Source of the DNA: Desulfosoma sp.
GTDB lineage: Bacteria > Desulfobacterota > Syntrophobacteria > Syntrophobacterales > DSM-9756
NCBI GenBank assembly: GCA_037481835.1
Contig: JBBFKW010000010.1
Coordinates: 96,001-160,000 of the forward strand
Reading direction: 5' to 3'
DNA length: 64,000 bases
The notes under the pieces were generated by a model that did no database searches, was not told where the DNA came from, and saw only the letters and a program-made list of their open reading frames with translations. Of this stretch, positions 1 to 64,000 are shown piece by piece; the first letter of the stretch is position 1; each line of letters starts with the position of its first letter. Both the position numbers and the translations under genes were made by a program.

Positions 1-2
1 GA

Positions 3-2507
3 GTGCCCGAAAAGAGTTTGGGCACCATTCGCGATCAAGTCGCGGAGGCACGCTTGGGGCAAACGGGTTTTGTCTTCATCGCCGATGAAGACGGCCGGAT
101 CGTCCTGCACGCCGATCGTACTCTCGAGGGTCAGGACGCGGGGCAAGCGTTGCACATCCCCGACTGGTCCAAACACGTTAAGAACGCCCTCGCCCACAAG
201 GAAACCTTTGTTCCCGTCAAAGGCGCGGACGGCCGGGAACAATTCCTTTCCCTCCTGCACTATCCCGACTGGAAATGGGTCTTGGTGGCCGTGGGTTCTT
301 GGGATGAGTTTACAGGAAAAGCCGCGGAAGCTTCTTTCGGCCAGTTCGCCGAGGAACTCAAGGCCTTGTGGCAGGTCGGCGTCATCCAAACCCCTGATGG
401 GCCGAAAAACCTCTACCCCCAGATTCGTCTCTTGGACGCTTCGGGAATGGAACGCCTGAAACTGGTTGATGGATCGTTGCGGCAGGACCTCGGGTCCCGA
501 GCGGATGCGGAATGGTTTCAGCACGCTTTGAAAGCGGAATCCTTTTACAACACGGGCGTCCAGATCGCTCAGAACACCGGAAAGCCCGAGCTACGGATCG
601 CCGTGCCCGTTCGCGACGAAGGCCGTGTGGAAGGCGTCGTGGTTGTGAACTTGGATTGGTCGGTGGTCTGGGACGTCCTCAAAGGCAAAAAGCACGGCAA
701 GACGGGATACGCCGCCGTCATCGATCCACAGGGCTACATCGTCTCCCATCCCAAGTATTCTTTGGCGGACGGCGTTCGAATCACCGACGACAAATACGGG
801 CAGCTGGCCGTTCTGGTCAAGACAGGGCTCGGAGGCGCCGCGGGATCGGGAACGTACTCCTTCGAGGGTGTGGCCAAATTCATGGCCTATAAACCTTTCG
901 CCATGGGATCCAAGACCTATTTGGTCGTCACCACCATCTCCCAGGACGAATTGATGGGGATGGCCCATCAGGTGGCGGAAAAGCTTGACCGGGGTCGATC
1001 CCACGCCGTGAAATGGGCCGTGGGAATCGCCGCCGCCATGATCCTTTTGGGTATCGGCGTGGCGGTGCTCTTCGGGCGGCGCATCGCCGATCCCATCATC
1101 CGGGCCGTGCACGGCCTTAATGAAGGCGCCGATCAGGTGGCTGCGGCATCCTCCCAGGTGGCCGGATCCAGCCAACAGCTCGCCGAGGGGGCCTCCGAGC
1201 AAGCGGCGTCTCTGGAAGAGACGTCTTCCGCCCTGGAAGAGATGGCCTCCATGACCCGACAAAACGCGGATAACGCCGCACAGGCCAACGCCCTCGTCAA
1301 GAGGTCGGGCGAAGATCTGGCAAAGGCCCAAACGGCCATGATCAGCCTGGAAAAGGCCATGGAAGACATCGAAAAGGCGAGCGAGGAGACCCATAAGATC
1401 ATCAAGACCATCGACGAGATCGCCTTCCAGACCAATCTCCTTGCGCTGAACGCCGCCGTGGAAGCAGCCCGGGCCGGGGAAGCGGGCGCGGGATTCGCCG
1501 TGGTGGCCGACGAGGTGCGCAGCCTCGCCATGAGAGCCGCCGAGGCGGCGCGAAACACCTCCGGGATTATCGAGGAAACCGTGCGCAAGGTCCGAACGGG
1601 ACTCGAAGCCGCGACGCTGGTGTCGCGATCTTTTGCCGAGGTGGCCGAATCGGCGGGCAAGATCGGCGAACTTGTGGCGGAAATCGCCGCCGCCAGCGGA
1701 GAACAGGCGGAAGGGATCGATCAGGTGAACCGGGCTGTGGCCGAAATGGACAAAGTGGTCCAGCGCAACGCCGCCAACGCGGAAGAATCGGCTTCCGCCA
1801 GTGAAGAACTGAGCGCCCAGGCCGCCGTGGTCCGGGAATACGTCCAGGAACTCGCCCGGGTTGTGGGGCTGGTGAGTGAGGCCGTCCGTGAAAAAGCAAA
1901 GGATGCCCTCCCCGAGGAGTCTTTGGAATTTCCTGAAGAAACGGACGGTGGAAGCCCGGATCCGGCCCCTCACAGGCCGGAGCGCTTTTCCGGCGCGCAT
2001 GTTGCCACTCCTGCAGCCCCGCGGCGAGCCATGGTCAAAGAGCCACTCCACGGGCCGAAGGCCGCCCTGGTGGCTCTAAACACGCGGCGCATCAAACCGC
2101 TGATGGAATGGAATCCCGAGTATTCGGTGGGGGATTTCGACATCGACCAACAGCACCAGAAGCTCTTCAAGATGGTCAACCGCCTCAATGAAGCCATGCA
2201 AACGGGGCAAGGCCGGAGCCTCCTGGGGCGGCTCCTCATGGATCTGACGGACTACACCCGGAAACACTTCCAAGCGGAAGAGCAGGCCATGGAGCGGGCC
2301 GGATATCCGGATCTGGAAGCCCACCGGGAAGTGCACGAAAAGCTCACCCGCCAGGTGGCAGACATCGTGGAGCGGTTCCAAAGCGGTGAAACGGGCCTCA
2401 CCCTGGACGTCATGCGGTTTTTGGAACAGTGGCTCAAGAAGCACATTCTCGGCATGGACAAAAAATACGCCCCCTATTTGCATAGCGAAAAGGAAGCAGT
2501 ATTTTAA
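3..2507 (+). CDS. Methyl-accepting chemotaxis protein with Cache-type periplasmic domains and C-terminal hemerythrin (DcrH-like); probably 5'-partial
   Basis: MCP signature [36 protein letters not shown] helix; C-terminal hemerythrin ligands (QHQKL, HFQAEE, HREVH, HILGMD). Confidence 0.9.
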
Positions 2508-2599
2508 TTTTGAAGCGCGGTGCGGTTGCCTTGAAAGGCCGAGGGCGGCTGCCGAGCCATCTTGAGCGGTTCAGAGGCACGGGGGCAAGGAGGCTCCCC

Positions 2600-3760
2600 A
2601 TGCGCTACTCGAGGCATGGGAAAAGACGGGTTTTACGAGTCCTGGCGGCGGCATTGTGGCTCACCGTGATCGGTGCCGCATGCCAGCGGGAGCCCATAAA
2701 GATCGGGTTTTCGGGAACGCTCACGGGCCCCTTCTCGGATCTGGGCATCCACGGGCGAAACGGCGCCCGCATGGCCGTGGAGGCGATCAACGAAGCCGGG
2801 GGCGTTGTCGGCCGCCCCTTGGAGCTCGTGGTCATGGATGACGAAGGCACCCCGGAAGGGGCGGTCCAGGCGGACAGGAATCTGGCGGCGCTCGGCGTCG
2901 CGGCCATCATCGGCCACATGACCAGCGCCTTGTCCATGGCCGCCCTTCCGATCACCCAGGAAACGGGCGTCCCCCTCGTTTCGCCCACCACCTCCACGCC
3001 GCTCCTCAAAGGGCGCAAGGACCTCTTCTTCAGAGTCCAGCCGACCACAGACGCCACCGCCCGCGCCCTGGCCCGGTGGATTACCGGCAAACCCTCCTTG
3101 AAAACCGTCTGCACCATTCGAGATACCCGAAACGATGCCTACAGCGCGCCGTGGGAAGGGGCTTTCGTCGAAGAATACGTAAGGTTGAACGGTCCCCATG
3201 GGATTTCCTGTCGGCTGACGTATGGAGACACGGGGCCGAAGGTTGTCGAGGCCGTGATGAGTTCTCTCCATGTCGCGCGGCCGGATGCCCTGCTTCTCGT
3301 GAGTTCGGGTCGAGATGCCGCCTTTTTTCTGCGCGTCTTCGCTTCCGAAGGGATCAAGAGTCAAATCTTGAGCTCCGCTTGGGCCCAAACGGAAGCCTTC
3401 CTCGCCGAATCGGGCCCCCTTGCGGAAAACCTTTTTTTTGCCTCCGAAAATATGCCGACGGACAGTTCCTTACGACTCCGCAACTTTTCCTGGCAGTATC
3501 GCAAACGTTTCGGCGTCGCGCCCTCCTTTGCCGCCGTAAGAGCCTACGAAGCCGTGCAGTTGACGGCGTCGGCCTTGAACGAAACGGCGGGACGGCGGGA
3601 CGGCTTGGTCAAAGCGCTCTCAACGCCTCGAACGATTGACGGCCTCTATGGTCCGTTGACCATCGACTCCTACGGCGACGCCTCGGGGCCGTATTTTATC
3701 GTCAGCGTGAAAGAAGGCCGATTCGTGGTCTTGGAATTCTTACCGGGAGCTTCTCCGTGA
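2600..3760 (+). CDS. Branched-chain amino acid (LivJ/K-type) periplasmic binding lipoprotein, probably sensor-associated
   Basis: Lipobox GAAC; IKIGFSGTLTGPFSDLG and INEAGGVVGRPLELVVMDD; overlaps the kinase start; AGGAGG RBS before ATG 2600. Confidence 0.85.
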   Translation: MRYSRHGKRRVLRVLAAALWLTVIGAACQREPIKIGFSGTLTGPFSDLGIHGRNGARMAVEAINEAGGVVGRPLELVVMDDEGTPEGAVQADRNLAALGVAAIIGHMTSALSMAALPITQETGVPLVSPTTSTPLLKGRKDLFFRVQPTTDATARALARWITGKPSLKTVCTIRDTRNDAYSAPWEGAFVEEYVRLNGPHGISCRLTYGDTGPKVVEAVMSSLHVARPDALLLVSSGRDAAFFLRVFASEGIKSQILSSAWAQTEAFLAESGPLAENLFFASENMPTDSSLRLRNFSWQYRKRFGVAPSFAAVRAYEAVQLTASALNETAGRRDGLVKALSTPRTIDGLYGPLTIDSYGDASGPYFIVSVKEGRFVVLEFLPGASP

Positions 3761-6757
3761 GCGCGAAGCCGTCTCTACAGGACCTGGTCCATGCCTTCTT
3801 CTTCAAGCGGCTGCTCCTCCCGTTTGCCCTCGTGACCCTATGCGCCCTGGGGACCGTGGGCGCTTGGCAGATGCGCGAACTGTATCGCGACCATGCCTTC
3901 TTCGTGAAAGTCCTCGATCGCTATGTGACGTCGCTTCTTTCCAGCGCCCATAAGACTCTTCGGGAACAGGCCCTGGCCTATGAAGAGTCGGCGGCCATCG
4001 GAAAGGAATTGTCGTTTTCATCCCCCGTCGGATTTCATCGGGTCTTTGTCTTCCAAGCACCTTGGGATCAGTTTTCAGGCGGGGCGTCCATGGTCCACAC
4101 GCCTCCGGGTGTGGATATTCCACTGTCGTATTTTCCCAAGTGGGACGAATGGCCCATGCTTTCCATTCCCTATTTCAGTGGCCGGCTGAACACCCTGACT
4201 TTGGCCGTCATGGTCCGGGCCGATCATTTCGCCGCCGTGGGAGAATTGAACCTGGAGTCCCTGGAAAAGCTCATCGGAGACTTTTCACAAAGCGCTCCCG
4301 AAAACCTAGTCATCGTCCTCGACCGCTACGGCAACGTCATCTACCATCCCAACCCTCGGATCATGCGCTCTCAGGAAAACCTAAGCTATGAACCTCTCGT
4401 GAAAAGAGCGCTCACTTATTGGCAGCCTCGGGCTCTTTTCGACACCCTGGAGGGTCGGCTCGTCTTCGCTTACTGTTGGCGCGTCGCCCCGTGGGATTGG
4501 ATTCTTTTGGTGGGAAAGCCCGTCAGCCACGCCCTCATCCCGTCCCTTTTCTGGGGGGTCTTGACGGCGGCTTCCGGCTTTTTCCTGCTCTTTTTCGTGC
4601 TCATGAACTTTCGGCGGCGCCTGGGGCATCTCGTCGTCCGCCCCATCACGCTCATGACAAATGTTCTGGAAGCCGTCGCCCGCAAGAGGGACGTCCCGAA
4701 CCTGGAACCGCTGGCCAGGGAGGCCCCTTTTTCCGAGCTTGCCCTTTTTGCCCGGGAGCTGCAGCGCACGTCCCAAGCCGTCAAAGAACGGGAAGCCGCC
4801 CTCACGGCCCAAGGACGGGAAATGAACCGCATCCTGGAATCCATCGGCGACGGTGTGATTCTCGCCGACGCGCAGGGGCGGATCGTCCGCATGAACGCGG
4901 AAGCCGAACATCTCACCGGTTGGCCTCGCACTCAAGCCCAAGGCCGCCCCGTGAAGCGGGTCCTGGCCATCGCCGACGTCAAGACAGGACAACCTGTCGA
5001 AGACCTCACCCATCAGGTGCTCACCACCGGGGCCGCCCGAAAATTCCCCAGGCACGCCGTCATGAGCGCCGCGGACGGATCCACGGCCTTCGTAACCCTG
5101 AGTGCGGCCCCTGTGCGAGACGAAAACGGCACGATCCAAGGGGCCGTCGTCGTTTTTCGGGACGCCGGGGCGGAGTACGAGGCGCAACGGCTTCTCGAGG
5201 AAAGCGAACGCAAATATCGCGAGATCATGGAAAGCATGGAAGAGGCCTACATGGAACTGGCCCCCAACGGTCGGGTCACCTTTAGCAACCCGGCGTTACT
5301 GAAAATCTTGGACTGCTCCTGGGAAGAGCTTCAAACCCGGACCTATCGAGATTTTACCGATGAAGCCACCGCTGAAAGCATGCGGGCATTCTTTTCGGAG
5401 ATCTTTGCCACGGGAAGTTCCCATGGTCTGAAGGATTTCGTCATCCAAGACGCCTCGGGACGTCGCAAGGTCGTGGAAATTTCCGCGGGGGTGCGCCGGG
5501 ACGAAGAGGGCCGGCCCATCGGCTTCCGCGTCCTAGCCCGGGATATCACGGAAAAGACGGAAGCTTTGGAACGCAGTCGCACTCTCGAACGCATGCTCAC
5601 GCACACGCAGAAAATGGAATCCCTCGGCACGCTGGCCAGCGGGATCGCCCATGAATTCAACAACCTTCTCCAGGCCATGTCCGGATACTTGGAAATGGCC
5701 CTGAACAAGACCGACCCCGAGGATCCTCGAAGCCGATGGCTGACCCGGGTTCAAGAAGCGTCCTTCAAAGCACGAGACCTGGTCCGAAGACTGCTGTCCT
5801 TCGCCCGGCAAAGCGAACCCGCCCTGGAATCCATGGACTTCAACCAGGTCGTGGAAGACACTCTGGATCTCTTAAAAAAAGAGCATCCCTCGCATGATCG
5901 AAATCCGCAAGGACTTGGCGCCGGATCTTCCCGTGCTCGTCGCCGATCGTCTCCAGGTCGAACAGGTGGTCATCAACCTCACGGCCAACGCCCGAGACGC
6001 CATCGGGTCGGACAAGTCGGGCGTTATCCGCGTGCGAACGGCCTCGCACAACGACGAGCGCGGTCGGGAGTGGATCCGCCTGGAAGTGTCCGATACGGGA
6101 TCGGGGATCCCGGAAGAGATCCGCGACCGGATCTTCGATCCGTTCTTTACCACGAAGGAGCCGGGTAAAGGAACGGGCCTCGGCCTTTCCACCATCTACG
6201 GGATCGTCACCGCCCACGAGGGGCGGATCGAGTGCGAAAGCCAGGTGGGCCGAGGAACCACGTTTCGGGTGGACTTCCCGGTGAGGGCCTGGATGGAGGA
6301 GGCGGCTAAGCCCGACGAGCGGGATCACGGTTCGCGAGGGCATGAGGCCCCCGCCGGGGGAGGCGTGCTCCTCGTAGACGACGAAGAGTCCCTCCTGGAG
6401 CTTCTTCACAGCCTTCTCGAGATGGCCGGTTACACGGTGCGCACGGCACCGTCGGGGGAAGAAGCCTTGGCTTTATTGGCGCAGAGTAACGGGCGCGTCG
6501 ATGCGGTGATCCTGGACTTGAGCATGCCGGGGATGGGAGGCCGCCGTTGCCTCGAAATCCTCAAGGAAAGATACCCGGGCCTTCCGGTCATCGTGGCCAG
6601 CGGGGATGCGGCTCATGAAATCTTTCGAAACCCGGAAAAATTCGGGGCTCGAGACGTCATCCTCAAGCCGTATCGCCTCAATAACCTCCTCGAGGCCCTC
6701 CAAAAGGTCCTCACACCGTCGGCAGGCGAAGCCGGTGCGGATAAGGGTGCAGCATAA
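3757..6757 (+). pseudogene. Hybrid sensor histidine kinase (Cache-PAS-PAS-HisKA-HATPase-REC) frameshifted at an A7 run (5874-5880)
   Basis: H-box GIAHEFNNLL in the 3757 frame; N/G boxes ([31 protein letters not shown]) and REC in the 5894 frame; removing one A joins them ([15 protein letters not shown]). Confidence 0.85.
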
Positions 6758-7778
6758 AATCCGCCAGGGTCAGGAGCACCATGGCTTCGCATACGGGAAC
6801 GATCCGGGGAATGGCCGAAACGTCATGGCGGCCTTCAATCCGAACGGTGGTTTCCCGACCGTCGCGGGTCACCGTTTTTTGAGGCACGGCCACAGACGGG
6901 ATGGGCTTGACGGCCACGCGGATCACCACGTCCATGCCGGTGGAAAGCCCGCCGAGGACACCGCCGGCGTTGTTGGATGCATAGCCTTCAGGCGTGACGG
7001 GATCGTTATGAAGGCTTCCCGGCATAGAGGCCGCCTGGAACCCGGAGCCGATTTCCACGCCCTTGACGGCCCCGATGGACATAAGAGCCGCCGCCAGCCT
7101 GGCGTCCAACTTGTCGAAGACGGGTTCCCCCAACCCGGCGGGGCATCCGGAGGCCATGACGAGGACGACGCCGCCCACCGAGTCCCCGGCGGCTTTGACG
7201 GCCTTGAGGTGCTCCTCCATGGCTCGAGCGGCCTCCGGGTTCGGGCAGAAAACAGGGTTTCTGAGGGCTTCGTCCCAGTCTGTGGGGTCGCAGTGCACCG
7301 GGCCTAAAGCGACGGTTCCGGCACGGACGCGGATGCCCTCCCGCGCCAAGAATTTTCGGGCCACGGCCCCGGCAGCCACCCGGGCCACCGTTTCTCGGCC
7401 GGAACTGCGCCCACCGCCGCGCCAATCGCGGATGCCGTACTTTTGCTCATAGGTGCGATCGGCATGGCCGGGTCGATAGAGATCCTTCAAGGCTTCGTAA
7501 TCGCGGCTGCGAACGTCTTTGTTTTCGATAATGAGGCTGATCGGGGTGCCGGTGGTGAGTCCCTCGAAAACGCCGGAAAGAATGCGCACCGTGTCCGGTT
7601 CCTTGCGGGCTGTGGTGAGCTTCTTTCCGGGCCGGCGCCGTTCCAGGTCGTCTTGAATGTCGGCTTCACAAAGCGGGATGCCCGGGGGGCAGCCATCGAT
7701 CACCGCGCCCAGGGCGGGGCCGTGGGATTCGCCCCAGGTCATCACCCGAAAAAGCCGCCCGAAGGTGTTGCCTGCCAT
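6711..7778 (-). CDS. aroC: Chorismate synthase
   Basis: MAGNTFG...GESHG, RPGHAD, GGGRSSGRET, GRHD motifs. Confidence 0.97.
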   Translation of the reverse strand: MAGNTFGRLFRVMTWGESHGPALGAVIDGCPPGIPLCEADIQDDLERRRPGKKLTTARKEPDTVRILSGVFEGLTTGTPISLIIENKDVRSRDYEALKDLYRPGHADRTYEQKYGIRDWRGGGRSSGRETVARVAAGAVARKFLAREGIRVRAGTVALGPVHCDPTDWDEALRNPVFCPNPEAARAMEEHLKAVKAAGDSVGGVVLVMASGCPAGLGEPVFDKLDARLAAALMSIGAVKGVEIGSGFQAASMPGSLHNDPVTPEGYASNNAGGVLGGLSTGMDVVIRVAVKPIPSVAVPQKTVTRDGRETTVRIEGRHDVSAIPRIVPVCEAMVLLTLADFMLHPYPHRLRLPTV

Positions 7779-8048
7779 GAGATTTCTCCTCCTCGGTGAC
7801 GGGATGAGCGCGCCGCCATGAAACGCATTCCATGTGGGCGTGGCCTTGTGCTTCAAGGGGCCGGTCGTCCGTTCCAACCCCTGGGTCGACCCGGGCCCTC
7901 AACGCCCCCCGTTCCCGGCCGTCCCGGAGCGCACCCGTCCACGACCGCGCTTGACTCCTCCGCTCAGGGCGTTATTTTTCAGTAGGCTTTTCAGCATAGA
8001 AAAAACATTGCGGGGTTTGAAGGAGAAAGTCGAAGAGGTCGGGGCACC

Positions 8049-8363
8049 ATGAGCGAACACAGGCCGGACATGCGGGAAATCCTCGAAAGCCAATTGGAAG
8101 AGGAGTTGCTGGAACCCCCCATGTTCAAGGTTCTCCTCCACAATGACGATTACACCACCATGGAGTTTGTGGTGGAGATTTTGGAAAAGGTTTTTCACAA
8201 GTCCACGGCCGAAGCCACGGAGATCATGCTCCACGTGCATCGCAACGGGGTGGGGGTCTGCGGCGTTTATCCCGAAGAAATTGCGGAAACCAAGGTGGAA
8301 ATGGTGCACCATTTGGCCCGCAAGAACGGCTTTCCTCTGAAGTGCACCATGGAACACGCCTAA
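8049..8363 (+). CDS. clpS: ATP-dependent Clp protease adaptor ClpS
   Basis: [13 protein letters not shown] motif; upstream of clpA. Confidence 0.97.
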
Positions 8364-8385
8364 GGCAAGGAGAAAGGTTCCCGCC

Positions 8386-10686
8386 ATGATCAGCCGGGAA
8401 TTGGAGATGGCCTTTTCGGCGGCGGTGCGGGAAGCTAAAGCGCGCCGCCACGAGTTTTTCACTCTGGAACACATCCTCTACGCCATCGTGCACGATGCGG
8501 GAGGCGCCGAGATCCTCTACCACTGCGGCGCGGACCTGGACCGGCTCAAGCAGCAACTGGAAGAGTTTTTCGAGCATCGGTTGGAACGACTGCCCAAAGC
8601 GGTGGAAAGAGACCCCATCCAGACCTTGGCGGTGCAAAGGGTGCTCCAAAGGGCCGTGATGCATGCTCAGGGCGCCGAAAAACGCCACGTGGACGTGGGC
8701 GACATCCTGGCCGCCATGTTCCACGAGGAAAACTCCCACGCCGTCTATTTCCTGAAAACCCACGGCGTGACCCGCCTGGATGTGCTGGAGTACATCTCCC
8801 ATCGCATTTCCAAGGTTTCCGGATCCGTCGATGAAGAGGGGGATCGGCCCGGCGCCGGGCTCGCCCCGCGCCCGCAGCGGCAACCCGCAAAACCGACGGC
8901 CTTGGAACGGTTTACCACGAACCTGACGGAAAGGGCGGCCCAGGGGCTCATCGACCCGCTGATCGGGCGGGAAACGGAAATCCTGCGCACCCTGCAAATC
9001 CTCGGGCGGCGCACCAAGAACAACCCCATCCTCGTCGGGGATCCCGGCGTCGGCAAGACGGCCATCGCCGAAGGTTTGGCCCTGAAGATCCATCGAAAGG
9101 AAGTGCCCGAAAGCTTCCACAAAGCGGAGATTTACGCTCTGGACATGGGCGCTCTTCTGGCCGGGACCAAGTTCCGGGGAGACTTCGAGGCGCGCCTCAA
9201 GGCCGTCATCAACGAACTCAAGAGCAAACCTGGGGCCATCCTCTTCATCGACGAAATCCACACCGTGGTGGGTGCCGGCGCCACCAGCGGCGGCTCCATG
9301 GACGCCTCCAACATCCTCAAACCCGTGTTGGCTTCCGGCATGATCCGGTGCATCGGGTCAACGACTTATGAAGAATACAAGAACCATTTCGAAAAGGATC
9401 GGGCTCTGAGCCGGCGGTTTCAGAAGATTGAAATCCATGAACCCAGCGTGGAAGAAACCTACCAAATCCTTCAGGGGCTTCGGGAGTCTTACGAAAAGCA
9501 CCACAGGGTGAAGTATACCGCCGCGGCCCTGAAAGCCGCCGCAGAACTTTCGGCACGGCACATCAACGACAGGTACCTGCCGGACAAGGCCATCGACGTC
9601 ATGGACGAAGCCGGAGCCAGCTTGCGCCTCAAGGATCACAGCCGCGCGCGGCGCGTGGTGCACGTGAAGGACATTGAAGAGGTTGTGGCCAAGATGGCCA
9701 AGATCCCGCCTCGATCGGTTTCGGCCTCCGACCAGCTAAGGCTCCAAAACTTGGAGGAGGAACTCAAAGGCAAGGTTTTCGGCCAGGACGACGCCATCAA
9801 GGCGTTGACCACGGCCATCAAGAGGTCCCGGGCGGGACTGCGCGTGCCGGATCGCCCCATCGGGTCCTTTCTTCTCATCGGCCCCACCGGCGTGGGGAAA
9901 ACCGAAGTCGCCAAGCAGCTCGCCGCCATTTTGGGGATCCATTTCCTTCGGTTCGACATGAGCGAATACATGGAAAAACACGCGGTAGCCCGACTCATCG
10001 GCGCCCCTCCCGGCTACATCGGCTTCGATCAGGGGGGGCTCCTCACCGATGCCATTCGCAAACACCCGCATTGCGTCCTGTTGATGGACGAAATCGAAAA
10101 AGCCCACCCGGATCTTTTCAGCATCCTCCTGCAGGTGATGGACTACGCCACCTTGACGGACAACAACGGCAAGAAGGCCGATTTTCGAAACGTCGTGCTC
10201 TTGATGACGTCCAACGCCGGAGCCCGGGAAATGAGCAGCAGTTCCATCGGCTTCGGCACCGCCAAGGAAAAGGACGACCGCGCAGCCAAGGGCATGAAGG
10301 CCGTGGAACAGTTGTTCAGCCCCGAGTTCCGCAACCGCCTGGACGGCATTATCCCCTTTGCCGGCTTGGATCTTTCCATCATGGAAAAGATCGTGGACAA
10401 GTTCATGGAAGAACTCAGCCGCCAGTTGGTGGAAAAGAAAATCGCCATCGAGCTTTCCGCCCAAGCCCGCCGATGGTTGGCCGAAAAAGGCTATGACCCC
10501 GCTTTCGGCGCCCGGCCCCTCGCCCGCGTGGTCCAGACGGAAATCAAAGATTTTCTGGCCGAAGAGATCCTTTTCGGCCGTTTGCAGAAAGGCGGCCGGG
10601 TCACGGTCATGCGCCCCTCGGAAGTGCCCGAGGGAGCAGATGCGCTGAGGACCGATTCCATGGCTTTCGTGTTTCAGGGGTCATGA
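8386..10686 (+). CDS. clpA: ATP-dependent Clp protease ATP-binding subunit ClpA
   Basis: Two Walker A motifs ([16 protein letters not shown]), IGF loop, no ClpB middle domain, clpS adjacent. Confidence 0.96.
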   Translation: MISRELEMAFSAAVREAKARRHEFFTLEHILYAIVHDAGGAEILYHCGADLDRLKQQLEEFFEHRLERLPKAVERDPIQTLAVQRVLQRAVMHAQGAEKRHVDVGDILAAMFHEENSHAVYFLKTHGVTRLDVLEYISHRISKVSGSVDEEGDRPGAGLAPRPQRQPAKPTALERFTTNLTERAAQGLIDPLIGRETEILRTLQILGRRTKNNPILVGDPGVGKTAIAEGLALKIHRKEVPESFHKAEIYALDMGALLAGTKFRGDFEARLKAVINELKSKPGAILFIDEIHTVVGAGATSGGSMDASNILKPVLASGMIRCIGSTTYEEYKNHFEKDRALSRRFQKIEIHEPSVEETYQILQGLRESYEKHHRVKYTAAALKAAAELSARHINDRYLPDKAIDVMDEAGASLRLKDHSRARRVVHVKDIEEVVAKMAKIPPRSVSASDQLRLQNLEEELKGKVFGQDDAIKALTTAIKRSRAGLRVPDRPIGSFLLIGPTGVGKTEVAKQLAAILGIHFLRFDMSEYMEKHAVARLIGAPPGYIGFDQGGLLTDAIRKHPHCVLLMDEIEKAHPDLFSILLQVMDYATLTDNNGKKADFRNVVLLMTSNAGAREMSSSSIGFGTAKEKDDRAAKGMKAVEQLFSPEFRNRLDGIIPFAGLDLSIMEKIVDKFMEELSRQLVEKKIAIELSAQARRWLAEKGYDPAFGARPLARVVQTEIKDFLAEEILFGRLQKGGRVTVMRPSEVPEGADALRTDSMAFVFQGS

Positions 10687-10723
10687 AAGGCGGGGGCAGA
10701 CCGATGCTCATCCAGAAGGCCCC

Positions 10724-11413
10724 ATGGCGATCTTCAGCCTGAACCAAGAACTGGCGTTTCCGCCGCCGGAATTGGCAGAACCGGACGGTCTTTTGGCCAT
10801 CGGAGGGGACCTCAGCCCCCGGAGGCTTCTGTTGGCCTACCGGCTCGGCATCTTTCCGTGGTACGCCCCGGGAACCCCCATCTTGTGGTGGTCCCCGGAC
10901 CCCCGGCTGGTGCTCTTTCCCGACGAGTTGAAAATCTCCCACAGCCTGAGGCGCGTCCTAAAGAAGGGCCGCTTTCAGGTCACGTTCGATGCGGCTTTTC
11001 GGGAGGTGATCGAGGCCTGCGCCTTGGTCCGGGTGGGCAAAGGGGAAGAAACCTGGTTGGTTCCGGAAATGATCGAAGCCTACCATCGGTTGCACCGCCT
11101 CGGGGCGGCCCACAGTGTGGAATCCTGGCTCGACGGCACACTTGTCGGGGGCCTCTACGGTGTGGCCCTGGGCCGGGTCTTTTTCGGTGAATCCATGTTC
11201 AGCCTGGTCTCGGACGCTTCCAAGGTGGCCTTGGTGCACCTTGTGGAGCGCCTCAAGGCCTTCGACTTTGCTTTCATCGACTGCCAAGTTACCACAGCCC
11301 ATCTCAAGCGCATGGGCGCCCGCGAAATCCCCCGATCGGAATTCCTGAAAAGACTTCAAGGGGCCACGCGCCGGCCCACACCCGCCTTTTGGCGTCCCGA
11401 CCCCTCGCCATAA
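10724..11413 (+). CDS. aat: Leucyl/phenylalanyl-tRNA--protein transferase
   Basis: GLLAIGGDL, GIFPW, WWSPDPR, GESMFS, DASK, DCQ motifs. Confidence 0.96.
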   Translation: MAIFSLNQELAFPPPELAEPDGLLAIGGDLSPRRLLLAYRLGIFPWYAPGTPILWWSPDPRLVLFPDELKISHSLRRVLKKGRFQVTFDAAFREVIEACALVRVGKGEETWLVPEMIEAYHRLHRLGAAHSVESWLDGTLVGGLYGVALGRVFFGESMFSLVSDASKVALVHLVERLKAFDFAFIDCQVTTAHLKRMGAREIPRSEFLKRLQGATRRPTPAFWRPDPSP

Positions 11414-11422
11414 AAGGACTCG

Positions 11423-11540
11423 GCCACCGACCCCGCCCCTGAATCGGCCAACGCACCGCCCTGCCGTCGTGAGTTGCTCGGCGCACCGCCCTGCCTTCAT
11501 GAGTCGACCGAAGCACCGCCATCCCTGGAGTGAGTTGCCG
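11423..11540. repeat. Degenerate ~30-bp tandem repeat, about 4 units
   Basis: GCACCGCC...TGAGT units at 11453, 11483, 11513 plus a weaker unit at 11423. Confidence 0.75.
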
Positions 11541-11568
11541 TGTTGGGGTTCGCGGCACTCAGCCCAAA
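11541..11568. repeat. REP-like palindrome (same family as 20697-20725)
   Basis: TGTTGGGGTTCGCGGCACTCAGCCCAAA. Confidence 0.6.
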
Positions 11569-11667
11569 TTCCATCCTTCAGAGAACATTTCCCTTGAATC
11601 ACCCTCATGTTGTGCTAAAAGCGAAACGCCTTAAGGCAGCATCTCACATGAAGGAGGATCCATCGGA

Positions 11668-12921
11668 ATGGCCTTGGTGGTGCAAAAATACGGCGGAACA
11701 TCCGTGGCCGACGTGGAACGCATCCGATCGGTGGCGCGGCGGGTGGTGGAACGCAAGAAGGCCGGAAACGACATGGTCGTGGTCCTTTCGGCCCGCGCCG
11801 GCGACACCGACCGATTGATCGCCTTGGCGCACGAGATGAGCCCCAATCCGGACCCACGGGAATTGGACGTGCTTCTGGCGACCGGAGAACAGGTGACCAT
11901 CGCCCTGTTCAGCATGGCCGTCAAAGACATGGGACTGGAAGCCGTCTCCATGACCGGCTATCAGGCGGGCATTATCACCGACCATCACTACGGGCATGCC
12001 CGGATCAGCTGGATCGAAACCTTGCCCATCACGGAAAAGCTCAACGAAGGAAAGATCGTGGTCGTGGCCGGCTTCCAAGGATACGACGACGAAGGCAACA
12101 TCACGACCTTGGGGCGCGGCGGATCGGACACCACGGCCGTCGCCCTCGCCGCGGCCCTCAAAGCCGACGCGTGCGAAATCTACACCGACGTGGAAGGCGT
12201 CTACACGACCGACCCCAACGTGTATTCCAAGGCTCGCAAGCTTCGACGCATCAGTTACGAAGAAATGCTGGAAATGGCGAGCATGGGCGCCAAAGTGCTC
12301 CACATCCGATCGGTGGAATTCGGCATGAAATACAACGTGCCCATATGGGTGCGCTCCTCTTTTACCGATGATCCCGGAACGCTTGTCACCCAGGAGGATG
12401 CCGATATGGAAAAGGTCGTGGTCTCAGGGATCACGTACAGCAAAAAAGAAGCTCGAGTCACCGTGACCGACGTGCCGGACGTGCCGGGGATGGCCTTCAG
12501 GTTGTTCGATCCCATCGCTCAAAACGGGATCAACGTGGACATGATCATTCAAGGAAGCAGCGCCGTGCCCGGTCGGGCCAACATCTCCTTTACCGTGCCC
12601 AAGGCCGATTACGAAAAGACCCTGGCCCTGGCGGAAAAGCTCTCCAAAGACATCGGGGCGGGCCATGTCCACGGCAACCCCAATATCGCCAAGGTGTCCG
12701 TCATCGGCGTCGGCATGCGCAGCCACACCGGGGTCGCCAGTGTGATGTTCCAGGCGCTGGCCAAGGAAAACATCAATATTCACATGATCAGCACGTCGGA
12801 GATCAAGATTTCGTGCGTCATCGACGAAAAATACACGGAACTGGCCGTTCGGGTGCTCCACGACGCCTTCGAGCTTCACAAGGACCCCCACAACGGCATT
12901 AAGATCAACGAAGAACGCTAA
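11668..12921 (+). CDS. lysC: Aspartate kinase
   Basis: VQKYGGTSV, TTLGRGGSDTTA, IYTDVEGVYTTDP, two ACT domains (ISTSEIKIS). Confidence 0.95.
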   Translation: MALVVQKYGGTSVADVERIRSVARRVVERKKAGNDMVVVLSARAGDTDRLIALAHEMSPNPDPRELDVLLATGEQVTIALFSMAVKDMGLEAVSMTGYQAGIITDHHYGHARISWIETLPITEKLNEGKIVVVAGFQGYDDEGNITTLGRGGSDTTAVALAAALKADACEIYTDVEGVYTTDPNVYSKARKLRRISYEEMLEMASMGAKVLHIRSVEFGMKYNVPIWVRSSFTDDPGTLVTQEDADMEKVVVSGITYSKKEARVTVTDVPDVPGMAFRLFDPIAQNGINVDMIIQGSSAVPGRANISFTVPKADYEKTLALAEKLSKDIGAGHVHGNPNIAKVSVIGVGMRSHTGVASVMFQALAKENINIHMISTSEIKISCVIDEKYTELAVRVLHDAFELHKDPHNGIKINEER

Positions 12922-12941
12922 CCCTCGCACGGACCGAACCC

Positions 12942-13466
12942 GTGGCGGCCCGCGGCCTTGTGATAGTGTTTACCGGAAACGGCAAGGGGAAAACCACGGC
13001 CGCCCTGGGGATGGTCCTGCGCGCCGCGGGCCATGACTTGCGAGTGCTGGTGCTGCAGTTCATCAAGGGGGCGTGGAGTCCCGGAGAGGAGGCCGCAGCG
13101 CGCCTCCTCCCCACCGTGGAATGGCAAACCCTGGGCAAAGGCTTCACCTGGCGCCGCGCCGACCCGGAAGAAGACTGCAGGCTAGCCTGGCAAGGTTGGC
13201 AAAAGGCCCTGGAGGCGCTCACCTCCGGCCGCTACGACCTCATCATCCTCGATGAGCTCAACGTCGCCCTGGACCACGGCTTCCTGGAGCTGGATTCCGT
13301 CCTGCAGGGTTTGGCTCAAAGGGCCCCCCACTGTCACGTGGTCATCACCGGCCGAAACGCTCCCGCGGCGCTTTGCGCCGCAGCCGATTGCGTCACAGAA
13401 ATGGTCGCCGTAAAGCACCACTATAGGGACCAGGGCATAAAGGCTCAGCGGGGCGTGGAATTCTAA
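12942..13466 (+). CDS. cobO: Cob(I)yrinic acid a,c-diamide adenosyltransferase (CobO/BtuR)
   Basis: FTGNGKGKTTAALG, QFIKG, LDE, VITGR, terminal GVEF. Confidence 0.92.
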   Translation: MAARGLVIVFTGNGKGKTTAALGMVLRAAGHDLRVLVLQFIKGAWSPGEEAAARLLPTVEWQTLGKGFTWRRADPEEDCRLAWQGWQKALEALTSGRYDLIILDELNVALDHGFLELDSVLQGLAQRAPHCHVVITGRNAPAALCAAADCVTEMVAVKHHYRDQGIKAQRGVEF

Positions 13467-13471
13467 CTGAT

Positions 13472-14275
13472 TCAAGCCAGCCTCAAAATCTCCCCCGACT
13501 CCGGAACCACCACCTCCACATCGCGGCATGCTCCGACAATCTGCTCAATGTCCCGCCATTGGGTTCGGCGCACATCTCTTTGGATGTGCACGAGAGCCAG
13601 CCGCCGCACGCCGGCAGCCCCGGCCCATCGAAGGCAGCCCTGGACCGTGCCGTGACCGTGGATGCCGTCGTTCCCGTTGACCGCAAAGGCTTCGTGAACG
13701 GCGCACTCACAGCCTCGGGCCAGGTTTTCCGTTTCGGCCGTCGGGCGCCCGTCCCCACTGTAAAAAAGGCTCCACGAAGGCCCATCGATGCGCACACTGA
13801 GGTTTTTCTGGCCGTGCTCCGTCTGGGCCGCCCGCCAGAGGGTTCCGCGGACTTCTTTGGCATCCCCGGCATCCAGCACCACCTCCTCCAAAGGAAAGGT
13901 GAGTTTGCCGGCAAAGCCGGGATAGGCCAGGTCCAGAGCACGAAGAACGGTATCCATCCCGCCGGGCTGGGAGACGATGATCAGGGGTTTGAGCCTTTTC
14001 ATTTCCCAGAAACGCAGGAGCAACAGAGGGACCCCGAAGAAATGATCCCCATGGAAATGGGACACCCACAGCACGTCAAGCGCGTCGGGATCCGCGCAGG
14101 CTTGAAAATACCGATGCGTCGCCGAAAACCCGCAATCCAAAAGGATCTGGATCGGTGCAGCATCGCCGCCTTCATCCCCCTCGATCAAGAGACTCGTATT
14201 GGGCTGGGTTTCGTCACAGGCTTCCCCCACACCGAGAAACCGCACGGTTGTCGATCTTTTCCGCTCGCTTTCCAT
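13472..14275 (-). CDS. Metallo-beta-lactamase fold hydrolase (RNase Z-like)
   Basis: LLDCG, SHFHGDH, YSGD, HEA motifs. Confidence 0.85.
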   Translation of the reverse strand: MESERKRSTTVRFLGVGEACDETQPNTSLLIEGDEGGDAAPIQILLDCGFSATHRYFQACADPDALDVLWVSHFHGDHFFGVPLLLLRFWEMKRLKPLIIVSQPGGMDTVLRALDLAYPGFAGKLTFPLEEVVLDAGDAKEVRGTLWRAAQTEHGQKNLSVRIDGPSWSLFYSGDGRPTAETENLARGCECAVHEAFAVNGNDGIHGHGTVQGCLRWAGAAGVRRLALVHIQRDVRRTQWRDIEQIVGACRDVEVVVPESGEILRLA

Positions 14276-14375
14276 GAACCGCCACCTCCTGTCTTGACCA
14301 ACCTTTCCCTCGCTCTGTATGATGCGCCGACGTTTTGAGGTCAATGCAAAAGCTACCCGAGAGAGGACAGACACC

Positions 14376-14954
14376 ATGGGTGCCACACTGACGGCAGGCG
14401 ATTTGAGAAAAGGCTTGAAATTGGAAATCGACGGGGAACCGTACCTCATCGTGGACTTCGAATTTTCCAAGCCCGGAAAAGGCCAGGCCCTGTATCGGTG
14501 CCGGCTGCGCAACATGATCACCGGAACCCAATTCGACCGCACTTATCGGTCGGGCGATAAATTCCTGGCGGCGGACCTGGACGAGCAGGAAATGGAGTTT
14601 CTCTACAAAGAAGGCAATCGCTACCATTTCATGAACACCTCCACCTACGAACAGGTGGAACTGGCCGAAGAATCCGTCGGGGAGGCCAAAAACTTTCTCA
14701 CCGAAAACCTGCACGTGGACATGCTCTTTTTCAAGGGATCCCCCATCGGCATTTCGCTGCCCAACTTCGTGGAACTCAAGGTGATCAAGTCCGATCCCGG
14801 CGTCAAAGGCGATACGGCTTCCGGAGCCACCAAGCCGGTCACCCTGGAAACGGGCTACGAAATCCAGGTGCCCTTGTTCATCGAAGAAGGCGATGTCCTG
14901 AAGCTGGACACCCGCACGGGGACCTACGTGGAACGGGTGAAGACCTCCGCCTGA
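14376..14954 (+). CDS. efp: Elongation factor P
   Basis: KPGKGQA loop (Lys-type), PGVKGDT, VPLFI, DTRTG. Confidence 0.97.
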   Translation: MGATLTAGDLRKGLKLEIDGEPYLIVDFEFSKPGKGQALYRCRLRNMITGTQFDRTYRSGDKFLAADLDEQEMEFLYKEGNRYHFMNTSTYEQVELAEESVGEAKNFLTENLHVDMLFFKGSPIGISLPNFVELKVIKSDPGVKGDTASGATKPVTLETGYEIQVPLFIEEGDVLKLDTRTGTYVERVKTSA

Positions 14955-15883
14955 TGAGCCGCCGGGATGTTCTTTCCGCCAAACGCTGGAGACTGGAAAT
15001 GAGAAGCCGCATCCTCCACGGAATGCGGCTTTTCTTCGTGGATCGGGGCTTCATGGAAGTGCAGACCCCCGTGCGCACCCCGGCCCCCGCTCCCGAACGC
15101 CATATCGACGCCGTGCGCTCCGAGGGCTGGTATTTGCAAACCAGCCCGGAGCTTTACATGAAGCGGCTTCTTGCGGCCGGCTACGAGAAGATTTTCCAAA
15201 TCTGCCCCGTCTTCCGGAAGGGGGAACGAGGTCGCCGCCACCATCCCGAATTCACCCTTCTCGAATGGTACCGACTGGGCTCGGACTACGAGGCGCTCAA
15301 GGCGGACTGCCTGGAGCTCTTGCAGGCCGTCTGCGCTCATGTCGGCCGATACCCCCGCTTCCCTTTCGGCCCTCATTGGCTGACTGTGCTCCCGCCGTGG
15401 GAGCATTGGACGGTGAGGGACATCTTCCTGGATCGTGCCGGCTGGGATCCCTTGAAAAATTACGATCCAGATCGATTCACGGAAGATCTCGTGGAAAAAA
15501 TCGAGCCTACCCTGGGCTTTCCCGCTCCGGCCTTTCTTTCCGACTATCCGCCCGAGGAAGCGGCCTTGGCGAAACTCCGCCCCCATCAGGCCGTCAAGGT
15601 CGCCGAACGGTTTGAACTCTACTGGGCGGGCATCGAATTGGCCAACGGCTTTTCCGAATTGACCGACCGGAAGGAACAGGAAGAACGCTTTCGAGAATGC
15701 CTCGCCCGGCGCCAAGAAGAAGGTCGAGACGTCTATCCCTGGCCCCTTCGGTTCTTGGAAAGCCTGGACGATTTGGAATCCGCCGCCGGCATCGCTTTGG
15801 GCGTCGACCGCCTGGTGATGCTCCTAACCGATGCCTCGTCCCTGGACGATGTGACGGCTTTCGAACCCGAGCATGAACCGTAA
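14954..15883 (+). CDS. epmA: EF-P lysine aminoacylase EpmA (GenX/PoxA)
   Basis: YLQTSPELYMKRLL, HHPEFTLLEWY, ERFELY, ELANGFSELTD; no anticodon-binding domain; overlaps efp stop. Confidence 0.93.
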   Translation: MSRRDVLSAKRWRLEMRSRILHGMRLFFVDRGFMEVQTPVRTPAPAPERHIDAVRSEGWYLQTSPELYMKRLLAAGYEKIFQICPVFRKGERGRRHHPEFTLLEWYRLGSDYEALKADCLELLQAVCAHVGRYPRFPFGPHWLTVLPPWEHWTVRDIFLDRAGWDPLKNYDPDRFTEDLVEKIEPTLGFPAPAFLSDYPPEEAALAKLRPHQAVKVAERFELYWAGIELANGFSELTDRKEQEERFRECLARRQEEGRDVYPWPLRFLESLDDLESAAGIALGVDRLVMLLTDASSLDDVTAFEPEHEP

Positions 15884-15886
15884 GCC

Positions 15887-17101
15887 TCAGGATTCCTTCG
15901 CCCCTTCGCCGTAATAGGCCACAGCCGCAAAAGTCACGAAAGAGCCTTGACGATCCACCACGGCATGGTCGTGATGAAGCACCCGCCCTCGGGCTTTGCC
16001 GCGAAGTACGCGGCTGAGCACGTAAAGCGGGGGCACGCCGCACACTTTGCGGGCGTTGCCGTCTTTGAGGATTTCAGCCATGAACGCGTCCGGGTCCGGG
16101 GCTTCCAGGGCGGCGAGAAGTTTTCGGTCCGCATCCAAATGCTCTTGGACCGTCAGGCGATTGGGCAGAAAATCATCGCCGTATCGAGGGCCGATATGGG
16201 CCAGGTCCACGCTCGCCAAAACCCCCACGGAGGTCCCGGATCGGTCCAAAACTTCCCGAAGCGCATCGCAAAACCCATCGATGGCCGCGTGGTGCGATTG
16301 CCAGTCCTCCACGCCGAACGAGCACAAAACGGGCACAATCCGAGCCGTCGGCTGCACGGACGCAAGAAACACCGCTTGAAACTCTATGGTGTGTTCCCGA
16401 CTGTGCGCATATTCTCCGGCACACACATCCTGAGGCGCCCGCCGGGCGATTTCTTGGGCCATCTGCCGATCGCACGGCACAAGGCCGAGAGGGGTTTCGA
16501 AATCTTTGAAGGTGAGGGCAAAAAAGTTTTCGATGGGTTCGTGGCCCGTTCCCACAATGACCCAGACAGCCGGCGGAACCGTTTCCCGAAGCGCCCTGTA
16601 GGCGCACCCAAAGGTGGCCGCACCCGCCCGAATGTCAATGTGCGGGGCGACCAGGCCCATGAGGGGGCACGATTCTTTTTGGTTTCGGGGCTCGGGGGTG
16701 ATGAGGGCGTCCAAGAATGCACGCAAATCCTCAGGTTTTTCCGGATAACTCTTTCCCGCATGGCGCATCCGCCTCACGGGATCCTCTCGGAACCTTTGGA
16801 CCTCCCGCTGCACATGGTCCGCGTAACGGGCATTGTCGAGAAAGAGATTTTCGTCCAGGACGCGGATCACTTCCTCGATCTGCTCGCTGTAGATGAGGTG
16901 CCCGGTTCGACGCAGGAAAAACGCCTGGATGTCCCGCACGGAATGCCGTCCATCCATGAGCGCCAGGAATGGGGCGAAGTCGGCGTTGAGGATCACATGA
17001 TTCTCGTTGTAACCGAGACGGTCCCTTAACAGGATGTACGGGCGCCCCTCATGGTGGATCGGCACGGCTTCCAAGCCATAACGCAGTTTCGGGTGTTCCA
17101 T
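15887..17101 (-). CDS. MEMO1 family protein (AmmeMemoRadiSam system protein B) with N-terminal extension
   Basis: AGKSYP, VAPHID, FETPLG, EHTIEFQ, SVDLAHIG, VCG motifs. Confidence 0.88.
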   Translation of the reverse strand: MEHPKLRYGLEAVPIHHEGRPYILLRDRLGYNENHVILNADFAPFLALMDGRHSVRDIQAFFLRRTGHLIYSEQIEEVIRVLDENLFLDNARYADHVQREVQRFREDPVRRMRHAGKSYPEKPEDLRAFLDALITPEPRNQKESCPLMGLVAPHIDIRAGAATFGCAYRALRETVPPAVWVIVGTGHEPIENFFALTFKDFETPLGLVPCDRQMAQEIARRAPQDVCAGEYAHSREHTIEFQAVFLASVQPTARIVPVLCSFGVEDWQSHHAAIDGFCDALREVLDRSGTSVGVLASVDLAHIGPRYGDDFLPNRLTVQEHLDADRKLLAALEAPDPDAFMAEILKDGNARKVCGVPPLYVLSRVLRGKARGRVLHHDHAVVDRQGSFVTFAAVAYYGEGAKES

Positions 17102-17203
17102 CGACTCTGCCTCGACGTTGACGGTCCCATGCAAATGTGATACGTGACAACGTCCATAGCTCCCGGATCGAAACATCTCTCGCGCTCGAAGGACAAAGCC
17201 TCC

Positions 17204-18904
17204 ATGCGGCACGCACCGAAGACATGCACCGCCTTATTTTTCCTTCTGTTCATGAGTTCCTGCAGCACCCTGGGTTTACGGACCGGCCCTTCGGCCCCCG
17301 GACCGGAACTGCCCAAGTCTCAAGCGTACGCCGCTTACCTGTTAGCCCAATACTACCTTCGGGTCAACGAGCCGGAAGAGGCTATCAAAGCCTATCGAAA
17401 GGCTTTGGAAATCGACCCCGAAGATCCCACCATCCTCACGGACCTCGCCGTCCTGTACGTGCGTCAGGGCAATGTGCAGGAAGCACTTAATCTTGCTGAA
17501 AAGGCCGCTGAAGTCGACCCCAAATGCGAAAACGCCTTCCTGCTCCTGGGGAGGCTCTACGCCGGCACCGGCAACAATGCCAAGGCCATCAAAGCCTACC
17601 AGTCGGTCATCTCCATCAACCCGTCCAACCACGATGCCTATCTTTTGCTGGGAACCCTGTACGCGCAGGAAAACCGATTCCGCGAAGCCCTGGAGGCCCT
17701 GGAACATCTCAAAGCCCTCTTGCCCGACAACCCCCTGGCCTCCTATTACAAGGCCCGCATCTTTCTCGACATGAAATTCTACGAGCAAGCGGAAGCAGCC
17801 TACCAGGAAGTGCTGCAAATCAACCCGTTTTTCGATAGGGCCATGTTGGATCTGGCCTATATCTATGAAGTCACCGAGCGGTTTTCGGAAGCGGAAGCCA
17901 CCTATCTTCGGCTGCTGGAAATCAACCCTGGCCATGTCCAGGCGCGAAACCGGCTGAGCAACCTCTACATCCGCCAAAAGCTCTACGATAAGGCCTTGGA
18001 GCACCTGCGCATCCTATCCCAACAGGATGCCGAAGACCTGGAAGCGCGCCTCAAGATCGGCATCATCCACCTCCAACAGCGCAAGTACCAGGAAGCCATC
18101 TCCGATTTTCAGGCCCTGTTGAAGGATCGGCCGCAATACGACCAAGCTCTCTATTATCTGGCCACGTCTTACGAAGAAAAGGGCGAGCGCTCCGATCTGG
18201 AACAGGCCGTCGTCAACCTGCGGCTCATTCCCGAAAGCAGCCCCTTGTGGGATCCGGCCCAAATGCGCCTCGGTGTTCTCTTTTCCAAGCTGAATGACCA
18301 CAAGTCCGGGATTCAGTGTTTGGAAAAGGCCATCGCCCTGAAACCGAAGGTCATCGATTTCTACCTCTACCTGGCGTTTCTCTATGAAGAAGTCAAAGAC
18401 TTCGCCAAAGCTCTGGAGACCTTGAACGCCGGCATGGCCGTTGGCGGCGAAACGGTGACGTTGCTTTTCCGCAAGGGCATCGTGCTCGACCGCATGGATC
18501 GCAAGGAAGAAGCCCTGGAGGTCATGAAAAAGATCCTCACACTGGAAAAAGACCATGCGGGGGCTCTCAACTACGTGGGCTACACCTATGCGGACAAGGG
18601 AATCCATCTGGACGAAGCCAAGGAACTCATCGAGCGCGCTCTGCAGAAAGAGCCCGAAGACGGCTACATCATGGACAGCCTGGCGTGGGTTTACTACCGA
18701 CAGGGCAATTACATCAAGGCGTTGGAAGTGATGCGCAAGGCCCTGGAAATCGTGCCCGACGATCCCGTCATTTTGGAACACTACGGCGATATCCTGCAGG
18801 CTTTGGGCCGCTTGGAAGAAGCTCGCAAAGCCTACGAAAAGGCCCTGGAAAAGGGGCATGAAAAGCCCGATACAATCCAGGAAAAGATCCAGCGGGTGCG
18901 ATGA
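17204..18904 (+). CDS. Tetratricopeptide repeat lipoprotein
   Basis: Lipobox MSSC; many TPRs; C-terminal ALNYVGYTYAD...DSLAWVYY...EHYGD. Confidence 0.9.
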   Translation: MRHAPKTCTALFFLLFMSSCSTLGLRTGPSAPGPELPKSQAYAAYLLAQYYLRVNEPEEAIKAYRKALEIDPEDPTILTDLAVLYVRQGNVQEALNLAEKAAEVDPKCENAFLLLGRLYAGTGNNAKAIKAYQSVISINPSNHDAYLLLGTLYAQENRFREALEALEHLKALLPDNPLASYYKARIFLDMKFYEQAEAAYQEVLQINPFFDRAMLDLAYIYEVTERFSEAEATYLRLLEINPGHVQARNRLSNLYIRQKLYDKALEHLRILSQQDAEDLEARLKIGIIHLQQRKYQEAISDFQALLKDRPQYDQALYYLATSYEEKGERSDLEQAVVNLRLIPESSPLWDPAQMRLGVLFSKLNDHKSGIQCLEKAIALKPKVIDFYLYLAFLYEEVKDFAKALETLNAGMAVGGETVTLLFRKGIVLDRMDRKEEALEVMKKILTLEKDHAGALNYVGYTYADKGIHLDEAKELIERALQKEPEDGYIMDSLAWVYYRQGNYIKALEVMRKALEIVPDDPVILEHYGDILQALGRLEEARKAYEKALEKGHEKPDTIQEKIQRVR

Positions 18905-19704
18905 AACGCCTCGCCCGAATCCTGTCCTGTGCGCTCCTGTGCACGGCGCCCTTTATCCTGTCCTCGTGCGTCCCGGCTCGGGCCCCGATGCCCGGACGGG
19001 AGGGCGTGGCCGCGGCCTGGGACTCCCAGCGGTGGAGCCGCAGCCTCCTTGGCCGCTTCGACCGGTGGCAACGATTCCAAGCCGTCTATCAAGCCAAATG
19101 GACGGATTCCATGGAACGGGTCTGGCGTGCCAAAGCCCTCGTCACCGCCCATTTGCCCGACAAGATGCGCATCGAGATCCTAAACTCCTGGGGACAGATC
19201 CAAGGGCTTTTCGTCCTCAGAGAACCGTCGGCCTCTCTGTGGCTCGTCGGGGAAAAGAGCCTGTATCGATCGCGGCGCAGCGCCGCCCTCTTGGAAAAAC
19301 TCGTGGGCATCGAATTGCCGGGCACGGAATTGGCCCCCATTCTCGTGGGCTTACCCCCCAAGGAGATCCTTGACGGAGCCCCGGCGCGTCGGCTTCGAGA
19401 CGGCACGGTCGTCTTCGGTGAGGCGAACCTCCGGGAGGGCTTTTCGCGCCGGTATGGTCTTTGTCCCGATATGGAGCGCATCTGCAGCATGGAATTCGAC
19501 CTTGCGGGAGCGCCTCTTTCCATTCTCTTGCAATACGACACGCAGGGGGAGATTCGAGAAGTCCCGTCCTCGGTCACCTTCCGAAGCGAGGCGGGTACCG
19601 TGGAACTCACCCGCACCCTCGTGACGCGTCCTGCCAACATCGCTTCGGAAACCTTCGATCCTCCTCCCCTCGGCGACACCGTCCGAATCGTGGAAATCCC
19701 CTGA
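18901..19704 (+). CDS. Lipoprotein, probable LolB/DUF4292-like
   Basis: Lipobox LSSC; overlaps the TPR gene stop; position matches the TPR-LolB arrangement. Confidence 0.55.
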   Translation: MKRLARILSCALLCTAPFILSSCVPARAPMPGREGVAAAWDSQRWSRSLLGRFDRWQRFQAVYQAKWTDSMERVWRAKALVTAHLPDKMRIEILNSWGQIQGLFVLREPSASLWLVGEKSLYRSRRSAALLEKLVGIELPGTELAPILVGLPPKEILDGAPARRLRDGTVVFGEANLREGFSRRYGLCPDMERICSMEFDLAGAPLSILLQYDTQGEIREVPSSVTFRSEAGTVELTRTLVTRPANIASETFDPPPLGDTVRIVEIP

Positions 19705-19728
19705 CCTCACGCGGCAGGAGGAGCCTCC

Positions 19729-20229
19729 ATGGAGCCTCAGGCACGGTTTTTTGTTGATCGCATGCTCGGAAAGGTGGCAAAATGGTTACGAATCCTCGGC
19801 TACGATGCGCGCTACGGATCCATCGAAACCGCCTCTCAGATCGAGACGCTGCATCGCGAGGGGATCGTCGTGGTGACCGGGAACACGCGATGGCGTCATC
19901 TCCCGGGCGTTTTTTTCTGTGAGCCCTTGCGCGTGGAAGAACAGTGTCGAAAGCTGGCACAAGCCGGCCTCATTCGCCGTGAAGAGGTCAGGCTTTTCAG
20001 CCGATGCCTTCGGTGCAATCGGCTCCTGGAAGAAGCCCCCAAGGAGGAGGTCGGCGGCGTCGTTCCGGACTACGTCTACGCCACGGCCCCGTCGTTTTGC
20101 CGCTGCCCTTCGTGCGGCCGCGCGTATTGGCCGGGATCTCATTGGGACAGAATGACGGAACGCTTTCGACGGATCACAGGCTGGAGTCTTGAGGACTTGA
20201 GCGAAAGGAGGACGGAATGGGCGGAGTGA
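19729..20229 (+). CDS. Mut7-C RNase domain protein
   Basis: FFVDRMLGKVAKWLRILGYD, RCLRCN, CPSCGRAYWPGSH. Confidence 0.9.
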   Translation: MEPQARFFVDRMLGKVAKWLRILGYDARYGSIETASQIETLHREGIVVVTGNTRWRHLPGVFFCEPLRVEEQCRKLAQAGLIRREEVRLFSRCLRCNRLLEEAPKEEVGGVVPDYVYATAPSFCRCPSCGRAYWPGSHWDRMTERFRRITGWSLEDLSERRTEWAE

Positions 20230-20618
20230 TCAACAACGTGATCGCCATGCTGACGAAGATGGGCTACTGGGCTCTGGAATATGCGACGATCGTCTACCAC
20301 TGGAAAATGAAAGTTTTCAGGACCCAAATGAAACGCCTTGCGGTAAGCAGGACACAGAAAAACCTGGCCAAAGCCTACAGCGGCCTCGGCGCCGTGGTCT
20401 ACGGCATGCTGAAAGAGGGCCAGGAGTCCCTCAAAGACGACCCCGCGGTCATGACCCAGATGCGCAACGTGGACGAAGCGGAAGCCAAGGTGAAGAGGAT
20501 CGACGAAGAGATCCAGGAAATCTGCGACGCCTACGAAGCGAAGAAAAGAGCCGTTCGAGAAACCTACGCGGCCAAAAGAAGCGCCGTGGGGGGACGGTCG
20601 GAAACGGAGGAGGCGTAG
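20217..20618 (+). CDS. Hypothetical coiled-coil protein
   Basis: AGGAGG RBS, host-like codon use, charged helical sequence. Confidence 0.7.
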   Translation: MGGVINNVIAMLTKMGYWALEYATIVYHWKMKVFRTQMKRLAVSRTQKNLAKAYSGLGAVVYGMLKEGQESLKDDPAVMTQMRNVDEAEAKVKRIDEEIQEICDAYEAKKRAVRETYAAKRSAVGGRSETEEA

Positions 20619-20696
20619 GTTCGTTTGAAACCGTGTGCCGGAGGGGGCTTGGGCCAGGGCCGAGGGGTCCCGCCGAGACGGGGGAAGGATGTTGGG

Positions 20697-20725
20697 TGTT
20701 GGGGTTCGCTGCGCTCACCCCAACC
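20697..20725. repeat. REP-like palindrome between convergent genes
   Basis: GTTGGGGTTCGCTGCGCTCACCCCAAC hairpin; related copy at 11541. Confidence 0.65.
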
Positions 20726-20815
20726 ACCGGGTTTGTTCAAGGATGGGGGCCGGTGCTTTAAAAGAGCCGCGACACGGCGCCTCACAACGCCCCAGGGAAA
20801 TCCTTCCTTCGCTTT

Positions 20816-21316
20816 TCACGTGCCGCAATCCGCCGGGTCGCCTTGGATCTTGGCCAAAGCGTGGGGAAGGGCTGGAAGGATCGCCTCCAGGTTTTCAAGA
20901 CATCCCTTGAGGCTTCCGGGAAGATTGACGATGAGGCTGTCGCCTCGGATGCCGGCCACGGCCCGGGAAAGCATGGCATGGGGGGTCTTCCTGAGGCTTT
21001 CCAACCGCATGGCTTCAGCCATCCCCGGAATGAGTCGGTCACACACCGCAACGGTCGCCTCGGGCGTCACATCCCTTGGGGAAACACCCGTCCCGCCAGT
21101 GGTCACCACGAGAGCCGCGCCGTGCTTTTCCACCGCTTCCAGAAGGGCCTCTTGAATCGCCGATTTTTCATCCGGCACGACCGTGCGCCACACCCCCGTG
21201 AAGCCTTCGGCATGGAGCCTTTCCCAGAGTTGGGCTCCGGAGACATCCTCCCGTTCCCCTCGACTCCCCTTGTCGCTCACCGTAACGACAGCCACTGTCT
21301 TGCGACACCGCTCCAC
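20816..21316 (-). CDS. mog: Molybdopterin adenylyltransferase (MogA/MoaB family)
   Basis: VTVSDKG, TTGGTGVSPRDVTPEAT, NLPGS; GAGGAGG RBS before GTG. Confidence 0.9.
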   Translation of the reverse strand: MERCRKTVAVVTVSDKGSRGEREDVSGAQLWERLHAEGFTGVWRTVVPDEKSAIQEALLEAVEKHGAALVVTTGGTGVSPRDVTPEATVAVCDRLIPGMAEAMRLESLRKTPHAMLSRAVAGIRGDSLIVNLPGSLKGCLENLEAILPALPHALAKIQGDPADCGT

Positions 21317-21336
21317 GGAAAACACCTCCTCGGCCT

Positions 21337-21795
21337 TCACCGCGGGCCGCGCTCCAATTGCCTGCGCGCCGCCTGAACGATAACGCTGGAAACCGATTTG
21401 CTCTTGGCGAGAATTTTCAAATCCTGGGGGTTCAACGTGGCAACCAATTTCAAGGCGATCCCCACGGGGGTTTTGGGGTTTTTCACCAAGGCCAAGCGGA
21501 CGGGATAGAGTTTGAACCATTCCCGGTTATCGGCGATTTTCCGAAGGGCCTCATCGCTGATGTTTCGGGAATTGGCGAACCCCGCCACTTCCGAGGAAGT
21601 GAGCTTGGGATTTTCCAAAACGGCAAGCTGGACGACCCGGTTGGGATCTTGCATGAGAAGCGTGCGGGCTTCCTGGCCGCCCGTCTGCGCCAGCTTGACG
21701 CGCTCGGGAACGGTCATCTTCTGGATTTTCACCGCCAGAGGAAGACGATCGACCTCGTCCTTCGGCGGCCTGTCTTTTTCCTGATCTTCCGTCAC
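21337..21795 (-). CDS. Conserved hypothetical protein (helical repeat)
   Basis: KIQKMTVPERVKLA...ARTLLMQDPN...VLENPKLT...LVKNPKTP; RBS before GTG. Confidence 0.75.
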   Translation of the reverse strand: MTEDQEKDRPPKDEVDRLPLAVKIQKMTVPERVKLAQTGGQEARTLLMQDPNRVVQLAVLENPKLTSSEVAGFANSRNISDEALRKIADNREWFKLYPVRLALVKNPKTPVGIALKLVATLNPQDLKILAKSKSVSSVIVQAARRQLERGPR

Positions 21796-22074
21796 CGATC
21801 TCCCCTCGGCCGAATCCCCAAAAAAAAGACTTTTCCCAAAACGCGGCGGATCTGATCCGTTTCTCATATATCCCGGCGATGCGGCTCATGAAAAGGAAAC
21901 TGCGGCAGGGAACGGCAAGAGGGCCGAATCCCTAAAGAAAGAGTTCGGCCCGCACGACGAGCGGGGCCCGAACCCGAAAGAGCACGTCCGTCCCGAAACG
22001 TTTCGGCGGGCACCCGTCCCCTTGGGTCGTGGGAACGGGAGCCCGCCGCACGGAGGAGCCGAAAAGGCTTAGGC

Positions 22075-24162
22075 CTAAGCCTTTTCGGCCTTTTCGGCCT
22101 TGGCGGCTTCGATGATCTTTTCCTGAAGCTGGGCCGGCACTTCTTCGTAATGGGAAAACTTCATAGTGAACATGCCGCGGCCGGCGGTCATGGAGCGCAG
22201 ATCCGGCGCGTATTTGAGCACTTCCGCAAGGGGAACCTGGGCGCGAACGATCTGTTTGTTGCCCTGGCTGTCCATCCCCAGGACCTTACCCCGCCGGGAA
22301 TTGAGATCCCCGATGACGTCGCCCAGGCAGTCGTCCGGGATGATCACTTCCAGATGGACGATGGGTTCCAACAAGGTGGGCTTGGCCTCCGCCACGGCTT
22401 TCTTGAAGGCCATGGAACCGGCGATCTTGAAAGCCATTTCCGAGGAGTCCACGGCGTGGTAGGAGCCATCCACCAAGTCGACCTTAAAGTCGATCACCGG
22501 ATAGCCGGCCACCACCCCTTCCTGAGCGGCCTCCACAATGCCTTTTTCCACCGCGGGGATGTACTGCCTGGGAATGACACCGCCCACGATCTTGTCCACG
22601 AACTGGAAGCCTTCCCCCCGGGGCAGGGGTTCCATCTCGATCCAGCAGTCCCCGTACTGGCCCCGCCCTCCCGTCTGCTTCTTGTACTTGCCCTGGACCC
22701 GTGCCTTGCCCTTGATGGTTTCCTTGTAGGGCACTTTGGGCAGGCGCAGGTTCACTTCCACACCGAACTTGCGTTTCAGCTTGTCGATGGTCGCCTCGAT
22801 GTGGATTTCGCCCATGCCCGAGAGGATCATTTCCTTGGTCTCGTCGTTGCGTTCCAGCTTGAGGGCCAGGTCCTCTTCCATGAGGCGGGCCAAGGAACTG
22901 AAAATCTTGTCCTCGTCGCCTTTGCTCTTGGGTTCGATGGCCAAGGAATAGACGGCGGCGGGCAGTTCGGGGAAGGGAAAGACGACGGCGTTCTTTTCGT
23001 CGCAGAGCGTGTCCCCGGTGGTGGTTTCCTTAAGCTTGGCCACGGCCACGATATCGCCGGGGCCCGCTTCCTGGAGGCTTTCCTGGGCCTTTCCTTTGAT
23101 GCGCAGCAGTTGCCCGTAGCGCTCCTTGGACTTCTTCGTGCTGTTGAACACGGTGGCATCGGGCTTCATGGTCCCTGAAAAGATGCGCACCACGGAAAGC
23201 CGGCCGGCATAAGGATCGCTGATGGTCTTGATCACCAGTCCCGAATAGGGCGCGGCCGGGTCGGGTTCCCTTTCCACGGAATTTTGCCCATCCAAGGACG
23301 TCCCCTTCTTGGGACCGCGATCCAGAGGCGACGGGAAGCACTCGACGATGATGTCCAAGACTTGGGCCACGCCCACGTTGGCCGTGCCGGAACCGCACGT
23401 GATGGGGATGAGGCGCCCGGCGATCACGGCACTGCGCAAGCCTCCCGTTATCTCGTCCTGGGTGAGCTCCTGGCCTTCCAGGTATTTTTCCAAGAGCGCA
23501 TCGTTGGCTTCGCACACATTTTCCACAAGCATTTCTTTATATTGAGCCGCCAGGTCCAGCACTTCCGCGGGCGCGTCCTTCACGTCGAATTTGCCCGTTT
23601 CTCCATGGGTGTAGAAAAAGGCCTTGCCCGTGAGGACATCGACGACACCTTGAAAATTCTCGGCACTGCCGATGGGTACCGTCAAGGGCACGCACCGGGT
23701 TCCCAGCTGGTGGCGGATGTTGTCCACGGTCTTCACGAAGTCGGCCCGTTCGCGGTCCATCTTGCTGATGAAAACCATGCGCGCCAGGCCCAATTCCTCG
23801 GCGAATTCCCACACCTTTTCCGTCTGCACCTTGACGCCGTCGATGGCATCCACGACAACCAGTGCCGCATCCGCCCCCTGGAGCGAACTCTTGGTTTCGG
23901 CGATGAAATTGAAATCGCCCGGCGTGTCGATCACGGTGCAGGAATGCTTTTTCCAGGGGAAGGTGTTGAAGGCCGTGCTGATGGTGATCTTGCGGCTGAC
24001 TTCCTCGGGTTCGAAATCCATGACGGACGTGCTTTCGTCCACCTTGCCCAGGCGCGTCGTCGCGCCGGCGGTAAAGAGCATGGCCTCCGCCAAAGACGTC
24101 TTTCCCGCGCCTCCGTGGGAAATGATGGCAAACGTTCGGACCTTGCCTACCGATTCACTCAT
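22075..24162 (-). CDS. fusA: Elongation factor G paralogue (EF-G2 type)
   Basis: Full EF-G domain set (KKQTGGRGQYG, DGSYHAVDSSEMAF); divergent G motifs SHGGAGKT, RKITI, DTPGD; not in the str operon. Confidence 0.92.
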   Translation of the reverse strand: MSESVGKVRTFAIISHGGAGKTSLAEAMLFTAGATTRLGKVDESTSVMDFEPEEVSRKITISTAFNTFPWKKHSCTVIDTPGDFNFIAETKSSLQGADAALVVVDAIDGVKVQTEKVWEFAEELGLARMVFISKMDRERADFVKTVDNIRHQLGTRCVPLTVPIGSAENFQGVVDVLTGKAFFYTHGETGKFDVKDAPAEVLDLAAQYKEMLVENVCEANDALLEKYLEGQELTQDEITGGLRSAVIAGRLIPITCGSGTANVGVAQVLDIIVECFPSPLDRGPKKGTSLDGQNSVEREPDPAAPYSGLVIKTISDPYAGRLSVVRIFSGTMKPDATVFNSTKKSKERYGQLLRIKGKAQESLQEAGPGDIVAVAKLKETTTGDTLCDEKNAVVFPFPELPAAVYSLAIEPKSKGDEDKIFSSLARLMEEDLALKLERNDETKEMILSGMGEIHIEATIDKLKRKFGVEVNLRLPKVPYKETIKGKARVQGKYKKQTGGRGQYGDCWIEMEPLPRGEGFQFVDKIVGGVIPRQYIPAVEKGIVEAAQEGVVAGYPVIDFKVDLVDGSYHAVDSSEMAFKIAGSMAFKKAVAEAKPTLLEPIVHLEVIIPDDCLGDVIGDLNSRRGKVLGMDSQGNKQIVRAQVPLAEVLKYAPDLRSMTAGRGMFTMKFSHYEEVPAQLQEKIIEAAKAEKAEKA

Positions 24163-24507
24163 GCGTCGTTCCTTTCTGCGCCTGCGCCCCGTGCCCTACG
24201 GGGCAGATCCTTCGATCATCCCCGAAAACCGAAAAGACGGCGAAAAACCGATCTAATCCAATCCCTTACGGGGGCTTCGGAAAAAAGGATCGGTCCCGCC
24301 GCGGACTTTACGAGGAAAAGCACAAGTGACGTTCTTAGATGAAGGGCACGAGAAAAGTCAAGAACAATCCCGACTTGGCTCGTATGGGAAGCGTCCTGGA
24401 ATTTTCTCTATCGCCGCAAGAAAAGACTTCCTCTCGGAGCGCTTTTCTGATTTTTTATAGCTTTTCAAAACGCCGTCACGTTCGGGAGAAAAGGTCGGAG
24501 ATTTTCC

Positions 24508-25491
24508 ATGCCCAAAGAGGCTTCATCGCTGCTCCATCAGGTTTTTCAGGAGTTAGAGGGGCCCGCCGTGGATGCCCTCAAGGACTTCCTCGATTTCCTC
24601 CGGTCCCAGCGGGCGTTGAGTCCGGCTACGGTCAGGAGTTACGGGGCCGACCTGGCCCAGTGGTTTCTTTTCCTGAAGGATCTCCTGGGCCGATCGCGCC
24701 TGGAAATGGACGACCTCTCGGAAACCTCCCTGCGCCGTTTCGTCTTCCACAGGCATCCGCGCCTGGCCAAGAGCAGCCAGGCGCGCGCCTTGGCGACCTA
24801 TCGATCCTTTTTCCGGTTCCTTATGGAAAGGCACGGCCTGGAGCGGAATCCGGCCCGATCTTTGCGGTCCCCCAAGGCGAGCGTCACGGTGCCCGCCTTT
24901 TTGGACGTGGATGATATGACGGCCTTCCTGGACGCCCTGCAAAGAAACGCCCAAGGCCCATCGGCCCCGTGGATCGCCGTGCGCGACTGGGCTCTTTTCG
25001 AAACCCTTTATTCCACGGGGCTGCGGGTCGGAGAATTGGTTCGGCTGAATCACGGGCATATCGACATGCACGAGGGCATGGTGCGCACCGTGGGCAAAGG
25101 CGCCAAGGAACGAATCGTTCCCATCGGATCCAAGGCCCTGGACGCGATCCGCTCCTACCTTGCCGCCTTCAGGAACCAATGGCAGGGCCCCTACGACCAG
25201 GACGCCCTGTTCTTGAACGCCCGGGGTGGGCGCCTGTCCGATCGCTCCGTGCGGCGCCTCCTGACGGAAAGGCTTCGGGATGCGGGGCAATGGCGGCCGC
25301 TCAGCCCCCACGGCATCCGCCACAGTTTCGCCACACACCTTCTGGGTTCGGGAGCCGATCTTCGAAGCATCCAGGAAATGCTGGGCCACGCCGGCCTTTC
25401 CACAACCCAGCGATACACAAAGGTCGATTTGGACCGGCTCATGAGCGTCTATGACGCCGCCCATCCCAGAAGCCGAAAAGAAAGCCCCTAA
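24508..25491 (+). CDS. xerC: Tyrosine recombinase XerC
   Basis: [32 protein letters not shown]...TTQRYT; upstream of hslVU. Confidence 0.9.
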
Positions 25492-25508
25492 CTCCCTGTC
25501 GAGAAAGG

Positions 25509-26078
25509 ATGCTCATGCCTTCCGCGCACTTTCCAAAGAGCCGATCCGCCGTCATTCACGGCACCACGATTTTGGCCATCCACAGAGAGCACCAGGTGGT
25601 CATGGCCGGAGACGGCCAGGTGACCTTCGGCGATACGGTGATGAAACAGCAGGCCCGTAAAGTCCGCAAGATGTACCACGATAGGATTCTCGCCGGTTTT
25701 GCCGGTGCCACCGCGGACGCCTTCACCCTGTTCGAAAGGCTGGAGGCGAAGCTGGAACAGTACAGCGGCAATTTGAAAAGAGCCGCCGTGGAACTGGCCA
25801 AGGACTGGCGCATGGATCGGGCCTTAAGGCGCCTGGAAGCCTTGCTCATCGCCGCGGACCGCAGCCAATGCTTGATCCTGAGCGGCACCGGGGATGTCAT
25901 CGAACCGGACGACGGCCTGGCCGCCGTGGGCTCGGGAGGGCCTTACGCCTTGGCCGCCGCCCGGGCCCTGCTCGCCCACACGGGCCTGCCGCTGCGCGCG
26001 GTGGCCGAAGAGGCCATGAAAATCGCCGCCCAACTGTGCATCTATACCAACGAGGCTTTCACCATCGAGGAGCTGTGA
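25509..26078 (+). CDS. hslV: ATP-dependent protease subunit HslV
   Basis: [26 protein letters not shown]. Confidence 0.97.
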
Positions 26079-26082
26079 CGCC

Positions 26083-29592
<3,510 letters not shown>

Positions 29593-29596
<4 letters not shown>

Positions 29597-30507
29597 AGAG
29601 AGACTTCCTCACCCTGTGGGATGTGAGCGCCGAAGAGATTCATACTCTTATCGAAAATGGCATTCGTCTCAAAAAGGACTGGGCCGCCGGGCGCCTTAAA
29701 CCCGTGCTGCAGCAAAAGACCCTGGGTCTCCTCTTTACCAAGCCGTCCACGAGAACTCGGGTGTCTTTCGAAGGGGCCATGCATCGGCTGGGAGGAAGCT
29801 GTACCTTCCTGAGCGTCCAGGACACGCAGCTGTCTCGAGCGGAACCCCTTTCGGATACGGCCCGGGTGCTCTCACGCTATCTCGACGCCCTGGTCGTGAG
29901 AACCTACGATCACAGCGATGTCGTGACCTTGGCCCGTTACGCCACCATCCCCGTCATCAACGGCTTGACGGACCTCTATCACCCATGCCAGGTGCTGAGT
30001 GACCTCATGACCGTGAAGGAAAAGAAAAACCGCCTTGAAAGCCAGGTGGTGGCCTGGATCGGAGACGGCAACAACATGGCGCATTCCTGGATCAACGCGT
30101 CGGCGCGGCTGGGCTTTCGCCTGAACATTTCGTGCCCGGAAGGCTATTGGCCGTCGGCACACATCCTGGAACGCGCCCGCCGGGAAGGGATCGCCGATAT
30201 CGGGCTCTACGAGGACCCGGCCGAAGCGGTCAAAGACGCCACCGTGATCAACACGGACGTCTGGGCCAGCATGGGACAGGAACATGAAGCGGAAAAGCGC
30301 CGAAGCGTCTTTCGACCGTTCCAGGTGAACGCCGAGCTGCTCGCCAAGGCCCCGACGGACGCCATCGTAATGCATTGCCTGCCGGCGCACCGAGGTGAAG
30401 AAATCACGGAGGAGGTCCTGGAAGGGCCGCGCTCCGTCGTTTTCGACCAGGCGGAAAACCGCCTGCACGCCCAGGCCGCCTTGCTCCATTGGCTCTTGGT
30501 TCCGTAG
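29593..30507 (+). CDS. argF: Ornithine carbamoyltransferase
   Basis: STRTR, HPCQ, SMG, HCLP motifs. Confidence 0.97.
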
Positions 30508-30633
30508 TATCTCTTGTCAAAATGCGGGGGCTTCCGTTATGTAGGACCTTTCTGAACGATTTTTCCAAAGCGCCTTGGGCAGAAAACGCGACCGCACAGC
30601 CGCCCCGGCGCCAGTAAGGAGAGACGAGCGATC

Positions 30634-31842
30634 ATGGGCACAAGAAAAGTGGTTTTGGCCTATTCCGGGGGATTGGACACATCCATCATTCTCAAGTGGC
30701 TCATCGAAACCTACGGCTGCGACGTGGTGGCTTTCGCCGCCGACCTGGGCCAGGGCGACGATCTCCACGCCATCGAACAGAAGGCCCTCAACACCGGAGC
30801 CGTCAAAGCCCGCGTGGAAGACCTTCGGGAAGAATTCGTCCGGGATTTCGTCTTTCCCGCGTTCCGGGCCAATGTCATCTACGAAGGCCAGTACCTCCTG
30901 GGGACCGCCATCGCCAGGCCGCTCATTGCCAAACGGCAGGTGGAAATCGCCCGAGAAGAAGGGGCTGATGCGGTCAGCCACGGGGCGACGGGCAAAGGCA
31001 ACGACCAGGTGCGCTTTGAACTCACCTACACCGCCTTGGCTCCAGACCTCAAGGTCATCGCTCCGTGGCGAGAGTGGAACCTCAAATCCCGCCAAGCCCT
31101 CTTGGAATTCGCCCGAAAGCACGGCATCCCCGTGCCGGTGACTCCGGAGAAGCCCTACAGCTGCGACGCCAATCTGCTCCACATCAGTTACGAGGGAGGG
31201 ATCCTGGAAGATCCGTGGCGGGAACCGGACCCGTCCATGTTCACGCTCACGGTGGACCCTCGGGAAGCTCCCGATGAGCCCGAAGTCCTGGAGCTGGATT
31301 TTGTTCGAGGCGATCCCGTGGCGATCAACGGCGAGCCCATGACACCGGCCGCGCTGCTTAATACCCTCAACCGCATCGGCGGTCGCCACGGGGTGGGGCG
31401 GGCCGACGTCGTGGAAAGCCGGTTTGTGGGAATGAAATCGCGAGGAGTCTACGAAACGCCGGGGGGCACCATTTTGAGGATCGCCCACAGGGCGATGGAA
31501 TCCATCACCATGGACCGGGAAGTCATGTTCCTGCGCGACTCCCTTATCCCTCAGTACGCCAAGCTCATCTACAACGGGTTCTGGTACGCCCCGGAACGAC
31601 TCGCCCTCCAAAGCCTCATCGACACATCCCAAGAAAACGTCTCCGGAACCGTGCGCCTGAAACTCTACAAGGGCAGCTGCACGGTCATCGGCAGGAAATC
31701 GGACCGGTCCCTTTACGATCCCCAACTGGCCACCTTTGAAGAAGAAGATGTGTACCGTCAAAGCGACGCCACGGGCTTCATCCGGCTCCAAGGGCTTCGC
31801 CTGCGCGTCCAAAACCTGGTGAGAAGCCGCACACAAGGATGA
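30634..31842 (+). CDS. argG: Argininosuccinate synthase
   Basis: [32 protein letters not shown]. Confidence 0.98.
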
Positions 31843-31846
31843 AGGC

Positions 31847-33265
31847 ATGTCTGAGAAGATGTGGCAAGGCCGATTCGAACAGCCCACCGACAGCTTGGTG
31901 GAAGACTACACGGGATCCATCCACGTCGACCGGCGCCTTTACCGGTACGACATTCAGGGAAGCATCGCCCATTGCCGCATGCTGGGCGAATGCGGCATCA
32001 TCCCCCATGAAGAAGCCGCTCAGATTATCCAGGGGCTGGGGGAAGTCCTGCGCGAAATCGAACGGGGCGAACTGCCCCTGGACGCCGCCCAGGAAGACAT
32101 TCACATGGCCGTGGAACAGCGGCTCATGCAAAAGATCGGCGAGGTGGGAGGCAAGCTCCACACCGCCCGCAGCCGTAACGATCAGGTCGCTCTGGACACC
32201 CGGCTTTATCTTCGGGATGTGCTCTTGGATTGCCGCCGGCTCCTCCTTCAAACCGTCGGCACCCTGACCGATTTGGCCGAAAAGCACCTTCATGTCATCA
32301 TGCCCGGCTACACCCACCTCCAACACGCCCAGCCCGTCCTGCTCGCGCACCACCTCATGGCCTATGCCGAAATGTTCCTGCGGGACGAAGAGCGCATGGC
32401 CCAGTGCTATCACCGCACCAACGTGCTTCCCTTGGGCAGCGCCGCCCTGGCCGGGACCACCTTCCCCATCGATATGGAGATGACGGCGCGCGCTTTGGGG
32501 TTTCCTCGAGTAACCCGCAATAGCATGGACGCGGTGAGCGACCGGGACTATTTGATCGAATTCTGCGCCGCCTCGGCTTTGCTCATGATGCACGTCAGCC
32601 GACTGGCCGAAGAGCTGATCCTGTGGTCGACGACGGAATTCGCCTTTGTGGACATCAGCGATGCCTTCTGCACGGGGTCAAGCATCATGCCGCAAAAGAA
32701 GAACCCGGACGTCCCCGAACTCATGCGCGGCAAGACCGGCCGAGTCTACGGCAACCTCATGGCTTTGCTCACCCTGGTCAAGGGACTCCCTCTGACCTAC
32801 AACCGGGATCTGCAGGAAGACAAGGAACCGGTCTTCGACACCGCCGACACGGTGCGCCAGACCCTTGCCGTGCTCAACAAGATGCTTCCCGAACTGCGGT
32901 TCCGCGAAGATCGCATGGAAGCCTGCGCCGCCCAAGGCTATGCGCTCGCCACCGAGATCGCGGATTACCTCGTGCGCAAAGGGGTGCCGTTCCGCAAAGC
33001 CCACCACGTGGTGGGCCAGTTGGTGCAGTACTGCGAAAAGGCGGGAAAGGATTTCACGGACTGCACACCGGAGGAACTGAAGAAATTCCACAAGGCTTTG
33101 GACACGGATCTCTTTGCGGCCCTGACGCTCCAAAGCGCCGTCGACAGGCGCACTTCCCTCGGGGGGACCAGTTCCCAAAGGGTCCGGGAAGCCATCGGCG
33201 CGGTGCGCGACGAAAGGGTGCGGCGGCTTGAAACCGTGGATGCCGATGCTCCCCGGGTTTCCTGA
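31847..33265 (+). CDS. argH: Argininosuccinate lyase
   Basis: HTARSRNDQ, GSSIMPQKKNPD, YNRDLQEDKE. Confidence 0.98.
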   Translation: MSEKMWQGRFEQPTDSLVEDYTGSIHVDRRLYRYDIQGSIAHCRMLGECGIIPHEEAAQIIQGLGEVLREIERGELPLDAAQEDIHMAVEQRLMQKIGEVGGKLHTARSRNDQVALDTRLYLRDVLLDCRRLLLQTVGTLTDLAEKHLHVIMPGYTHLQHAQPVLLAHHLMAYAEMFLRDEERMAQCYHRTNVLPLGSAALAGTTFPIDMEMTARALGFPRVTRNSMDAVSDRDYLIEFCAASALLMMHVSRLAEELILWSTTEFAFVDISDAFCTGSSIMPQKKNPDVPELMRGKTGRVYGNLMALLTLVKGLPLTYNRDLQEDKEPVFDTADTVRQTLAVLNKMLPELRFREDRMEACAAQGYALATEIADYLVRKGVPFRKAHHVVGQLVQYCEKAGKDFTDCTPEELKKFHKALDTDLFAALTLQSAVDRRTSLGGTSSQRVREAIGAVRDERVRRLETVDADAPRVS

Positions 33266-33323
33266 ACATGCCGCCTCAGGCCTTTTCCATATGCCCCGGG
33301 CGACAATGATAAAGGATGGGACG

Positions 33324-34412
33324 ATGCGCGCGTGTGGTTTCAGGATCGGCAAGTCGGGAAAGAGATGGCTCTTTCGCACCCCTCTCATGGTCGCCCTGGT
33401 GCTTGCGGCCGGCTCTTGCGGCAAGAAAATGCCGCCCCGGCCCATAGGGCCCGAAGGCCCTCCCCAGGTCACGGGGATCCGAGCGGAAGTCATCGACGGG
33501 CATGTGCGGCTCTTATGGCCCATCCCGGACATTTTCCATCAGAAGAAACACCCCGGAGACTTGGTGTTCGTCATCAACCGGGAACAGACGGATCTGGAAA
33601 GAGCCCAATGCGGCGAGTGCCCTCCAGAAGCCATGCAGACCCTGCTGCGCCTCGATCCCGACAGCCATGGGCCATGGACGGTCAGCCATAACACCGTCCA
33701 ATGGACCGATACCTCCACGCAGCCCGATGGGGTCTACCGGTACTGGATCGGCATCATGGACAAGCGGGAGAGGGTCCTGTCCCTGTCTGCGCCCGTCCGC
33801 GTCCACGTCGCCCCCGCTCCCAAGGCGCTCAAACAAGTGGAAACCCATGCGGACCAGCGCGGCCTTCTCGTGCGATGGGACCCCCCCAGCTCCCCGGCCA
33901 AGACACCGGACCTTCAAATGTCCTTTCTCATCGAAAGGCGTCAGAAGGGTCTGGACTGGGAACCCCTGAATCCGGAATTCTTTCAGGGAAACAGCTACTT
34001 GGACACTGCCGTCCAGCCGCAATACCACTACCAGTACCGAGTGCGCCCGGTGCGGCGCGTCTTGGACGCCGACGTCGTGGGTCCCTGGACGGAAGGCGCC
34101 TTCACCAAGGCGCCCGAAAAGGTCCCTCCACCGCCGCCCAAGACCGTCTGGGCCGTCCCGTCGGGGGATAAGATGGAAGTCCATTGGACCGAATCTCCCC
34201 TGCCCGTCTCGGGCTACCATGTGTATCGCCGGGATGGAAAAACCATTATGCGGCTGACCTCGGAGCCTTTGAAGAACCCTCCGTACGTGGACAGCAAAGT
34301 GGAACCGAACAAGGTCTACGCCTACGCGGTTTCTTCGGTGAGTCCCGATGCGCCGTACAAGGAAGGGCTTCTTTCCAAGTGGGTGGAAGTGCGACACGTT
34401 CGTTTCAAATAG
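33324..34412 (+). CDS. Lipoprotein with fibronectin type III-like repeats
   Basis: Lipobox AGSC followed by GKKMPP; repeated W...Y-x-D...Y-x-Y FN3 patterns; start uncertain. Confidence 0.75.
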   Translation: MRACGFRIGKSGKRWLFRTPLMVALVLAAGSCGKKMPPRPIGPEGPPQVTGIRAEVIDGHVRLLWPIPDIFHQKKHPGDLVFVINREQTDLERAQCGECPPEAMQTLLRLDPDSHGPWTVSHNTVQWTDTSTQPDGVYRYWIGIMDKRERVLSLSAPVRVHVAPAPKALKQVETHADQRGLLVRWDPPSSPAKTPDLQMSFLIERRQKGLDWEPLNPEFFQGNSYLDTAVQPQYHYQYRVRPVRRVLDADVVGPWTEGAFTKAPEKVPPPPPKTVWAVPSGDKMEVHWTESPLPVSGYHVYRRDGKTIMRLTSEPLKNPPYVDSKVEPNKVYAYAVSSVSPDAPYKEGLLSKWVEVRHVRFK

Positions 34413-34454
34413 GTCTGGACCGGACTCTCGAAGCGGATCGTTCGAGGAGAGCTC

Positions 34455-35705
34455 ATGCATCATTTTCAATATGAAAACGGGCGGCTGTGCTGCGAGAAGG
34501 TGCCCATCGAAAGCCTCGTCCGGGATGTGGGAACTCCGGTGTACGTGTACAGCCGAGCGACCCTGACGCATCATTTTACGGTTTTCGACGGGGCCTTTTC
34601 CCACATTCCCCATCTCACGTGCTATTCCGTGAAGGCCAATTCCAACGTGGCCGTCTTGGCTCTTTTCGGGTCCCTGGGCGGCGGCGTGGACATCGTGTCG
34701 GGAGGCGAACTGTTTCGAGCGCGCCGGGCAGGCATCAAGCCCGAAAAGATCGTCTATTCGGGCGTGGGCAAGACGCGCGAGGAAATCGACTACGCCCTTT
34801 CGGAAGACATTCTCATGTTCAACATCGAGTCGCGCCAGGAACTGGAAGCCATCAGCCAAAGGGCCCAGGCTCTGGGACGCACGGCTCGAATCGCCCTTCG
34901 CGTCAATCCCGACGTGGATCCCAAAACCCACCCGTACATCACGACGGGCATGGAAAAGAACAAATTCGGCATCCGCGTCGACGAGGCTCTGGAAAGCTAT
35001 CGGCACGCCATGACCCTTCCGGGCGTGGACGTGGTCGGCATTGACTGCCACATCGGCAGCCAGCTCACCGAAACCGCCCCCTTCGTGGACGCCTTGAAAC
35101 GGCTCCGGGCCCTCATGGGGCGCCTCCACGAGCTGGGGCTGTCCATCCGGTACCTGGATCTCGGAGGCGGCTTGGGAATCACCTACGCGGACGAAGAACC
35201 GCCCCACCCCACCGAATACGCCGAAGCGATCCTCAAGGAGATGGAAGGGCTGCCCTGCACGCTCATTTTCGAACCGGGCCGTGTCATTGTGGGAAACGCG
35301 GGCATTTTGGTCACGCGCGTCTTGTACACCAAGAAAACGCCGACCAAGCACTTCGTCATCGTGGACGCCGGCATGAACGACCTCATCCGCCCCAGCCTCT
35401 ACGGCGCTTACCACCACATCCAGCCCGTGGTTCTTTCCGAGCGGGCGACGGAGACGGTGGACGTGGTCGGGCCCATCTGCGAAAGCGGCGATTTTCTCGC
35501 GCGAGAAAGGGCCATGCCGCAGGTCGCGCCGGGGGAGCTGCTGGCGGTGATGAGCGCCGGGGCCTACGGGTTCAGTATGGCCTCCAACTACAATTCCCGG
35601 CCGCGCCCCGCCGAAGTGCTCGTGGACGGCGAAACGTACCACGTCATTCGGCGCCGTGAGACCTGGGACGATTTGGTGCGATTGGAAAACGTTCCCCAGA
35701 TATGA
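34455..35705 (+). CDS. lysA: Diaminopimelate decarboxylase
   Basis: YSVKAN, HIGSQ, DLGGG, EPGR, CESGD, NYNSR. Confidence 0.97.
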   Translation: MHHFQYENGRLCCEKVPIESLVRDVGTPVYVYSRATLTHHFTVFDGAFSHIPHLTCYSVKANSNVAVLALFGSLGGGVDIVSGGELFRARRAGIKPEKIVYSGVGKTREEIDYALSEDILMFNIESRQELEAISQRAQALGRTARIALRVNPDVDPKTHPYITTGMEKNKFGIRVDEALESYRHAMTLPGVDVVGIDCHIGSQLTETAPFVDALKRLRALMGRLHELGLSIRYLDLGGGLGITYADEEPPHPTEYAEAILKEMEGLPCTLIFEPGRVIVGNAGILVTRVLYTKKTPTKHFVIVDAGMNDLIRPSLYGAYHHIQPVVLSERATETVDVVGPICESGDFLARERAMPQVAPGELLAVMSAGAYGFSMASNYNSRPRPAEVLVDGETYHVIRRRETWDDLVRLENVPQI

Positions 35706-35715
35706 GGCTGAACGG

Positions 35716-36576
35716 ATGGAGCGCATCCCCTTTTTCAAAATGACCGGCTCGGGAAACGATTTCATCGTCATTGACAACCGCTTGGGGATCGTGCCCTCCG
35801 ACGGCTGCCGGGACTTCGTCCGGGCGGCGTGTCGAAGGAAGCTTTCGGCCGGTGCCGACGGCGTCATTCTCATTGAAAACGACCCGGAATGCGACTTTGC
35901 CTGGAGATTTTTCAACGCCGACGGCAGCGAAGCGGAAATGTGCGGCAACGGAGCCCGGTGCGCCGCTCGATTCGCCCGCCTTCTCGGAGTCGCATCGAAC
36001 GACGCCATGACCTTCCGCACCCTTGCCGGAAAGATCCGCGCCGTCGTGGACGGGGTCCGTGTGCGGGTGCAGATGCCGGCACCGCACGGCTACGAACCCG
36101 ACATTGATGTGGACGCCGCCGAACAGTCCCTGCGCGTTCATTTCATCAACACGGGTGTCCCCCATGTGGTCGTCTTTGTGGATTCCCCTGAGACCTTGTC
36201 CCGGTTTGACGTCTTTTCCTTAGGAAGGGCTCTTCGGTATCACGCCCGGTTCGCCCCGGCGGGCACCAACGCCAATTTCGTCACCGTCCTCGACCCATCC
36301 CGGCTCAAGATCCGCACCTACGAACGCGGCGTGGAAGACGAAACGCTGGCCTGCGGCACGGGCTCCATCGCCGCCGCCCTCATCGCCGCCGCACGAGGAC
36401 TGGTCCAACCCCCCGTTCGTGTGGAAACCCAAAGCGGCGAGACGCTCGTCATTCATTTCCGGCACGATGGGAAAGGCTTTCACGATGTTTTTCTGGAGGG
36501 GGACGCCCGAGTGGTCTATGAAGGCGTCTTGTGGGACGAAACGCTCGGCGGGACGCCCGAAGACCGGAAGTCGTAG
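35716..36576 (+). CDS. dapF: Diaminopimelate epimerase
   Basis: GNDF, EMCGNG, ERGVEDETLACGTG. Confidence 0.97.
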   Translation: MERIPFFKMTGSGNDFIVIDNRLGIVPSDGCRDFVRAACRRKLSAGADGVILIENDPECDFAWRFFNADGSEAEMCGNGARCAARFARLLGVASNDAMTFRTLAGKIRAVVDGVRVRVQMPAPHGYEPDIDVDAAEQSLRVHFINTGVPHVVVFVDSPETLSRFDVFSLGRALRYHARFAPAGTNANFVTVLDPSRLKIRTYERGVEDETLACGTGSIAAALIAAARGLVQPPVRVETQSGETLVIHFRHDGKGFHDVFLEGDARVVYEGVLWDETLGGTPEDRKS

Positions 36577-36613
36577 GTTTTTTCTTCACCCATAGGAATC
36601 ACAGGAGGGACCC

Positions 36614-37489
36614 ATGTTTCAAGGCGCCTTTGTGGCCATTGTCACGCCGTTTCAGAACGGGCGGATCGATGAACCGGCTCTGCGGGATCTCATCGAGTTC
36701 CAGATCGAAAACGGCACCCACGGCATCGTGCCGTGCGGCACTACCGGGGAGTCGGCGACCCTCAGCCATGAAGAACATGAAAGGGTCGTGGAAATTACCG
36801 TGGATCAGGTGAAAAAACGCGTCCCGGTCATCGCCGGCACGGGATCCAACAACACCACGGAAGCCATCCGGCTGACCAAGCACGCCAAGGAATGCGGCGC
36901 CGACGCCGCCCTCATGATCGCCCCGTACTACAACAAGCCGACCCAAGAAGGCCTCTACCAGCACTTCAAGCAGGTGGCGGAAACGGTGGATCTGCCCATC
37001 ATTGTCTACAACATTCCGGGACGCACGGCGGTCAACATGGAACCGGAAACCATCGCCAGACTCGCCAAGATACCCAACATCGTGGGCGTCAAGGAAGCCA
37101 CGGGGTCCATGAAGCAGATCACGGATATTGTGCGACTCTGCGGAGACGGCTTCAGCGTCCTTTCCGGAGAAGACTACATCACGTTCCCCCTCATGTGCGT
37201 GGGCGGCAAAGGCGTCATTTCCGTGGTGTCCAACATCGCGCCGCGGGATATGGCCGACCTGTGCACCCATTTCCTGGAAGGCCGATTCCAGGACGCCTAT
37301 GCCCTCTATTACAAGCTTTTGCCGCTGTGCCACGCCATGTTCGTGGAAACCAACCCGGCTCCAGTGAAAGCCGCACTGAAAATGATGGGAAAAATCGGAA
37401 GCGACGAAGTGCGGCTGCCTCTGGTGGGTTTGAGTGAGGTGAGCAAGGCGAAGGTGGCCCAAGCCCTGAAAGACTACGGCCTTATTTAA
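36614..37489 (+). CDS. dapA: 4-hydroxy-tetrahydrodipicolinate synthase
   Basis: GTTGES, PYYNKP, YNIPGRT, GVKEA. Confidence 0.97.
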   Translation: MFQGAFVAIVTPFQNGRIDEPALRDLIEFQIENGTHGIVPCGTTGESATLSHEEHERVVEITVDQVKKRVPVIAGTGSNNTTEAIRLTKHAKECGADAALMIAPYYNKPTQEGLYQHFKQVAETVDLPIIVYNIPGRTAVNMEPETIARLAKIPNIVGVKEATGSMKQITDIVRLCGDGFSVLSGEDYITFPLMCVGGKGVISVVSNIAPRDMADLCTHFLEGRFQDAYALYYKLLPLCHAMFVETNPAPVKAALKMMGKIGSDEVRLPLVGLSEVSKAKVAQALKDYGLI

Positions 37490-37511
37490 GGCACCCACGG
37501 GAGGCGCTGCG

Positions 37512-38318
37512 ATGGTCAAGGCAGCTGTAGCGGGGATCGGAGGCCGCATGGGATCGCGCATTGCGCAGATCCTTTTTGAAACGGAGGGCATCGAACTCAT
37601 CGGTGGGGTCGAGCGGCCGGGGCATGCGGCCGTCGGCCGGGATATCGGATCTTTGGCGGGCCTGCAGCCCTGCGGTATTGTGGTGGATGACGCCGTGGAA
37701 GCCGTCCTGGCGCGATGCCATGTGCTCATCGATTTCACGGCGCCGGAAGCCTCCCTTAAACACATGGAAAAGGCAGCGGCCTCAGGGACGGCCATGGTCG
37801 TCGGCACCACGGGGTTCACGTCGGCCCACATGGAAAAAATCCGGGAGCTCACCCAAAAGATGCCGTGCGTGTTGGCGCCCAACATGAGTGTCGGGGTCAA
37901 CGTCTTGTTTAAGGTGATCCGCGACCTCACCCGGCTTCTGGGCCCGGGCTACGACGTGGAAATCGTGGAAGCCCACCATCGGTTCAAGAAGGACGCCCCC
38001 AGCGGCACGGCCCTGAGGCTCGCCGAGGCGGTGGCGGAAGCTCGAGGCCGTTCTTTGCAAGAGGTGGGCCTTTATGAACGACACGGCGTCATCGGCGAAA
38101 GGCCCCAAGAGGCCATCGGGCTTCAAACGGTTCGAGGGGGCGATGTGGTGGGCGAACACACGGTCTTTTTCCTGGGCATGGGGGAACGCATCGAAGTGAC
38201 CCATCGGGCCCACAGTCGGGATAATTTCGCTCGGGGTGCCGTGGCGGCAGCCAAATGGGTCATCGGAAAGCCGGCCGGGCTCTACAGCATGCAGGATGTT
38301 TTGGGCATTGCAGGATGA
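37512..38318 (+). CDS. dapB: 4-hydroxy-tetrahydrodipicolinate reductase
   Basis: [23 protein letters not shown]. Confidence 0.97.
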
Positions 38319-38334
38319 CGAAGCGGAGGCGCGC

Positions 38335-39501
38335 ATGAAGGTGGATTTTGCGGATCGAGTGAAGAATCTTCCCCCTTACCTTTTCAAAGAGATCGACCGG
38401 CTCAAGGCGGAACTATTGGCCAAAGGCGTGGACGTCATCAATCTGGGCGTGGGCGACCCCGACCTTCCGACCCCGCCGCACATCATCGAGCGGTTGAAGA
38501 CCGCCGCGGAAGACCCGGCGAACCACCAATACCCCTTATATTCCGGCATGAACGATTTTCGCGATGCAGTGGCCCGCTGGTACAAGCGCCGTTTCGACGT
38601 GGACTTGGACCCGGCCACCCAAGTGCTCACCCTCATCGGCTCCAAAGAAGGCATCGCCCATCTGCCTTTGGCGTTCATCAATCCGGGGGACACGGCCCTG
38701 GTGCCCAGCCCGGCCTACCCCGTCTATCAGGTGGCCGTAATGTTTGCAGGCGGCACTTCCCATATCATGCCCCTTCGCAAGGAAAACGCCTTTCTTCCCG
38801 ATTTGGACGCCATCCCTCAAGAGACGGCTCGACGGGCCAAGCTGCTCTTCATCAACTACCCCAACAACCCGACGGGAGCCGTGGCCGATGCGTCGTTCTT
38901 CGAAAAAGTGGTGGCTTTTGCCAAGCGCAACGACCTCATCGTGTGCCACGACGCCGCGTATTCGGAAATGGCCTTCGACGGGTATCGGCCCATGAGCTTC
39001 CTCCAGGTGCCGGGGGCCATGGACGTGGGGATCGAGTTTCATTCCCTGTCCAAGACCTACAACATGACCGGCTGGCGCATCGGGTTCGCCGTGGGAAACG
39101 CCCACGTCATCGCAGGGCTTGCCCAGATCAAAAGCAACGTGGACTCGGGCGTCTTCAACGCCGTGCAATTAGCCGGCATGGAAGCCTTGGACGGCGATCA
39201 GCAGTGTGTGCGAGAGATGCAAGCCGTGTATCAAGAAAGGCGCGACATCTTGATCGAAGGGCTTCGCCGTGCGGGGCTTAACCCCGAACCGCCCAAGGCG
39301 ACCTTCTATGTGTGGTGCCCCACGCCGCCCGGGGTGTCGTCGGCCGAATTCACCGCCAGGCTCCTGAAGGAAGCCGGCATCGTGACGACGCCGGGAAGCG
39401 GCTTCGGGGAGCCCGGCGAAGGCTACGTGCGCATGGCCCTCACCGTGGACAAGGAACGGATCCGTGAAGCCGTGGACAGGATCCTGGCGCTCCGATTCTA
39501 G
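38335..39501 (+). CDS. dapL: LL-diaminopimelate aminotransferase (class I PLP)
   Basis: [32 protein letters not shown]; located in the dap operon. Confidence 0.85.
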
Positions 39502-39577
39502 GAGCCCGTCCGATAATCCCGTTCGAAGCGATGCGTGCCCTGCAGCGTGTGCGGGGCGGGCGCCCTGGGTCTTTCCC

Positions 39578-40063
39578 GTGCTCATCGGGTTCGGCGCCAA
39601 CCAAGGAGACAGTGAAGCGATCTGCCGAGATGCCGTGGATCGGCTTTCCCGGTGGGACGGGTTTCGGATCGTGGCGGTTTCGTCTCTCTATCGCACGGAA
39701 CCCATCGGCTTTACGGATCAGCAATGGTTCGTCAACGGTGTGGTCTTGGGAGAGACGACTTTGACCCCGCAGGATCTCCTGGCCGCGCTTTTGGATGTGG
39801 AACGCCTTTTCGGCCGGGTGCGCACCGTGCGATGGGGCCCCCGGACGTTGGACCTGGACGTGATCTTTTACGGGGATCGGGTGGTGGATCTAGACCATCT
39901 GCGCATCCCCCACCCTCGAGCCCATGAACGCCGCTTCGTCCTCGAGCCGGCGGCGGAAGTGTGCCCGGATTTCGTCCATCCCGTTCTGGGCCTTTCGGTG
40001 CGGGAATTGCTCCGCCGCCCCGCCGTCCAGTCCCAAGACGTGCGCCGGTGGAAAGCCCTATGA
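39578..40063 (+). CDS. folK: 2-amino-4-hydroxy-6-hydroxymethyldihydropteridine diphosphokinase
   Basis: GANQGD, RWGPRTLDLD, PHP..HERRFVL; start uncertain. Confidence 0.92.
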   Translation: MLIGFGANQGDSEAICRDAVDRLSRWDGFRIVAVSSLYRTEPIGFTDQQWFVNGVVLGETTLTPQDLLAALLDVERLFGRVRTVRWGPRTLDLDVIFYGDRVVDLDHLRIPHPRAHERRFVLEPAAEVCPDFVHPVLGLSVRELLRRPAVQSQDVRRWKAL

Positions 40064-40323
40064 TCCGACTGCTCCTTTTGGCCCTTATCGTCTACGCCGT
40101 TTACCGATACCTGAAACCCCGATTGGGCCCCATGCAGGGAAAACGAGGGGAAGGCGAGGAACCGGAAGAAGCGGAACTCATCAAAGACCCTCAATGCGGC
40201 GCCTATTTTCTCAGGCACAAAGGGGTTTCGGCCCGCATCCATGGGGAAAAGCTCTACTTTTGCAGCCCGCAGTGCCGCGACGCCTACGCGGCCCGTCAGA
40301 GAAAGGAGCCTAAGGAAGAATGA
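40060..40323 (+). CDS. Small membrane-anchored YHS/TRASH-like metal-binding protein
   Basis: N-terminal TM; DPQCG...YFCSPQC. Confidence 0.75.
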
Positions 40324-40979
40324 AATTTTTCATCGATACGGCGAACCTGGATGAAATCCAAAAGGCCCACGCGCTTGGAATTCTCGACGGCGTGACGACC
40401 AATCCGTCGCTCATCGCCAAGGAAGGAATTTCGGACCGTGAGGGCTTCCTGGCGCACATCAAAAAGATTTGCGATATCGTGCAGGCTCCGGTGAGCGCCG
40501 AAGCCGTCAGCACCACCGCCGAGGCCATGATCGCCGAAGCCCGGGAACTGGCGGCCGTCGACGGCCACGTGGTCGTCAAAATCCCCATGACGGAAGAAGG
40601 CCTCAAGGCCGTCAAGGTTTGTGCCGATGAAGGGATTAAGACCAACGTGACGTTGGTCTTTTCGCCCCTGCAGGCCCTGCTGGCCGCCAAAGCGGGGGCG
40701 ACGTACGTGAGCCCTTTCGTGGGGCGGCTTGACGACATCGCCGCCTCGGGCATGCAGGTGGTGTCCCAAATCGTGGACATTTTCTCCAATTATCTCTTTG
40801 ACACGGAAATCATCGTGGCGAGTATCCGCAACCCCATCCATGTGCTGGAAGCCGCCCGCATGGGGGCCGATATCGCCACGATCCCCTATGCCGTCATCGC
40901 ACAGCTCGTGCGGCATCCCCTGACGGACGTGGGGCTGGAAAAGTTCTTGAAAGATTGGCAAAAGGTGGACAAAAGCTAA
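40320..40979 (+). CDS. fsa: Transaldolase / fructose-6-phosphate aldolase (TalC/Fsa family)
   Basis: [30 protein letters not shown]. Confidence 0.92.
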
Positions 40980-41011
40980 AGAGGTTCGGCTCGACGATGA
41001 GGAGGACGAAG

Positions 41012-41629
41012 ATGGGTGATGGACTCTCGGCGCATTTTCGCCTCTCCCCTGGCTTCTTGACCGCGATTCTTTTCGTCGCTTCGATGGGTATCCCGGCGGG
41101 CGCTTTCTGTGCCGGAGCCATCTACAAGTACGTGGACGAAAAGGGCGTCGTCCATTTCACCAACGTGCCGACGAGCCCTCGATTTCAAAAGGTGGCCTTG
41201 GCGCCGCTTCCCACGATCACGGTGCCGCTGCGCACCTTTGAAGGATCTTACGACGCCCATATCTACAAGGCCGCGGAAATTCACGGTATCGATCATCGGT
41301 TGATTCGAGCCGTCATCAAGGCGGAATCCAACTATAACCCGCGGGCGGTCTCCCCGAAGGGAGCCATGGGACTCATGCAGCTCATGCCGCAAACCGCCCG
41401 GGACATGGGCGTCACGAACCCCTTCGATCCCATGGAAAACATCTTCGGCGGCACCCGATACCTCAAGGAGATGCTTCGCCGCTTCGACAACAGCTTGCTC
41501 CTGGCCCTGGCCGCCTACAACGCCGGCCCTCAAACGGTCGAAGCTTACGGCGGCATTCCGCCTATCCCGGAAACCAATCAATACCTGCGGACGGTGCTGC
41601 GCAATTACATGCAGTACAAGAGAAAATGA
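41012..41629 (+). CDS. Lytic transglycosylase (SLT) with N-terminal DUF4124-like segment
   Basis: IYKYVDEKGVVHFTN; IKAES, AVSPKGAMGLMQLMP, AAYNAG, ET. Confidence 0.9.
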   Translation: MGDGLSAHFRLSPGFLTAILFVASMGIPAGAFCAGAIYKYVDEKGVVHFTNVPTSPRFQKVALAPLPTITVPLRTFEGSYDAHIYKAAEIHGIDHRLIRAVIKAESNYNPRAVSPKGAMGLMQLMPQTARDMGVTNPFDPMENIFGGTRYLKEMLRRFDNSLLLALAAYNAGPQTVEAYGGIPPIPETNQYLRTVLRNYMQYKRK

Positions 41630-42249
41630 CCCGAGACGATTTTTCCCGAAAAAACCTCACGGCCTTGCCCAACCTGCTGACCTACTTGAGGGTTCTGGCC
41701 ATCCCCGTCATCGTCGTGATCCTCAATCCGCCCACCTCGGGGAGCATGCGGAATGCGGCCTTTGCCCTGTATGTCTTGGCGTCCTTGACGGATTACTTGG
41801 ACGGGATTCTGGCGCGACGACACAACCTGGTGACCTCCGTCGGGAAGCTCCTGGACCCCCTGGCGGATAAACTCCTCACCTGTGCCGTCCTCATCATGCT
41901 CATCGAATTGGGGAAAGTCCACGGCTGGGTGGTTTTTCTCATCATCGGCCGGGAATTCATCATCACGGGGCTGCGCTCCATCGCCGCCAGCCAAGGGCTC
42001 ATCTTGGACGCGAGCCGCATGGGCAAAAACAAGATGGTCTCCCAGACCGTGGCCATCCTATGTCTTCTCCTGCACGTGGAAAGGCTTCAACGCCCCCTGT
42101 TTCTCACCGGAACCGCGTTCTTGTGGATCTCCATCGCCTTCGGGTATTGGTCGGCCGGGGCTTACTTTGTGGATTTCTACTACAAGGCCAAAGCACTTCA
42201 CGCCCCGAAGCCTCCAAGGGCTCCCGCACCCGCCCAAACAGATTCTTGA
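41626..42249 (+). CDS. pgsA: CDP-diacylglycerol--glycerol-3-phosphate 3-phosphatidyltransferase
   Basis: PNLLT..R, DYLDGILARR...GKLLDPLADK; followed by a tRNA. Confidence 0.93.
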   Translation: MTRDDFSRKNLTALPNLLTYLRVLAIPVIVVILNPPTSGSMRNAAFALYVLASLTDYLDGILARRHNLVTSVGKLLDPLADKLLTCAVLIMLIELGKVHGWVVFLIIGREFIITGLRSIAASQGLILDASRMGKNKMVSQTVAILCLLLHVERLQRPLFLTGTAFLWISIAFGYWSAGAYFVDFYYKAKALHAPKPPRAPAPAQTDS

Positions 42250-42288
42250 CAGATCCACCCGTTTCCGTTAAGCAGAAAGCACGCGGTC

Positions 42289-42363
42289 GGCGGCATACCC
42301 AAGTGGTAAGGGAGCGGTCTGCAAAACCGTTATTCACCGGTTCGAATCCGGTTGCCGCCTCCA
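42289..42363 (+). tRNA. tRNA-Cys (GCA)
   Basis: GGCGGCA acceptor paired with TGCCGCC, anticodon loop CTGCAAA, TTCGAAT T-loop, encoded CCA; TTGACA at 42246. Confidence 0.96.
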
Positions 42364-42373
42364 GGGCGAACGA

Positions 42374-42410
42374 GGGATCCGGCCCGCAAAGGGGTCGGGT
42401 CCCTTTTTGT
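42374..42410 (+). terminator. Rho-independent terminator after tRNA-Cys
   Basis: AGGGATCCGGCCC-loop-GGGTCGGGTCCCT followed by a T run. Confidence 0.8.
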
Positions 42411-42542
42411 TTGGCGTTTCAGCTTTGCTTTCGGTGCGGGGGTTCTTTCGCTCCAGCCCCGGATTTGGTAAAAGGACGGAAGGCTTCGTGAGCTTTCGGC
42501 AGAGGCCCCCATGGGTCAGGTTTCAAACCCCAGGAGGACATC

Positions 42543-43196
42543 ATGGACCGACCGGTGGAACACTATTGGGATCTCAGATTGAAACGGGTTCAGGAGAAGT
42601 TGGAAAAGAACAACTTCAGCGTGACCCTCGCCCGCGATCGGGAAGACGCCAAGAACATCGTGCTCGAAAAAATCCTGCCCACACTCCAGGTGAAATCCGT
42701 CTCCTGGGGAGGGTCCATGACCTTTACGGCCACAGGCCTCTATGACGTCCTCAAGGACCGGGACGATCTGGAAGTCCTGGACACCTACGAAAAGGGCCTG
42801 GCCTTTGAAGACATGCTGGAACGGCGGCGTCGGTCCCTGCTGGTGGATCTCTTTTTCACCGGCACCAACGCCGTGACGGAAGACGGCCAGTTGGTGAACC
42901 TGGACATGTACGGCAACCGCGTCGCCGCCATCACCTTCGGGCCTCGGCACGTGGTCGTGCTCGTCGGCCGAAACAAGGTGGTTCCCGACCTGGAATCGGC
43001 CATGATGCGCATCAAGGAATACGCGGCGCCGGCCAACGCCATGCGCCTGGACAAGAAGACCCCCTGTTACCACACCGGGGCGTGCGAGGAATGCTCCAGC
43101 CCGGAACGCATCTGCAACCATTGGACGATCACGGAAAAGAGCTTCCCCAAGGGGCGCATCCACGTGGTGCTCATCAACGAAGACCTGGGGCTCTGA
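42543..43196 (+). CDS. LUD-domain (LutC/YkgG-like) lactate utilisation protein
   Basis: GGSMT, GTNAVTEDGQLVNLDMYGNRVAA, GRNK, C-terminal Cys cluster. Confidence 0.85.
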   Translation: MDRPVEHYWDLRLKRVQEKLEKNNFSVTLARDREDAKNIVLEKILPTLQVKSVSWGGSMTFTATGLYDVLKDRDDLEVLDTYEKGLAFEDMLERRRRSLLVDLFFTGTNAVTEDGQLVNLDMYGNRVAAITFGPRHVVVLVGRNKVVPDLESAMMRIKEYAAPANAMRLDKKTPCYHTGACEECSSPERICNHWTITEKSFPKGRIHVVLINEDLGL

Positions 43197-43253
43197 GGCG
43201 GTACAAGCCTCGCGCGCACGTTCCTGCATCATGGATTCTGAGGAGCCGGGACC

Positions 43254-44168
43254 ATGAAAACACACAATTTCGATGTGGCCGTCATTGGCACGGGGCCTGC
43301 CGGGCTCCAGGCCGCCATCCACGCGGCGCGAAAAAAGGTTTCCGTGGCGGTGGTGGGGAAGGTCCCCAAGAGCAGCGCCTACCGGGCGCATGTGGAAAAC
43401 TTCTGCTGCATCCCTTACGCGTCGGGTGAAGATCTTTTGGCCCAAGGCCGTCGGCAGGCGGAAAAATTCGGCGCCGTCTTCTTCGACGAAGATGTGGTCT
43501 CCGTGGAGCGCGAGGACGGCCGGTTCCATCTCAACTTGGAAGGGGGCGATGGCATCCAGGCCAAGGCCCTTGTTTTGGCCATGGGCATTTCCCGAAAGAA
43601 ATTGGGCGTACCCGGTGAAAAAGAGTTCCTCGGCAAGGGCGTGAGCTATTGCGTGGAATGCGACGCCGGTTTCTTCAAGGGCGTGCCCGTGGCCGTGGTG
43701 GGCTGCGAAAGCGCGGCCGTCTCGGGAGCGCTCACCTTGCTTTTCTACGCCGACCGGGTGCACCTCATCTGCGAAAAACTCCAGGTGTCGGAAAACCTTG
43801 CAGAGAAGCTCCGGGAGAGCGCCATTGAACTGCACGAAGGGCGCCGCGTCGTGCAAATCGCCGGAACCCAGGCGGTGGAAGCCGTCGTTTTGGACGACGG
43901 CACCCGGATCGCCGTCCAAGGGGTGTTCATCGAGCGGGGCGCCAAGGGCGCCTTGGAAATCGCCGGTGCCCTGGGGGTGGATCTGGATCCCGAATCCTTC
44001 CAGTACGTGATCACCAACAAGAAACAAGAAACCAACGTTCCCGGCGTCTATGCTGCTGGAGACATCTGCGGCCCGCCGTGGCAGATTGCCAAGGCGGTGG
44101 GAGAAGGCTGCGTGGCGGGGCTGGAAGCGGCCGAGTACGTGCGAAAACTCAGGGACGGGGCGTCTTGA
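43254..44168 (+). CDS. Thioredoxin reductase-like FAD/NAD(P)H disulfide oxidoreductase
   Basis: GTGPAG, GVSYCVECD, TNVPGVYAAGD. Confidence 0.88.
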   Translation: MKTHNFDVAVIGTGPAGLQAAIHAARKKVSVAVVGKVPKSSAYRAHVENFCCIPYASGEDLLAQGRRQAEKFGAVFFDEDVVSVEREDGRFHLNLEGGDGIQAKALVLAMGISRKKLGVPGEKEFLGKGVSYCVECDAGFFKGVPVAVVGCESAAVSGALTLLFYADRVHLICEKLQVSENLAEKLRESAIELHEGRRVVQIAGTQAVEAVVLDDGTRIAVQGVFIERGAKGALEIAGALGVDLDPESFQYVITNKKQETNVPGVYAAGDICGPPWQIAKAVGEGCVAGLEAAEYVRKLRDGAS

Positions 44169-44225
44169 CCTCGACGCGGGCTCCCACGTCTGTGTTCGCC
44201 GAGGAGCTTGTCCGAGAATGGTATA

Positions 44226-44288
44226 CTCCTGGGAGCGCGGGCGTCTCACCCGCTTCTCGTGCGGGCCGGAGGCCCGCGCTCCCAGGAG
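44226..44288. repeat. REPIN-like element (17-bp terminal inverted repeat enclosing two palindromes)
   Basis: CTCCTGGGAGCGCGGGC ... GCCCGCGCTCCCAGGAG. Confidence 0.75.
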
Positions 44289-44407
44289 AAGAGGCCTTCG
44301 GGTTCGTTCTCAGACAGCCTCCTGGGTTCTCGTGCGGAAGCCGGCGGAGCGGCGCTCGCCCTTGTAAGGCGCGCCGCTTCGAAAACCGCCCCCCCGGCAT
44401 TCGCCCG

Positions 44408-44875
44408 TCAATCCAGATTCTCCTGGGACGATGCCTCCACTTCTTCGGCCCTTCCTTCCACCCGCAGGATATGGCGGCGAACCTCGTCGGGCAGGGGCGC
44501 CTTGGTGTTCTTTCGGTAATCGTAGGACACCACCAGAGCGTCCCCTTCCGCGGCGATCCGTTTGTGGCGATGGCTGACGATTCGATATTCCATGCGGAAG
44601 CGGTCTTCCTGGACCGTGGGCACCCTGGCCCCCACGGAGATCGTGTCCGGGTAGGTGAGCGGAAAGCGGTACCGGCACTGGGTGGAGGCAAGGATCGGTC
44701 CGATCCCGGTCTCCTCCATGATCTTCATGTAGTTCATCTTGAGGAAATAAGCGATCCGAGCCGTCTCGAAGTAGCGAAAAAAGACCACATTGTTCACGTG
44801 CTGGAACGCGTCCATCTCGCCCCACACCACGGGAAGTTCAATCACCACGGGAAAGCCTTCGAGCAGTTCGCGCAT
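44408..44875 (-). CDS. Acyl-CoA thioesterase (4HBT family)
   Basis: WGEMDAFQHVNNVVFFRYFETAR. Confidence 0.9.
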   Translation of the reverse strand: MRELLEGFPVVIELPVVWGEMDAFQHVNNVVFFRYFETARIAYFLKMNYMKIMEETGIGPILASTQCRYRFPLTYPDTISVGARVPTVQEDRFRMEYRIVSHRHKRIAAEGDALVVSYDYRKNTKAPLPDEVRRHILRVEGRAEEVEASSQENLD

Positions 44876-45012
44876 CGTCTTTTCCTCCCACGCTGCACAT
44901 GGCATCCTGTTCTTGCACGTCACAAGGCATCAAATCCATGAAACCGCATTTCCCGCCGGATCCAGCCGAACGGTGGATCGGGCCGGGTTCGGAGTCCGGA
45001 AAAAACTATCCC

Positions 45013-45480
45013 ATGCGCCTCCACCACTTTGAAACCCGCATCCTGCTCCGCAGCAGCCTAAACAACGTCTTTCCCTTTTTCGCCGATGCGGTCAACCTGG
45101 AACGCATCACTCCGCCCGAACTTTCCTTTCGCATCGTCACCCGCCTGCCCATCGCCATGGCCGAAGGCACGATCATTGACTACAAGCTCAGGCTTTTCGG
45201 CATTCCCTTTCGGTGGAAGACCCGGATCCAGGAATGGGCGCCTCCCCGGCGGTTCGTGGATGAACAGATCCGAGGCCCCTACTGGGTGTGGGTGCACACC
45301 CATGAATTCCACGACCGCCCCGACGGGACGCTCATGATCGACCGGGTCCGTTACGCCCTTCCCCTTTATCCGCTGGGCGAATGGGCTGCTCCGGTCATCC
45401 GCATGCTTATTTCATGGATCTTTCGATACAGAGCCCGCACCATCGCGCACTTGATCCCCGGCACGAATCCTTGGCGATGA
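45013..45480 (+). CDS. SRPBCC family protein
   Basis: FFADAVNLERITPP, FVDEQIRGPY..WVHTHEF. Confidence 0.88.
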   Translation: MRLHHFETRILLRSSLNNVFPFFADAVNLERITPPELSFRIVTRLPIAMAEGTIIDYKLRLFGIPFRWKTRIQEWAPPRRFVDEQIRGPYWVWVHTHEFHDRPDGTLMIDRVRYALPLYPLGEWAAPVIRMLISWIFRYRARTIAHLIPGTNPWR

Positions 45481-45500
45481 GGAGCTTGCAATCTGGACAC

Positions 45501-46595
45501 TCATGCGGAACGGCCGGCGTTTACGGAACCCCGCAAGGCTTTGGCCAAGTCCTTCACCGTCCTGGGCGGGGAAGGAAAATCCGGCTTGTTCACCATGACC
45601 ACGGCGCCTTCCGGGCAGCCCGTGGCGCACGCCCCGCATCCGAAGCATCGATCCCGATTGACCGCGGGGATATTTTCTTCTGTCATGCGCAGAGCTTCGG
45701 CCGGACATCGTCCCAGGCACGTTTCGCACCCCACACAGCGGTCCGCATCGAAGGCGGGTTCGAACCCCGAATTGAACACGAGACCGGGTTTGGGCTGCTG
45801 TAAGACCTGGCGGACCACTTCGCAGTGCCAACGATCGCAATGGCACATGAAGTCGATGTCCTCGGCCGTGTTCCGGCTCATGTGAATGAGGCCGGCGTGT
45901 TCGCACCGGTCCACGATCTCTCTGGCTTCCTCCTTGCCGATCCGTCGTCCTCCCAGCCGTTCGGTGATGTTTTCCGCCATTTCACCGAACCACATGCATA
46001 CCTCGATGGGCATTCCATGGAGGTCCTCACCGCGGAGCTTGGCCGCCTGCCGGCAATAGCACGCCCCGACGCCAATGGCATCGTACTTGTCGATGTAGGT
46101 CATGACCTGATGGTACGTGTGAATCGTGTTTCCGGCCTTGATCGTTCGCAGCACGGGGATAACCCGTGTCACGGGATAGGGGATTTTTTCGACGCCCTTG
46201 GCCGCCACATAGGCCTTCTTGTAGGCCTGGATCAGTCGGGCGAGCTTCACCTCCCGTTCCGTTTCGCCGCCGCCGATGAACGTGAATTCAAAGATCCCCG
46301 GCATGAAAGGAAGCCCCCGATAAAGGACACCCTCGGGGCTCTTCGTGACGCCGCACAGGCCCTTGCCCGCCATGCGCTCGAGGATCCCCGAAACCTCTTC
46401 GATGGGACGGCCGCTCCGGACGGCAATCTCTTCAACCGGAGCGGGCTTTTTTGTGAGAACATTGTTGACGGCCGCTTCCTCGGGATCGAAAAGTTCTTGA
46501 ACGAGTTCGAAAAATTCCGGAATGTCCAATCCGGCATAGGGGCCCCCTCGGCTCTTCATCACATCCAGCAGTTCTCGGTACACGATCTGAGTCAT
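45501..46595 (-). CDS. 4Fe-4S dicluster domain protein
   Basis: Two CxxCxxCxxxCP motifs plus CYCR and CHCDRWHC. Confidence 0.88.
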   Translation of the reverse strand: MTQIVYRELLDVMKSRGGPYAGLDIPEFFELVQELFDPEEAAVNNVLTKKPAPVEEIAVRSGRPIEEVSGILERMAGKGLCGVTKSPEGVLYRGLPFMPGIFEFTFIGGGETEREVKLARLIQAYKKAYVAAKGVEKIPYPVTRVIPVLRTIKAGNTIHTYHQVMTYIDKYDAIGVGACYCRQAAKLRGEDLHGMPIEVCMWFGEMAENITERLGGRRIGKEEAREIVDRCEHAGLIHMSRNTAEDIDFMCHCDRWHCEVVRQVLQQPKPGLVFNSGFEPAFDADRCVGCETCLGRCPAEALRMTEENIPAVNRDRCFGCGACATGCPEGAVVMVNKPDFPSPPRTVKDLAKALRGSVNAGRSA

Positions 46596-46619
46596 CCGCT
46601 TTTCTCCTCTGCTCCAGGC

Positions 46620-47102
46620 TCAACGGCGTCCGTGCGGCCCTCCCTCCGCATCCTCCGAAGGAGCCGCCTTTGCGGCGATCCTTGCAAACTTTTCGAAGAT
46701 ACCCATGAGCACCTTTCGATAGGCGTCGATTTCTTGTTCCGAAAACCCTTCCTGGATTTCTGCATTCACCTTTCGGATGACCTCTTTGGCTTTTCCCACC
46801 TCCCGCAGCCCCTCCGGGGTGATGTGAATCCGGTACGCGCGCCGATCCATCGGGCACGGTGTGCGGACGATGCAGCCGAGATTTTCCAGCCGATCCACGA
46901 GGCCCGTCACCGCGGAATTATCCGTGGAAAGGGCCTCGCTCAGCTCCGTCATGGTCCTGCCGTCCTTGTGCTTGAACAGGAACAAGATTCCGGCCTGAGC
47001 GGCGCTGATGCGCACACCGGCCGCGGACAGCCTTTCCCTGAGATGGTTCCGGAGGACGTTGTGGGCCCTGGACAAGAGGAAGATCAGCCGATCGTCGGGC
47101 AC
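46620..47102 (-). CDS. MarR family transcriptional regulator
   Basis: wHTH: VTGLVDRLE...DRRAYRIHITPEG. Confidence 0.9.
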   Translation of the reverse strand: MPDDRLIFLLSRAHNVLRNHLRERLSAAGVRISAAQAGILFLFKHKDGRTMTELSEALSTDNSAVTGLVDRLENLGCIVRTPCPMDRRAYRIHITPEGLREVGKAKEVIRKVNAEIQEGFSEQEIDAYRKVLMGIFEKFARIAAKAAPSEDAEGGPHGRR

Positions 47103-47136
47103 GGCCCGATCCTTTCCTTTTCCGCCGAAGCGTCCC

Positions 47137-47886
47137 TTACAAAGGACAAGCGGCCACGCAGGCAACACACGTGTACATGGAATGGTCGTCCACTGCCGCC
47201 ACGTGATTGACCAGTTCCAAGTCGCTTTCCTTGACCTCGCCGCTCTTCATCAGGTGGGAAAACAGGGGACTGCGCATGGAATGGCGCGTGCATTTCAACC
47301 GATCCACCCTCCCGTCGGAATCGATGGCCTGAACGGGGCAGGCTTCCCGGCATGCATGGCAATGGCCGGGACATCCGGCTTCTTCCTCGCCGTGGGGGCG
47401 CACCTGAGGCAAGGAGGCCGTCGTGACGATCCCGCCGAGGAGCAGGCGCGATCCGGCCCGAGCGCTGATGAGCAGCCCGTTTTTACCCCTTTTTCCAAGC
47501 CCCGAAAGTTCAGCCATTCTCACGAGGTTGCAGTACCCGTACAAGTCCCCTTTCCCTCTGACCACGTAGGGAAAACAGCCGAAAACGGGCACCGCCGATG
47601 CTCCCGCCTGCTCCAAAAGCGCAGCGCATCGGACCAACACGGCGTCGAGATACCGGTAGGTCACATTGGCCGTTCGCCAATAGGACGGCTCGGAGCGCAC
47701 GCCGCATTGAAACACGCCTTTGGGCACCGGAAGACCCAGGCACATGACGCTTTGAGCCCCGGGAAGAAGATCGGACGGCCGATGCCCTGTGGGTTCGTCT
47801 TCCAAGGGTGTGGAAGAAGCCGTCCCGTAGGAAAAGAGTCCCGACCGGTCCAGAAAATCGCCGATTTTCTCCATCACGTCGCCCAT
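47137..47886 (-). CDS. Epoxyqueuosine reductase (QueG)-like Fe-S protein
   Basis: PSDLLPGAQSV, GLGKRGKNGLL, CxxxCxxCxxxCP, terminal CxxCxxxCP. Confidence 0.75.
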   Translation of the reverse strand: MGDVMEKIGDFLDRSGLFSYGTASSTPLEDEPTGHRPSDLLPGAQSVMCLGLPVPKGVFQCGVRSEPSYWRTANVTYRYLDAVLVRCAALLEQAGASAVPVFGCFPYVVRGKGDLYGYCNLVRMAELSGLGKRGKNGLLISARAGSRLLLGGIVTTASLPQVRPHGEEEAGCPGHCHACREACPVQAIDSDGRVDRLKCTRHSMRSPLFSHLMKSGEVKESDLELVNHVAAVDDHSMYTCVACVAACPL

Positions 47887-47954
47887 CCCTTCCCCCCTCT
47901 TTCCCGTTGTGCACTTCCGCGACCGGAGAGACCGGACGAACACTTTTCACAGAA

Positions 47955-47974
47955 ATTTTCGACATGTCAACTAT
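47955..47974. promoter_or_regulatory. Imperfect inverted repeat overlapping a minus-strand TTGACA; candidate MarR operator
   Basis: ATTTTCGAC-AT-GTCAACTAT upstream of the queG-like/marR/Fe-S operon. Confidence 0.5.
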
Positions 47975-48183
47975 ATTTCGACCGTTCATCCCTTGCAGGC
48001 GGCTCCATTCTTCGATCATGAGCCGGATTCAAAGACGGAACGCCCGGACGAGTGGTGAGCGGGAGGATGAAGAGGCCGGAGCCCCGCCGCCCGCTTGTGG
48101 AACCGGGCGGCATTTCTTTCCGGCACTTCTTTCAAAGGCGTCGAGAAGCTTCAAAGGACAGGGCGCATCTTGTGGAGCTGCCC

Positions 48184-49251
48184 TTACCCCAATGCGATGG
48201 CTTTTTCGGGGCACATCTCCTGGCAGCAGAAGCACGTGATGCACACTGCCGGGTCCACTTGGGGCAGGTTTTCGGGCATGGAAAGAGCCGAGACGGGGCA
48301 GTGCTCCACGCAGGTGCCGCAGGCCGTGCACAGATCCGGATCCACCTTGGGCCGAAGCGACATTTTGGCCTCGAAGAGCTGCTGAATCTGCTGGTTGTTC
48401 ATGTTGGCTTCGCCGCTCAAAGGTGGAAGTTTATAGTTTTCCAGCCGTATCAGATCCCCCAGGATCCTGATCCGGCCGAGGTCATAGTCCCCGAGCCCCA
48501 GTTTCTTGGCCTGCTGCAAAAACCCAAGGGATGCGGGGGCACAGCCCATCATGTGGGCGATCACGGCGTCCACAGCCACGGCGTTATCTCCCGCCAGCAG
48601 GAGGCCCACGTGGCGAAGCTCCGGGGAAGCCGGACCGTTCCCTTCCATGCCCGTGACGGCGTCCACGATGAAAAGATCCGGCACTCGAAGGCGGAAGATG
48701 TCCACCAGAAGCTCATGGAATCTCTGGGGTGTTCCGGCCGCCTTGTGAAGCCGGGCTTTCTGCGCTCCGGGCAAGATCCCGTAGGAATTCTTCACGGCCC
48801 CGGTGATGACGGTGAGGCCGTGGGTCTTGAATTTGGGCAGGCTGATGACAACGTCCGCCCTCAAGACGATGGTCGACACACTTACGGTTTCCATGAAATC
48901 CGGGTTGAAGGGCACCCGGGTGGAATCGAGCCCGATGTTGGCATAATAGCCCTTGGCCGCGTCCATGAGGCCCGTTTCCCGAAACACCCTTTCATTGGCC
49001 CCATAATCGAAAGCCCCGGGGTTGTCGCCGACGACGATCCTGGCCGGCCGTTCCCGTTCCACCCGATCCACTACGGCGCGAAGCACCGCCGGGTGCGTCA
49101 CGATCCCCTCCTCGGGTTTGGACGCTCGAAGCGCATTGGGCTTGATAAAAACCATTTTGCCGGTGAGCTCCACCGGAAAGATCTGGAAGACCTTCTCCAC
49201 CGCGGCCGCCACATCGGTGTAGTTTGTGCGCTCGATCAGTACCGTCGCCAT
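48184..49251 (-). CDS. DUF362 domain protein with C-terminal 2x[4Fe-4S]
   Basis: IKPN, THP, ISLPKFKTH..TGAVKN, GMEGNGP; two ferredoxin motifs. Confidence 0.9.
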   Translation of the reverse strand: MATVLIERTNYTDVAAAVEKVFQIFPVELTGKMVFIKPNALRASKPEEGIVTHPAVLRAVVDRVERERPARIVVGDNPGAFDYGANERVFRETGLMDAAKGYYANIGLDSTRVPFNPDFMETVSVSTIVLRADVVISLPKFKTHGLTVITGAVKNSYGILPGAQKARLHKAAGTPQRFHELLVDIFRLRVPDLFIVDAVTGMEGNGPASPELRHVGLLLAGDNAVAVDAVIAHMMGCAPASLGFLQQAKKLGLGDYDLGRIRILGDLIRLENYKLPPLSGEANMNNQQIQQLFEAKMSLRPKVDPDLCTACGTCVEHCPVSALSMPENLPQVDPAVCITCFCCQEMCPEKAIALG

Positions 49252-49458
49252 GTTTCCCTCCTAAGATTGTGAACCGTTGGGATTCCTCTCCGGTCCGAAG
49301 GGGTTCACCCCTTGAAGGATCACCCCCGGGGTTTTCGGGATCGGAACATCCCGAAGGCCACGTCCGCCTCTGTTCTGGCAGGAGCCCCCAGGCGTCCCTT
49401 CAAAATCGCGCATCAACATGCTCTCCGGCATAAGCGGGCGTGGGAGTCTTGGTCATGG

Positions 49459-49610
49459 TCAAAGGCGTTTCAGTTCCCCCGGGATTTCCTCGATAACCGC
49501 CTGGACGCCCCTTTCTTGGTCGGCCGCCAAGCCGTAGAGAATGGGTCTTCCCAAGCTCACCGGTCGGGCGCCGAAGGCCGGCCCTTTCAACCGCGGCCAT
49601 CAACCTGGCG
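49459..49610 (-). pseudogene. Remnant of an FMN-dependent alpha-hydroxy-acid oxidase C-terminus
   Basis: Minus-strand reading GPAFGARPVSLGRPILYGLAADQERGVQAVIEEIPGELKRL preceded by out-of-frame VDG. Confidence 0.6.
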
Positions 49611-49778
49611 CCACCGCCTGCCGATTCACCTTCGCCCGCTTGTGTTTGCGCCGATCCCCCAAGGGATACATTCCGGACTCCTTCTTTTCCTTCAAGAGAG
49701 TGCGGCCGCCTTCCGAAAACACAAAAAAGGAAGGAAATCCTTTTTTCCGAAACGTCATGGAAGACAGGAGAAGAGATC

Positions 49779-50633
49779 ATGTTTGCCGCACAAAACCTTG
49801 GCACCTTCTACAGTGCCGAAAAGTTTTCCACTTGGCAACACTTCATGGGGAGCGCCGGCGTGGATTCCATCCAGAACCGGGTTGCGGGAAGCGGGCGGAC
49901 CTTGCCGGTGGAAAATTCCCAGGGGGACTTGTTAAGCCTTTCTCCGGCCCTGCAGGCCCTATCCCGGTCCGGCGTCAGGCTGGATGAAAGCTGGGTGATG
50001 GAAAAGGCCCAGGCCCTTTCCTTTTCCTTGCGGCTGGAAGAGCAGTCGCTTCGGGAAGTGAAAGCCGACGGCCGGTGGAATCTTGAGGCCCAATCGCTTG
50101 CCGTGGACTTTTCCTTCCAGGCCGCCGTGTCGTTTGCCGACGAGGAGACGGGTGAGAGCGTCCAGCGCCTGGTGCAGTTCGACTTCCACCTGGAGGCGTC
50201 CCGGGTTTCCCTGGAACAGGGAGTGCCGGCCGGGGAGGCGACCCGCGATATCTTGGACGTGGCCCGAAACGTCATGAAAAAGGCGTTCAGCGGTCGCGGG
50301 CGGGGCGCTGAGAAAGGGGGGAGAGCCATGGGCCTGGAGGACCTGGAGTCCCACTTGAATCCCAAGAAGCTTCTCAAGGCTGTAGCGTCCCTCGTTCACG
50401 AGATGCAAAAGATGTTGCGGAACGGGTCGTCCGATGTGTGGCGCGGCCCGCACGGGGCCGAGGGGGGCTCCGGCCCGGATGATCGAGTCGGCGATCCCCT
50501 TTTCCAGGCGGAGATCACCTCCTTCCAGATGTCCTATCACTATGTGTCCCAACAGCGTCTGGAAATGGGAAGCGGGGCGGCCTCATCCGAAGGAGCCACC
50601 GTGGAAGCGGCCGAGGAGACCGCTGCCGCCTGA
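49779..50633 (+). CDS. Hypothetical protein
   Basis: 284-aa ORF, AGGAG RBS, downstream terminator. Confidence 0.7.
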   Translation: MFAAQNLGTFYSAEKFSTWQHFMGSAGVDSIQNRVAGSGRTLPVENSQGDLLSLSPALQALSRSGVRLDESWVMEKAQALSFSLRLEEQSLREVKADGRWNLEAQSLAVDFSFQAAVSFADEETGESVQRLVQFDFHLEASRVSLEQGVPAGEATRDILDVARNVMKKAFSGRGRGAEKGGRAMGLEDLESHLNPKKLLKAVASLVHEMQKMLRNGSSDVWRGPHGAEGGSGPDDRVGDPLFQAEITSFQMSYHYVSQQRLEMGSGAASSEGATVEAAEETAAA

Positions 50634-50665
50634 TCCCCCGCTCGCAAAGGATTTCCCGAGCGAAT

Positions 50666-50709
50666 GACCCGCCCGGGGCGAATCCCCGGGCGGGCCATCC
50701 GCATTTTTT
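50666..50709 (+). terminator. Rho-independent terminator
   Basis: CCCGCCCGGGG-CGAAT-CCCCGGGCGGG followed by T6. Confidence 0.75.
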
Positions 50710-50753
50710 GGCCTCTTTCATATCGCTCACGTTTCTTTCATGTCCTGAAATCC

Positions 50754-50819
50754 AGCTTCGACCTGGGCTACCATCTGAAGCACATGGACACCCTCTCCCG
50801 GCGGGTCTTCGCCGAGTGA
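50754..50819 (+). pseudogene. purB: Isolated 3' end of adenylosuccinate lyase (purB-like)
   Basis: SFDLGYHLKHMDTLSRRVFAE*, resembling the PurB C-terminus FDLxYHLKHVDxIFxRVF. Confidence 0.6.
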
Positions 50820-50851
50820 GTTTATTTGGCTTTCGGTCGCGCTCCGGCGGA

Positions 50852-51315
50852 ATAGGGGTAGAAACGGTGTATTGCTTTGCCCAGTCCCTCTCCCCTCTGA
50901 ACCGTGCGTGCGGATCTCCCGCGCACGGCCCTCCCCTCGGGGGAATACCGAGCGGCCTCTTGGCCTTGGAACCCGGCTTGTCCAGGAGACCCGTCGGGTC
51001 GGCCTTGGACGGTACCTGCCCTCCTGCAGTTCCTGATGCAGTCGGGTGAGGTTGCCATCGAGGGTGCGCTCAAATTTTCGAGGGTCTCCAGTATGCCCTC
51101 CGTCCACACGTAACGTTCCACCCACGTCCAGTCTCTGGGCCGGGTTTCTCCCTTTTGTTCAGCCTTCTCAGACACCGCCGCGGGTTTCCTTTCGCTCCGC
51201 GTGGGCTTTGCCCATCCACCTTCCTGCGTCCCTTCGCTCCACGGGCATTACCCCGCTTCCTCGCTCCTACGAACGCTCTGACTCCTGCCCCGCTGGCTCT
51301 CCACACCCAGCAGGG
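50852..51315 (-). mobile_element. Group II intron remnant (D2/D3 region, internally deleted RT, D5, D6)
   Basis: D3-like GTCAGAGCGTTCGTAG...GGAGCGAAGGG; RT pieces WTWVERYVWT, FERTLDGNLTRLHQELQEGRYRP, KPGSKAKRPLGIP; D5 at 50899-50931; 3' end CTACCCCTAT. Confidence 0.88.
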
Positions 51316-51338
51316 GGGCGAGGGCCTCGCACCGAGCG

Positions 51339-52301
51339 GCCGAAGAAGAACAGCTCAGGCTGGAAAGCGCCGAAAACCTGGTGCAGGTGGTGACCATCCA
51401 CCCGAGCAAGGGCCTGGAATACCCGTTGGTCTTCCTGCCGTTTCCCTGGTCGGGAGGCTCTTCCGGGGACGGGGACGCGGTGGAGGTTTCACGACCCCGA
51501 AGACCTCAAGCTCTGCGTGGACCTGGCATCCGATGATCTCGAGGACCGCCGGGCGTTGCAGGAAAGGGAGGACCTGGCCGAGCGGATGCGCCTCCTGCAC
51601 GTGGCCCTCACCCGCGCCAAGCACCTGTGCGTCACCACCTGGGGAAAAATCTATGAAGCGTCCCGGTCCGCCATGGCCCGGCTGCTCTTTCCGGATCCGG
51701 ATTTCCCCGGGGACCGCGCCCGGGCGAATGTTTGATGGAACGGGTCCTGGACACCCCGCTCAACGCGGACGGCCTGAATCTTCGAGGAATCGAAAGCCGG
51801 AACCGACTGGACGAACTGGAATTCCACTACTCCCTCGGGCTTCTCACGCCCGATTCCCTGGCGGAAGCCGTCCGGGGTGAAGCGTTCTACGAAAGATCCT
51901 TGGAAGGGCTCGGCTTCGGACACCTGCGGGGGCTCATGCGAGGCTTCATCGACCTGGCCTTTCAATCCGACGACCGCGACTACATCGCCGACTACAAATC
52001 GAACCACCTGGGAAACCGCGTGGAAGACTATGCCGCGGACGCCCTGGGACGGGCCATGCACGCCCACCGCTACCCGCTCCAGGCGCTCGTCTACACCGTG
52101 GCCCTCCACCGGTATCTGCGGGCTCGGCTTCCCGGCTACGACTACGAGCGCCACTTCGGCGGCGTCTTCTACCTCTTCCTTCGCGGCATGCGCCCCGAAA
52201 CCGGCCCCGCCTCCGGCGCCTTCTTCACCAAGCCGCGCCGCGACCTGGTGCAACGCCTCGACGAGACCTCGAAGGGCTCGCCCCACGCCGCGCCGGGATA
52301 G
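51339..52301 (+). pseudogene. recB: RecB (exonuclease V beta) C-terminal fragments: helicase motifs V/VI and nuclease domain
   Basis: LRLES..LVQVVTIHPSKGLEYP; RLLHVALTRA; GFIDL...ADYKSN...YPLQ...YLFLRG; frameshift, stop and internal deletion. Confidence 0.88.
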
Positions 52302-52465
52302 AAAACGCAGGCGCCACCTGCCCCGGGAAACCCTGTCCGGCTATCGTTTCATCCACTGTTGGTGGAAGGGACCGCGAGGCGGCATTGAAGGTAGGAGGTC
52401 AGGTTCGCTCGCCTTCAGAATCCGCAAGCGCTTTTCCCCGCGGCGCCCTACTGTCTCCTGAATGC

Positions 52466-52542
<77 letters not shown>

Positions 52543-52564
52543 AGCCCGTTTTTGGCACGTAAAC

Positions 52565-52807
52565 CTACGCCACCTGAAAAGATTGACCAAGCGGCTGAAA
52601 CTCGGCCACTTCTTGCCTCTCCAGTTTCTGTCGAATTTGCTCAAAGCGCCTGACTGTCTCAGCAGAATACAACCGTTCACCACAGCGCAAACACACCTCA
52701 GCACGCACCGTAATCACCGCTGTATGGACACCACCTTTGAGCAGTTTTTCTACGTGCTTTTCGACCAACTCGCCACCACAGACAGGACACTTTTCAAAAG
52801 GTCTCAT
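52565..52807 (-). CDS. YgiT-type zinc finger protein (MqsA-like antitoxin), cassette 2
   Basis: CPVCGG...VCLRCGERLY; overlaps upstream DUF4258 gene. Confidence 0.85.
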   Translation of the reverse strand: MRPFEKCPVCGGELVEKHVEKLLKGGVHTAVITVRAEVCLRCGERLYSAETVRRFEQIRQKLERQEVAEFQPLGQSFQVA

Positions 52808-53112
52808 CTCTTTCTCCTGATGCGCCAGTCAATCCATCGATTGGGGTCAGGTCGGTACACAGTGACCAGCACAGCCCATTCTGTTTCGGAATTGTAAGCC
52901 CAAACACTGTGGATCGGCTCTCCAGCAAAATTGTCACCATAGATCAGGCAACTCGGATAAGGCTTGTCAGACGGATAATCTTCAATGATCTCGCCGCGTA
53001 GGACGCTGAAGAAGATTTCATCGAAGGATAGATGGTCTGCTTGTGCTTCTTCGTCGGCGTGGTCACTGATGCGAATACGGTTATGACGGATAGCCTCAAT
53101 TATGTTTTCCAT
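52804..53112 (-). CDS. DUF4258 domain protein (putative RNase toxin), cassette 2
   Basis: SDHADEE, GEIIEDYP.DKPYPSCLIYG..PIHSV...VTVYRPD. Confidence 0.85.
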   Translation of the reverse strand: MENIIEAIRHNRIRISDHADEEAQADHLSFDEIFFSVLRGEIIEDYPSDKPYPSCLIYGDNFAGEPIHSVWAYNSETEWAVLVTVYRPDPNRWIDWRIRRKR

Positions 53113-53183
53113 GTCCACGTGTAACTCTTGCTGAACAGATTTGGTCTCTATTGTATCCCGACATGGTAGAGAAGCACAGGGCT

Positions 53184-53252
53184 GGCTAACGATTGAGCTC
53201 ACCTGCGAGTGGCGCGTCAGCGCCACGAGTCAGGTGTAGCGATTTGTTAGGG
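53184..53252 (-). mobile_element. Integron attC site of cassette 1
   Basis: Minus strand CCCTAAC-AAATC-GCTACACCTG...CAGGTGAGC-TCAATC-GTTAGCC; cassette stop codon lies in R''. Confidence 0.92.
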
Positions 53253-53954
53253 CGCGTTGTCATCGGGTTTCTGTGCTGAGCTAAGCTGTTCGGGCTCTTC
53301 TTCGCGCTCTTTGCGGTAGCGCTCGCGGTCCTTACTCGTGAAGACGTCTACTTTTAGCTTTTGGAATCCCGTTGCGACCTTGTGAAGGTCACCTTGCAGT
53401 TTCTCGATGTTCTTGGCGATCTTCAGCAGAGGGGGCTCGCCGATGCGCTGCACTCCCTTCAATTCGGAGAGATCGATAACATGCTGTCGTTCTTTTGTCT
53501 GTCCGGACGCGCTTCTATAGCGGCTTCTGATGGTCACCTGGGTCTGGAGCTTCTCTTCAAAATGTTCATTCATGGAAGTCCAGAAGGAAAAGAACTCTTG
53601 TCCTGGGCCGAGAAAAGCTATCCCGGTGCTCAGCCCCTTGATGTTGCCCAAACTGTCGATAAGGTCACTGCTGCCTTTGCTGGTCGTATTTGCAGACCAC
53701 GTGAACGTTAGATCGTACGCGGGACCAGCACCGATGTTCTTTACGACTATATCAATCAGAGAAATCCATTCATCGCGCGGGCGATAAGAGACTTCAATGT
53801 GCGGCTCGGTTTCTGCTTCGCGGAGACGTTTCGTTTAGGACACGAGCCGGGCCGTGAGCCACGCATAAACGACCGTGGAAGCGGCCACGACGCCAGCAAA
53901 GAGAAGGTTGATAACCCCCGAATTCTGGTTGAGAAAATTGACGAGCTCGGTCAT
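53247..53954 (-). pseudogene. Cassette 1 gene: N-terminal TM hypothetical protein with an in-frame TAA at codon 40
   Basis: ATG 53954 just after the attI core; ...ARLVS*TKRLRE... (TAA at 53835-53837); frame continues to a stop in attC. Confidence 0.8.
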
Positions 53955-53961
53955 GTGTGCG

Positions 53962-53995
53962 CCCTAACTGTTTATTCTACACAATCTCCCTTAGC
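53962..53995 (-). mobile_element. Integron attI site
   Basis: Minus strand GTAGAATAAACA-GTTAGGG between intI and the first cassette; GTTAGGGCGC complements GCGCCCTAAC of attC1. Confidence 0.8.
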
Positions 53996-54139
53996 AAGAT
54001 GGTTGTTATAGCCCATTTAACTAGTTACCCATCAAGCTTCTCCTTGTCAAAAAGAAAAATAAGAAAACTCGTTGGCCGGAACCCTAATCTCGGATAGGCT
54101 AACTAAGGCGGGACCGGTGTTATGGAGATTGTGTAGAAT
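53974..54139. repeat. Perfect 16-bp inverted repeat flanking the attI-intI intergenic region
   Basis: ATTCTACACAATCTCC (53974-53989) and GGAGATTGTGTAGAAT (54124-54139). Confidence 0.85.
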
Positions 54140-54152
54140 CGCAAGGCTGAAT

Positions 54153-54863
54153 ATGGCCGCGATTGACACAAACTTGAAAGCCGTGCTGGAAGGATATGCT
54201 GACTTCCTGGGGGAAAAGAAGTTGGCCCCGCACAAACATCAACCCCACCTGGTACGGTGGGTGCGGCAATTCCTGCTCTATGCCAGAGAGCACGGTGGCT
54301 ACACTTTCGAGCAAACCTTGAACCTGTTCCTGAGCGCGCTGGGCAAACGTGCCGGCGTCGAGGCGTGGCAAATCCAGCAGGCTGCGGACGCCATTCGCAT
54401 TTATCGGTATCAGTATCGCGGCGAAGGCGGGCCCAAAGAGGAGAAACTGAAAGACGACAGCGTTTCAGGGAGTGACGAGAGGTTGCTCGATCGGCTTCGC
54501 GAGGTTATTCGACTGCGCCACTATGCAAAGAGTACGGAGAAATCCTACCTGCAGTGGACGCGGAGATTTCTCGCGTATCGCAAGCATGCCGGGCTTGCGG
54601 GCGAGCCCGCCGTCTCCGATGTGAAGGCGTTTCTCACCCGTCTGGCAATGGTTAAGAATGTAAGCGCATCGACACAGAATCAGGCGTTCAGAGCATTGCT
54701 TCTTTTTTTCAGGGAACTCTTGCGAAAGGACTTAAACGAAATGGGCCAGACCGTTGAAATCCAAGAACTCTTGGGCCACAAGAGCCTCGAGACGACGATG
54801 ATCTATACGCACGTCGCACGAGAACTGAAGACAAACGCACGCAGTCCGCTTGACGATCTGTAA
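54153..54863 (+). pseudogene. intI: Integron integrase, long N-terminal form, with in-frame deletion of most of the catalytic domain
   Basis: LLDRLREVIRLRHYAKSTEKSYLQW, FLTRLA...VSASTQNQAF, joined directly to IQELLGHKSLETTMIYTHV...SPLD; adjacent attI and attC array. Confidence 0.9.
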
Positions 54864-55332
54864 GCGACGGCATCCCCGCCGCGGCCTGCCGCCGGAGACG
54901 AACATGGACACCGACGGGCCCGTCGCCTCCTCGATCCGCATTGGGAAGCTCCATACCGCCGGGAAATCGTGGCGGACCGAACTCTAATTCAACGAGCAAC
55001 GGCTGCTGGATGTGCTGATGTGAGCCGGAAGCGGGGGATATCCAGAAGCTGTCCGGCCATGGCTGATTTGCGCCGTTTAGCGCCCGTTCGTCCCTCTCCG
55101 TGAAGTCCGTCCGCGGGTTGGACGAGAGCGGAGGTCCAAAATTGTCAGCACCTGATGGTCTTCTGCTTACGCGGGAGTAGCAGTTGGGGGAGTTCCCAGA
55201 GAGCCTCCCAGGAATCCAAGGAGAAGAGCCTCCCGGGTCGCCGGTGTGGAATCGCACTGGGTTTGGGACGACCTCGTGCGCCGCCTGGGATTCATGGGCG
55301 GTTTCATCCGGCGGCGAAAGGAGCGAGGGAAA

Positions 55333-55360
55333 GGGGGCGGGCGAAGGACTTTTCGCCCCC
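55333..55360. repeat. REP-like palindrome
   Basis: GGGCGAAGGACTTTTCGCCC core hairpin. Confidence 0.5.
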
Positions 55361-55470
55361 GAAGGCAGAAGATCCGGGGATCCTTGAGGGCTAGGAGTTG
55401 GAAGGCTCTGCACAGTCCCGGAATGTGTAGGCACACGTTCCGGCCTCCGTTTGCATGATGATTGATTAGC

Positions 55471-55495
55471 GGGCGGGGATAAACCCCGCCCCTAC
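55471..55495 (-). repeat. GTAG-family REP
   Basis: Minus strand GTAGGGGCGGGGTTTATCCCCGCCC. Confidence 0.75.
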
Positions 55496-55517
55496 CCAAG
55501 GGGTCCGTCCCTTTTTG

Positions 55518-55605
55518 ATAGGCGTAGGAAGGGCTCGTTACCGAGTCCCTCCCCTCTCGGAACCGTACGTGCGGATCTCCCGCATACGGCTCTCCGGTCG
55601 GAGGA
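55518..55605 (-). mobile_element. Second group II intron remnant (D5 + D6 only)
   Basis: Minus strand GAGCCGTATGCGGGAGATCCGCACGTACGGTTC (55560-55592), D6 hairpin, 3' end CTACGCCTAT. Confidence 0.85.
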
Positions 55606-55779
55606 CTTTCATCTCTATGATCGCGCCTGCTCCCAGGCGCACAAGGGGCGAGTTATGCCTTGCCCCCAAGGCCCGCCCTTCAGGCACGCACGATGACAAA
55701 AGGTGAAAGACCGGCGCTTTCCAGCCCATGCGCCGTTGTGGTAAAAGGCGGGAAATTCCCACATCCGGAAGGAGCCGAC

Positions 55780-57775
55780 GTGCTGAGCGAAGCCCGCCGC
55801 ATCCTGAAAACCGTCTTCGGCTACGACGATTTTATCTTCTTGCAGGAGCGGGTCCTGGAAAACGTGCTGGAACGCCGGGAGACCCTGGCCGTCATGCCCA
55901 CGGGCGGCGGAAAATCCGTCTGCTACCAGATCCCGGCCCTCCTGTGGGACGGCCTCACCGTGGTGGTCTCGCCCCTCATCTCGCTCATGAAGGACCAGGT
56001 GGACCAGCTCCTCACCCTGGGCGTTCCCGCCGTCATGCTTAGCAGCTCCCTTACGGAAGAACAGTACCGGTCCAACGTGGCGGCGATCCGCGCCGGCCGG
56101 GCCTGGATCGTTTACATGGCGCCGGAGACGGCCCGCCATCCGGCGGTGATGGATCTCTTGAGATCCTGCCAGGTGGAACTCCTCGCCATCGACGAAGCCC
56201 ACTGCATTTCCGAATGGGGCCCGGACTTTCGGCCCGAATACCGGAGGCTCGCGGAACTCCGGGACGCCTTCCCCGACGCCGTCTGTCTCGCCCTGACCGC
56301 CACGGCCACCCCCCGCGTGCGTCGGGACATCCTGGAGTGCCTCCGGATGTCGTCCGCCGCCGAAGTGGTGGCCGGGTTCAACCGGGAAAACCTTTTCCTG
56401 AAGGTGGACTACAAGGTGGATCCGCTGGGGCAGGTGCTCCGGGTGATCGGGCGCTTCCCAAGAGAATCCGGCATCATCTACTGCCACACGCGCCGGCGCG
56501 GGGATTTCCTGTGCGGGTCCCTCCAGGACCGGGGCATCCCGGCGGCGGCCTACCACGCCGGCCTGGACGACGCCCAACGCCGCCGGGCCCAGGAACTCTT
56601 CGTGGGGGACGACATCCGGGTCATGGTGGCCACGGTGGCCTTCGGCATGGGCATCGACAAGTCCAACGTTTGGTACGTGATCCACTACGATCTTCCCAAG
56701 AACCTGGAAGGCTATTACCAGGAGATCGGCCGGTCGGGGCGCGACGGCCTGCCCGCTGAATGCGTACTGCTCTTTTCCCACGCCGATGCGGCCGGGAGGC
56801 GGCGGCACATCCAACGCCTGGAAGATCCCCTTCTTCGCAGGGCCGCCCCCGCCCAGCTGGACGCCATGGTGCGCTTCGCCGAAACGGAATCCTGCCGCCG
56901 AATTCCCCTGCTGGGCTACTTCGGTGAAGAGACGCCGGAAGCAAACTGCAATATGTGCGACAACTGCACGGAACCGGACCGCCCGGCCTTGGACGTGACC
57001 GTTCCCGCCCAGAAGCTCCTTTCCTGCGTGGTGAGGACGGGCCAGAGGTTCGGAGCGGGCTACGTGGTCTCCGTGCTGTGCGGATCGAAGACGAAGCGGA
57101 TTCTCGAAAACCGCCACCACGAACTGTCCACCCACGGCATCGGCACGGAATACTCCCCGCGCGGATGGCGATCGTTGGCCGAATGTCTCACCTGGCGGGG
57201 CCTGCTGGAAAGGGACTCCGAATTCGGAGCCCTCCGCCTCACCCGGGAAGGCTGGGACGTGCTCCGTTCGCGCCACCCGATCCATGTGCGCTGGCACCCG
57301 CTGGATGAGGCCATGCCCGGTCAGGCGGCGGACCCGGACGCGGAAGAGGCGGCCTTTCCCCGGGAGCTCTTCGAACGGCTTCGTAAGAAACGGCGGGAAT
57401 CGGCCCAGGCGCTGGGGGTGCCTCCCTACGTGATCTTTTCCGATCGCAGCCTGGCGGACATGGCGGCCCGGATGCCCCAAACTCCGGAAGAGATGCTCGC
57501 CGTGCACGGGGTGGGAGAGGGAAAACTGGAAAGGTTCGGCGAGGATTTCCTTTCGGTCTTCCGGGACTTTCGCCGCGAACATCCCGACGTGCAACCGGTC
57601 CCGTCGGCCTCGACCCCGACCCCCAAAACGCGCTCTTCCGGCCGGACGGGACGCCACCACCAGGTGGCGAAAGCCTTCAACCAGGGAAGGTCCCTGGACG
57701 ACCTCTGCCGGGACTTCGGCGTCCAGAAACGGACCGTTTTGTGGCACCTGCGCCGTTACCAGATGGAAGGCTGCG
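55780..57775 (+). CDS. recQ: RecQ helicase (DEAH, Zn, RQC, HRDC), C-terminus truncated and running into foreign sequence
   Basis: MPTGGGKS, IDEAHCISEWG, ATVAFGMGIDK, YYQEIGRSGRDG, CNMCDNC, VPPYVIFSD; recognisable sequence stops near 57770. Confidence 0.88.
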
Positions 57776-57789
57776 CGCCCCGGTGGGCC

Positions 57790-58130
57790 GGCCCATCAAC
57801 CGGAAAACCGGCTCCTGGGCGACGGCCCGGTCCGCCGTCTCGGGAATTTTCCGCTGGACCGGGTGGAAGAGCTGTGCGACCCGGTGGAAACCCTCTGGGC
57901 CGTCGGAAACAGCAGCTTCGCGGGCCTGAACGACCGCATGAGCCTGGAGCAGACCAAGCAGGCCCCTGCCGGGTCGCTCCTTTTCATCGAGCCGGAAAAT
58001 CTTGCGTTCCGCATCGCCCTCAACAGCAAGGGGCTCAAAAAGGTCTGGGCCGAATTCTTCTTTCGCGGTATCCCTTACCGGCTCAGCGTGACGGACCCGG
58101 CCGTGGAGGCGGAGCTTCTGGACAATGGAG
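57790..58130 (+). pseudogene. Internal fragment of a dual-OB-fold-like protein
   Basis: HQPEN...LW...SS.GLNDR...SLLFI.P...F.FRG..YRLSVTDP; no N- or C-terminus. Confidence 0.55.
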
Positions 58131-60127
58131 GATGTCGGCGAAAGGGTCGCCGTGGCCGGGCAGGAGCTGCCCCGAAAGGGCTTTCTCGTCTGCCGCCACT
58201 GCGGCAAGGTGCAGCTCCGGCGCGACCGCCAGGAACATGCGCTCACATGCAAGGCGCGAAACCAGAGCGCCGATGAAAACGTGCTGGAGTGCGTCTATCT
58301 CTACCGGGAATTCGCCTCGGAAGCGGTGCGGATTCTCCTTCCCACGGCAACGGGAGAATACGCCCGGAGCGCCCACGAATCCTTTGTCGCCGCCCTGCAG
58401 CTGGGGCTTCGGCGAATGTTCGGCGGCAACGTGGATCATCTTCGGATCATGGACCACGAGGAGCCGGTGCCGGAGACGTCCTATCGCAAGAAGTACTTGG
58501 TCCTCTTCGACACCGTCCCGGGCGGCACGGGCTACCTGAAGCAGCTCATGCGCTCTCCGGAGCCCCTCATGGACGTGCTCCAGCGCGTTCTGGACGTACT
58601 CAAGGCCTGCTCCTGCCGCCAAGATCCCGCCAAGGACGGCTGTTACCGCTGCCTCTATGCCTACAAATACGGCAACCGGCTGCCGGCCATCTCCCGGGAA
58701 CGGGCCATGGAGCAGCTTTCGGCGGTGCTGGACCGGAGGGACAAGCTGGTGCGGGTGGAATCGCTCAAGCACGTGCCGGTGACCGGCCTGCTGGAAAGCG
58801 AACTGGAAGCCCTCTTCATCGAGGCGCTGCGGCGCAGCCGAGCCCGCGGGCGCAGGGTGAGCCTGAAAAAGGGGCTGGTCCGCGGCAAGCCGGGCTATTA
58901 CCTGAAGATCGACGATGAGGCCTATCTCATCGAACCCCAGGTGGAACTGGGCGCCTCCCAGGGGGTGGCGGAACCCAGCCGGGCCGATTTCGTCTTCCGG
59001 CCGCTTCGGGAGAGTCGGGGAATCAAGCCCATCGTCGTTTTTGCCGACGGATTCGCCTATCACCGCAAACGTGTGGGCCTGGATCTGGCCCAGCCCATGG
59101 CCCTGGTGCAAAGCGGACGCTTCCGGGTCTGGTCCCTCACCTGGCACGATGTGCAGGCGCGGCTTTCCGCGGCTCCAGCGGCCCCCCACTACGTGGACCT
59201 GGCCGGCAGCCTGGAGACCAACCTGGGAAAGAACCTGGGCCAGGTTTGCCGGATGTTCGGCGTGGAGGATCTGGGCCCGCTTCGGGGGGACGATGGCTTT
59301 TCCTGGCTCTTGGCCTTCCTGGCCGAACCCGATGCGGACCGGTGGAGCCGTTTCGCCCATGTGTGCGGCCTGTCGCTCATAAACGGCGCGGCAGGCGATC
59401 ACGCCATGAGCCGCGAAGCCTTCCTGGCCCGGTTGCCGCGTGAAAACATGGCGGACGCGAAAGGGATTTTTGAGGACGTCTTGGAAATCGCCCTGTTGGG
59501 AATCCATCCGCCGGATCCCGAGGATGCCCGGAAGCAGGTGCAGATGTTCGTGGCCGCCGGCAAGGAGGCTGTGCGCCTGCAGAAGCCTGAAGATCTCCGC
59601 CTGCTGATCTGCCTGGAAGACGGCTCCGAGCAGCAGGAAGCCGACGGTTTCCAGGCGGCCTGGAACGGGGGGCTTCGCGCCTACAATCTCTTTCATTTCG
59701 TTCCGCGCACCCTGGCGGTGGCCGCTCGGGGTTGGAAAAGGGCCTCTACGGCGGACTGCTGACCCCCGCACCCGAAGGGCCTTCGGAGACGGCCGGGGCC
59801 GAGCCGCCGGAACTTTCGTCGCAGAGGGCGGGGCTTTCTCCGGATTGGGATCAGGTTTTGAAGTTCGTGGACCCGGCCCTGCGGCCGGTTTTGGACCTTG
59901 CCGCCCAAAAGGGGCTGCCGCCGCCCCAGGTGGGTTTTGAGTTGCAAGGGGACGACGGCGGGGTCATCGCCCAGGCCGAAGCGGCCTGGGAGGACGCCCG
60001 GCTGGCTTGGCTCCGGGACGACGAGATGGAATTCGCCCCCGTGTTTGCCGACGCCGGCTGGCAAACGGCCTTTCTTGCGGAGGTCGCGGCCCGGCCGGAA
60101 GAACACCTGGCGCCGCTGATCGAATGA
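58125..60127 (+). pseudogene. C-terminal part of a large DEAD/DEAH helicase with DUF1998 Zn domain and PD-(D/E)xK-like nuclease; helicase core missing, frameshift near 59730
   Basis: LFDTVPGGTGYL, CSC...GCYRCL, EPQVELG...RADF...ADGFAYH; reading continues as LEKGLYGG in another frame. Confidence 0.8.
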
Positions 60128-60227
60128 CCGGTTTTCATCGGCAATGGCTTAGGTCATACTTAAGCGAGTATTTGAGCGGCTTGTAACCGAACAGATCCAA
60201 GGTGCCCGATATGGGAGGAAAGGAGAA

Positions 60228-60434
60228 ATGGGGATGCTCAATATGGAAGAAATATTGTCATCCATTGAAGCCCTCTCTAAAGAGGATTTTGCACGCTTGA
60301 GAGAATGGTTTTATGAGAGAGATTGGGAAAGGTGGGACAAGGAGATTGAATCTGACTCAAGATTAGGGAAGTTAGATTTTCTGGTTAAGGAAGCCCTTTG
60401 CGAAAAGGAAGATGGAAGGCTGAGGGAACTCTAA
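60228..60434 (+). CDS. Putative antitoxin (addiction-module type)
   Basis: 68 aa, acidic, WDKEIESD...GKLDFL..EA; abuts the toxin gene; AT-rich. Confidence 0.75.
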   Translation: MGMLNMEEILSSIEALSKEDFARLREWFYERDWERWDKEIESDSRLGKLDFLVKEALCEKEDGRLREL

Positions 60435-60704
60435 ATGCATCGAGCAACCACCCGTTTCTGGAAATTATTTGGGGGGCTTCCACAAAACGTGCAGCAAACA
60501 GCAAGAAAGAATTTTGATTTACTTAAGGCCGACCCATTGCATCCTTCGCTTCAATTCAAGAAGGTCGGGAAATTTTGGTCCATCCGAGTCGGTGTCAACC
60601 ACCGAGCATTGGCCGTAAAGGAGGGCCGGGATTTCATCTGGGTATGGATCGGAGATCATAGTGATTATGAGAGAATAATAAAGGAAACAGCTGGCGCTCC
60701 GTAG
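60435..60704 (+). CDS. RelE/ParE-like toxin
   Basis: RFW...LP..VQ..A.K.F.LLK.DP.HPSLQFKKVG..WSIRVG..HRAL...WVWIG.H.DY. Confidence 0.8.
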   Translation: MHRATTRFWKLFGGLPQNVQQTARKNFDLLKADPLHPSLQFKKVGKFWSIRVGVNHRALAVKEGRDFIWVWIGDHSDYERIIKETAGAP

Positions 60705-60730
60705 CGGCGGGGGAGTTCAGTCGTTCGGCG

Positions 60731-62100
60731 GTGGTGGAGGTGGTGGAAAGCCGGGAGGAACCACCGGCCCCGCCCGCCGGGGAGACGCCCGGGGTTTCGG
60801 GCGGGCTTTTTGCCGAATTTCCCGATCGGATCCTGCTCCGCCTGGGGGTCCCCCGCGTGCAGTTCCCGCTGGTGCGTGCCGTCCGAAGCCAAGACGACTT
60901 GGACCAGGTGGCGCCCAAGCTCCCCCAGGAAGCGGCCGAAGCCCTTTACATGCTGGCCAGCGGATATTCGGTGGATGAGACCCTGAGGGAACTGGACCGG
61001 GCCGTGGAGGCGGCACCGGCGGTGGATCCGGAAGATTTCGAGAAGGCCCTGGACCATCCCGATTCCAGGCGGCGCTTTTTCGTGGTGGAAGACGACCTGG
61101 AACTGGCCGCCATCCTGGAGGCGCCCCTGGAAAAATGGCGGGTCTTTCTGCACCCGACCCAGCGCAGCCTGGTGGAACGGGACTGGAACGGTCCGGTGCG
61201 GGTGCTGGGCGGGGCCGGCACAGGAAAGACGGTGGCCGCCCTTCACCGGGCCAAATACTTGGCCGTTCGGGTCTTCACCGGCGCCGACGACCGGGTGCTC
61301 TTCACCCCCTTCACTCGGAATCTTGCGGCCGATATCCGAGAAAACCTGGCCAAGATCTGCCCTCCGGAAGCCATGGCGCGAATCGAAGTGGTGAATCTGG
61401 ACAAGTGGGTGTCCGATTTCCTTCGGAAAAACAACTATCGCTTCGAGATCGATTACGGGAAACGAACCGGGGAGTTGTGGGAAAAGGCCTTGGTGTTGGC
61501 CCCCTCCCAGTTGCCATTGGATGAACGGTTTTACCGGGAAGAACGGGAGAGGGTGATCCAACTCCAAAACATTACCATTTTGCAGGACTACCTGAAGGCT
61601 CCGCGATTGGGCCGAGGCGTTCGGTTGAGTCGGCCGCAGCGGGCCGCCGTCTGGCCAGTGTTCGAGGAATACCGGATCCAGCTGCAGGAACACGGCCTGA
61701 AGGAGCCCGAGGACGCCCTGCGGGATGCGCGCCTGCTCCTGGAAAGCAAGGGGGACGTGCTGCCCTACCGCGCGGTGGTGGTGGACGAGGCCCAGGACAT
61801 GAGCCCGGAAGCCTTCCGCCTGATCCGCTGCATCGCCGGCCCCGGGCACAAGAACGATCTTTTCGTCGTGGGCGACGCCCACCAGAGGATCTATCGGCAC
61901 AAGGTGGTGTTGGGCCGCTGCGGCATCGACGTCCGAGGCCGCGGCCGCAGGCTTCGAATCAGCTACCGCACCACCGAAGAAACCCGCCGGTGGGCGGTGA
62001 ACCTGCTCCGAGCCGTGGCGGTGGACGACCTGGACGGCGGGACCGACGATCGGAAGGGATACCGTTCCCTGCTGCACGGTGCAGCCCCGCAGGTGCAGAG
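60731..62100 (+). pseudogene. UvrD-like helicase, truncated at both ends
   Basis: WRVFLHPTQ, GGAGTGKT, VVDEAQD, GDAHQRIY, YRTT; C-terminal RecA domain absent. Confidence 0.85.
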
Positions 62101-62108
62101 GAGAGAAC

Positions 62109-62909
62109 ATGGATTCGTCGATCGGTTTATACGTTTTTCCCGACCAGGACCGACTGTGCGCAGCCCTTTGGGCCCATGTGGCTCAATTGGCGGCTCGGGC
62201 GGCAGCGCAAAGGGGACGGTTTTTCGTCGCTCTGTCCGGCGGATCGGCCTTGGACCTTATGATGGCAGGTTTCCGCACAGAGCCCGCGCGTGATGACGAA
62301 AACTGGTCTCAATGGCACGTTTTCTGGGCGGATGAACGTTGGGTCCCGTGGGACAGTCCCGAGTCCAATTACGGCAGGGCCCGGCGGCCGTTCTTGGACC
62401 TCGTTCCCATCCCCGCCCAACAAATTCATGCCGTGGACTGTTCGTTAAGCCCTTCCGACGCCGCCGAACACTATGAATCCGTTCTGGAAAATGTGCTTCG
62501 CCCGGAAAAAGGCCGAGCGCCGCAGTTCGATCTGATCCTGCTCGGCCTGGGACAAGACGGTCATATCGCGTCTCTCTTTCCTGACCATCCCGCTCTGCAG
62601 GAAACCCTTCGATGGGTGCTTCCGGTTTTCGATGCGCCCAAGCCGCCGCCGGTCCGCATCACTTTGACGCTGCCGGTGATCAATCAAGCCCGGCACGTGA
62701 TTTTTGCGGCCATTGGAAAAAACAAAGCCCAAATCGTGGCCCGCGTGCTCCACGGTCGGGAGACCCCTTCACCTCTGCCGGCCCAAAGGGTCAGGCCTGT
62801 CGACGGCGATGTGCGATGGTTTCTCGACCAGGAGGCGGCCGCAAGCTTGTCGGCTTTCGGGGACGGTGCGGTTCGAGGAAGTTCCCCGGGGAAATCCGCG
62901 ACTCCCTGA
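62109..62909 (+). CDS. pgl: 6-phosphogluconolactonase
   Basis: ALSGGS, WADERWV...SNY, LGLGQDGHIASLFP, KPPPVRITLT. Confidence 0.93.
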   Translation: MDSSIGLYVFPDQDRLCAALWAHVAQLAARAAAQRGRFFVALSGGSALDLMMAGFRTEPARDDENWSQWHVFWADERWVPWDSPESNYGRARRPFLDLVPIPAQQIHAVDCSLSPSDAAEHYESVLENVLRPEKGRAPQFDLILLGLGQDGHIASLFPDHPALQETLRWVLPVFDAPKPPPVRITLTLPVINQARHVIFAAIGKNKAQIVARVLHGRETPSPLPAQRVRPVDGDVRWFLDQEAAASLSAFGDGAVRGSSPGKSATP

Positions 62910-63092
62910 CTCTGAGGCGCCGCTACGGCCCTATGAGGGTGTTTTTGCTGGAGTACCGAGACCGCAGCTTATGGGAAGACGCGTATATGAAAGTCGCGAT
63001 CGGAATCCGGAAGAGTAGGACTATCATGGTTCGTTTTCTCCCCTCGCGTGACGGGAGCTATAGGGAATACAAACCGTGCGAAAGGCCGGAAA

Positions 63093-63866
63093 ATGAATGA
63101 GGGCAAAACAGGAAAAACAACCGCAAAGATCGTGCTGATCGCACTCATTGCCCTCGGCATCGTCGCTTTCCAATACTTCGACCTCAAACAATACCTTTCG
63201 CTGGACTCCATCAAGGCATCCCAGGAAAAATTCCAGGCCCTTTACGCCTCGCACCGCCTAATGGTCATCACCGCCTACATGGTCATTTACATCGCCGTGA
63301 CCGCGCTCTCCCTGCCCGGCGCCGCTGTCTTGACCCTTGCGGGCGGCGCCCTGTTCGGACTGGCCGTAGGCACCGTCGTGGTGTCCTTTGCAAGCACCAT
63401 CGGAGCCACCCTGGCGTGCTTCGTCTCCCGCTTCCTCCTTCGCGAGTGGGTCCAGAAGAAATTCGGGGACAAGCTGGCGGCCGTCAACCAGGGGATTGAA
63501 AAGGACGGCGCCCTCTACCTGTTTTCCCTCCGGCTGGTGCCGGTCTTTCCGTTCTTTGTCATCAATCTGCTTATGGGTCTTACACGCCTTCGCCTCACCA
63601 CCTTTTTCTGGGTGTCGCAAATTGGCATGCTTCCTGGCACCGTCGTGTACGTCAATGCCGGCAGGGAACTCGCAAAGATCCAATCCCTTGGAGGCATCCT
63701 GTCTCCGAGGCTTTTCATCGCCTTTGCCCTGCTCGGGATCTTTCCCATAGTGGCCAAAAAACTCCTGGCTTTTTATCAAATCAGGGTTGGGTCGGGGTTC
63801 AAAGCAGCCGGCGTCGACGGCGTAAAAAGCAACGATCCGTTACCCGAAGAACCCCGTATCCGATGA
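63093..63866 (+). CDS. TVP38/TMEM64 (DedA/VTT superfamily) membrane protein
   Basis: LSLPGA..LTLAGGALFG, LRLVPVFPFFVIN, SQIGMLPGT. Confidence 0.9.
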   Translation: MNEGKTGKTTAKIVLIALIALGIVAFQYFDLKQYLSLDSIKASQEKFQALYASHRLMVITAYMVIYIAVTALSLPGAAVLTLAGGALFGLAVGTVVVSFASTIGATLACFVSRFLLREWVQKKFGDKLAAVNQGIEKDGALYLFSLRLVPVFPFFVINLLMGLTRLRLTTFFWVSQIGMLPGTVVYVNAGRELAKIQSLGGILSPRLFIAFALLGIFPIVAKKLLAFYQIRVGSGFKAAGVDGVKSNDPLPEEPRIR

Positions 63867-63908
63867 GGCAACCGAAGGGCTCCACTCTCAAGAGTTAAGG
63901 AGGATGTC

Positions 63909-64000
63909 ATGAGAAAAACGACCATGATCTTAACCATCGCATGGATTCTGACCGTCGGGGCGGGAATGGGGTGGGCCCAGGACAACCCGTGGAACTTCGA
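63909..64000 (+). CDS. Secreted protein, 3'-partial
   Basis: AGGAGG RBS; signal peptide MRKTTMILTIAWILTVGAGMGWA|QD. Confidence 0.6.
   Translation, partial: MRKTTMILTIAWILTVGAGMGWAQDNPWNF

What the first reader, a model, noticed from the sequence alone, without database searches (positions are those of the whole stretch)
53974..54139. Perfect 16-bp inverted repeat coupling attI to the intI promoter region
Seen: GGAGATTGTGTAGAAT occurs on the minus strand 5 bp from the attI GTT core (the expected L-arm position) and on the plus strand 13 bp before the intI ATG. Both copies point outward and end in a -10-like TAGAAT, and a minus-strand TTGACA lies between them (54045-54050). I do not recognise this from class 1-3 integrons. 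Inference, three options: an IntI-binding site copied onto its own promoter (autorepression, possibly retained by the truncated DNA-binding IntI); a shared operator or -10 for divergent Pc/PintI; or the ends of an invertible 166-bp promoter switch.
Basis: partly seen in the sequence, partly recalled or inferred. Interest (0 to 1): 0.75.

Follow-up and report, generated by a model that had tools for sequence, protein, structure and literature searches.

The report
Inverted integrase-site arms framing attI
The two inverted copies of a 16-base motif are real and conserved in related integrons; they most likely are matching docking sites for the integron's own recombinase at the two ends of a ~190-base control region, a layout not described for the well-studied integrons.

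Summary
Confirmed: GGAGATTGTGTAGAAT lies at 53974-53989 (-) and 54124-54139 (+), 134 nt apart, 5 nt from the attI crossover and 13 nt before the intI ATG. It is not a quirk of this window. The same two arms, at the same positions, occur in homologous platforms of 4 related genomes and many metagenome loci. More distant relatives keep the architecture with other arm sequences.

All these integrases carry an extra ~90-aa N-terminal domain, which models as a second core-binding domain. Nine integrons with ordinary short integrases show no such repeat.

Conserved sigma-70-like promoters (Pc, PintI) lie back to back inside the spacer, so the arms sit downstream of them rather than serving as their -10 boxes.

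Seven intI-less copies of the module in 3 genomes keep both arm blocks at 91-96% identity while their spacers drift to 75%. Those spacers are unrelated to the intI-linked spacers.

Best reading (about 0.5, inferred, no binding data): both arms are IntI recognition modules bounding an extended attI. The distal arm would be an accessory site, and where intI is present also an operator.

No inverted form was seen. Here intI has lost 190 aa of its catalytic domain, so the local copy is probably a relic.

The parts
53962..53968 (-). attI R box / crossover core GTTAGGG. The junction with cassette 1 lies between 53968 and 53967.
   Evidence: Perfect 10-nt complement with 53246-53255 (I19). The attC hairpin of cassette 1 folds at 53184-53255.
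53969..53973 (-). 5-nt spacer (AAACA on the minus strand) between the R box and the left arm. Its length is fixed and its sequence is variable and A-rich in relatives.
   Evidence: AAC-N5-ATTCTAC is exact in 19 of 33 related loci.
53974..53989 (-). Left (attI-proximal) arm GGAGATTGTGTAGAAT. Its outer 7 nt, GTAGAAT, occupy the L-box position of the simple site.
   Evidence: The block is near invariant in alignment A2 and 91.3% identical among 7 intI-less modules.
54022..54050 (-). Pc-like promoter region: -35 TTGACA at 54045-54050 and a degenerate -10 TAACTA at 54022-54027.
   Evidence: Read. The homologous position holds TTGACA-17-TAnnnT in 9 of 33 relatives. The window's own copy fails the scan.
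54072..54100 (+). PintI-like promoter region: TTGGCC (54072-54077), 17-nt spacer, TAGGCT (54095-54100). It is degenerate here.
   Evidence: Read. The homologous position holds TTGACn-17-TAACAT-like in 12 of 33 relatives, against 0 of 200 shuffles.
54119..54125 (+). Core-site-like box GTTATGG, overlapping the first two bases of the right arm.
   Evidence: G166-G172 invariant or nearly so. GTTAYGG occurs within 50 nt of the start in 19 of 33 loci, against 1 of 1794 background windows. It is the same 7-mer as DR2 of attI1 in R388.
54124..54139 (+). Right (intI-proximal) arm GGAGATTGTGTAGAAT.
   Evidence: It ends 13 +/- 1 nt before the start codon in most relatives. The block is 96.3% identical among 7 intI-less modules.
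54143..54146 (+). Shine-Dalgarno-like AAGG of intI.
   Evidence: An SD-like tetramer lies at -14..-4 in 21 of 33 relatives.
54153..54863 (+). intI remnant of 236 aa: extra N-terminal core-binding-like domain (1-~90), linker, SAM-like core-binding domain (111-196), then the last 35 residues. There is an in-frame loss of about 190 aa of the catalytic domain.
   Evidence: residues 1-201 match 1-201 of a 426-aa relative at 72% identity, and residues 202-236 match 392-426. N-domain evidence.
53184..53967 (-). Cassette 1, holding a 39-aa ORF (53838-53954) and a 134-aa ORF (53250-53651), with its attC at 53184-53255.

Best explanation
The two arms are two copies of one composite recognition module for the integron integrase. 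They are placed in inverted orientation at the two ends of an extended attI region of about 190 bp.

Layout of the arms:
- The attI-proximal arm supplies the L half of the simple site. Its sequence GTAGAAT lies 5 nt from the G|TT crossover, and an outer GGAGAT-containing part follows.
- The distal arm repeats this module about 150 bp away, fused to a core-type GTTATGG box. It sits between the intI promoter and the intI ribosome-binding site.

The integrases of this family have a second, N-terminal core-binding-like domain on a flexible linker. I infer that one protomer covers both parts of an arm.

Proposed action: IntI bound at both arms would bridge them. The bridge would enclose the back-to-back promoters Pc and PintI and form the attI complex used for attI x attC recombination, giving the distal arm an accessory or 'topological filter' role. 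Where intI lies downstream, IntI on the distal arm would also block intI transcription or translation (negative feedback).

What is shown: the repeat, its conservation, its fixed positions, its independence from the spacer sequence and from intI in cis, and the fold of the extra domain.

What is inferred: IntI binding to either arm, bridging, and any effect on expression.

In this window intI lacks its catalytic domain and no other intI was found with this query, so the local copy is probably no longer in use for recombination.
For: (1) Position. The left arm abuts a verified cassette junction at a fixed 5-nt distance. AAC-N5-ATTCTAC is exact in 19 of 33 non-redundant related loci.

(2) Conservation. 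Both arms are present with 0-2 mismatches in L006/L040, L023, L037 and L038. The arm blocks are the near-invariant parts of the 13-row alignment A2.

(3) Same architecture, other sequence.
- Within the close clade there are arm classes GGTAGCCGGGGTAKAAY (L071, L091, L108) and xCAGAT... (L073/L076), present in both arms of a locus.
- In relatives at about 38% identity the repeat is ATTATCTAGCGC..., including a 20-bp palindrome 18 nt before the ATG.

(4) Motif-independent gapped repeat test, counted at <=1 of 100 shuffles: 9 of 33 close long-IntI loci, 6 of 11 distant long-IntI loci, 0 of 9 short-IntI loci.

(5) The GTTATGG box equals DR2 of attI1, read in R388. DR1/DR2 are IntI1-binding repeats that favour attI1 x attC (passages of PMC3146285, and PMC8946536).

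(6) Seven intI-less modules in G000, G005 and G008:
- right-arm block 96.3% identical;
- left-arm block 91.3%;
- spacer 75.4%;
- beyond the right arm 53%;
- cassette side 35%.
Their spacers are unrelated to the intI-linked spacers in 26 of 28 comparisons.

(7) In the four relatives' genomes searched, most motif hits examined lie in such platforms. Reversed-pattern controls gave 0, 0, 0 and 1 hit.

(8) Extra domain.
- Four-helix model, pLDDT 81.8.
- Best structural matches are N-terminal core-binding domains: XerA Z 10.3, VchIntIA Z 10.1 over residues 1-85, XerD Z 10.0, lambda Int core-binding domain Z 8.0.
- Foldseek probabilities 0.98-0.99, but E 0.3-0.6.
- Sub-threshold SAM_4 hits and internal BLASTP E 2e-4.
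- The full-length model shows N-domain, disordered linker 92-106, then the core-binding domain.
Against: - No binding, footprint or expression data exist. Everything about IntI contact is inference.
- Only 9 of 33 close loci have an individually significant repeat. Loci with intact IntI can have arms of unequal length (L064), and the intI-less modules keep arms that differ at 4 of 16 positions. Identity between the arms is therefore not required.
- The N-domain is highly conserved (A3) while the middle of the arms differs between classes. Simple protein-DNA co-evolution therefore does not explain the joint changes. Occasional homogenisation of the two arms is an alternative.
- GTTATGG points away from the R box and lies about 150 bp from the crossover. 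In attI1 the DR repeats are direct and lie within about 55 bp.
- GTAGAAT is not an obvious inverted copy of the R box.
- The structural Z-scores are in a range the tool warns can be shared by unrelated helical bundles, and no Foldseek hit reaches E <= 0.001.
- The 9 short-IntI controls come from few lineages, and kin are not independent.
Confidence: 0.5

Rival explanations
1. The arms are promoter elements. The outward TAGAAT hexamers would be the -10 boxes of divergent Pc and PintI, or the arms would form a shared operator for a host transcription factor.
For: - Both arms end in TAGAAT.
- The intI-side hexamer drifts toward TATAAT/CATAAT in relatives.
- A -35 partner for the right-arm hexamer is found in 4 of 33 loci, against a shuffle mean of 0.36.
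Against: - The window has no sigma-70-like pair (0 found).
- Better-conserved -35/-10 pairs lie inside the spacer: 12 and 9 of 33 loci, with 0 of 200 shuffles reaching either count.
- An SD-like tetramer lies in the last 14 nt before the start, downstream of the right-arm hexamer, in 21 of 33 loci. A transcript started about 7 nt after the hexamer would lack it.
- The attI-side hexamer is nearly fixed as TAGAAT at 5 nt from GTT, which fits a recombination-site constraint.
- The arm sequences differ between clades, and the motif copies examined lie mostly in integron platforms. Neither is expected for a host regulon operator.
Confidence: 0.12
2. The arms pair with each other in single-stranded DNA or in a transcript that spans both. 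They would form a stem closing a ~134-nt loop, an attC-like or regulatory hairpin, and the joint changes in the arms would be compensatory.
For: - A perfect 16-bp stem forms in both strands (z -1.8 and -2.5).
- The arms change together between clades.
- Integrases of this kind recognise folded attC DNA (abstract of PMC11641012, seen in the listing).
Against: - The interior is not palindromic and the fold z-scores are modest.
- No R'' partner for the R box exists on the intI side.
- Arms of unequal length or with 3-4 stable mismatches are conserved: L064, L094 and the seven intI-less modules.
- Differences between arms are mostly transversions at the same hexamer position.
- With promoters inside the spacer, neither predicted transcript contains both arms.
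- Rfam gives no match.
Confidence: 0.1
3. The arms are the crossover sites of a site-specific inversion. Flipping the 134-bp spacer would swap the two promoters between intI and the cassettes.
For: - Inverted repeats flank a promoter-bearing segment next to a tyrosine recombinase gene.
- Each arm can be read as box, 7-8 variable bp, box, and the variable part is often the same in both arms of a locus. That is what an overlap region would require.
Against: - Contigs of 4 runs from 3 studies each show only the window's orientation and no strand-changing joint.
- Among 28 related loci the spacer scores higher in the forward orientation in 27, and none is clearly reversed.
- Close relatives oriented by intI remnants are collinear.
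- Several loci, including ones with intact IntI, have arms of different length or sequence in the putative overlap.
- The window's IntI lacks its catalytic domain.
- Both tests have low power: contigs hide minority forms, and the spacers are diverged and nearly mirror-symmetric in promoter layout.
Confidence: 0.06
4. The repeat is an evolutionary left-over with no present function: an old duplication of the attI arm, kept similar by occasional template switching between quasi-palindromic arms.
For: - Many relatives are pseudogenised. Of 34 loci checked, only 8 have an open frame of 411-427 aa.
- The window's own intI is truncated and its promoters are degenerate.
- The homogenisation seen in some lineages needs no selection.
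Against: - Both arm blocks stay at 91-96% identity while the neighbouring sequence falls to 35-75%.
- The same two-arm layout survives in two module lineages with unrelated spacers and in integrases only about 38% identical.
- The distance from arm to start codon is held at 13 +/- 1 nt.
Confidence: 0.12

Closest known systems
attI1 of class 1 integrons: simple site L-R plus the accessory IntI1-binding direct repeats DR1 and DR2
   Same: - A crossover GTT core with an adjacent L position.
- Additional integrase-type boxes on the intI side.
- The 7-mer GTTATGG is identical to DR2 as read in R388.
- Accessory repeats are reported to favour attI x attC (passages of PMC8946536; PMC3146285).
   Different: - Here the extra site is a 16-23-nt composite arm rather than a 7-mer.
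- It is inverted rather than direct.
- It lies about 150 bp rather than 25-55 bp from the crossover.
- It abuts the intI ribosome-binding site.
- The promoters lie between the sites.
- Class 1-3 integrases lack the N-terminal domain: IntI3 aligns only from residue 86 of a long IntI.
Negative autoregulation of prophage integrase genes whose promoter overlaps attL (IntS of KplE1)
   Same: A tyrosine recombinase binds sites of its own recombination region that overlap its own promoter and thereby represses itself (abstract and passages of PMC2951348).
   Different: - IntS uses arm-type sites bound by a distinct N-terminal arm-binding domain, together with an RDF.
- Here the site is a copy of the core-proximal arm and lies downstream of the predicted promoter.
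- Conservation of the distal arm without intI in cis shows autoregulation cannot be its only role.
TnpI/IRS of Tn4430: core IR1-IR2 plus accessory DR1-DR2 TnpI-binding motifs
   Same: One recombinase binds related motifs both at the crossover core and at dispensable accessory positions. These shape the synapse and give selectivity (abstract and passages of PMC2847244).
   Different: - The accessory motifs there are tandem, direct and immediately adjacent, within a 116-bp site.
- Here there is one inverted arm about 150 bp away, and the partner site (attC) is single-stranded.
Lambda-type heterobivalent integrases with arm-type and core-type sites
   Same: An extra N-terminal DNA-binding domain on a linker. 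Binding sites are spread over 150-250 bp and are bridged by the recombinase.
   Different: - The extra domain here models as a second core-binding four-helix domain.
- I recall, without any call here, that the lambda arm-binding domain has a different fold.
- No IHF or Xis sites were sought.
Invertible promoter switches such as fimS
   Same: Short inverted repeats flank a promoter segment next to a tyrosine recombinase gene.
   Different: No second orientation was seen. One arm is part of a cassette integration site. The arms need not be identical.

Membership tests
Integron attI site (simple site) | Lies between a divergently oriented intI and the first cassette, with the crossover at G|TT of a GTTRRRY-like core. 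| tested here: met
   intI lies on the plus strand from 54153 and the cassettes on the minus strand. GTTAGGG is at 53962-53968. The cassette junction is verified by the 10-nt complement with the cassette's own attC end.
Integron attI site (simple site) | An L binding domain that is an imperfect inverted copy of the R core, a few bp away. | tested here: inconclusive
   A conserved GTAGAAT lies at a fixed 5 nt from GTT, but its inverse ATTCTAC shares only the TT and the final pyrimidine with GTTAGGG.
Integron attI site (simple site) | Bound and recombined by the cognate IntI. | not testable with these tools
   No binding or recombination assay is available. The local IntI lacks about 190 aa of the catalytic domain.
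Integron integrase (IntI) | A tyrosine recombinase with a SAM-like core-binding domain, a catalytic domain and the IntI-specific insertion; close to IntI1-3. | tested here: met
   For intact relatives: the L008 ORF of 411 aa is 48% identical to IntI3 over residues 86-410. Several of the 58 N-domain relatives are named 'integron integrase' by their sources. The window's own copy retains only the N-terminal half and the last 35 aa.
attI1-type accessory repeats (DR1/DR2) | A 7-bp core-site-like motif GTTAYGS. | tested here: met
   GTTATGG is at 54119-54125. GTTAYGG occurs in 19 of 33 loci within 50 nt of the start, against 1 of 1794 background windows. The motif is identical to DR2 in R388.
attI1-type accessory repeats (DR1/DR2) | Direct orientation relative to the R core and within about 55 bp of the crossover. 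| tested here: not met
   The box reads toward intI, opposite to the R core, and lies about 150 bp from the crossover.
Invertible promoter switch | Both orientations of the segment occur in a population or among close relatives. | tested here: inconclusive
   Only one orientation appears in the contigs of 4 runs and in 27 of 28 loci, with one tie. Contigs hide minority forms.
Invertible promoter switch | An active recombinase is available. | tested here: not met
   In this genome the only IntI match is the truncated one (G000 1 match). This does not hold for relatives with intact IntI.
Sigma-70 -10 element | A TAnnnT hexamer with a -35 partner at 16-18 nt, placed so that the transcript includes the ribosome-binding site. 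| tested here: not met
   The scan found 0 promoter-like sites in 53800-54300. A -35 partner exists in 4 of 33 relatives only. An SD-like tetramer lies in the last 14 nt before the start, downstream of the hexamer, in 21 of 33 loci.
MITE / IS terminal inverted repeats | Terminal repeats at sharp element ends flanked by a target-site duplication. | tested here: not met
   The flanks TGTTT and CGCAA differ. On the cassette side homology ends at the GTT crossover, 5 nt beyond the arm. On the other side it decays gradually (53% identity).
Known RNA family | A match to an Rfam covariance model. | tested here: not met
   0 matches at E <= 1 in 53700-54400 on both strands.

The most novel reading that the evidence does not exclude
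These 'long' integron integrases are heterobivalent, with two tandem core-binding domains. One protomer would read both halves of an arm, and IntI molecules on the two inverted arms would bridge them. The result would be a looped, ~190-bp attI complex that is needed for cassette capture and, in the same act, shuts off the enclosed Pc and PintI promoters. This would be a LexA-independent, self-limiting integron platform. The platform would also work as an intI-less satellite attI served in trans.
Probability: 0.22. Interest if true: 0.8.

Novelty: new variant of a known kind. Interest (0 to 1): 0.6.

Why it matters
How integrases recognise the double-stranded attI site is much less understood than attC recognition. 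The same is true of how intI is controlled outside the beta/gamma-proteobacterial LexA paradigm. In the passages of PMC3108266 that I read, LexA boxes of any other type were not found upstream of intI. In PMC8876359 the term 'represses' had no hit and none of the passages shown describes IntI autoregulation.

This family offers a concrete, testable architecture:
- an extended attI bounded by two inverted arms;
- an integrase with a duplicated core-binding domain;
- natural 'experiments', namely intI-less modules, promoter deletions and IS insertions.

If IntI binds both arms, the family would be a system in which to study accessory-site control of attI x attC recombination and integrase feedback. 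It would also show that satellite attI platforms can exist without their own integrase, which current integron finders would report only as attC clusters.

Tried and rejected
- Rfam scan of 53700-54400: no match at E <= 1.
- Sequencing runs: no RNA holder was listed, so no transcript starts or expression could be read. All four runs laid are contigs. No inverted joint was found. The one joint listed (53986 to 54180, with 197 other letters between) belongs to a 337-nt contig of a related integron from another organism, not to a rearrangement.
- Two crude scripts to enumerate attC sites in the window found nothing, not even the attC verified by folding. Ungapped arm comparison cannot handle the bulged bases, so I did not count the array.
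- A within-versus-between-locus distance test on the inner 10 nt of the arms was uninformative, because most loci share the GGAGAT type.
- Orientation of diverged spacers is only weakly resolved by alignment scores.
- A possible small ORF or other conserved feature beyond the distal arm of the intI-less modules was looked at and left open. Two copies share a 47-aa reading, but the DNA is about 85% identical, so coding cannot be told.
- LexA boxes were not scanned formally. The arms contain no local palindrome.
- Complex prediction was not used, because the question is protein-DNA binding, which it does not score.
- No supplements of any paper were opened.
- None of the listed papers describes an inverted copy of an attI arm at the intI start or an integron integrase with an added N-terminal core-binding domain. 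I read only listings, abstracts and the passages cited.
Full report
**The observation.**
The 16-mer GGAGATTGTGTAGAAT occurs exactly twice in the window, at 53974-53989 (minus strand) and 54124-54139 (plus strand). Allowing up to 2 mismatches adds no further hit, and none of 100 dinucleotide-preserving shuffles gave two matches. The repeat finder lists the pair as a 16-nt, 100% complementary inverted repeat with 134 nt between the arms.

- The plus-strand ORF from the ATG at 54153 (13 nt after the right arm) is an integrase remnant. It has Phage_int_SAM_4 at residues 111-196 (E 2.8e-24) and only profile positions 133-170 of the catalytic domain.
- Against an intact 426-aa relative, residues 1-201 align to 1-201 (72% identity) and residues 202-236 align to 392-426. 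This is an in-frame loss of about 190 aa.
- The minus-strand GTTAGGG at 53962-53968 lies 5 nt from the left arm and is a real cassette junction. The 10 nt ending there are the perfect complement of 53246-53255 (I19). That stretch closes an attC-like hairpin at 53184-53255.
- Cassettes run leftward on the minus strand: a 39-aa ORF, a 134-aa ORF, then a DUF4258/MqsA-like pair.

**Conservation in related genomes.**
In the window's own genome a third copy (15/16) sits on another contig, in a second attI-like site with one cassette and no intI. Its distal arm reads GGAGATTGGAAATAAT.

Searching related genomes with the integrase, and then scanning the fetched loci for the motif, found both arms at the homologous places in four further platforms:
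- L006, which is the same stretch as L040 (whose record title is Desulfacinum infernum DSM 9756), with 15/16 and 16/16 matches;
- L023, with 15/16 and 16/16;
- L037, with 15/16 and 14/16;
- L038, with 15/16 and 16/16.

In L035 the attI side has been replaced by an IS end, and the intI-side arm is 14/16. In the more distant L007 and L041 the attI-side arm carries a 2-nt insertion and the intI-side arm is degenerate.

**Conservation in metagenome loci.**
A metagenome scan with the integrase N-terminal 200 aa gave 57 further loci. Read side by side, they share one layout.
- On the attI side, in the cassette direction: an A-rich box ending in GG, then AGAT plus 3-7 variable bases, then GTAGAAT, then 5 nt (AAnnA), then GTT.
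- On the intI side: GTTATGG, then AGAT plus variable bases, then a (T/C)ATAAy hexamer, then about 13 nt containing a Shine-Dalgarno-like tetramer, then the start codon.

Counts among 33 non-redundant close loci:
- AAC-N5-ATTCTAC is exact in 19.
- GTTAYGG occurs within 50 nt of the start in 19, against 1 of 1794 background 50-nt windows of the same loci.
- GGAGAT occurs there in 19, against 20 of 1794.

**Strength and limits of the repeat.**
A motif-independent test used a gapped local alignment of the last 50 nt before the start against the upstream 215 nt, with 100 shuffles, counting loci at <=1 of 100.
- 9 of 33 close long-IntI loci passed.
- 6 of 11 distant long-IntI loci passed; five of these are kin.
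- 0 of 9 loci with ordinary short integrases passed (best values 2 and 4 of 100).

The ungapped version gave 8 of 33. An any-position version gave 6 of 12 distant long loci and 0 of 9 short loci.

The perfect 16/16 of the window is therefore the strong end of a spectrum. Both of its arms simply sit at the family consensus (A2). Loci with intact integrase can have arms of unequal length (L064).

**Joint change of the arms.**
Within the close clade some loci carry other arm sequences in both places:
- GGTAATCGGSGTA... in L071;
- GGT(C/A)GCCGGGGTA(G/T)AA in L091;
- GGTAGT(T/C)G(T/G)CGTA(G/T)AA in L108;
- xCAGAT... in L073/L076.

Integrases only about 38% identical (L042, L044, L045, L057, L059, L043, L051) have a different repeat, ATTATCTAGCGC.... 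One copy lies 5 nt from the AAC of attI. There is also a perfect 20-bp palindrome, ATTATCTAGCGCTAGATAAT, 18 nt before the ATG, plus further half-sites between.

The differences between the two arms of one locus are not compensatory. They are often transversions at the same hexamer position: TAGAAT on the attI side against TATAAT or CATAAT on the intI side.

**Promoters.**
The 13-row alignment A2 shows two conserved blocks inside the spacer, besides the arm blocks. A positional scan of the 33 loci (first look) gave these counts:
- A sigma-70-like pair on the plus strand, with its -10 ending 48-56 nt before the start, in 12 loci (shuffle mean 0.83; 0 of 200 shuffles reach 12).
- A sigma-70-like pair on the minus strand, with its -10 ending 126-135 nt from the start, in 9 loci (shuffle mean 1.08; 0 of 200).
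- A pair that would use the right-arm hexamer as its -10 in 4 loci (shuffle mean 0.36; 0 of 200). Three of these four are short-spacer variants with truncated intI.
- An SD-like tetramer at -14..-4 in 21 of 33 loci, that is, within the last 14 nt before the start and downstream of the hexamer.

The window's own copies of both internal promoters are degenerate (TTGGCC/TAGGCT and TTGACA/TAACTA, read), and the tool's scan finds none.

The better-supported picture is two back-to-back promoters between the arms, with each arm lying about 15-45 nt into the respective transcribed region. This is prediction only, because no RNA data were available.

**Modules without intI.**
Whole-genome pattern searches gave 10, 4, 3 and 8 hits in four relatives' genomes, against 0, 0, 0 and 1 for the reversed control pattern. 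Twelve of these places were fetched.
- Six belong to a family of modules with no integrase match on their contigs: G005 C12, C36, C73, C7 and C55, and G008 C31. With the second locus of the window's own genome this makes seven.
- Two are further intI-linked platforms in G006.
- One is the attI half of a platform split by an IS.
- Three, all with 2 mismatches, showed no platform features.

The seven modules align over about 330 nt (A5). Each ends at a different cassette. Their distal arm is a stable variant, GTTATGGAGATTGGAGATAATC. Mean pairwise identity among the seven:
- distal-arm block, 96.3%;
- proximal arm plus core, 91.3%;
- spacer, 75.4%;
- beyond the distal arm, 53%;
- cassette side, 35%.

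Their spacers (141-143 nt) show no similarity to the intI-linked spacers (129-132 nt) in 26 of 28 comparisons in either orientation. Solo-versus-solo and window-versus-L040 spacers, by contrast, align strongly.

Two lineages of platform thus share only the two arms and their spacing, and the distal arm is constrained even where there is no intI to regulate.

**The integrase.**
All loci with the arms encode, or once encoded, an integrase with about 105 extra N-terminal residues. Intact forms are 411-427 aa: L064, L071, L072, L075, L042, L044, L059 and L008, which is 8 of 34 loci checked. Most of the others are broken.
- The core of a long IntI (L008) is 48% identical to IntI3 from residue 86 onward, so class 3 lacks the extension.
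- 58 database proteins share the N-domain, several of them named integron integrase by their sources.
- The domain has weak sequence similarity to the SAM-like core-binding domain: BLASTP E 2e-4 within the window protein, and sub-threshold Pfam SAM_4 hits at E 4.8e-4 and 0.012 in two relatives.
- It models as four helices with pLDDT 81.8.
- Foldseek gave no hit at E <= 0.001. Its high-probability rows are recombinase N-terminal domains: XerA at 0.99 and VchIntIA at 0.98.
- VIA-align ranks XerA (Z 10.3, rmsd 2.6, 82 aligned), VchIntIA residues 1-85 (Z 10.1), XerD (Z 10.0), a mycobacteriophage integrase (9.0), the lambda Int core-binding domain (8.0) and Cre (7.5) at the top. The tool warns that Z under about 13 can be shared by unrelated helical bundles.
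- The full-length model shows the N-domain, a disordered linker at 92-106, a second four-helix core-binding domain at 108-189, and the catalytic domain.

**Comparison with known systems.**
In R388, attI1 reads GTTATGG (DR2), GTTACGC (DR1) and the simple site ending in GTTAGGC, all on the cassette strand and within about 55 nt. DR1 and DR2 are IntI1-binding repeats; most environmental attI sites lack them (passages of PMC3146285). They favour attI1 x attC and have been proposed to act as topological filters, and attIA of Vibrio has none (passages of PMC8946536).

The present family has the same 7-mer, but inverted, about 150 bp away, and fused to a copy of the L-side arm.

Two further analogues:
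- Self-repression of an integrase through recombination-site boxes overlapping its promoter is documented for IntS of KplE1 and predicted for many prophages (abstract and passages of PMC2951348).
- Accessory recombinase-binding motifs next to a core are documented for TnpI of Tn4430 (PMC2847244).

In the passages of PMC3108266 that I read, LexA sites upstream of intI were found only as the beta/gamma-proteobacterial type. In the 2022 regulation review PMC8876359, my term search for 'represses' had no hit, and none of the passages shown describes integrase autoregulation.

**Weighing the readings.**
The evidence favours two protein-recognition modules over a paired stem. Arms that differ stably are conserved, arms of unequal length exist, the interior is not palindromic, and fold z-scores are modest.

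The evidence also argues against a host-factor operator or bare -10 boxes. The arm sequences are clade-specific, the motif is largely confined to integron platforms, promoters lie inside the spacer, and the SD-like tetramer lies downstream of the hexamer.

The locus-specific protein that must recognise the attI-proximal arm is IntI. A near-copy of that arm is therefore expected to bind IntI too. That step is inference.

The intI-less modules shift the likely primary role of the distal arm from autorepression toward an accessory or architectural function in attI, with feedback on intI as a consequence where the gene is present.

One point remains unexplained. The N-domain is strongly conserved (A3) while the middle of the arms differs between classes yet matches within loci. 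Occasional homogenisation between the arms, or an overlap-region-like requirement, cannot be excluded.

Inversion found no support, but the tests are weak.

**The window's own copy.**
The integrase has lost its catalytic core, no other match to this integrase was found in the genome with this query, and both internal promoters are off consensus. The perfect repeat here is probably a well-preserved relic of the family architecture. Whether the truncated two-domain protein still binds the arms is open.

Noticed in passing
window 54153-54863: intI carries an in-frame internal deletion of about 190 aa. It keeps both core-binding-type domains and the last 35 residues, including the catalytic-tyrosine motif region. 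The frame stays open for 236 aa.
   Followed up: partly
L003 1476-1700 (G000 contig C11), and L122-L125, L127, L129: A family of intI-less attI modules, seven copies in three genomes. Each has both arms and its own conserved ~142-nt spacer, and each is followed by a different cassette. Integron finders would probably report them only as attC clusters.
   Followed up: partly
L134 274-417; L135 2239-2532 (minus): Beyond the distal arm of the intI-less modules lie about 150 nt of semi-conserved sequence with a possible small ORF (MESTVCATMEP...). Two copies lack 42 nt there, a multiple of three. Whether it codes is undecided.
   Followed up: partly
L042 2380-2535, with similar stretches in L043, L044, L051 and L057: In integrases about 38% identical, the intI-proximal region holds a perfect 20-bp palindrome, ATTATCTAGCGCTAGATAAT. 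It also holds a 14-bp palindrome, GATAAATATTTATC, and further half-sites of the attI arm. This looks like a multi-operator region.
   Followed up: partly
L035 1-330 and L126 (G005 contigs C54 and C27): One platform of G005 is split by an IS21-like element inserted in the spacer between the arms. An IstB-like reading and repeated GGGTCA motifs lie at its ends.
   Followed up: no
L064-L120 and L040-L041: Most integrases of this family are broken. Of 34 loci checked, 8 have an open frame of 411-427 aa. Short-spacer variants (arms about 65 nt apart, L078-L085, L089, L099) have lost the promoter region and have truncated intI.
   Followed up: partly
L122, L125, L129, L040 just after the GTT crossover: Four modules are followed at once by the same 13-bp-stem hairpin (GTTCGTGGGACGC ... 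GCGTCCCACGAAC), as if a minimal attC or terminator sat directly at attI without a gene.
   Followed up: no
window 52568-53226: The second and third cassette genes are a DUF4258 protein (E 1.1e-21) and a small zinc-ribbon MqsA-like protein (E 4.3e-6, below the curated cut-off). This is a likely toxin-antitoxin cassette pair.
   Followed up: no
window 53964-53986 and 54180-54293 (runs X1, X2): A 337-nt contig at higher depth than the window's own contig matches the attI arm and the start of intI but has 197 other letters between them. It is a related integron of another organism in the same samples.
   Followed up: no
window 50727-51125 and 55538-55762 (minus-strand ORF translations): Two ORF translations share an ...REIRT(H/Y)GSE(R/G)G... 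motif. From memory this recalls translated group II intron or retroelement remnants. It was not checked with any tool.
   Followed up: no
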